DNA of 27,018 bases from an uncultured Verrucomicrobiota bacterium (GTDB lineage Bacteria > Verrucomicrobiota > Verrucomicrobiia > Limisphaerales > UBA11358), in the NCBI GenBank assembly GCA_964249225.1, contig CAXUBD010000001.1, forward strand, positions 12,026 to 39,043, read 5' to 3'. This document shows positions 1 to 27,018 of the stretch, piece by piece. Position 1 is the stretch's first letter. Each line of letters begins with the position of its first letter. Under the pieces are notes generated by a model, which had not been told where the DNA came from, made no database searches, and saw only the letters and a list, made by a program, of their open reading frames with translations. A program made the translations under genes and the position numbers.

Positions 1-840
1 CATCGTCGCGGCGTGGATCAAGGCGGACACGGGCGTCGGGCCTTCCATCGCGTCGGCGAGCCAGACGTGCAGCGGGAATTGCGCGGATTTGCCGACGGCG
101 CCGCAGAAAATCAGAAGGCCGGCGATTGTTAAAGTTGTGTTAGACAGAAACGAAAAATCAAAAGATTGTTGGAATAGACTTAACCCCCAATGCGAACCGA
201 GACCTCGCGGTAAATTTTCGATTCTTATGAGATTACTATGCAATAAATCAAAATTGAGCGTTCCAAGCATTGACCAGAAAGCCAGAATTCCGAGCAGAAA
301 TCCGAAGTCGCCGAGACGATTGGTGATAAAGGCTTTTTTCGCGGCGTCGCCGGCGCTGGGTTTTTCAAACCAGAACCCGATGAGCAGGTAGCTGGACACG
401 CCGACGAGTTCCCAGAAGATGAACATCTCCAGAAAATTGTTCGCCAGCACGATGCCGAGCATGGAAAACGTGAACAGGCTCATGAACGCGAAGAAGCGCG
501 CTTTGCCCGGATCCTCGTCCATGTATGCGTAAGAATAAATGTGGATCGCGCCGCCGACGCCGGTGACGATGAGCAGCATCATCAGGCTCAACGCGTCGAG
601 CTTGAGGCCGAAGTCAACGTGCAGATCGCCGATGGTGAGCCAGCTGGTGGAAGTTTCCGTGACGGCCGGATGAAAACCGTTTGCATTTATAAATGCCAGG
701 GTCAGCACGAAGCCGATGACAATCGCGCCGATGGAAATGAGGCTGCTGACGGACTTGGAACGCAAGGTGAAAAGCGTGATGACCACCACTGATAGCAGCG
801 GCAGGAACAGGATTAGCCAGGGCAAAATTTCGTATTTCAT
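1..840 (-). CDS. nuoL: NADH-quinone oxidoreductase subunit L (5' part; continues off the left edge)
   Basis: Manual translation from ATG at 840: MKYEILPWLILFLPLL...FIFWELVGVSSYLLIGFW...KAFITNRLGDFGF...GAVGKSAQFPLHVWLADAMEGPTPVSALIHAATM, the classic NuoL/ND5 motifs. Not in the ORF track (no stop in window). Confidence 0.97.
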   Translation of the reverse strand, partial: MKYEILPWLILFLPLLSVVVITLFTLRSKSVSSLISIGAIVIGFVLTLAFINANGFHPAVTETSTSWLTIGDLHVDFGLKLDALSLMMLLIVTGVGGAIHIYSYAYMDEDPGKARFFAFMSLFTFSMLGIVLANNFLEMFIFWELVGVSSYLLIGFWFEKPSAGDAAKKAFITNRLGDFGFLLGILAFWSMLGTLNFDLLHSNLIRIENLPRGLGSHWGLSLFQQSFDFSFLSNTTLTIAGLLIFCGAVGKSAQFPLHVWLADAMEGPTPVSALIHAATM

Positions 841-852
841 CCAAAAAATTTA

Positions 853-922
853 GACAGAATGAACAGAATTTTCAGAATTCATTTCTGAAGATTCCAATTT
901 TGTTAATTTTGTGAATTCTGTC
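853..922. repeat. Intergenic hairpin, arms of three 9-bp units (GACAGAATG/AACAGAATT/TTCAGAATT vs AATTTTGTT/AATTTTGTG/AATTCTGTC)
   Basis: Imperfect inverted repeat read directly between nuoK stop and nuoL start. Confidence 0.8.
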
Positions 923-928
923 TGCATT

Positions 929-1234
929 TCAAAGTTTCATGCTCGTCAAATCTTCGACGTGCGCGGACTGTCGCCGGCGGTAAAGCGCGACGATGAGCGC
1001 GAGGCCGACCGAGACTTCCGCCGCCGCCACGGTGATGATAAAGAACACCAGAATCTGGCCGTTCAAATTGTCGTTGAAGCGCGAGAACGCGACGAGCGCG
1101 AGGTTCGCCGCGTTGAGCATCAGCTCCAGCGACATGTAAATCACGAGCAAATTGCGCCGCATGATCACGCCCAAAAGTCCAAGGGCGAACAGCAGGAAAC
1201 TGACGGTCAAATATTGTTCGAGTCCGACGTGCAT
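929..1234 (-). CDS. nuoK: NADH-quinone oxidoreductase subunit K
   Basis: 101 aa, three TM helices, RRNLL..MSLELMLNAANL and AAAEVSVGLAL motifs. Confidence 0.97.
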   Translation of the reverse strand: MHVGLEQYLTVSFLLFALGLLGVIMRRNLLVIYMSLELMLNAANLALVAFSRFNDNLNGQILVFFIITVAAAEVSVGLALIVALYRRRQSAHVEDLTSMKL

Positions 1235-1245
1235 TTTTATTTTTT

Positions 1246-1348
1246 GCCACAGAGGCGCAGAGACACAGAGACAGAATTGAATCTGCTCAACGCGCGTTTG
1301 GCTGATTTGTTTAATTTCATTTTCTCTGTGCCTCGGTGTCTCTGTGGC
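1246..1348. repeat. Intergenic hairpin, arms of 8-bp periodic CAGAG units
   Basis: GCCACAGAGGCGCAGAGACACAGAG (1246-1270) pairs with CTCTGTGCCTCGGTGTCTCTGTGGC (1324-1348). Confidence 0.85.
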
Positions 1349-1884
1349 TATTTAAGATCTTTCTTGCTCAACAAAATCACACCGACCATCGCTACGAGCA
1401 GCAAAATAGAGACGACTTCAAACGGCAGAACGTATTGCGTGAACAATAATTTGCCGAGCGCGGCGGTGTCGCCTTCGGTTGTCGGTGAGGAATAGGCGTT
1501 GAGATTCGTCGCGTGCAAACTTTTCAAAAAGATGGCGGCGATGGTGCCGACGGAAATCAGTCCGGCGACGATCCCGTAAGTTTTGATTTTGCGGCGCTGT
1601 TCTTCCTTCAAATCGAGCAGCATGATGACGAACAAAAACAGCACGATGACCGCGCCGGCATAGACTAGGATTTGCACCGCCGCGAGAAAGAACGCGTGCA
1701 ACAGCACGAACAGCCCGGCCATAGAAACGATGGTGAGCACGAGAAACATCGCGCTCGTGACCGGGTTGCGGCTGAACGGATTGGCGACGACGAGGACGCC
1801 GCACAACAAAGTCAGCGCGGCGAAGACATAAAATAAAACATCTTCCACCGCGCCGCCGCTGATTAAATTATTGATTTGTTCCAT
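1348..1884 (-). CDS. nuoJ: NADH-quinone oxidoreductase subunit J
   Basis: FLAAVQILVYAGAVIVLFLFVIMLL and YVLPFEVVSILLLVAMVG motifs; operon order. Exact start uncertain. Confidence 0.95.
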   Translation of the reverse strand: MEQINNLISGGAVEDVLFYVFAALTLLCGVLVVANPFSRNPVTSAMFLVLTIVSMAGLFVLLHAFFLAAVQILVYAGAVIVLFLFVIMLLDLKEEQRRKIKTYGIVAGLISVGTIAAIFLKSLHATNLNAYSSPTTEGDTAALGKLLFTQYVLPFEVVSILLLVAMVGVILLSKKDLK

Positions 1885-1890
1885 TGCTGA

Positions 1891-2448
1891 TCACAGCTTC
1901 ACCGGAAAGCTTTCCTGCTCCTCCGCTTCTTCGAGTTTGAGTTTCCATTTCTGGATGCCGGGGCTGACGCCGCCGAGCGCGAGCAGTTTTTCTTTGTTGT
2001 AAATCATCTCGGCGCGGCTTGTGCCAACGAGCGAATAATCTTTCTGCAAGAAGATCGCCTCTTCGGGACAGACTTCCTGGCAGAAGCCGCAGAAAATGCA
2101 GCGGAGCATGTTGATCTCGAACTCGTGCGGCATTTTCTCCGCGTTCGTGCGGTCCGCTTTTTCGCCGGTTGGTCCGGGCGGAATGATTTTGATCGCCTTG
2201 GGCGGGCAGACAAATTCGCAAAGCTGGCACGAAACGCATTTCGTATTACCGTCCTGATCTTTCACGAGATACGGCGCGCCGCGATAATCCGCCGGCAGCG
2301 TCCATTTCTGCTCGGGATATTCCATCGTCACGACCTTGCGCAGGATCAGCGTGTTGTAGGCGTGACGGAGCGTGACCTTCAATCCGCCGATGATGGCCGG
2401 CAGATAAAGTTTTTCCCAAAACGTCAGTGGTTTGCGATTAACAATCAT
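1891..2448 (-). CDS. nuoI: NADH-quinone oxidoreductase subunit I
   Basis: Two CxxCxxCxxxCP ferredoxin motifs (CVSCQLCEFVCP; CIFCGFCQEVCP). Confidence 0.97.
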   Translation of the reverse strand: MIVNRKPLTFWEKLYLPAIIGGLKVTLRHAYNTLILRKVVTMEYPEQKWTLPADYRGAPYLVKDQDGNTKCVSCQLCEFVCPPKAIKIIPPGPTGEKADRTNAEKMPHEFEINMLRCIFCGFCQEVCPEEAIFLQKDYSLVGTSRAEMIYNKEKLLALGGVSPGIQKWKLKLEEAEEQESFPVKL

Positions 2449-3486
2449 TTAACTTCTCATCCACAGCCAGACGGCCGTGATTAAAATGTTGACCAATGCC
2501 AGCGGCAAAAACCGCCGCCAGCCCAAATCCATCAACTGGTCGTAGCGAAAGCGCGGAAACATCCAGCGCACCCAGATGAACACGACCATGAAAAAAAGCA
2601 TCTTCGCGAGAAAAACAAAAATGTGCGCGATGCCCATGCCGAGCGACGTGGCGGCGTGATCCAGTCCCCAGAACGGCAGCGTCCAGCCGCCAAAAAACAA
2701 CGTCACCATCATGCCCGACGACGCGACCATGTTGGAGTATTCGGCGAGAAAAAACAGCGCGAACTTCATCGAGCTGTATTCCGTGTGATAGCCGCCGACG
2801 AGTTCCGTTTCCGCTTCCGGCAAATCAAACGGCGTGCGGTTCGTTTCCGCGAATGACGCGACCATGAAAATGATGAATGAAATCGGCGCATACACCACCA
2901 GCCAGCCGTGCGTGGACTGCCAGTTGATGATCTGACTCAAATTCAAATTACCGACGATCAACAGCAACGGAATGACCGACATGCCCATGGAAATTTCATA
3001 CGAAATCATCTGCGCGCTCGAACGGATGCCGCCGAACATCGGATACTTCGAGTTCGCCGCGTAACCCGCCAGCACGATGCCGTAAACGCCCATCGAAACG
3101 ATGCCGAACGTGTAGAGAATGCCGACGTTCAGGTCCGCGATGACCATTTTCTGCGCGCCGATGTTCGAGCCGAACGGAATCACCGCGACCGTGAGCATCG
3201 CCGGAATCACCGCAACGGCCGGCGCGAGGAAGAAATAAATCGTGCGCGCGTTCGCCGGCGTGAAATCCTCCTTGAACATGAACTTCAGCCCGTCCGCGAG
3301 CGGCTGGAAAATTCCCAGCCGGATCAAGAACGGCCCGACGACCGGAACAAATTTCATGAACGGCGGCGCGCAACGGTTCGGCCCGACGCGATCCTGGATC
3401 CACGCGGAAATTTTGCGCTCGGCCTGCACGACGCCGACGACGATGGCGATCTTGACCAAACTGAAGATGATGAAATTCCAGTCCAT
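2449..3486 (-). CDS. nuoH: NADH-quinone oxidoreductase subunit H
   Basis: ERKISAWIQDRVGPNR, QPLADGLK, AETNRTPFDLPEAETELVGGYHTEYS, RFRYDQLM. Start placed at ATG 3486; the longer ORF call runs through the intergenic hairpin. Confidence 0.96.
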   Translation of the reverse strand: MDWNFIIFSLVKIAIVVGVVQAERKISAWIQDRVGPNRCAPPFMKFVPVVGPFLIRLGIFQPLADGLKFMFKEDFTPANARTIYFFLAPAVAVIPAMLTVAVIPFGSNIGAQKMVIADLNVGILYTFGIVSMGVYGIVLAGYAANSKYPMFGGIRSSAQMISYEISMGMSVIPLLLIVGNLNLSQIINWQSTHGWLVVYAPISFIIFMVASFAETNRTPFDLPEAETELVGGYHTEYSSMKFALFFLAEYSNMVASSGMMVTLFFGGWTLPFWGLDHAATSLGMGIAHIFVFLAKMLFFMVVFIWVRWMFPRFRYDQLMDLGWRRFLPLALVNILITAVWLWMRS

Positions 3487-3497
3487 TTTATTTTTTT

Positions 3498-3599
3498 GCC
3501 ACAGAGGCACAGAGGCGCAGAGAAAATTTATTTTCTCCCGCTTTGGCAAAATCTGTTTTCAATTTGTTTTTCATCTCTGTGTCTCTGCGTCTCTATGGC
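3498..3599. repeat. Intergenic hairpin, arms of 8-bp periodic CAGAG units
   Basis: GCCACAGAGGCACAGAGGCGCAGAG (3498-3522) pairs with CTCTGTGTCTCTGCGTCTCTATGGC (3575-3599). Confidence 0.85.
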
Positions 3600-3602
3600 C
3601 AA

Positions 3603-5288
3603 CTAAATTTGCACCGTCACGCCGGTATCGCCGAGGGATTGCCACGTCACGCCATTGAACGCGGGCACTTCCTTCGCCATTTGGTTAAACAAACCTTCGA
3701 TCGTCACGAAACCGTTCTGGCCGGTGACGTTGAAAACCAAGTCGTGCAAAAACTCCCATTCCGCGCGCGCGTCGCCGGGCACTTCAACGGCTTTCATGAA
3801 TTTCTGGATGCGTCCTTTGGTGTTCGTGAACGAGCCGCGTTTTTCCGCGTGCGCGCATCCGGGCAATAAATAATGCGCCAACTTGGTCGTCGCGTTCGGC
3901 AAAATGTCGCTGACGATGAGCGTGTCGAGTTTGGCCAGCAAATCCGCGCCAATGCCGTGTTTCGTCACGTCTTCGCCGAAAACAATCAACGTCTTGATTT
4001 TGCCGCTGGAAATTCCATTCGCGATTTGCGGCAGGTTCGAGCCGATTTCCGTGAAACAAATTCCCGTCAAACGCGCGCCGTTCGTGTTCGGATTTTTATC
4101 CGCACTGACCAGCAGCTTGTCACCCTCGCCGAAGCGCGCGACGGAATCGCTGATCGCGCCGAGCTTCGATTTCAATTTTGAAATCAGCCAAAGCTCCTCA
4201 TTCGTCTGCCGCGCCGAAGCGATGGTTGCCACGGAACCGACCGGAGCTTTTTTGAGCTTATCTGAAATTTCATTGAGCGCCGTCGTCCAAGTGGATTTCT
4301 GGCCGCGAACCAAAACGTCTTTCAAACGATCTTCGCGTCCGATCCACTTGTAATTCAACCGACCGGCGTCACACATCCACGGGCCGTTGACGGCGTCGTT
4401 TTCGCGCGGCGTGTAACGGTAAACTTTTTCCTCGCGCGAACCGATGATGGCATTGCAACCGGTGCCGCAACTCGTGCAAACGCTTTTGGTTTCCTTCAAA
4501 AACCACACGCGCATCTTGAAACGAAAATCTTTCGACGTGAGCGCGCCGACCGGACAGATGTCCACGGTGTTCAGCGTGTAATTGTTGTCGAATGGCATTC
4601 CGGGGAATGTCGCGATCGTGTTGTAGCTGCCGCGATTGACGATGCCCAGCGCGTCGTCGCCCGCGATGTCGCGCGTGAAACGGATGCAGCGCGTGCAAAG
4701 AATGCAGCGTTCCGCATCAAGCATGATGCGCGGACCGAGATCAACCGCCTTCGGCTTGTGAACTTTCGCTTCGACGAAACGGCTCGCGCTCTGGCCGTAG
4801 TCCACGGAATATTCCTGCAACTTGCATTCACCAGCCTGGTCGCAAATCGGACAATCGAGCGGATGATTGATGAGCAGCGATTCGAGGACGCCTTCGCGCA
4901 TCTGCTTCACGCCGGGCGTGTTCGTGTAAATTTCCATGCCCGGCGAAATCGGCGTCGCGCAGGAAATCGCCGGACGCGGCATCTTGGAAATTTTCGGCGA
5001 ACCATCCGCGTTCAAAATCGGCTTGCGATCCGGGCCCATCGCCGGCATGCCGTATTCCACGAGGCACATGCGGCAGTTGCCGACGACCGGCAATTTCGGA
5101 TGGTAGCAATAATGCGGCACTTCCTGTTTCGCCAGCTCGCACGCCTGAATCATCGTGGTCGGAATCTGCTTGCCGGAAATCGGATCGGCCATCGTCTTCG
5201 GCACTTCGATTTCGCGACCGTCCACCTTCACCTTGATTTTTTCAATCGGAGGCGCGGACTTGATTTCAGTTGTGGCGACGGTTGACAT
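3603..5288 (-). CDS. nuoG: NADH-quinone oxidoreductase subunit G (short form, 561 aa)
   Basis: HYCYHPKL..VGNCRMCLVE, NHPLDCPICDQAGECKLQ, RCILCTRCIRF, DICPVGALT, CTSCGTGC. Confidence 0.96.
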   Translation of the reverse strand: MSTVATTEIKSAPPIEKIKVKVDGREIEVPKTMADPISGKQIPTTMIQACELAKQEVPHYCYHPKLPVVGNCRMCLVEYGMPAMGPDRKPILNADGSPKISKMPRPAISCATPISPGMEIYTNTPGVKQMREGVLESLLINHPLDCPICDQAGECKLQEYSVDYGQSASRFVEAKVHKPKAVDLGPRIMLDAERCILCTRCIRFTRDIAGDDALGIVNRGSYNTIATFPGMPFDNNYTLNTVDICPVGALTSKDFRFKMRVWFLKETKSVCTSCGTGCNAIIGSREEKVYRYTPRENDAVNGPWMCDAGRLNYKWIGREDRLKDVLVRGQKSTWTTALNEISDKLKKAPVGSVATIASARQTNEELWLISKLKSKLGAISDSVARFGEGDKLLVSADKNPNTNGARLTGICFTEIGSNLPQIANGISSGKIKTLIVFGEDVTKHGIGADLLAKLDTLIVSDILPNATTKLAHYLLPGCAHAEKRGSFTNTKGRIQKFMKAVEVPGDARAEWEFLHDLVFNVTGQNGFVTIEGLFNQMAKEVPAFNGVTWQSLGDTGVTVQI

Positions 5289-5297
5289 TTTTTATTT

Positions 5298-5371
5298 AAC
5301 GCAAAGACGCAAAGGCGCAGAGACGCAAAGCAAAAAAACTTTGCGGCTTGGCGTCTTTGCGCCTTTGCGTT
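5298..5371. repeat. Intergenic hairpin, arms of four 8-bp periodic CGCAAAG units
   Basis: AACGCAAAGACGCAAAGGCGCAGAGACGCAAAG (5298-5330) pairs with CTTTGCGGCTTGGCGTCTTTGCGCCTTTGCGTT (5339-5371). Confidence 0.88.
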
Positions 5372-5385
5372 GAAAATTTTTCATT

Positions 5386-6819
5386 TCAGTGATGTGCGGC
5401 TTCAAGTTGTTTGTGTTCAGCCGGAGCGGAAACTTCTTTTACATGACGCGCTTCATCCGCCGCGCCTTTCGCGACAAATTCATCTTTGAACTTCGCGACA
5501 AAACTTTGCACGGGCCAAGAACAGGCTTCGCCGAAGGCGCAAATCGTGCGACCGCCGGGAATGTTGTCGGCAATCTTCACGAGATAGTCCGCGTCGCTCG
5601 CGCGGCCTTCGCCGTGCGTGAGGCGATGCAGCGTCTTGCTCATCCAGAGCGCGCCTTCACGGCAGGGCGTGCATTGGCCGCAGCTTTCGTGCGCGTAAAA
5701 TTCTGCGATGTTCGCGAGCGCCTCGACGATGTCGGTCGAATCATCCATCACGATGATCGCGCTCGAACCGCTCATCGAACCGGCGGCGGACAGCGAATCG
5801 AAATCGTAAGGCAGATCCAGCATGTCGGTCTCGACCAGAATTTCTTTGCCCTCGGCATCCTTTTTCTTGAGCTTGAATTTCTCGCCGGCCTTGAAAACTT
5901 TCGCGGACGAACCGCCTGGAATCACGGCTTTCAATTTTCTTCCGTCGCGCAAACCGCCGCCGAATTTCGGGTCGTTGATGAGTTCGCCAATCGTCGCCTT
6001 GCCGACTTCGATTTCGTAATAGCCGGGTTTCTTGACGTGGCCGCTCAAGCTGACGATGCGCGTGCCGGTGTTGTTCGGCGTGCCGAGCTTGGCGAATTCC
6101 GCCGCGCCCATCGCGACGATGTGCTTCACGTTACAGAGCGTCTCGACGTTGTTGACGATCGTCGGACACATCCAAAGGCCGAGGATCGCCGGAAAATATG
6201 GCGGCTTGATGCGCGGATACGGACGCTTGCCTTCGAGCGATTCGATGAGGCCGGTTTCTTCGCCGCAAATGTAAGCACCCGCGCCGCGATGAACGTGCAT
6301 CTCCAAGTCGTAACCGGAACCAAGAATATTTTTGCCGAGAAAATTTTTCGCGCGCGCTTCTTTCAACGCCTGGTTCAAAATTTTTGCGCCGTCCACCATT
6401 TCGCCGCGGATGTAGATGTAAGCGAGATGCACGTCGTTCGCGAAGCACGAGATGATCATGCCTTCGAGCAACTGGTGCGGATCCTTATACATGATTTGCC
6501 GGTCCTTGAACGTGCCCGGCTCGGATTCGTCCGCGTTGCAAATGAGATAAATCGGCTTGCCACTCTTGCGATCAACAAAACTCCACTTCAAGCCGCAGGA
6601 AAAACCCGCGCCGCCGCGACCGCGCAGGCCGGAACTTTTCACGTCTTCGCGAATTTGTTCTTGGGCAGAAAGTTTTTTGCCATCCGGCAAATCTTTCGGC
6701 TGGATAGCAAGCGCCTTCTTGAGCGCGTCGTAGCCGCCATGGCGCAAATAGCATTCGATGTCCGGCGTGTAACCGGGTTCATCGGCATGTTTCAAAATCA
6801 ATTTATATTCTTGCGCCAT
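5386..6819 (-). CDS. nuoF: NADH-quinone oxidoreductase subunit F
   Basis: SGLRGRGGAGF, CNADESEPGTFKDR, GAGAYICGEET, HESCGQCTPCREG. ATG at 6819 preferred over TTG 6843. Confidence 0.97.
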   Translation of the reverse strand: MAQEYKLILKHADEPGYTPDIECYLRHGGYDALKKALAIQPKDLPDGKKLSAQEQIREDVKSSGLRGRGGAGFSCGLKWSFVDRKSGKPIYLICNADESEPGTFKDRQIMYKDPHQLLEGMIISCFANDVHLAYIYIRGEMVDGAKILNQALKEARAKNFLGKNILGSGYDLEMHVHRGAGAYICGEETGLIESLEGKRPYPRIKPPYFPAILGLWMCPTIVNNVETLCNVKHIVAMGAAEFAKLGTPNNTGTRIVSLSGHVKKPGYYEIEVGKATIGELINDPKFGGGLRDGRKLKAVIPGGSSAKVFKAGEKFKLKKKDAEGKEILVETDMLDLPYDFDSLSAAGSMSGSSAIIVMDDSTDIVEALANIAEFYAHESCGQCTPCREGALWMSKTLHRLTHGEGRASDADYLVKIADNIPGGRTICAFGEACSWPVQSFVAKFKDEFVAKGAADEARHVKEVSAPAEHKQLEAAHH

Positions 6820-6828
6820 ATCAGCAAC

Positions 6829-6856
6829 TTGACTCTCAATCAAATTTCTCTAGCCT
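6829..6856 (+). promoter_or_regulatory. Putative sigma70 promoter for tRNA-Gln
   Basis: TTGACT (6829-6834), 16-nt spacer, TAGCCT (6851-6856), 14 nt upstream of the tRNA. Confidence 0.55.
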
Positions 6857-6870
6857 GTTTCGTCCCGTCC

Positions 6871-6944
6871 TGCCCGATGGTGTAACGGTAGCACAACAGA
6901 CTCTGAATCTGTTTGTCATGGTTCAAATCCATGTCGGGCAACCA
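6871..6944 (+). tRNA. tRNA-Gln(CUG)
   Basis: Acceptor TGCCCGA/TCGGGCA, anticodon arm ACAGA-CTCTGAA-TCTGT, T arm CATGG-TTCAAAT-CCATG, encoded CCA. Confidence 0.96.
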
Positions 6945-6950
6945 TCCGTC

Positions 6951-6985
6951 ATTTACGATTTCAGATTTTCGATTGACGATTTTCA
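6951..6985. repeat. Degenerate 7-bp tandem array (ATTTACG/ATTTCAG/ATTTTCG/ATTGACG/ATTTTCA)
   Basis: ATT recurs at 6951, 6958, 6965, 6972 and 6979, between the tRNA 3' end and the nuoE stop. Confidence 0.75.
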
Positions 6986-7468
6986 TTTGCACTTTCCGAC
7001 AATCTCATCCGCTTTCGCGTGCGAAACGCCTTCGTAAAAATCATCGTTGCACATCATCACCGGCGCGGTGCCGCAGCTCGCGAGGCACTCGACAAATTCC
7101 ACGGTGAATTTTCCGTCCGGCGTCGTCTGCGCGCCGTGCTTGTGCGAATCCAATCCGAACTTCTTGCAAAAATGCTCGCGCAATTCATACGCGCCGCCGA
7201 GCGCGCAGCTCAACGTGCGGCAGACCTTGATCTGATATTTGCCCATCGGCTCCTGCCGCAGCATCGGATAAAACGTCAAAATTTCCTGGATGTTGATCGG
7301 CTGCAATTCCAGTTTTTTTGCCGTCCACAAAACCGCCTCGCGCGAAATCCAGCCGAATTTTTCCTGGATCGCGTGCAGCACCATGAGCGACGCGGCGCGT
7401 TTCACCGGATAGTGCGTGATCAGCTCGTCCACTTCGGCTTCCAATTCTTTTGTTGCTTGAAAACTCAT
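6983..7468 (-). CDS. nuoE: NADH-quinone oxidoreductase subunit E
   Basis: KVCRTLSCAL and VECLASCGTAPVM [2Fe-2S] ligands. Start ATG 7468; the longer call runs through the hairpin. Confidence 0.96.
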   Translation of the reverse strand: MSFQATKELEAEVDELITHYPVKRAASLMVLHAIQEKFGWISREAVLWTAKKLELQPINIQEILTFYPMLRQEPMGKYQIKVCRTLSCALGGAYELREHFCKKFGLDSHKHGAQTTPDGKFTVEFVECLASCGTAPVMMCNDDFYEGVSHAKADEIVGKCK

Positions 7469-7479
7469 TTGTTTTCTTT

Positions 7480-7541
7480 GCCACAGAGGCACAGAGAACA
7501 CAGAGCATTTTGTTTCTCTGTGAACCCTGTGACTCTGTGGC
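7480..7541. repeat. Intergenic hairpin, 8/9-bp periodic CAGAG units
   Basis: GCCACAGAGGCACAGAGAACACAGAG (7480-7505) pairs with CTCTGTGAACCCTGTGACTCTGTGGC (7516-7541). Confidence 0.85.
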
Positions 7542-7550
7542 TAAAAAATT

Positions 7551-8822
7551 TCATCGATCGGATTCTCCCATCACAAAATCAATCGAACCCAAAATCACCG
7601 GCACGTCACTGATCATTGCGCCCGGCATCAGTTCGCCGAGGATGCTCAAATTGATGAACGAGGGCGCGCGGATTTTCAGGCGATACGGCACGCCGCCGCC
7701 TTTGCTGTTGATGTAAAAGCCGAGTTCGCCTTTCGGATTTTCGTGGCCGAAATAAATTTCGCCGGGCGGACAATTCACGCCTTCGGTCACGAGCATGAAT
7801 TGATGGATCAATTCCTCCATCTTCGTCATCACTTTTTGCTTCGGCGGCAAAACAATTTTCCCATCGTCCACGTTGACCGGCTCGTGCGAATTATTTTCCG
7901 CGCCGCCGGGAATTTTGTTCAGGCACTGCTCCAGAATTCTCATGCTCTGCTTCATTTCTTCCATCCGCACGAGATAGCGGTCATAGCAATCGCCGACCGA
8001 GCCGGTGGGAATGTCGAACTCCAAATCCTTGTAGCAAAGATACGGCTGCGCCTTGCGCATGTCGTGTTCGACGCCGCTGCCGCGCAGGTTCGGGCCGCTC
8101 AAGCCGTAGTCAATCGCCATTTGTTTCGAGATGACGCCGAGGTCGCGCAGACGGTCCACCCAAATGCGATTGCGCGTGAGCAACGTGTGCGTTTCGGCGA
8201 GCGCGACGGCAAATTCTTTCAGGAACTGGCGGACTTGATCGCACCACGTCGGCGGAACATCGCGCATCAAACCGCCGATGCGCGTGTAAGTCGTCGTCAA
8301 GCGCGCGCCGCTCGCGGCTTCGGCGAGATTGTAAATTTTTTCGCGCTCGGTGAACGTCAGCAGAAAAACCGTGACCGCGCCGGTGTCCATCGCGAACGCG
8401 CCGAGGCCGAGCAGATGCGATGAAATGCGCGCGAGTTCCGCGCACATGACGCGGATGTATTGGCAGCGCGGTGGCAATTTGTCGTGGATGCCGAGAAGTT
8501 TTTCAACGGCGAGCGCGTAGGCGACGTTGTTCGCGAGCGGCGCGAGATAATCCAGCCGGTCCGTGTAAGGGATGAACTGGGTGTAGGTCATGTTCTCGGC
8601 GATTTTTTCGTCGCCGCGATGCAGATAGCCCACGTCCGGATCGGCTTTCGTGATGACTTCGCCGTCGAGTTCCAAAACGATCCGCAAGACGCCGTGCGTA
8701 GCCGGATGCGACGGCCCCATGTTCAGCACCATGCGCTCGCCCTGGATGTCCGGCAAATCATCCACGGCCGCCGCCGTGCGGGCGGCGGAATCGCGAATCT
8801 CAATGTCTTGAACAGTGGCCAT
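7551..8822 (-). CDS. nuoD: NADH-quinone oxidoreductase subunit D
   Basis: NMGPSHPATHGVLR, GYLHRGDEK, DRLDY, ENPKGELG, IDFVMGESDR. Confidence 0.97.
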   Translation of the reverse strand: MATVQDIEIRDSAARTAAAVDDLPDIQGERMVLNMGPSHPATHGVLRIVLELDGEVITKADPDVGYLHRGDEKIAENMTYTQFIPYTDRLDYLAPLANNVAYALAVEKLLGIHDKLPPRCQYIRVMCAELARISSHLLGLGAFAMDTGAVTVFLLTFTEREKIYNLAEAASGARLTTTYTRIGGLMRDVPPTWCDQVRQFLKEFAVALAETHTLLTRNRIWVDRLRDLGVISKQMAIDYGLSGPNLRGSGVEHDMRKAQPYLCYKDLEFDIPTGSVGDCYDRYLVRMEEMKQSMRILEQCLNKIPGGAENNSHEPVNVDDGKIVLPPKQKVMTKMEELIHQFMLVTEGVNCPPGEIYFGHENPKGELGFYINSKGGGVPYRLKIRAPSFINLSILGELMPGAMISDVPVILGSIDFVMGESDR

Positions 8823-8827
8823 GAAAA

Positions 8828-9499
8828 TTATTTTTTCTCAATCGGTCCCGGGCCAAAAGCTTGGCCGCGCAATTCTTTGTTGTCGCTGCGCGCCTCGACG
8901 CGCGCGTTGAATTCCACTTCGTCCGTTTCAGGAATCCGCACGCGCGGCTCGCGCGCGATGGAATCGTTGCCGCCGGAAATCGTCACGAACGGTCCGCCTT
9001 CCATCGGCGTTATTTCCGTGAACGCCACGCCCGGCAAATCCGTCGGTTTGCCCGCGAGCGGAAAATCCTTGCGCAACGGAAAATACGGATAGCCTTCCCA
9101 CATCAAAATCCGGCGCAAATCCGGATGGCCACGAAAACGGATGCCCATCATGTCGTAGATTTCGCGCTCGTGCCAGTTGCTCGTGCGCCACACGCCGAAG
9201 ACGCTGGGCAATTCAGATTTTTCCTCGCTGACATCGGTCTTGAGGCGCAATTCGCACATCGTCGCGAGCACGCGCAGATGATAAACGACCGTCCAGCGCG
9301 GGTCGTCGCCGTAATTGTCCACGCTGGAAATATCCACGAGATAATTGAAACCCAACTGGTGCTTGGCAAAATTGCAGACTTCAAAAATCTGTTCCGCGTC
9401 GGCGAGCTTGATGGTGATTTCGCCGCGAAATTCCGCCGGTTCGGAGATGATCTCGCCGAACTTGGCCTTGATTTTTTGAGCGAATTCGGGGGCGGTCAC
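8828..9499 (-). CDS. nuoC: NADH-quinone oxidoreductase subunit C
   Basis: NWHEREIYDMMGIRFRGHPDLRRILMWEGY..FPLRKDFP; GTG start. Confidence 0.96.
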   Translation of the reverse strand: MTAPEFAQKIKAKFGEIISEPAEFRGEITIKLADAEQIFEVCNFAKHQLGFNYLVDISSVDNYGDDPRWTVVYHLRVLATMCELRLKTDVSEEKSELPSVFGVWRTSNWHEREIYDMMGIRFRGHPDLRRILMWEGYPYFPLRKDFPLAGKPTDLPGVAFTEITPMEGGPFVTISGGNDSIAREPRVRIPETDEVEFNARVEARSDNKELRGQAFGPGPIEKK

Positions 9500-9506
9500 G
9501 GGAAAT

Positions 9507-10040
9507 TCAAGATTTCGACGAGGCGTGCAGCATCGAGGTCACATTCATTTCGCCCAAGATCGGTTGCGTGCCGATTTTTTCCTGGATTTTCATCAGCGCG
9601 TCGAGGACGGCTTCGGGACGCGGCGGACAGCCGGAAATATAAACGTCCACCGGCACGATTTTGTCCACGCCTTGCAGCACGGCGTAACTGCGATACATCC
9701 CGCCGGACGACGCGCATGCGCCCATCGCGATGACCCATTTCGGTTCCGGCATCTGGTCGTAAATGCGTTTCAAGCTCCCGGCCATTTTGTAAGTGACCGT
9801 GCCGGCGACAATCATGCAATCGGCCTGGCGCGGCGAGAAGCGCATGACTTCCGAACCAAAACGGGAAATATCAAAACGGCTCGCGCCGACGGCCATCAAT
9901 TCGATCGCGCAACACGCGAGGCCCATCGGCATCGGCCAGACGGAATTTTTGCGGAACCAGGCGAGCGCGGCGTCCACGCGGGTGACGACCACGTCGCCCT
10001 CGATCTTCGAGTCATAACCAAAATCGCTTTGTGTCCGCAT
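9507..10040 (-). CDS. nuoB: NADH-quinone oxidoreductase subunit B
   Basis: [39 protein letters not shown]. Confidence 0.97.
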
Positions 10041-10081
10041 TTAAATGATTAGATAAACGCCCGGAAAAAGAGCGTGGATTG

Positions 10082-10110
10082 AGCCTAGCTCCGCGCAAAA
10101 TTGCTCGCAA
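10082..10110 (-). promoter_or_regulatory. Putative sigma70 promoter of the nuo operon
   Basis: Minus strand: TTGCGA, 17-nt spacer, TAGGCT, about 40 nt upstream of the nuoB ATG. Confidence 0.55.
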
Positions 10111-10117
10111 GTTTAAA

Positions 10118-10135
10118 TTGTGATTTTTTTCACAA
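10118..10135. promoter_or_regulatory. Palindromic operator TTGTGA-N6-TCACAA (Rex or CRP/FNR-family type)
   Basis: TTGTGATTTTTTTCACAA matches both the Rex consensus (TTGTGAW-N4-WTCACAA) and the CRP core (TGTGA-N6-TCACA). Confidence 0.7.
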
Positions 10136-10247
10136 AGTTTTTTTACAGTCGCAAAATTCAATCGCATTGCTTTGAAAATTGTCCTCACAACTTCCGCTTG
10201 TGACCGGCGGCGACTTGCACGACAATAAAAACACAACGGGCGAAATT

Positions 10248-11006
10248 ATGAAGACATTTGCCGAATTGAATTTTCCAGGGCGGCTCATCGCCGTCGAGGG
10301 TCTCGACGGTTCGGGCAAGTCCACGCAGATATATCTGCTCAAACGCTGGCTCGAAGCCGAGGGCATCAAGGTTTATTTCAGCGAATGGAATTCTTCCGAA
10401 CTCGTCAAATCCGCCACGAGCAAGGGCAAAAAACGCGAGCTGCTCACGCCGACCACTTTCAGTCTGATCCACGCGACGGATTTCGCCGACCGTTACGAAC
10501 GCCATCTGCTGCCGCTGCTGCGCGCGGGCTACGTCGTGTTGTGCGACCGTTATATTTTCACAGCGTTCGCGCGCGACGTCGTGCGCGGCTGCCCGCCGGA
10601 ATGGGTGCGCGGCCTTTACAATTTCGCCGCGCGCCCCGACCTGACGTTTTTTTTCAAGGCGGACTTGGAGGTATCGTTGCAACGGATTCTCGACGGCCGG
10701 CCAAAATTAAAATTTTTCGAGGCGGGTATGGATTTGCATTTGTCGAGTGATCCGTATGAAAGTTTCCGCATTTTCCAAGGCCGCATTCTAGAACAATATA
10801 TGGCGATGAGCGGCGAATTTAAATTCGTCGTGCTCAACGCCAACGAGCACGTCGAAAAACAGCAGGTGCTCGTCCGCAAACTCGTTGGCGAGAAAATCAA
10901 CCTGAAAAAATTCAAGCGCCGCAGCCCGCTACCATTGCCGCCGGCCGTTCCCGTCCGCCCGGAAGACAAGGCGGTGCCAGTCGAGGAGGAATCAACCGCC
11001 GCATGA
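10248..11006 (+). CDS. Thymidylate-kinase-like P-loop protein (copy 1)
   Basis: LIAVEGLDGSGKSTQ P-loop and LCDRY motif; ATG 10248 preferred over the TTG extension. Confidence 0.85.
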   Translation: MKTFAELNFPGRLIAVEGLDGSGKSTQIYLLKRWLEAEGIKVYFSEWNSSELVKSATSKGKKRELLTPTTFSLIHATDFADRYERHLLPLLRAGYVVLCDRYIFTAFARDVVRGCPPEWVRGLYNFAARPDLTFFFKADLEVSLQRILDGRPKLKFFEAGMDLHLSSDPYESFRIFQGRILEQYMAMSGEFKFVVLNANEHVEKQQVLVRKLVGEKINLKKFKRRSPLPLPPAVPVRPEDKAVPVEEESTAA

Positions 11007-11713
11007 AAAAAATTTCTACCGCCACAAAAAAATGCCGCCAGTTTTACGGCCACGGGATTCCGAACGTCAAACTGGAGGAACTCGCGGGCAAACTCATCGC
11101 CGTCGAAGGCGCGGACGGTTCGGGCCGTTCCACGCAGATCGCGCGGCTCGTCGAGTGGCTGGAAACCAGCGGGCGCGCGACCGTGCAGGTCGGCCTTAAA
11201 CGTTCAACGCTGGTCAGTGAAGAACTCAACAAGGCGCAGAACGGAAACATTTTGAGCCGCACCACGCTCGGGCTTTTTTATGCGACGGATTTTGCCGACC
11301 AGTTGGAAAACATCATTCTGCCCGCGCTCAAAGCCGGTTTCATCGTGCTGGCCGACCGCTACATTTATACGCTCATGGCGCGCGACATGGTGCGTGGCAT
11401 GAACGAAGCGTGGCTGAAAAATCTTTACGGCATCGCGCTCGTGCCCGACGCGGTTTTTTATCTTTCGGTCGAACCGGAAGAACTCGTGCAACGCAATCTC
11501 GCTAAAAATGCGACGTTGGATTATTGGGAGAGCGGAATGGATTTGGGCTTGTCGCGCGATATGTTCGACAGCTTTTTGAAATATCAGTTTGCGATGCAGA
11601 TCGCGTTCCGTCAGTTGCAAAAGACTTATGACTTCGAAATCGTGGACGCGAACCGCTCCGTGGATTCCGTCACAAGGGAACTGCACAAAAAAATCGGCGC
11701 GCTGATTGATTGA
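11003..11713 (+). CDS. Thymidylate-kinase-like P-loop protein (copy 2, GSGRST)
   Basis: LIAVEGADGSGRSTQ and LADRY; ATGA overlap with copy 1. Confidence 0.85.
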   Translation: MKKISTATKKCRQFYGHGIPNVKLEELAGKLIAVEGADGSGRSTQIARLVEWLETSGRATVQVGLKRSTLVSEELNKAQNGNILSRTTLGLFYATDFADQLENIILPALKAGFIVLADRYIYTLMARDMVRGMNEAWLKNLYGIALVPDAVFYLSVEPEELVQRNLAKNATLDYWESGMDLGLSRDMFDSFLKYQFAMQIAFRQLQKTYDFEIVDANRSVDSVTRELHKKIGALID

Positions 11714-11717
11714 AAAA

Positions 11718-12233
11718 TCAAACGCCCGGCGTGTTGGTCGCGGCCGGCGGCGGAAAATTGGCCGGCGCGTTTGTGGCGCCGGACGGGCGGCGCGGCGGAT
11801 GTTTCATCAAATCTTCAAATTGTTTCCGCTGGTCCGGCGTGAGCTGCTCACGGATTTGCTGCCGCGCATCCTGCAGCACCTTGCGCATCTGCGCGGCGTT
11901 GTTGGTCCAGATCACGCGGTCCTGCTCCTGGCCGTCGGCAATGATTTTCTCAATTTTATCGCGCTGCTCGGGCGCGAGCTGAAGCGTGTCGTTCAGCCGC
12001 CCGACAAATTCCTTGCCCCACATTTCCGGCAGGCGCAGCTTGGGGAATTCTGCCGCGCGCGACAGATTCGGGCTGTTCGTTTTCGGAATGGAATTGGTGG
12101 CGAAAAAGGCCGTCTCCGGCCGCTTGGAATTTTTCGGGCGTGTATGCTGGACGCAATTGACGAGCAATCCGCCCGTCATCACCCCGGCGGCAAAAATCAC
12201 CACGGTGGCCAGAATGACTTTCCAGTAATTCAC
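11718..12233 (-). CDS. Membrane-anchored helical protein, Spy/CpxP-like (LTxxQ motif)
   Basis: N-terminal hydrophobic segment, LAPEQRDKI and LTPDQRKQF repeats; third gene of an ECF cluster. Confidence 0.65.
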   Translation of the reverse strand: MNYWKVILATVVIFAAGVMTGGLLVNCVQHTRPKNSKRPETAFFATNSIPKTNSPNLSRAAEFPKLRLPEMWGKEFVGRLNDTLQLAPEQRDKIEKIIADGQEQDRVIWTNNAAQMRKVLQDARQQIREQLTPDQRKQFEDLMKHPPRRPSGATNAPANFPPPAATNTPGV

Positions 12234-12535
12234 GGAGTTTGATCGCCTTGGTCCACGGAAGCCAGCAGCGTGTTTTCAAAATCCTGCGAGAGATCGCCTG
12301 AACCGCCCAGCGTGGCCGGCGTGAAAAACGCCCACGCGCCAAGCAGCAACGTCACCGCTACGCAGGGAACCGCCGCGCGCCAAAGCCCGTGCACCCACAA
12401 CACAATGTTGTCCGGGGCGACGCGCGCGGCGAGCAGTGCCGTGATGCGTTTTTCAAAGGCATACGGCACGCCATCGCTCGGCGGATGGGCGCGGGCGGCG
12501 GCGATCAACTTCCTTTGCAGTTCAACCGTATTCAT
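12230..12535 (-). CDS. Putative single-TM anti-sigma factor
   Basis: Directly downstream of an ECF sigma; soluble N-terminus then TM (AAVPCVAVTLLLGAWAFF). Start at ATG 12535. Confidence 0.6.
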   Translation of the reverse strand: MNTVELQRKLIAAARAHPPSDGVPYAFEKRITALLAARVAPDNIVLWVHGLWRAAVPCVAVTLLLGAWAFFTPATLGGSGDLSQDFENTLLASVDQGDQTP

Positions 12536-12581
12536 AATGGCCACGTCTGATTGGACGCCGCCTGGCGGCATCGGGTTACAG

Positions 12582-13169
12582 TCATAGATATTTCTCCCGT
12601 GTCATTTTGGCGAGAATTTTCCGCATCTCGCCGCGCGCCCGAAACGCGCGGACTTTCACCAGCGGCACCGACCAGCCGGTGAGGGCGGCGATCTCCTTCA
12701 CGGAACGATCTTCAATTTCCAACAGCGTGATGACCAATCGCGCCGTGGGTGAAAGTTTTTCCAGGATGCGTCCGATCAATAATTTTGCCGCGTCCGCATG
12801 ATCGGAAACGTTTTCCGGCGCGGCGGCGAAACGGTCCAGCCAGTCGCTTTCCGGTTCGCTCAAATCCGTGAACGAGGATTCGCGGTTGCGCTGGTGGCCG
12901 CGCAAAAAATCGTAGCAGGTGCGCACGGTCATGCGCATGAGCCAGTGCTCAAACGGCGCTTCGCCGCGAAAACTTTTCAGTTTGCCGAACGCTTTGAGCC
13001 AGACTTCCTGCGCGATATCCTCGACCTCGCTTTCGCGGCGCGCGTAACGGCGCGCGGTGGCGAAGACCCGCGGGGAATATTTCTGGACAAGCGGCTCGAA
13101 ACTGGCGGCGTCGCCCGAAAGCACGGCGGCAATCAATTCTGCTTCAGTCCGTTCCATCGTGTTGATCAT
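12582..13169 (-). CDS. ECF-family RNA polymerase sigma factor
   Basis: Region 2 (EVEDIAQEVWLKAF...FEHWLMRMTVRTCYDFLR) and region 4 HTH (SVKEIAALTGWSVPLVKVRAFRAR). Start 13169 or 13157. Confidence 0.93.
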   Translation of the reverse strand: MINTMERTEAELIAAVLSGDAASFEPLVQKYSPRVFATARRYARRESEVEDIAQEVWLKAFGKLKSFRGEAPFEHWLMRMTVRTCYDFLRGHQRNRESSFTDLSEPESDWLDRFAAAPENVSDHADAAKLLIGRILEKLSPTARLVITLLEIEDRSVKEIAALTGWSVPLVKVRAFRARGEMRKILAKMTREKYL

Positions 13170-13220
13170 GCCAGACGTTTTTGGCCAAAAAGTTAAAAGC
13201 GGTTTTAAAAATCCGCGCGC

Positions 13221-13475
13221 TCACGGACGCGTGATGCGCAGCGCGGTTTCCAATTCACGCGTAAATTGTCCGACGGCTTCGCCCAGCTTGGGCGGCTGTT
13301 CGGCGAGCGCGACGAGCATCCGCTCGGCGGCAGCGGGCTTGCGGCGGATGATTTCAATGGCCGCCACCATCAGCGAAAGGTGGTTGTTCACGTCGTGCCG
13401 CATCGTGACGAGTTTTTCGTTCAATTCACGAATCTGCTCGGCGGTCAAAGTGACAGGCTCATGGGGCAGCGGCAT
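13221..13475 (-). CDS. Stand-alone HisKA/DHp-like helical protein
   Basis: 84 aa with H-box-like MRHDVNNHLSLM and two amphipathic helices; no HATPase domain. Confidence 0.65.
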   Translation of the reverse strand: MPLPHEPVTLTAEQIRELNEKLVTMRHDVNNHLSLMVAAIEIIRRKPAAAERMLVALAEQPPKLGEAVGQFTRELETALRITRP

Positions 13476-13708
13476 GGGAAAATCATTGCGCAAGTTTTGG
13501 GGAAAGCAAGCCGCTTCCCCGATGAAATGTTCAAAACGAAAATCAGGGACAGGTGGGATTCAAATTTTGCCGAATCAGATTATGCCGCTGCCTAAAATTC
13601 AACCATTCATTCCAGATTTTAGACAGTCCGGCTTAAAGATTCACAAACAGCTTTGAAATCGCTGCTGGCATATGAGTAGCTTCAATTGATTTGAAAAAAT
13701 GGATGTAA

Positions 13709-15484
13709 ATGACCAGTCAAGCAATTCAACCTGATATTTTTGCCACGGGAGTCGTCAATTTGGAGGCATGTTCCAAGTCCCAAGTCGGGGCGGGGCGTTA
13801 CACGCTTGTAAAAATTCTGGGGCGCGGCGGCATGGGCGTCGTCTGGCTGGCGCGTGATGAATTGCTCGCCACCGATGTCGCGCTGAAATTCCTGCCGCCG
13901 CAAATCCGGTTTGATTCCGCCGCGCTGGATGATTTGCGCCGGGAAACTTCGCGCAGCCGGAAATTGACGCATCCGAACATCATCCGCATCCACGATTTTT
14001 ACGATGCGAAAAATGAAGAGGCATTCATTTCGATGGAATATGTGGAAGGCTCGAATCTCGCAGGTGCGCGTGTCGAAAAATCGCAGCGCGTCCTGACGTG
14101 GGAATCGCTCGCACCGCTGGTCCGGCAACTTTGCGAAGGTTTGGAATACGCGCACGACGAACGCGTGATTCATCGCGATTTAAAGCCGGCGAACCTGATG
14201 CTTGATGCCAAAGGCCGCTTGAAGCTCGCAGACTTCGGCATCGCGCGGACGCTCAACGACACGATGACGCGCGTTTCGATGAATCCGAGCACCAGTGGCA
14301 CGTTGCTTTATATGAGCCCGCAACAGCTTGAGGGCAAATCGCCCCGCGTGACGGACGACATTTATGCTCTAGGCGCGACGCTTTATGAATTGTTGACCAG
14401 CAAGCCGCCGTTTTTCTCCGGAGATTTTTTGCATCAAGTCCGTCATGCCGCGCCCGTGTCATTGCGCAAGCGCTTGAAAGAATGGGAAATCGCCAATGAA
14501 ATTCCAGCGGAAGTTGAAACCGTCATTTTAGCCTGCCTCGCCAAAGACGAAACCAAACGTCCACAAAGCGCCCGGGCGGTCGCCGTGCAATTGGGATTGG
14601 TCGCGGACAATGCGCCGCGAAAATTTCATCACAAATTTTCGCGGAATGATTTTTGTATCACCGCCGTCGGAACCGTTGCGGCCGCGATCTTTTTGCATCT
14701 GGGCTTTACCGGCCTCACCCAAAAAACTTCGGCCGCGATTCCCGACAAACCAATCGCCCTGGCACCCGGGCCGAAACCGGCTTCCGATCCATGGGAAGAA
14801 AATTTCAATGACAAGCCAACCGCCAAAAACAAGACTCCCGAACTTCTTCCGGCGGCCCCGGCGGTCAAGGCCGGCGCACCGGTGGAAAAAATGATTGAAC
14901 CGCCTGCGGTCCGGCAAAGCATGGGAGAAAAAATAACCGCCCTGATTCTGCCGGCGCCCGCGCCAAATCAGCCGGAAAATTTCACGGCGCTGCAACTGGT
15001 GAAATTAGGCGATCATTATGTCAGCGAAGATTCCCATGATCAGGTGATCCAAATTATTTCAGACAAAAGCGTTGATGACCTCGCGCCAAAAAGCTGGCGC
15101 GTGATTTATCACAACCAGCAAGCCACGTTTCACGCGACCGAAGTCCAGTTTATGGACGGAAAAATGGTCCGCGTGCGCGAGCCAAATCGGGTCTTGCAAA
15201 TATTCGCGCCGAACGCGCGCAAAACATTTGACCTGGCTAAAGTAAGACTGGATTCCGACGACGCGCTCAAAATCGTGATGGATTTGCCGGAAGTGCGCGC
15301 GGCTTCCGTTATCGCCGTGCAAATGGAACTGGATCGCGGCTACGGCGGGCTGCCGGTTTGGAGCGTGGATTTATTTGGCGAAAGTCAATCCAAGCTCGCC
15401 GACGAAAAAGATCTCGGCACCATTTCCTTGCTGGCCGACAGCGGGAAAATTTTAAAAAATACGCTCATCAAAAAAAGCGAATGA
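13709..15484 (+). CDS. Hanks-type Ser/Thr protein kinase with TM and extracytoplasmic C-terminal domain
   Basis: LGRGGMGVVW, VALKF, IHRDLKPAN, DFG, GTLLYMSPQQ, DDIYALG; TM around ITAVGTVAAAIFLHLGF; Pro-rich linker. Confidence 0.93.
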   Translation: MTSQAIQPDIFATGVVNLEACSKSQVGAGRYTLVKILGRGGMGVVWLARDELLATDVALKFLPPQIRFDSAALDDLRRETSRSRKLTHPNIIRIHDFYDAKNEEAFISMEYVEGSNLAGARVEKSQRVLTWESLAPLVRQLCEGLEYAHDERVIHRDLKPANLMLDAKGRLKLADFGIARTLNDTMTRVSMNPSTSGTLLYMSPQQLEGKSPRVTDDIYALGATLYELLTSKPPFFSGDFLHQVRHAAPVSLRKRLKEWEIANEIPAEVETVILACLAKDETKRPQSARAVAVQLGLVADNAPRKFHHKFSRNDFCITAVGTVAAAIFLHLGFTGLTQKTSAAIPDKPIALAPGPKPASDPWEENFNDKPTAKNKTPELLPAAPAVKAGAPVEKMIEPPAVRQSMGEKITALILPAPAPNQPENFTALQLVKLGDHYVSEDSHDQVIQIISDKSVDDLAPKSWRVIYHNQQATFHATEVQFMDGKMVRVREPNRVLQIFAPNARKTFDLAKVRLDSDDALKIVMDLPEVRAASVIAVQMELDRGYGGLPVWSVDLFGESQSKLADEKDLGTISLLADSGKILKNTLIKKSE

Positions 15485-17055
15485 AAGCCGACGTCGCGCC
15501 GCCGCTTCATCTGTCGCTGCGTTTTGGCGAACAACGCTGGCAAAAAAGTTTCCACCAGCCATTTATCATCATTGGCCGCGCCAGCGGTGCCATGCTGCCG
15601 GATCTGGATTTGTCCCTCGACATCAACATTTCGCGGCGGCAGGCGCGCATCTGGCGCGAGGATGACGCCTGCTGGCTCGAAGATTTGGGCAGCAAATTCG
15701 GAACGAGAATCAACGGCTGCAGGCTGGGCATCAACGCCAAACAAAAATTGTCCGCCGGCGACTTGATCAAAATGGGCGACACGGAAATTCAAGTGGAAAT
15801 TCCGAACGAAGCTGCCGCCAATGTTTCAAAAAATAATTTAACCGACACCATTTCCATTTCCACATCGCTCGACGCGACCGAAAATAATTTGAGTCTGCCC
15901 GCGCCGCGCGGCAAATCAAAATCCGACTATTCCCGCCCGTTCCTCGATTTGGTTTTGGAATTAAACAATCAAACCGAACTCGCACAACTTCTGCCTGCGA
16001 TATTGAATCAGACCGTGGATTTGATTCCCGGCGCCAAACGCGGCACGTTGCTGTTGCGCGGCCCGGACCGCGAAACGCTCGTGCTCGCGGCGTTTGTTTC
16101 TGATGGCGAGCCCGCCGTCAGCGAAACGCTCGCGCGCCGCGCGCTGGCGGAAAAAAAAGGCTTTATCTGGCGGCAAAATTTTCAAGGCGATCCCGGCTTG
16201 AGCATTCAACGCCATCAAATCGCCTCCGGCATGTATGCGCCGCTGGTTTGCCGTGGCGAAACCCTCGGCGTCATTTGCGTGGACAGCCCGTCGCGCGATT
16301 CTATTTTTTCGGAAGACGATTTGCGCCTGCTGCTCGCCGTCGCGCACTTCGCCGCGACTTCCGTGGCGAATCAGCAACTTCAAGAAAGTTTGCGCGACAA
16401 CGCGAAATTGCTCGAACGCCTGCTCACAAATTTTTCGCCGAAACTGCGCGGAACCCTTTTGGAAAAAGCGCGGCTCGGACGTTTGCGGCCCGGCGGCGAA
16501 AAATCCGAAGTCACCATTTTATTTTCCGACATCCGCGATTTCACGACCAAAAGCGCGAACATGGATCCGGCGGACGTCGTTGAAATGTTGAACGATTATC
16601 TGCCCGCGCTCGGCCAGGCGATTTTTCCATTCCACGGCACGATTGACAAATTTTTAGGCGACGCCGTGCTCGCCGTTTTTCGCAGCCCCGAGCCCGATTC
16701 GCGCCCGCATGAAAAAGCCGTGCGCACCGCGCTGGCGATGCAATCCGCCGTTGCCAAAGTCAGCGCCCAGCGCGCCGCCAAAGGCGAAACGGTTTGCGAA
16801 ATTGGAATCGGCATTCATTGCGGCGAAGTGTTGCACGGATTTATCGGCTCGGCGGAACGCCTGGAACTCACCGTCATCGGCGATGCCGTCAATCGCGCCT
16901 CGCGTTTTTGCAATCAGGCCAAAGCCGGGGAAATTTTGATCAGCTACGAATTGTATCAACACATTTTCACGCAGATCGAATACGAAAAAACCAGCATCAG
17001 CGCTAAAAATCTGGAAGCCATTCCAGCGTATCGCGTGAAAAAGATCCTTGCGTAA
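15481..17055 (+). CDS. FHA-GAF-class III adenylate cyclase
   Basis: FHA (IIIGRAS...ISRRQA...DLGSKFGTRING), GAF (SGMYAPL...GVICVDS...FSEDD), cyclase (ILFSDIRDFT, IDKFLGDAV, TVIGDAVNRASR). ATG 15481 overlaps the kinase stop. Confidence 0.92.
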   Translation: MKADVAPPLHLSLRFGEQRWQKSFHQPFIIIGRASGAMLPDLDLSLDINISRRQARIWREDDACWLEDLGSKFGTRINGCRLGINAKQKLSAGDLIKMGDTEIQVEIPNEAAANVSKNNLTDTISISTSLDATENNLSLPAPRGKSKSDYSRPFLDLVLELNNQTELAQLLPAILNQTVDLIPGAKRGTLLLRGPDRETLVLAAFVSDGEPAVSETLARRALAEKKGFIWRQNFQGDPGLSIQRHQIASGMYAPLVCRGETLGVICVDSPSRDSIFSEDDLRLLLAVAHFAATSVANQQLQESLRDNAKLLERLLTNFSPKLRGTLLEKARLGRLRPGGEKSEVTILFSDIRDFTTKSANMDPADVVEMLNDYLPALGQAIFPFHGTIDKFLGDAVLAVFRSPEPDSRPHEKAVRTALAMQSAVAKVSAQRAAKGETVCEIGIGIHCGEVLHGFIGSAERLELTVIGDAVNRASRFCNQAKAGEILISYELYQHIFTQIEYEKTSISAKNLEAIPAYRVKKILA

Positions 17056-17082
17056 GATTCTCCTTTAAATGTGGGAAAAAAA

Positions 17083-17159
17083 TGGAGCGAGCGAAGGGAT
17101 TCGAACCCTCGACACTCACGTTGGCAACGTGATGCTCTACCAGGCTGAGCTACGCTCGC
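17083..17159 (-). tRNA. tRNA-Gly(GCC)
   Basis: GCGAGCG/CGCTCGC acceptor, anticodon arm TCACG-TTGCCAA-CGTGA, GGTTCGAATCC T arm, CCA end. Confidence 0.97.
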
Positions 17160-17176
17160 TTCCAAAAAGCTTGGGG

Positions 17177-17204
17177 AGCTTAAGGAAAAATTTGGAAATG
17201 GCAA
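17177..17204 (-). promoter_or_regulatory. Putative sigma70 promoter for tRNA-Gly
   Basis: Minus strand: TTGCCA, 16-nt spacer, TAAGCT. Confidence 0.5.
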
Positions 17205-17212
17205 GTCTGATT

Positions 17213-17632
17213 TCAGGCTGGCTTAATCGCGGCGCCCAGCGTCGCGCGGATCACTTTCAGCAAATCGTCGTGGTCGATCGGCTTGTGAAAAAACGCCACC
17301 GCACCGCCCGCCACCGCGCGCTGCTTGCTTTTGGTATCTTCCGAGCCGGTGATGATGATGACGGGAATTTTTTTGATCATTTCCAAACGGTGAAACCATT
17401 CCATGATGCGGAAACCATCCCATTCCACTCCGCCGACGTCCGGCGGAAACGTGATGTCCAGCAGGATCAAATCCGGGCTCTCCTTGCGGGCGGCGGCGAC
17501 CCCCTCCGAACCATCCAAAGCCGTGATGACTTTGTAACCGGCACCCTGTAATTTCAGGGAAATGGTTTTCAGGATGATCTCATTGTCATCCACCACCAGG
17601 ATTTTTTTTACGGCAACCGGTTCAGTGTTCAT
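17213..17632 (-). CDS. Single-domain response regulator (REC)
   Basis: ILVVDD, LILLD (phosphoacceptor), IITG and FHKP all conserved; no output domain. Confidence 0.93.
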   Translation of the reverse strand: MNTEPVAVKKILVVDDNEIILKTISLKLQGAGYKVITALDGSEGVAAARKESPDLILLDITFPPDVGGVEWDGFRIMEWFHRLEMIKKIPVIIITGSEDTKSKQRAVAGGAVAFFHKPIDHDDLLKVIRATLGAAIKPA

Positions 17633-17754
17633 ATCAAATTACAATTGACCTAGGTTTGTTTTCCTCTGACAACCGAATGAATGCCACTTTAACAAAAACG
17701 GCCCGGCGAGGCAACGCACAATTTCTGCGGCTTTGACTTTGGCTCCCGCCATTG

Positions 17755-17763
17755 TGCTAGAAT
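17755..17763 (+). promoter_or_regulatory. Extended -10 promoter element (TGcTAGAAT)
   Basis: TGnTAGAAT ends 6 nt before the GTG at 17770. Confidence 0.55.
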
Positions 17764-17769
17764 GGCCGC

Positions 17770-18501
17770 GTGAGCAACGCCTTTTACCTCCCCGGCGAAC
17801 AGCGCGCCGCCAAGGTCAACGACCTTTTCGCCCGCATCGCGCGTCGTTATGATTTGATCAACGACCTGCAAAGCTTCGGCCTCCATCGGCTCTGGAAACG
17901 CCGCGTCGTCAATCTTGCAAAAATCAAAAGCGGCGACCGCGCGCTCGATCTGTGCTGCGGCACCGGCGACATTTCTTTTTCGCTTGCCAGAGATGGCGTG
18001 GAAACGATCGGTTTGGATTTTAGTCCGCAAATGTTGGAAGTGGCGGAATCGCGAAGACAGAAGGAAAATCGCAAATCGCAAATCGCAAATCTAAAATTTC
18101 TTCAAGGCGACGCGCAGCAGCTTCCGTTTCCAGAAAATTTCTTCGACATCGTCACTGTCGGCTACGGCCTGCGGAATCTGACGAGCTGGGAACGCGGCTT
18201 GGACGAAATGTTCCGCGTGGCCAAGCCTGGCGCGCGATTGATTGTTCTGGATTTTGGCAAGCCAGCGAACGCCTTCTGGCGCGCGCTTTATTTTGCGCAC
18301 CTGAAATGTTCCGTGCCGCTCATCGGACTTTTATTTTGCGGCAATGCGCAAGCCTACGCCTACATTTTGGAATCGCTGAAAAATTATCCGGCGCAACTGG
18401 CTGTGGCAGAAAAAATGCGCGGCCTGAAACTCGCGAACGTGCGCGTCATCAACCTGCTCGGCGGCGCGATGGCGATCAATTACGGGGAAAAGCCGGTTTG
18501 A
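17770..18501 (+). CDS. ubiE: UbiE/MenG-family quinone C-methyltransferase
   Basis: KVNDLFARIARRYDLINDLQSFGLHRLWK, ALDLCCGTGD, GDAQQLPF, GYGLRN, RVAKPGARL. Confidence 0.9.
   Translation: MSNAFYLPGEQRAAKVNDLFARIARRYDLINDLQSFGLHRLWKRRVVNLAKIKSGDRALDLCCGTGDISFSLARDGVETIGLDFSPQMLEVAESRRQKENRKSQIANLKFLQGDAQQLPFPENFFDIVTVGYGLRNLTSWERGLDEMFRVAKPGARLIVLDFGKPANAFWRALYFAHLKCSVPLIGLLFCGNAQAYAYILESLKNYPAQLAVAEKMRGLKLANVRVINLLGGAMAINYGEKPV
18064..18097 (+). repeat. 7-bp tandem repeat (GCAAATC x3 plus degenerate flanks) inside ubiE
   Basis: GAAAATC GCAAATC GCAAATC GCAAATC TAAAATT, translated in frame within KENRKSQIANLKF. Confidence 0.85.
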
Positions 18502-18508
18502 TTCAATA

Positions 18509-18553
18509 AAGAAAGCAGGAATTCAGGAACGAATCCAATTCCTGTTTTCCTTA
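18509..18553. terminator. 8-bp periodic hairpin between convergent ubiE and MBL genes; possible bidirectional terminator
   Basis: AAGAAAGCAGGAATTCAGGAA pairs imperfectly with TTCCTGTTTTCCTTA. Confidence 0.5.
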
Positions 18554-19432
18554 TTTGAATTTTGGCGTGGAACTTTTTGCGCCCAACTGAATCGTCATTC
18601 CCTCGCGCGCGGCGTCCACTTTTAATTTTCCCTTTTGCCGGGTCACAATCTGGCGCGCGTATTTCAGGAAGGCATCAATTTTTTTGTCGTTGTGCGCGGA
18701 GTCGTGGTGGAAGAGGCAGAGTTTTTTCACGCCGGCGGTCAGTGCGAGCGCCACGGAATCGTCCACGCAGCCGTGCCCCCAGCCGATGTGTTTTTTATAT
18801 TCCGCGCGGTCGTATTGCGAATCAAGGATGAGCACGTCGGCGTCGCGGACGAATTCGATCATGTCCCGGTCGTCGCCGCCGAGGCGCGGTTCGGTGTCGG
18901 GAAAATAAGCGACCAGTCCGTCGGGCGAAAAGAGCCGGTAGCCGACGCACACGCCGGGATGGTTCGCGCGTTGCGCGCGCACGAGCACGGGGCCGATGTC
19001 GAAACTGAAATCTTTCAGTTCTTCGATTTCAATGTTGCTGGGCAGCTTGGCGAAGGGCACGGGAAAATAAGTGCTTTCCATCTGGCCGGTGAGCGCTTGG
19101 AGCAGACTTTCGCGCGAACCCTGGCAGCCGAGAATCCGCAGGCGGCAGCGGGGATTGTATATCGGCGCGAAAAACGGCAGGCCCTGGATGTGATCCCAAT
19201 GCGTGTGCGTGATGAGCAGCGTGAGGTTCAACGGCTTGTTCTTGAATTCCGCCACCAACGCCAGTCCGAGCGGACGCAAACCGGTGCCGGCATCGAGAAT
19301 GATGATTTCGTCGCCGCACCGGACTTCGACGCAGGAGGTGTTGCCACCATAACGTATGGTGCCCGGACCCGGCGTGGGGACCGAGCCGCGCACTCCCCAA
19401 AATTTTATGCTCGTGACGCTTTTGATGGGCAT
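18551..19432 (-). CDS. MBL-fold metallo-hydrolase (RNase Z/phosphodiesterase-like)
   Basis: FWGVRGS, YGGNTSC, DAGTG, THTHWDHIQG, NHPG, DSQY, GWGH, LFHHD. Confidence 0.9.
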   Translation of the reverse strand: MPIKSVTSIKFWGVRGSVPTPGPGTIRYGGNTSCVEVRCGDEIIILDAGTGLRPLGLALVAEFKNKPLNLTLLITHTHWDHIQGLPFFAPIYNPRCRLRILGCQGSRESLLQALTGQMESTYFPVPFAKLPSNIEIEELKDFSFDIGPVLVRAQRANHPGVCVGYRLFSPDGLVAYFPDTEPRLGGDDRDMIEFVRDADVLILDSQYDRAEYKKHIGWGHGCVDDSVALALTAGVKKLCLFHHDSAHNDKKIDAFLKYARQIVTRQKGKLKVDAAREGMTIQLGAKSSTPKFK

Positions 19433-19493
19433 AGCCTAACGCATCGCGGAAAAAAATAAAATTAAAACAACATCGCCGGACGCTTGAAAAATC

Positions 19494-19521
19494 TTGCGCA
19501 TTGGCGCGGCTGTTTTAGAAT
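19494..19521 (+). promoter_or_regulatory. Putative sigma70 promoter of the tRNA-Lys locus
   Basis: TTGCGC (19494-19499), 16-nt spacer, TAGAAT (19516-19521). Confidence 0.6.
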
Positions 19522-19535
19522 GATCATCTTTGAGT

Positions 19536-19573
19536 GGGTTGGTAGCTCAGTCGGTAGAGCAGTGCCCTTTTAA
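19536..19573 (+). pseudogene. 5' half of tRNA-Lys(UUU), positions 1-38 only
   Basis: GGGTTGG-TA-GCTCAGTCGGTAGAGC-A-GTGCC-CTTTTAA, then TTCAAAAAGG, which cannot pair with GTGCC. No T arm or 3' acceptor found downstream in the window. Confidence 0.88.
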
Positions 19574-19712
19574 TTCAAAAAGGCCGATTTTAGCCATTTT
19601 TATCAGTTTTTAATTCTCCCTTGCCATCATTACAGAAGCCTTGATTTCATTGACTGCTCTCGTTGTTTCGATGTCATCTCTTGTCTTCTCATAAAATCCA
19701 AAAAAATTCTTT

Positions 19713-19845
19713 CGGGTTACAAGTCGGGTGCAAGTTTTTTTGGTGCCTTTAAGGCACTTTCTGCACCCAAATTTGAAGGCGACTTGCACCCGGAGATCAG
19801 TTCGACCCCGGTAATTGCTGATTAAAAAGCGGGTGCAAGTTTTTT
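19713..19845. repeat. Cluster of CGGGTGCAAGT direct and inverted repeats
   Basis: CGGGTTACAAGT 19713-19724, CGGGTGCAAGTTTTTT 19725-19740 and 19830-19845, inverted ACTTGCACCCG 19782-19792, partial CTGCACCC 19761-19768. Confidence 0.85.
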
Positions 19846-20405
19846 CAAATTCTAACGCCGCGACTTTGATTTTGGGTCTGCGTCGGTCTTTTAGAAATAG
19901 CGCGATCCAGTTTGATTTCAAAAGACTCGGCCACGATGCTCATGTCTTGGCGGGGATATTTTTCCGCAAGATGGTCGCGCACTCGTTCGGTCACGTCGTC
20001 TTTCCAAAACTTGAAAGTCTGTCGCTGGTCGCGCGTGAACGCTTGCAAAACTTCCCGCACGTCGTGGCCGCTGTTCACGACATCTTTCTTCGCGCCTGAA
20101 TTCAATGGAAGTGTTTCCACAACGGCAAATTCCAAGCCTGTGACCGTGCGCCGATGGCAGAGGGAAGCATTTTCCATTAAATCAACGTCGTGCTGCCATT
20201 GTGCGCCGTCGTTGGTTTGAATGATGCGGACTGACGATTGCAGGGCGGCTTTGAAAGCCTCGTTTGCCGTCGTTGTCAGATTGCGCTCAAGATTATGAAG
20301 GTTCTCACAGTCGGACTTGAATTGTTTCATGTGTTCCGCAAAAACGGTCATGGCCTCGGCGTTGGCCGTTTCGTGAAGCTGGGTTGGTCTTTCGTAGTAG
20401 TTCAT
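19845..20405 (-). CDS. Hypothetical element protein (186 aa) with basic C-terminal tail
   Basis: Natural-looking helical composition, ATG start, last gene of the XRE-xis-orf run. Ends KRPTQTQNQSRGVRI. Confidence 0.65.
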   Translation of the reverse strand: MNYYERPTQLHETANAEAMTVFAEHMKQFKSDCENLHNLERNLTTTANEAFKAALQSSVRIIQTNDGAQWQHDVDLMENASLCHRRTVTGLEFAVVETLPLNSGAKKDVVNSGHDVREVLQAFTRDQRQTFKFWKDDVTERVRDHLAEKYPRQDMSIVAESFEIKLDRAISKRPTQTQNQSRGVRI

Positions 20406-20413
20406 AAATCACC

Positions 20414-20632
20414 TCAATTAGTTTCCAGAAGTTTTAACAGTTCGGTTTTTGGCACGAGCAATTTGCCCCGGAGCGCGCGGCACGTTTTGAGTTTGCCGCG
20501 CTGAATCAGCCGGTAGATGCTGAAATAATGCACGCCCAGCATATCGGCGGCTTCCTGCACGGAATACGCGAGCCGCTCGGCGGGGGGTGCGATGGTTGTT
20601 TGTTGTTCTTCATTTGTTGGTGTGGTTTCCAT
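20414..20632 (-). CDS. Excisionase-like HTH DNA-binding protein (copy 1)
   Basis: ERLAYSVQEAADMLGVHYFSIYRLIQRGKL...LLVP, a MerR-type/xis winged-HTH pattern. Confidence 0.85.
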   Translation of the reverse strand: METTPTNEEQQTTIAPPAERLAYSVQEAADMLGVHYFSIYRLIQRGKLKTCRALRGKLLVPKTELLKLLETN

Positions 20633-20642
20633 GTGTCCTCCA

Positions 20643-20984
20643 TTAAAAATATTTTTTGGTCAGCAAGGCGGGATCAAATGAATCCGGTTTTAACACGAGG
20701 CCAAGTTTTTCATTGTGGATATGTTTGAGAATCATTTCCTCCACTGATTTGCTGGCATCGAATTTTGGATACAAAGCGTCTTTGGGAACGTCCAGCACGC
20801 TGGCCAGCCAGCACACTTGGTAGTCATAAACGTGAACCAACCGGCTTTCGATTTTGGAAACGCCGCTGCGAGAAATCATCCAGCCCCTCCGCTGCAACGC
20901 ATCGGCCAGATCGCCCTGCGTCCAGCGATTCTCGTCGCGGAACTTGCCGACCTGTCTGCCGACCAGATTGTTCGACACATTCAT
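20643..20984 (-). CDS. XRE-family HTH transcriptional regulator (copy 1)
   Basis: VGRQVGKFR...WTQGDLA...ISRSGVSKIE...LASVLDV. Confidence 0.85.
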   Translation of the reverse strand: MNVSNNLVGRQVGKFRDENRWTQGDLADALQRRGWMISRSGVSKIESRLVHVYDYQVCWLASVLDVPKDALYPKFDASKSVEEMILKHIHNEKLGLVLKPDSFDPALLTKKYF

Positions 20985-21140
20985 TTTCAACCGGCTCAAT
21001 TTCTCATTTGCGCGCCGAAATTTTGGCCTGAATTCAGGACAAAATGACGTTCCGGCTCATTTTTCCACGCACCGCCATTTTCATTGTTACCGTTCAGAAC
21101 AAAATTTTGCCGACGGTTTTACCACAATTCGTTTCACTAG

Positions 21141-21162
21141 GTTGTGATGAAATCATCACGGC
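21141..21162. promoter_or_regulatory. Palindromic operator-like site 1 (GTTGTGATG-AAAT-CATCACGGC)
   Basis: Perfect 6-bp inner arms; near-direct repeat of site 2. Confidence 0.65.
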
Positions 21163-21209
21163 TTTTCAGTCCGGCCTTTTGGCAATTTTGCCTCAATCCG
21201 TCTGTGATG

Positions 21210-21231
21210 GTTGTAATGAAATCATTACAAC
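21210..21231. promoter_or_regulatory. Palindromic operator-like site 2 (GTTGTAATG-AAAT-CATTACAAC)
   Basis: Perfect 9-bp inverted arms between divergent XRE genes. Confidence 0.7.
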
Positions 21232-21550
21232 TTTTATGATTGAAAAACCGGCCTCCCAAGACATGGCACGGCCATGTTTTTGGGAAGTGGGGGTCATCAA
21301 ACTGACAGCAAACCGGCGTCAGTTCTCGCCAATAAGCCTCAAGAGAGGTAGAAAACAGGCAAAATTGCCTGACCCATTATGGGATGAAGGGCATTATCGC
21401 ATCGGCTTTCGCCGACCTAGCCAAGATATAAATAATTCGGAGAATCAGGCGCTTTCGTCCTGCCTCAAGAAAACCAATAGCACAGCCGAATCAAAACGCA
21501 AGCCCGACAAAATAAAAATCGGCCGTTCAGATTTTGCGCCTTAAATTGAT

Positions 21551-21814
21551 ATGGATCACAATGCAAATGTCATTGGCCGAAACGTGGGCAAATTTCGGTA
21601 TCAAAACGGTTGGACTCAAGAGGAACTTGCTGCAAAAATGCAATTGTTGGGTTGTCACATAACCCGTCAGATTATTGCCAACATTGAAACTCGTCGTTCT
21701 TCTGTAGGCGACAAACGAATCGAGTATTTCGCAGAGGTCTTCGGTTTGGAAGTGGGCGATTTATTTCCGAAAAAACGACACTTCAGCGGGCGTATGGTGG
21801 GATTGGAAGCGTAA
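21551..21814 (+). CDS. XRE-family HTH transcriptional regulator (copy 2)
   Basis: IGRNVGKFR...WTQEELA...ITRQIIANIE...FAEVFGL; ungapped paralog of copy 1. Confidence 0.85.
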   Translation: MDHNANVIGRNVGKFRYQNGWTQEELAAKMQLLGCHITRQIIANIETRRSSVGDKRIEYFAEVFGLEVGDLFPKKRHFSGRMVGLEA

Positions 21815-21859
21815 AAAAGGCAGCATCAAAAGTTTGATGCTGCCATGCGTAACTAATTT

Positions 21860-22069
21860 TTATTCGGCGGTGTTTAGAAGTTTGACCAACTCGGAGCGTG
21901 GCACTAGCAATTTTCCTCGCAGCACCCGGCACGCCTTGAGTTTGCCTCGTTGAATCAACCGATAGGCGGTATAATAATTTATCCCAAGCATATCGGCTGA
22001 TTCTTGAATCGAATAAGCCAATCGTTCTGTTGTTGTCGTGGATGTTTCTGTTTTTTGTCCGTTTTCCAT
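21860..22069 (-). CDS. Excisionase-like HTH DNA-binding protein (copy 2)
   Basis: 39/51 identical to copy 1 over the ERLAY...KLL core (manual count). Confidence 0.85.
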   Translation of the reverse strand: MENGQKTETSTTTTERLAYSIQESADMLGINYYTAYRLIQRGKLKACRVLRGKLLVPRSELVKLLNTAE

Positions 22070-22090
22070 ATTTCCGTTGTGTTTGAGTGA

Positions 22091-22109
22091 TTGAACGGAT
22101 GTCGTTCAA
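22091..22109. promoter_or_regulatory. Palindrome TTGAACG-N5-CGTTCAA upstream of xis copy 2
   Basis: Perfect 7-bp inverted repeat 21 nt upstream of the ATG at 22069. Confidence 0.5.
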
Positions 22110-22336
22110 ATTCGTAATCGGCCTGGCGTCGCGCCCAGCCTTTTTATTGCGAATGAAAACAGAATTTCGCGGATTAAAATGTTACCCAAGCAGAATGAGC
22201 AAAAAGACGGTCGAAATCCTTTTGATCAGATTCAATTTTATGCCGTGAATTTTTGCCAAAGACTTTGTTTTGACTGTTCAAAACAGTGATTGCGCCAAAT
22301 TCAAATGGGCATAAATTATCTCCGTTAGGTGAAGCT

Positions 22337-22504
22337 ATGACAATCATCAAGCAAGACATAAAAACGCAGGACATGAAACGCGAAGTCCGGGACATCCGGG
22401 AAACCGCGCGTAAAATTTCTGCCTCCAAAGAATCCGCCCGCCGCTTCTTGGTGTCCACCGGCATATATTCAGCCAACGGCCAACTCAAGCCGCAATTCCG
22501 CTGA
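22337..22504 (+). CDS. Small hypothetical protein (55 aa)
   Basis: AGGTGA SD-like sequence before the ATG; MTIIKQDIK...RRFLVSTGIYSANGQLKPQFR. Confidence 0.55.
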   Translation: MTIIKQDIKTQDMKREVRDIRETARKISASKESARRFLVSTGIYSANGQLKPQFR

Positions 22505-22513
22505 TGGTTTGGT

Positions 22514-22687
22514 TCATGCGGACTTTCGACGCCGCACAACGGCACGACTTGATTTTTGCGGCGTAACCGATTCACTCGATTTCTGACCGAAAGATTTGAT
22601 GCGTTGCATAACATCCGCGAGTAGCGACTGGTAGCCCTGCTCCTCTGCCGGTGTCCATTTTCGTGCGGGTTTTGTCTTCTTCCTCAT
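22514..22687 (-). CDS. Small basic hypothetical protein (57 aa)
   Basis: MRKKTKPARKWTPAEEQGYQSLLADVMQRIKSF...RRRKSA; convergent with the previous ORF. Confidence 0.35.
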   Translation of the reverse strand: MRKKTKPARKWTPAEEQGYQSLLADVMQRIKSFGQKSSESVTPQKSSRAVVRRRKSA

Positions 22688-22847
22688 AGACGACATGATT
22701 GTGACAGAAGACACTGGATGGCGCTCTAAAAATGTTAATCACCACCGCTCTTAAACAACCGTGCAGATTCCAAGCGTGCCTTCCTAAGTTGGACGCGTGA
22801 TAATGCAATAGTCGCAAAACGGTATCAAAACAGGCATGATATTTTTG

Positions 22848-25800
22848 ATGTCCGAGCCAGTTCAAAAGACGATAATTCCGTGGAAACGTTTTTGGTGTCG
22901 TTTCGGAGATGCAATCCATGTTGGAGAAGACCGACAGGGTTTTCTCACCGACCCCGAAGGCGAATTGTTCACGCGTCTGCACAATCCGCATCTTTTCACG
23001 TTCGACAAATTGCTGAATGAGAAATGCCTGATTCTATGTGGTGATCCCGGCACTGGCAAAAGCACTGTGCTTCAGCAGGCAAAATCCACCTTGGAAAATT
23101 CGCTTGGCGCAGACGGCAAGCTTATCTGGTTGGAATTCCGCGACGTGCCAAGTGATTCCGCTTTTGCACGACGAACATTTGAATCAGATGTTTGGAAGCA
23201 GTGGCAAAACTCCACGGGCAAACTTGTTCTGGTAGTGGATGGCGTTGACGAGGGTTTGGTCAAAATACCCGGCTTCGTCGCTTATCTGGCGAGTGAGTTG
23301 CGCAACGCACCGATTCAACGGCTTCAAATCGTGCTTGCGTGCCGTTCCGCCGTGTGGCCGGTTAGCGAAGGCGAGCAATTGATTCAGCTTTGGGGCATCA
23401 TTGAAAAACCCCCTGTTTTTGAGCTATGCCCATTACGTCATCGCGATGCCGTTCAGGCCGCAGAGATGGTGGGAATAGATGCAGTTAAGTTTATCCAGGC
23501 GATTTATCAGCAAAAGGTCGTCGGATTGGCGGCATTGCCGACAACTTTATTTTTCCTGCTGGATGAGTTTCGCGATGGTGGCGCATTTAGTGGGACGCAT
23601 CGGGAACTTTACGAACGAGGATGCCAGCGATTAGCGCGTGAAAATGACCCACAACGTATTGCAACGCTGCGGATGCTCCGAAATTCCGGTCGCGTCTCGA
23701 CGCCGGATGAAATTTACGAAGCCGCGCGTCGCCTTGCCGCGCTCCTTCTTCTATGCGGAAAATCAGCAATCCATATCGGCCCGATTGCAGATGCGAGCGC
23801 AGACGCCGATTTACATTTAAGCCAAGCGGTTGACAGTTCTGGTCTTGAAGTCAGTCCGCTCACAGAGGCCGTCTTTGACAACGCGGTTTGCAGCGCACTT
23901 TTTACGTCACGCGGACCACATAGGTTTGGATTTGCACATCAGACTTTCGCGGAATGCTTGGCAGCACAATTTCTGTCCCGCCTGCCGCTGGTGCAAATAA
24001 GAAAACTCCTGTGTGCTCGCGATGCCGGGGACGAACACGTCATTCCTCAATTGGCCGAAACAGCCGCATGGGTTGCCGGTATTCATGAAGATTTTTTTGA
24101 TTACCTGTGCCGGATCGAACCGGAAGCCTTGATACGAAGCGACATTTCAAAAGTTCAAAACCACCGGAAACAAGATTTGGTTGCGGCAATTTTGGAAAAG
24201 GCGAAGCGCGCGGATTTATTTGATGAAAGAAATTTTGACCGCTTTTTTAGCAGCCTAAAACACCCGCAGATTGCAAGCCAGCTTCGGCTTTATATTGCGG
24301 ACAAGACGCTCAACATCGTGGTGCGAAGAATGGCAATGAGCATTGCGCGCGAATGTGAGGTCATTGAATTGTGTGATGACTTTTTACGCATGATTCAAGA
24401 CGCGTCCGAAGCCCAGCAGTTTCGAGATCAGGCGGCTTACACGCTGGAGAATTTAACACCAGCCGCCCGGCTTGCCGAATTAATCCCACTTGCAACCGAA
24501 AAATCTGACCCGGATGACACCATACGCGGTTGCGCCATCCGTCGGCTCGTCCCAGAATTATGGTCGGTCTCACAAGCCGTGCCTTATCTTCATGCGCCGC
24601 GCAACGACCATTTTTTCGGTTCGTATCATTCGCTCCTGAAATATCACTTGCCCCGGCATCTCAAAGATGAGGACGCGCTGTTGATTTTGGAACTGCTTGT
24701 CCAAAAAACTCATTGTTTTGACACCATAAATGCCTTTCAAGAATTAGCCGAAGCCGCTTTCGTTCTGGCACTCAAAAATCTTTCAAAGCCCGACATCTGC
24801 CGGTTGGCGGTTCAAGTCTGGATGACGAAGGCAAAAAACTATCACCCACTGCCCCGCACTGCGGACTCGGCTGTTTTCAAATTATTTCGAGAGCGCGAAG
24901 ATTTGCGCCGAGAATTTGTCGCAGCCATCGTCAATGACCCGCAAATATCCGCTGACGACTTGATTCATTTTCGCAGCGGCGTTGGTTCGTTGTCTTCGCA
25001 GAATGATCTTGAATGGGCATTGCTTCAGATTGAAAAGTCGCCCCATGAACGACGAACGGCATGGGCTTCACTGATTTGGTCTGATTGCCAACCTGAATCC
25101 GCCTGCAAATGTTGGGATTTGTTGTTGCGGCAAATTAAAGAAATCCCCGAGCTGGAAAACAAATTCTCATGGCTGCGAGCATGGGATTTGGATGAGCCGA
25201 TTGCACGACAAGCGAAAGCGCAGTGGTTGAGGCAACAGCGATGGAAAAATCAGCATAAAAGACGAACACCAAGCCGGGACAATAAAAAATTACTAGAACA
25301 AGATTTTGCAGACATTGCCGCCGGAAAAACTTTCCGTTGGATTGAGCTTTGCGGTCAACTCACGGTGGAAGAAGACCAGACTCATATTTTTCACCCATTA
25401 ACTCACGATCTCACCGAATATCCGGGTTGGAAATGTGCCGACGAAGCTCGACGAAAAATCATTCGCGATGCCGCCAGAAATTTCCTCTTAAAACACAGTG
25501 ACGGTTATGCTGAAATTGGCGCTCCAACAAATTATTTTGAGCCTGGTTATATCGCAATATGGCTGCTTCGTGATGAAATTCGTGGTGACGCGGAATTAAG
25601 GACGGCAGTTGGCACGAAGTGGATTGATGCCTTGATTGGGCATTTCAACGGCGGGAGCGATTATTATCAGGAAACGGCGGCGCTGGCGTATGAATTAAGC
25701 CCCGACGCAACCTTGCGCGGATTCATCCGGGAGGCGAAAGCCGATGATAAGCAACACGGACAAATTCTCTCGCTGCACGGTTTTCGCAAATGTTGGGACG

Positions 25801-27018
25801 CGCGCTTCACTGCGGCGGCGTTGGATTTGATTCGCAATGGCAACCTCAAAAACGGCAGCATTGAATCCATTCTTCAAATCGTTGCGCCAATCGCACCAAT
25901 GGAAGCTGCCGCTTGTGCTGAACCGCTTCTTGATTCCGCATCGCTCGCAAACGCAGCAAACGATGAACGAACCGTCAATGTTTTAGCGGCGTGCATCGGT
26001 GGAATGCCTGCCGAGACATGGCACTTTGTGTGGCCAATCATTGAGGCCAATTCATCTTTGGCGGAAAAAGTTCTGACTCGCATTGCCGACCGAATAAATT
26101 ATCACCGGGAAAAATGCCTGCCAATGTTGACGGAAAAACAACTGGCTGATCTATATCTGAAAGTTCACAATTTTTTCCCGCCTGAAACTGATCCCGACTT
26201 CTCTCGCGGCGGATTTGTAAGTCCTCGCCAAAGTGTCGTGCATTTTCGTGGTGACATCATCGGCGCGCTGGAAGCGCGCGGAACAGAAGAGGCGTGCAAT
26301 GAGCTTTTACGGCTGGCGAATGCCTTGCCACGAGAAAACCTGTGGCTGCGCTGGCGCTATTACAACGCCCGAACGAGCAAGCGGCGCAAATCATGGATTC
26401 CACCAGAGCCAAAAATTGTCCTCGGTCTCGCTGCTCGTGCAGAGGCGCGGCTTGTTATTGATGCAGACGATCTCATGGAAGTCGTGCTGGAATCACTGAA
26501 CCGACTTCAAATCCAACTTACCCAAAACACTCTGCCTCGAAGCGAAGATTTGTGGAATTGGGATGGGGCCGATACACGGCGGCAAAACTTTCGCCACCTC
26601 GACGAAGCATTTTTATCGAATTATATTGCGCGCTGGCTACGCGATGATTTGGGTCAACGCGGAATTATCATTGGCCGAGAAGTGCAACCGCGCCTTGGGC
26701 AACGCACAGACATCCATGTCACTGCTGTGCCGCTTGAACAGACATCTTCTTTGCAAAATGTAACGGTGATTATTGAAATCAAAGGCTGTTGGAATAGTGA
26801 AGTGCGCACTGCAATTGACGCGCAACTTGTTGGCGACTATCTCCGTCCTAACGGCCTAACACACGGAATTTACTTGGTTGGTTGGTTTGTGTGCGACAAA
26901 TGGAGCAATCCGCAGAATAAATTGACGAGCCAAACATTTGCCGATGCGCAACAAGAAGTTGTTCAACTTGCCGCTGCGTATGACGGCAAAACCAATCCAG
27001 AGCGCATTGCCGCAATCG
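22848..27018 (+). CDS. NACHT/STAND NTPase with helical repeat region and C-terminal PD-(D/E)xK nuclease (>=1390 aa, 3'-partial)
   Basis: Frame translated by hand with no stop from ATG 22848 (alternative 22836) to the edge. Walker A GDPGTGKST (23040-23066), Walker B LVLVVDGVDE (23223-23252), sensor ACR, WHD FAHQTFAECLAA, C-terminal REVQ..RTDIHV...VIIEIKG. Confidence 0.9.
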   Translation, partial: MSEPVQKTIIPWKRFWCRFGDAIHVGEDRQGFLTDPEGELFTRLHNPHLFTFDKLLNEKCLILCGDPGTGKSTVLQQAKSTLENSLGADGKLIWLEFRDVPSDSAFARRTFESDVWKQWQNSTGKLVLVVDGVDEGLVKIPGFVAYLASELRNAPIQRLQIVLACRSAVWPVSEGEQLIQLWGIIEKPPVFELCPLRHRDAVQAAEMVGIDAVKFIQAIYQQKVVGLAALPTTLFFLLDEFRDGGAFSGTHRELYERGCQRLARENDPQRIATLRMLRNSGRVSTPDEIYEAARRLAALLLLCGKSAIHIGPIADASADADLHLSQAVDSSGLEVSPLTEAVFDNAVCSALFTSRGPHRFGFAHQTFAECLAAQFLSRLPLVQIRKLLCARDAGDEHVIPQLAETAAWVAGIHEDFFDYLCRIEPEALIRSDISKVQNHRKQDLVAAILEKAKRADLFDERNFDRFFSSLKHPQIASQLRLYIADKTLNIVVRRMAMSIARECEVIELCDDFLRMIQDASEAQQFRDQAAYTLENLTPAARLAELIPLATEKSDPDDTIRGCAIRRLVPELWSVSQAVPYLHAPRNDHFFGSYHSLLKYHLPRHLKDEDALLILELLVQKTHCFDTINAFQELAEAAFVLALKNLSKPDICRLAVQVWMTKAKNYHPLPRTADSAVFKLFREREDLRREFVAAIVNDPQISADDLIHFRSGVGSLSSQNDLEWALLQIEKSPHERRTAWASLIWSDCQPESACKCWDLLLRQIKEIPELENKFSWLRAWDLDEPIARQAKAQWLRQQRWKNQHKRRTPSRDNKKLLEQDFADIAAGKTFRWIELCGQLTVEEDQTHIFHPLTHDLTEYPGWKCADEARRKIIRDAARNFLLKHSDGYAEIGAPTNYFEPGYIAIWLLRDEIRGDAELRTAVGTKWIDALIGHFNGGSDYYQETAALAYELSPDATLRGFIREAKADDKQHGQILSLHGFRKCWDARFTAAALDLIRNGNLKNGSIESILQIVAPIAPMEAAACAEPLLDSASLANAANDERTVNVLAACIGGMPAETWHFVWPIIEANSSLAEKVLTRIADRINYHREKCLPMLTEKQLADLYLKVHNFFPPETDPDFSRGGFVSPRQSVVHFRGDIIGALEARGTEEACNELLRLANALPRENLWLRWRYYNARTSKRRKSWIPPEPKIVLGLAARAEARLVIDADDLMEVVLESLNRLQIQLTQNTLPRSEDLWNWDGADTRRQNFRHLDEAFLSNYIARWLRDDLGQRGIIIGREVQPRLGQRTDIHVTAVPLEQTSSLQNVTVIIEIKGCWNSEVRTAIDAQLVGDYLRPNGLTHGIYLVGWFVCDKWSNPQNKLTSQTFADAQQEVVQLAAAYDGKTNPERIAAI

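Follow-up and report, generated by a model that had tools for sequence, protein, structure and literature searches.

A displaced tRNA-Lys(UUU) 5′ half as the probable attachment scar of a reversed-polarity mobilizable element in Verrucomicrobiota

How a tRNA gene can be cut at its anticodon loop, with its promoter and 5′ half running straight into foreign DNA and no repair in sight, is the question raised by a stretch of 27,018 nucleotides from an uncultured Verrucomicrobiota bacterium (GenBank assembly GCA_964249225.1, contig CAXUBD010000001.1, positions 12,026 to 39,043), here called the window. The first-pass annotation, made from the letters of the window, had recognised a native-looking promoter, tRNA-Lys(UUU) positions 1–38 ending at CTTTTAA, and foreign sequence with no 3′ half in the next 7.4 kb. 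Three outcomes were offered: a reversed repair, in which the inserted element supplies a promoter and a 5′ half at its far end; the destruction of a redundant tRNA; or production of tRNA-Lys conditional on excision. It proposed to look for the matching 3′ half and what precedes it, to count the intact tRNA-Lys(UUU) genes and to identify the integrase, and set beside these outcomes an old, decayed tRNA with neither 3′ half nor integrase, and a chimeric assembly junction. The comparison with the rest of the genome and with relatives makes it very probable that window positions 19536–19573 are the attL scar of an integrative mobilizable element inserted with reversed polarity into a single-copy tRNA-Lys(UUU) gene. 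The source genome, G000, is a draft of 335 contigs (92% complete, 3.3% estimated contamination), and the window corresponds to exactly one contig (C1:12026-39043) of an N10-joined scaffold, so that the element extends past the window by scaffolding only. The N runs of scaffold C1 lie at 800-809, 8104-8113, 12016-12025 and 39044-39053.

The fragment in the window comprises the acceptor 5′ strand, the D arm, the 5′ strand of the anticodon stem and the complete 7-nt loop, and it is 100% identical to positions 6635-6672 of another contig of the same genome, C89 (blastn-short E = 1e-15). The block of identity between the two contigs covers 19535-19573, that is, base −1 and tRNA positions 1–38, and everything further upstream differs. 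In a whole-genome search the 5′ half was found in two copies (window and C89) and the 3′ half in one (C89 only), each with E = 1e-15. After position 38 the sequence continues as TTCAAAA..., which is unrelated to tRNA, and the GC content falls from ~0.55-0.57 on the left of the junction to 0.44-0.51 on its right; the 3′ half is absent from the remaining 7.4 kb of the window. The first-pass annotation thus had both the limits of the fragment and the foreign nature of what follows it right. Neither ARAGORN nor Rfam calls a tRNA at the fragment, as expected for a half gene.

On its left, the fragment still stands in its host context (Table 1). In same-genus genomes, too, tRNA-Lys(UUU) has an orthologue of the adjoining hydrolase (66-79% identity) as its neighbour, and the block A5-TCTTGCG-N17-TAnnnT is conserved upstream of the displaced fragment in G003, G011 and G013 as well as upstream of the intact tRNA-Lys at the island-free sites of G014, G007 and G016. 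In the window, its boxes are CTTGCG at 19493-19498 and TAGAAT at 19516-19521. The native-looking promoter of the first-pass annotation is therefore retained as a conserved block, but it stays below threshold in a strict sigma-70 consensus scan; the promoter assignments in this work, native and element-borne, rest on conservation, strict sigma-70 scans having found neither. Folding of the fragment with its downstream sequence revealed no significant RNA structure or terminator after it (z-scores 0.45-0.97), which makes it plausible that transcription from the native promoter could carry on into the element, as a tRNA-half transcript antisense to the first element genes.

Table 1. Features of the left junction, its host flank and the element (window coordinates unless contig C89 is named).
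Feature	Position	Strand	Evidence and remarks
Host UbiE/COQ5-type methyltransferase	17770..18501	+	Pfam PF01209, 4.7e-59; syntenic with the hydrolase in same-genus genomes; conserved host flank
Host metallo-beta-lactamase-fold hydrolase, left host flank of the tRNA-Lys locus	18551..19432	-	Pfam PF12706, 3.2e-15
Native tRNA-Lys promoter region kept at attL (A-tract, CTTGCG-N17-TAGAAT)	19493..19521	+	Conservation; presumed active
Displaced tRNA-Lys(UUU) 5′ fragment, very probably the attL copy of the direct repeat	19536..19573	+	Identity to C89; same fragment in G003, G011, G013, G041-G045
Element left arm (P′ arm), core to arm-type sites	19574..19713	+	Starts TTCAAAA; alignable in G000, G011, G013, G052, G053
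Tandem arm-type 11-mers GGGTTACAAGT and GGGTGCAAGT, putative integrase arm-binding sites of attL	19714..19735	+	
Two more arm-type motif copies, inverted (19782-19791) and direct (19831-19840)	19782..19840		Read directly from the sequence
First conserved left-end element gene, 186 aa	19845..20405	-	65% to the first gene of the complete G011 element; 61-67% to G052, G053, G054
HTH (Xre-type) regulator	20643..20999	-	Pfam HTH_31, 7e-5; PHROG 3 repressor
HTH (Xre-type) regulator	21551..21814	+	Pfam HTH_3, 6.7e-6; PHROG 3, 4.6e-9
NACHT/STAND antiphage-type protein (Erebus EruA-like), cargo	22836..27017	+	Open at the window end
Tyrosine integrase, 497 aa	C89:5040-6533	-	Probable ATG at ~C89:6533, ~100 nt from tRNA +1, reading away from the tRNA

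The missing half is found on C89. G000 has two tRNA-Lys genes, one UUU and one CUU, and its sole intact tRNA-Lys(UUU) lies at C89:6635-6710, where the identical 5′ half is preceded by a region of element type and the 3′ side runs into host lptF/G, followed by a GAF histidine kinase. G000 has no separate free-standing tRNA-Lys(UUU) gene, and tRNA prediction gave no free-standing gene in those parts of the element that lie in the window and on C89. Next to the intact tRNA lies a tyrosine integrase with matches to Pfam PF00589 (1e-13), PF14659 and PF22022 and to PHROG 1 (3e-51). Of its catalytic residues, R225, H317-x-x-R320 and Y354 show no variation among 12 aligned relatives, and H343 is kept in all the aligned sequences shown but one, which has Tyr; in a PDB sequence search its only match was to an N-terminal SAM-like domain. 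Beyond the integrase, C89 continues upstream with two small ORFs, a TrwC relaxase (6e-79) and ParA. The 3′ half, the single intact gene and the integrase thus occur together, in the arrangement that the first-pass annotation had called reversed repair, while its two other outcomes, a redundant tRNA destroyed and a tRNA conditional on excision, are contradicted by an intact single-copy gene that is present while the element is integrated.

The host gene downstream of the intact tRNA has a peculiarity of its own. The lptF/G of G000 (L003, C89 6766-7888) is split into overlapping ORFs, 6766-7206 and 7097-7888, in different frames, and the two matching parts form a single frame in L007/G009, the one relative checked. 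Either a frameshift or an assembly error accounts for this split in a gene that is normally essential.

Related genomes show the same site in both its states. Island-free loci of the same genus have the order hydrolase–tRNA-Lys(UUU)–lptF/G with 270-310 nt of intergenic sequence (G009, G007, G016 and G020), and this interval with tRNA-Lys alone is the unoccupied target. In G000, the fragment and the intact tRNA are on separate contigs, and their flanks, hydrolase and lptF/G, respectively, fit the island-free order of the relatives. The 1-38 fragment also adjoins the hydrolase in G003 and G013. The whole occupied arrangement is seen on one 386-kb contig of G011, which reads lptF/G, native promoter, fragment 1-38, a 27.4 kb element, the integrase gene, the intact tRNA and the hydrolase. 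The last genes of this element are 73% (TrwC) and 78% (integrase) identical to those on C89; since its end genes match both the right part of the window and C89, the two are ends of one element family. Four further elements of 18-36 kb, each on a single contig, are bounded by direct repeats of exactly tRNA positions 1-38. Single contigs of G011, G003 and G042-G045 show the fragment upstream of, and co-oriented with, the intact tRNA gene and the island in the interval, and the recombinant tRNA-Lys(UUU) is the only copy in at least G000 and G011.

Other traces of integration are present at this tRNA gene. In L038 (G003:C9, 2490-5016), 2.4 kb separate a perfect 1-38 fragment from an intact tRNA-Lys, and the stretch contains a truncated integrase-like ORF of another lineage (43-47% identity) in the opposite orientation, and the region upstream of the tRNA is also a different one. 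It seems, therefore, that the 5′-half site serves a second integrase lineage as well. In L018 (G017), an 829-nt hydrolase-lptF/G intergenic region holds a decayed 5′ fragment beside the native promoter, as well as a tRNA-Lys 3′ fragment (~positions 44-76) ~350 nt downstream, which implies that islands of both polarities have used this tRNA gene.

Both ends of the element carry an arm motif, GGGT(T/G)(A/C)CAAGT, in tandem pairs at fixed positions, and judged from their sequence these tandem 11-mers look like putative arm-type integrase sites. The attL pair lies ~179 nt from tRNA +1, at the same distance as in G011 and G013. The matching pair at attR, between the integrase gene and the tRNA, is present in 22/22 aligned elements and overlaps a promoter-like site for the integrase gene. 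The two additional copies at attL sit in a ~110-nt stretch that G000 shares with G013 and that is missing from G011. A palindrome at window 19743-19757, GTGCC-TTTAA-GGCAC, likewise in a ~110-nt stretch that G011 lacks, resembles a tRNA anticodon arm; considered as a conserved part of the attachment site, this mimic was dropped, being partly kept in G013 and absent from G011.

The spacer between the integrase gene and the tRNA is conserved across the 22 elements. Most have an nAnAAT hexamer at -11 to -6, which is TGn-extended in ~8 of them; this -10-like hexamer stands only 5 nt from tRNA +1 and would give an almost leaderless precursor. A sigma-70 scan of the tRNA-upstream region of the element gave no + strand match near the tRNA. 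Because the recombinant tRNA-Lys(UUU) is the sole copy, an element-borne promoter must work; the upstream region of the element, a poor match to the sigma-70 consensus, would be that promoter, and the bases assigned to it are presumptive.

The position of the crossover can be approached from the limits of the shared block, which ends exactly at the last anticodon-loop base in both tRNAs concerned, 38 in tRNA-Lys and 37 in tRNA-Met, and which points to an exchange in the anticodon loop. The attP carries TTCAAAA where the 3′ strand of the anticodon stem would be expected, and it does not have the symmetric core that a crossover in the anticodon loop would call for. Fragment and intact gene never differ at D-loop position 17 (C or T), which in the comparison of L053 with L054, two elements with identical spacers, follows the host T-arm allele, a pattern that leaves room for a crossover further 5′. 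Among ~10 genomes, no polymorphism between fragment and intact gene was found that would place the crossover; the sole mismatch, at position 30 in G054, is in a decayed tandem scar.

The polarity of the insertion extends well beyond G000. A search with the integrase retrieved 31 loci, nearly all of them from Verrucomicrobiota MAGs of peat and soil. Where the integrase is >=70% identical and enough sequence upstream of it is available for evaluation, tRNA-Lys(UUU) lies ~100 nt upstream of the integrase gene, divergent from it and with its 5′ end facing it (21/21 loci). Relatives at 55-60% identity have the same placement at tRNA-Met(CAT) (5 loci) and tRNA-Val(GAC) (1 locus), and the repeat that flanks one tRNA-Met element (26.7 kb) comprises positions 1-37 and likewise ends at the last anticodon-loop base. 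Given this consistent placement at Lys, Met and Val tRNAs, the polarity is a property of the clade. In an alignment of G000 with L044-L069, the tRNA-Lys-targeting integrases have a ~115-aa C-terminal extension past the catalytic Tyr region, which the tRNA-Met-targeting relatives do not have. At L045, L046, L050, L056 and L062, the integrase stands beside a Verrucomicrobiota-type tRNA-Lys in bins named Limnocylindrales, Sulfopaludibacter, Sulfotelmatobacter, Baltobacteraceae and Saccharimonadales; these contigs are probably mis-binned and not instances of cross-phylum transfer.

As to its gene content, the presence of integrase, relaxase and ParA makes the element, which is incomplete in G000, a probable integrative mobilizable element, for which mobilization would be expected. 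Type IV secretion genes were absent from the ten large ORFs scanned (seven in the complete G011 relative, the others in the G000 scaffold tail), and no oriT was identified. The 186-aa ORF at the left end, checked as a possible excisionase or regulator, had no match in Pfam, NCBIfam or PHROGs, and nothing usable came from the Atlas. The NACHT protein matches NCBIfam NF058535 at 2e-78, under the family cut-off, as well as Pfam nSTAND_NTPase5, and the next scaffold piece past the window encodes a HATPase_c_3 protein, an O-methyltransferase and a C5 DNA methylase. The cargo of the complete G011 relative is biosynthetic.

These elements would fit together in the following way. The inserting DNA would be a mobilizable element that carries a tyrosine integrase, a TrwC/MOBF relaxase and ParA and whose cargo in G000 includes defence genes, and its attP would consist, in order, of the integrase gene reading away, two arm sites, the element promoter region, tRNA positions 1-38, ~140 nt and two further arm sites. 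Recombination within the shared 38 nt would leave the native promoter and the native 5′ half at the left junction, in the window, where they are followed by element DNA and unable to make a tRNA. At the right junction, on C89, the upstream region of the element and its 5′ half are fused to the native 3′ half, which regenerates the only tRNA-Lys(UUU) of the genome. The two junctions lie on separate contigs; synteny and the arrangement in relatives suggest that the window and C89 belong to a single insertion as its opposite ends, and the element is presumably still able to excise.

The tRNA-Lys locus of this genus varies in a further respect. The cassette of native promoter, tRNA-Lys(UUU) and terminator occurs in both orientations between the same hydrolase and lptF/G in same-genus genomes, with L007, L012, L015, L016 and L021 having one orientation (type A) and L018, L019, L013, L025 and the window the other (type B). 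In a tree of the hydrolase protein, types A and B do not form separate groups: both occur within one well-supported clade, and G017 (B) is the sister of G011 (A), so that at least 2-3 independent flips are implied. Integrase-mediated inversion was ruled out as their cause, since the breakpoints flank the whole promoter-tRNA cassette, with none inside the tRNA or at its anticodon loop; an exchange in the loop in the wrong orientation would also destroy the only tRNA-Lys(UUU). No mechanism for the flips was found in the same-genus loci compared.

A more far-reaching proposal would combine three things: reversed polarity throughout a clade that uses at least three tRNA identities, a near-leaderless tRNA-Lys made from a promoter that the element modulates, and an orphaned native promoter whose antisense transcript, led by a tRNA half, acts as a sensor of the integrated state. 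The -10-like box ~5 nt from tRNA +1 stands beside the arm-binding sites, so that binding of the integrase or a partner could modulate it, and the recurrent flipping of the cassette could be a by-product of traffic at the tRNA-Lys site. As a whole, we regard this combination as unlikely.

Among the explanations that compete with a single reversed insertion, the one that fares best, though we hold it to be distinctly unlikely, is that the attL of the window and the attR of C89 come from separate insertions in a tandem array, with the older of two elements lying by the native promoter and the newer by the tRNA. What the window contains would then be the scar left by an earlier element, possibly a decayed one. 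Arrays of this kind do have parallels: in G053 and G054, junctions of element promoter, 5′ half and left arm adjoin integrase remnants of ~58 residues and are therefore tandem scars, not circles; in G044, a second, shorter fragment (1-27) lies 65 nt away from the 1-38 one; and G000 itself contains other TrwC-bearing contigs. Nevertheless, a tandem array of two elements needs three 5′ halves, and the 92%-complete draft of G000, in which a middle copy may have gone unassembled, has two.

A chimera made at 19573/19574 during assembly or binning, with two organisms joined through a tRNA 5′ half, is very improbable. The fragmented draft with its estimated contamination, a 5′ half that is nearly invariant across the genus and the drop in GC at the junction would all suit such an error, but a break at exactly position 38 recurs in at least 9 other genomes, several of them on single contigs of between 80 kb and 1 Mb, and in G011, G013, G052 and others the break leads into the same left arm of the element. 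Moreover, the complementary junction exists on C89, and G000 has no contig with an island-free site and only one hydrolase gene. The chimera raised by the first-pass annotation is set aside on these grounds, and the decayed tRNA that it had also considered gives way to the 3′ half and the integrase, both of which exist. Least probable of all is an element that destroys the tRNA without rebuilding it, the cell relying on a redundant or element-borne copy or on production after excision (compare PMC10865867), which would account for the unrepaired promoter-proximal junction and the lack of a 3′ half within the window but, provided that C89 comes from the same organism, is at odds with the single tRNA-Lys(UUU) of the genome being the recombinant gene at the other junction, fused to the host 3′ half and flank.

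With a single insertion of reversed polarity as the preferred reading, the apparent paradox of a split essential tRNA gene without visible repair is settled. The family adds complete elements, arm-type sites and island-free sites to the sparsely documented tRNA islands of 5′ polarity, in a phylum whose mobile elements are little annotated. Such islands will escape annotation pipelines that look for 3′ fragments downstream of tRNAs, and these pipelines may call the fragment a pseudogene or an assembly error. The family also offers a test case for how an element takes over the promoter of a single-copy essential tRNA, and for what sets the polarity of tRNA-targeting integrases.

Several known systems share features with these elements. 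In tRNA-dependent lysogeny (PMC10865867), the element brings a separate replacement tRNA and leaves its target unreconstructed, whereas here the tRNA is reconstructed at C89 and no replacement gene is predicted. Integrative mobilizable elements with a MOBF/TrwC relaxase are similar in combining integrase, relaxase and ParA, with no type IV secretion genes among the large ORFs scanned. In the anticodon-loop sublocation class (Williams 2002, as described in PMC4383910 and 10.1101/2020.11.02.365908), crossover takes place in the 7-nt loop, with symmetric stem strands in attB and attP. As far as those accounts describe the class, the present elements resemble it in having the edge of element-host identity at the anticodon loop (38 in Lys, 37 in Met) and differ from it as a mirror image, since the block extends here to the 5′ end and attP is without the 3′ stem strand.

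A closer parallel in polarity is offered by Klebsiella pneumoniae arg2A-VII and others with clade I.d integrases, which are reported to integrate upstream of tRNA-Arg, "in contrast to all other GIs" (10.1101/2020.11.02.365908). There, too, the polarity goes with one particular clade of integrases. Compared by description, the sublocation is the D-loop for some of those islands, whereas the shared block here runs from +1 to the last anticodon-loop base, and the phylum, tRNA and integrases differ. In the Islander statistics, 3760 islands have a 3′ fragment and 159/3919 a 5′ fragment (PMC4383910, Table 1). The latter islands are like those described here in that an intact tRNA gene and a co-directional cognate 5′ end fragment bracket an island with a tyrosine integrase, and in that the island must bring the 5′ part of the tRNA and hence the promoter. 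An element with "reversed target orientation" has likewise been reported (Zhao & Williams 2002, as cited in PMC6563490 and PMC1635311). Set against these two precedents, to the extent that the cited accounts describe them, the present case differs in its hosts, which are Verrucomicrobiota known from peat and soil MAGs, in elements that are mobilizable by relaxase only, and in involving a whole integrase clade (~30 loci; Lys, Met and Val) with no exception among the evaluable loci. Reversed polarity is a rare but known kind of tRNA integration, and the elements described here are a new, well-delimited family of it.

What the first reader, a model, noticed from the sequence alone, without database searches (positions are those of the whole stretch)
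22848..27018. Single-gene NLR-like protein with inverted architecture: NACHT first, nuclease last
Seen: a hidden ORF of >=1390 aa. Walker A starts at residue 65, so there is no room for an N-terminal effector. It is followed by a NACHT-type Walker B (DGVDE), a winged helix, roughly 850 aa of helical HEAT/ARM-like sequence, then a PD-(D/E)xK motif (D about 1288, ExK about 1310-1312; REVQPRLGQRTDIHV...VIIEIKGCWN). It is cargo of a tRNA-integrated island. Established: characterised Avs/AVAST antiphage STANDs place the effector N-terminal and the sensor C-terminal and oligomerise on phage proteins. Inference: an antiphage pattern-recognition receptor whose DNase is at the distal end of the sensor and so needs a different activation geometry. 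The conserved-looking N-terminal PWKRFWC leader may be a family signature. I cannot confirm whether this family is already described.
Basis: partly seen in the sequence, partly recalled or inferred. Interest (0 to 1): 0.75.

Follow-up and report, generated by a model that had tools for sequence, protein, structure and literature searches.

The report
Erebus-like antiphage NACHT-nuclease gene
This gene encodes a large single-protein bacterial immune receptor (NLR-type ATPase switch, helical sensor, DNA-cutting domain at the tail); its unusual domain order is real, but it is shared with the already named antiphage Erebus/Hypnos (Avs10) proteins, so this is a divergent new member and not a new kind of system.

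Summary
An intact ORF runs from 22836/22848 to the window end, which is a scaffold gap that costs about 9-12 codons. It encodes a 45-residue conserved leader, a NACHT-type STAND NTPase, a helical-repeat sensor of about 760 residues, and a C-terminal PD-(D/E)xK domain with invariant E1257, D1292, E1314-x-K1316 and QxxxY.

The claim of a new "inverted" architecture does not hold. NCBIfam models EruA and HyoA ("NACHT domain-containing antiphage protein") match it collinearly from NTPase to nuclease. A profile-profile comparison with bona fide EruA proteins gives probability 100%, E 1e-76 over 1260 columns. EruA and HyoA most likely correspond to Erebus and Hypnos (van den Berg 2024), which Lee et al. 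(Nature 2026) group as Avs10, a sensor of phage major capsid protein.

The window protein scores far below both equivalog cut-offs. It belongs to a large unnamed sister clade found in at least 468 species genomes across many phyla. One homologue carries SIR2 in place of the nuclease, which marks the C-terminal module as the effector.

The gene sits in an island inserted at a tRNA-Lys gene, beside restriction-modification genes. This scan has flagged Erebus-like genes before (29 notes in at least 26 genomes). Interest is low to moderate.

The parts
22848..27018 (+). Erebus-like STAND/NACHT-nuclease gene. The probable start is ATG 22848 (an alternative in-frame ATG lies at 22836). The 3' end is cut by a scaffold gap, with about 9-12 codons missing.
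22863..23009 (+). Clade-specific N-terminal leader (residues 10-58 counted from 22836): IPWKRFWC...GFLxDPE. It is too short for an enzymatic effector, and it is absent from the EruA family.
   Evidence: W16, R18, W20, F36, L37, D39 and P40 are invariant or nearly so. The hhalign match to EruA begins only at residue 50.
23010..24155 (+). NACHT-type STAND NTPase module (NBD, helical domain 1, winged helix, helical domain 2; residues about 59-440). Walker A lies at 23040-23063, Walker B at 23226-23252, and the winged-helix His368 at 23937-23939.
   Evidence: Pfam nSTAND_NTPase5 E 8e-6 and NACHT E 0.07. EruA and HyoA profile hits. The AF2 model best matches NLRP2/3, NOD2, NLRC4 and Avs3/4.
24156..26429 (+). 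Alpha-helical repeat sensor (residues about 441-1198). It aligns collinearly with the EruA sensor but is highly diverged.
   Evidence: The AF2 model is all-helical from residue 404 to 640. AlphaRep/HEAT match E 1e-3. HEAT_2 in homologues. hhalign collinearity. Residues 800-1170 alone give no EruA hit.
26430..27017 (+). C-terminal PD-(D/E)xK nuclease-like effector domain (residues about 1199-1394). Catalytic codons: E1257 at 26604-26606, D1292 at 26709-26711, E1314 at 26775-26777, K1316 at 26781-26783, Q1330 at 26823-26825, Y1335 at 26838-26840.
   Evidence: Invariant motifs. AF2 pLDDT 87.6. Restriction-endonuclease folds dominate the VIA-align and AFDB matches. Homologous to the EruA C-terminus. 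Replaced by SIR2 in P0098.
19535..19573 (+). 5' half of a tRNA-Lys(UUU) gene ending in the anticodon loop. It marks the left junction of the island that carries the gene.
   Evidence: Sequence read. ARAGORN and Rfam do not call it. Synteny with same-genus genomes ends exactly at 19573, and the DNA beyond it is multi-copy in the genus.

Best explanation
The gene encodes a single-protein antiphage pattern-recognition receptor of the Erebus/Hypnos (Avs10) superfamily of bacterial NLR-like STAND NTPases. It belongs to a large, so far unnamed sister clade of EruA and HyoA. The proposed mechanism is as follows; step 1 and the domain assignments are shown here, and the rest is inferred by homology. 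(1) In the resting state the NACHT module is held closed on ADP; the Walker A, Walker B, sensor-1 Arg170 and winged-helix His368 residues are all intact. (2) The helical-repeat sensor of about 760 residues wraps a conserved phage protein made during infection. For Avs10 this is the HK97-fold major capsid protein, but the sensor here is too diverged to assume the same ligand. (3) Ligand binding opens the NACHT module, ATP replaces ADP, and the protein oligomerises. (4) Oligomerisation brings together the C-terminal PD-(D/E)xK domains, which work as dimers or tetramers in restriction enzymes. The result is unspecific DNA cleavage and abortive infection. The C-terminal position of the effector is a family trait and not a peculiarity of this gene. 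The gene is accessory cargo of a mobile island inserted in a tRNA-Lys gene.
For: Family assignment. NCBIfam EruA matches at E 2e-78, collinear over residues 56-1357 against profile positions 18-1278 of 1318; HyoA matches at E 8e-47. The nuclease region alone hits the EruA C-terminus at E 9e-23 and the HyoA C-terminus at E 2e-9. A profile of 43 family members against 20 EruA-type proteins gives probability 100%, E 1e-76, over 1260 collinear columns; three of those 20 pass the 1000-bit cut-off. The true EruA protein P0117 shares the motifs IEVKGxW, QLxxxY and GxYLVxWF. EruA members score only 108-145 bits on HyoA. The window protein (265 bits on EruA, 160 on HyoA) is therefore no further from EruA than Hypnos is, and Lee et al. 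place Erebus and Hypnos in one family, Avs10 (PMC13581612).

Fold. The NTPase model matches mammalian NLRs and Avs3/4. The C-terminal model matches restriction-endonuclease folds.

Effector role. Homologue P0098 aligns from the leader to residue 1198 and then carries a SIR2_2 (Dsr1-like) domain in place of the nuclease.

Defence and mobile context. A Vsr, GHKL-ATPase, Methyltransf_35 and Dcm cluster lies downstream. The gene was not found in the 24 other same-genus genomes searched, apart from one decayed relic. The 89% homologue lies inside a TrwC/TrwB conjugative element, and another lies next to an integrase and GmrSD. Copies occur on plasmids.
Against: No experiment exists on this clade. 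The protein scores 265 bits against the EruA equivalog cut-off of 1000, and PADLOC v2 gives no hit. The sensor segment 800-1170 has no detectable similarity to EruA on its own, so ligand identity cannot be transferred. Structural Z-scores for the nuclease domain (5-7.3) are within the range that unrelated models can reach, so the assignment rests on motif conservation plus the enrichment of restriction-enzyme folds. That EruA/HyoA correspond to Erebus/Hypnos is my inference from the names and the pairing. Neither the van den Berg 2024 paper nor the Lee et al. supplement could be read. The accessible text of Lee et al. does not say where the Avs10 effector lies. Adjacency to the R-M genes crosses a scaffold gap.
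Confidence: 0.85

Rival explanations
1. The protein is a defence STAND of the same superfamily, but the C-terminal PD-(D/E)xK-like domain is not the killing effector. It would instead act as a DNA-binding, oligomerisation or autoinhibition module, with toxicity arising from something else such as ATP depletion or a partner protein.
For: No nuclease assay exists for this clade. Structural Z-scores are moderate. Earlier notes of this scan describe Erebus-like genes coupled to a DUF4143 ATPase-nuclease partner, so helpers exist in some branches.
Against: The complete catalytic set (E, D, ExK, QxxxY) is invariant over 24-89% identity. The module is exchanged for a SIR2 NADase domain exactly at the domain boundary in P0098, which is the classic behaviour of effectors. 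No partner gene is conserved next to the gene in the window or in the contexts of two homologues.
Confidence: 0.08
2. The protein is a non-immune STAND NTPase, such as a signalling or regulatory protein, that merely shares ancestry with Erebus.
For: Lee et al. note that defence and non-defence STAND clades are interspersed. The protein is below every curated cut-off.
Against: It has a nuclease or SIR2 effector at the tail and a patchy distribution across phyla. It is carried on a conjugative element, on plasmids and on a tRNA island, and it neighbours R-M and GmrSD genes. A decayed copy exists in a congener, which is typical of defence-gene turnover.
Confidence: 0.04
3. The gene is an assembly artefact or a pseudogene in this metagenome-assembled genome.
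For: The genome has 335 contigs, the gene abuts a 10-N scaffold gap, and its stop codon is not seen.
Against: The 4.18 kb frame is uninterrupted and all conserved residues are intact. Independent assemblies hold 89-92% identical full-length copies of 1403 aa.
Confidence: 0.03

Closest known systems
Erebus (NCBIfam NF058535 'NACHT domain-containing antiphage protein EruA'; van den Berg et al. 2024), grouped with Hypnos and bNACHT64 as Avs10 (Lee et al., Nature 2026, PMC13581612)
   Same: It is a single gene of about 1300-1400 aa with the NACHT NTPase directly at the N-terminus, a long helical sensor, and a homologous C-terminal PD-(D/E)xK-like domain carrying the IEVKGxW, QLxxxY and GxYLVxWF motifs. 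Homology is end-to-end and collinear.
   Different: It scores only 265 bits against the 1000-bit cut-off and shares about 25% identity in the NTPase region. The sensor is about 15% identical in the profile alignment and undetectable for residues 800-1170. The window clade has an extra conserved leader of about 45 residues (PWKRFW), which EruA lacks. The ligand (major capsid protein for Avs10) is unverified here.
Hypnos (NCBIfam NF058534, HyoA)
   Same: It has the same architecture. The NTPase, winged-helix and early sensor regions (residues 192-825) and the C-terminal domain (E 2e-9) are homologous.
   Different: It scores 160 bits against a cut-off of 1200, so it is more distant than EruA.
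Avs1-5 / AVAST (Gao et al. 2020, 2022)
   Same: It follows the same STAND logic: a helical sensor binds a conserved phage protein, the NTPase oligomerises, and a nuclease or other effector kills. Avs3 and Avs4 are among the structural matches of the NTPase module.
   Different: Avs1-5 carry the effector N-terminal to the NTPase. Here there is no N-terminal effector and the nuclease follows the sensor.
Dsr1 / SIR2-type defence effectors
   Same: One homologue of the window protein (P0098) ends in a SIR2_2 domain that weakly matches Dsr1.
   Different: The window protein itself carries the nuclease and not SIR2.

Membership tests
Erebus/Hypnos/Avs10 superfamily | NACHT-type STAND NTPase at the extreme N-terminus with no N-terminal effector domain | tested here: met
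   Walker A lies at residues 69-76. Only a 45-60 residue leader precedes it. The fold matches NLRs.
Erebus/Hypnos/Avs10 superfamily | Full-length collinear homology to EruA/HyoA proteins | tested here: met
   hhalign of A1 against A4 gives probability 100%, E 1e-76, 1260 columns. hmmscan EruA E 2e-78 and HyoA E 8e-47.
Erebus/Hypnos/Avs10 superfamily | Homologous C-terminal PD-(D/E)xK-like domain | tested here: met
   Residues 1170-1394 match EruA profile positions 1111-1278 at E 9e-23 and HyoA positions 1275-1396 at E 2e-9. hhalign against the true EruA protein P0117 gives 97%.
EruA equivalog (NF058535) | Score at or above the curated cut-off of 1000 bits | tested here: not met
   264.8 bits. 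Seven clade members from cultured and uncultured genomes score 217-293 bits.
HyoA equivalog (NF058534) | Score at or above the curated cut-off of 1200 bits | tested here: not met
   159.7 bits.
Avs10 as defined by Lee et al. 2026 | Membership of the same sensor structural cluster, and activation by the HK97-fold major capsid protein | not testable with these tools
   The supplementary tables are not held. No complex prediction or experiment is available here.
Erebus/Hypnos/Avs10 superfamily | Experimentally shown antiphage activity | not testable with these tools
   Only contextual support is available: an R-M neighbourhood, carriage on mobile elements, and a patchy distribution.
Avs1-5 (AVAST) | Effector domain N-terminal to the STAND NTPase | tested here: not met
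   No domain precedes the P-loop. The effector is C-terminal.
PD-(D/E)xK nuclease superfamily (C-terminal domain) | An alpha-beta-beta-beta-alpha-beta core with D on strand 2 and (D/E)xK on strand 3 | tested here: met
   In the AF2 model, D1292 lies at the start of strand 124-130 and E1314/K1316 lie on strand 140-148. Restriction-enzyme folds fill the top ranks (Z 5-7.3; AFDB E down to 4e-16). No Pfam or PDB sequence hit was found.

The most novel reading that the evidence does not exclude
This clade, marked by the PWKRFW leader and the IEVKGCW nuclease motif and found in at least 468 species genomes, may be a third functionally distinct branch beside Erebus and Hypnos. Its diverged sensor would then recognise a phage protein other than the major capsid protein. 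Its conserved N-terminal leader would act as a clade-specific latch or oligomerisation element. In addition, no member of the whole superfamily has a solved structure, so how a nuclease placed beyond the sensor is assembled by NACHT oligomerisation is still open.
Probability: 0.3. Interest if true: 0.5.

Novelty: new member of a known kind. Interest (0 to 1): 0.25.

Why it matters
The finding shows that the apparently inverted NLR layout (switch first, nuclease last) is not a one-off. It is the hallmark of a very large, horizontally mobile antiphage superfamily (Erebus/Hypnos/Avs10), of which current annotation resources name only two branches. The branch found here is widespread in Verrucomicrobiota, Cyanobacteria, Firmicutes, Chloroflexota, Planctomycetota and other phyla. 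It is still annotated as 'hypothetical protein', and PADLOC v2 misses it. A dedicated profile for this clade would therefore improve defence-system annotation. The value for biology is incremental, covering ligand specificity and the activation geometry of a C-terminal effector, and is not conceptual.

Tried and rejected
- PADLOC v2 gave no meaningful hit.
- Pfam gave only sub-threshold P-loop and nSTAND hits, and nothing for residues 640-1394.
- PDB sequence searches with four profiles (the nuclease domain, the N-terminal 640 residues, the whole family, and the EruA family) found no relatives.
- Foldseek against the PDB gave no significant match for the nuclease model. VIA-align and the AFDB clusters were needed instead.
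- Literature searches for the gene symbols EruA and HyoA found nothing relevant. The link to Erebus/Hypnos came through a search on the system names.
- van den Berg 2024 and Kibby 2023 are not held, and the supplement of Lee et al. is not held.
- PF28130 (DUF8371), which some homologues carry, is not in the local Pfam copy.
- I looked for the DUF4143 ATPase partner described in earlier notes of this scan. None is present next to this gene.
- I looked for an integrase in the island. None lies within the available 24.5 kb to the contig end.
- I rejected the idea that the leader is a hidden effector: it is about 45 residues long and has no family match.
Full report
**Observation.** The + strand holds one uninterrupted frame from 22836 to 27017 (1394 codons) that runs off the window. 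The window is G000:C1:12026-39043, and its last base abuts a run of 10 N, which is a scaffold gap. The nearest full-length homologue (P0002, 89% identity) has 1403 residues, so only about 9-12 C-terminal residues are lost.

**Anatomy.** An alignment of 43 homologues (24-89% identity) shows the following residues invariant or nearly so:
- Walker A: G74 and K75.
- Walker B: D135, D138 and E139.
- Sensor-1: R170.
- The winged-helix histidine H368, in the motif FGFAHQTFAECLAA.
- In the last 200 residues: E1257, E1282, D1292, E1314, K1316, Q1330 and Y1335.

An AlphaFold2 model of residues 1-640 (pLDDT 88) has as its best PDB matches NLRP2, NLRP3, NOD2, NLRP14, NLRC4/NAIP and the bacterial Avs4 and Avs3. 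From residue 404 onward the model is a helical repeat. A model of residues 1170-1394 (pLDDT 87.6) has the alpha-beta-beta-beta-alpha-beta core of PD-(D/E)xK enzymes, with D1292 and E1314-x-K1316 on consecutive strands. Foldseek against the PDB was not significant. An exhaustive VIA-align search ranked CinB nuclease, BamHI, BstYI, EcoT38I, McrC, SwaI, BglII, PaqCI, FokI, NgoMIV, the LlaBIII nuclease, Can2 and NucS at the top, with Z 5-7.3. AFDB clusters gave E down to 4e-16 to entries named restriction endonuclease, Mrr or PD-(D/E)XK, many of them also at the C-terminus of large proteins. The Z values alone are not decisive. Taken with the invariant catalytic set, they make the assignment secure.

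**What it is.** PADLOC v2 and Pfam are almost silent. NCBIfam release 20 has two models named 'NACHT domain-containing antiphage protein', EruA (NF058535) and HyoA (NF058534). EruA matches residues 56-1357 collinearly with profile positions 18-1278 of 1318 (E 2e-78, 265 bits), and HyoA matches at E 8e-47. I then scanned the protein in pieces:
- The nuclease region alone hits the C-terminus of EruA (E 9e-23) and of HyoA (E 2e-9).
- The NTPase part hits both models.
- Residues 450-800 hit EruA weakly.
- Residues 800-1170 hit nothing.

I collected EruA-type proteins. Three of them (P0116, P0117, P0119) pass the 1000-bit cut-off. A profile-profile comparison of the window's family with this set gives probability 100%, E 1e-76, and 1260 aligned columns from the P-loop to the last strand. 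The true EruA protein P0117 shares the motifs IEVKGxW, QLxxxY, GxYLVxWF and the terminal VLD. The layout of NACHT first and nuclease last is therefore the family layout of EruA and HyoA.

**Link to the literature.** The gene symbols are not in the searchable papers. Lee et al. (Nature 2026, PMC13581612) define 'Avs10 (Erebus/Hypnos/bNACHT64)', citing van den Berg et al. 2024 and Kibby et al. 2023. They report that Avs10 is triggered by HK97-fold major capsid proteins, binding the A-domain interface, and that mutating or deleting effector domains abolished cell death. That EruA and HyoA are the gene symbols for Erebus and Hypnos is my inference from the names and from the fact that the two NCBIfam families are homologous to each other. 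I could not read the primary paper. EruA members score only 108-145 bits on the HyoA model. The window protein scores 265 bits on EruA and 160 on HyoA, so it is no further from Erebus than Hypnos is, and it would very probably fall inside Avs10 as Lee et al. draw it. It is nevertheless not an equivalog of either.

**The clade.** A profile of the C-terminal domain finds 4838 representatives at 50% clustering with E <= 1e-3 and 1847 with E <= 1e-30. Most are about 1380-1420 residues long with the domain at the very end. In one genome per GTDB species, 468 genomes encode relatives. They span Verrucomicrobiota, Cyanobacteria, Bacillota, Chloroflexota, Planctomycetota, Acidobacteriota, Nitrospirota, Bacteroidota, a candidate-phyla-radiation genome and one archaeal MAG, and some copies are on plasmids. 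Seven of these, sampled across phyla, score 217-293 bits on EruA and 150-195 on HyoA. They therefore form one large sister clade that no curated model names, and plasmid records call them 'hypothetical protein'. Newer Pfam has DUF8371 (PF28130) on part of the superfamily. The N-terminal leader (I/L)PW(K/R)RFW...GFLxDPE is conserved throughout this clade but is not aligned to EruA. Its role is unknown.

**Effector logic.** Homologue P0098 aligns with the window protein from the leader to residue 1198, which is the start of the nuclease domain. It then continues with a SIR2_2 domain (E 2e-21) that weakly resembles Dsr1. Exchange of a nuclease for an NADase at a fixed boundary is the signature of a defence effector module, and it argues against a purely structural role for the C-terminal domain.

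**Context.** Sequence shared with same-genus genomes (tRNA-Gly, UbiE methyltransferase, MBL-fold hydrolase) ends exactly at window 19573. That is the last base of a tRNA-Lys(UUU) 5' half that stops in the anticodon loop. ARAGORN and Rfam do not call this fragment. The DNA beyond it (19843-22200: two HTH regulators and unknown ORFs) occurs in several copies elsewhere in congeners, as expected for a mobile element. GC content falls from about 0.55 to 0.45-0.50. The EruA profile search found no full-length copy in the 24 other same-genus genomes searched. One of them, G003, holds a relic in which residues 1-152 (frameshifted) are joined to residues 1312-1390. Past the scaffold gap lie Vsr, a GHKL ATPase, a Methyltransf_35 protein and a Dcm-type C5 methyltransferase. 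The 89% homologue sits between TrwC and TrwB/ParA genes of a conjugative element. Another homologue sits beside an integrase and a GmrSD_N gene. No partner gene is conserved, and the DUF4143 ATPase partner noted for other Erebus-like genes in this scan is absent here.

**Mechanism.** The shown parts are an intact NACHT switch, a helical sensor, an intact PD-(D/E)xK active site, modular exchange of the C-terminal effector, and mobile-element or defence-island carriage. The inferred parts, by homology with Avs10 and other Avs proteins, run in this order:
1. The sensor binds a conserved phage protein.
2. The NACHT module exchanges nucleotide and oligomerises.
3. The C-terminal nucleases are brought together, DNA is cleaved, and the infection aborts.

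I put about 0.4 on the ligand being a major capsid protein, because the distal sensor is not detectably similar to that of EruA. No member of the superfamily has a relative in the PDB copy searched.

**Verdict.** The novelty claim is not supported, because the architecture belongs to the named Erebus/Hypnos (Avs10) family. This scan has reached the same identification for Erebus-like genes on other DNA (29 notes in at least 26 genomes). I reached it here independently, before reading those notes. I class the gene as a new member of a known kind and give it low to moderate interest.

Noticed in passing
window 19535-19573: A tRNA-Lys(UUU) 5' half (acceptor stem, D arm, and anticodon stem and loop up to CTTTTAA) has no 3' half after it. 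Synteny with congeners ends exactly here. A second 100% copy of these 39 bases lies on G000 contig C89. In G013 the match runs without a break from the conserved flank across the junction at 19573 into the island, to about window 19950.
   Followed up: partly
G003:C17 about 209236-209937 (locus L006 1384-2085, minus strand): A congener carries a decayed relic of this gene. Residues 1-152 lie in three different frames and are joined directly to residues 1312-1390, at about 76% nucleotide identity. This amounts to an internal deletion of about 1160 codons.
   Followed up: partly
L002 382-4534 (G000:C1 39425-43577, just past the scaffold gap): This is a probable restriction-modification-type cluster: Vsr very-short-patch endonuclease, a GHKL (HATPase_c_3) ATPase of 472 aa matching phrog_20521 end to end, a Methyltransf_35 protein, and a Dcm-type C5 cytosine methyltransferase.
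   Followed up: partly
window 19843-22200: The island's left part (a 186-aa ORF, two HTH regulators and a 166-aa ORF, none with a known family) recurs in several copies per genome in same-genus relatives, for example at least three places in G017. It looks like the conserved backbone of a genus-specific mobile element with variable cargo.
   Followed up: no
protein P0098 (JGI metagenome, 1539 aa): This is a variant of the same family in which the C-terminal nuclease is replaced by a SIR2_2 (Dsr1-like) domain at the same boundary.
   Followed up: partly
window 13709-17055: Just outside the island lie a Ser/Thr protein kinase (591 aa) followed by an FHA-GAF-adenylate/guanylate cyclase protein (565 aa). 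This is a probable signalling pair.
   Followed up: no
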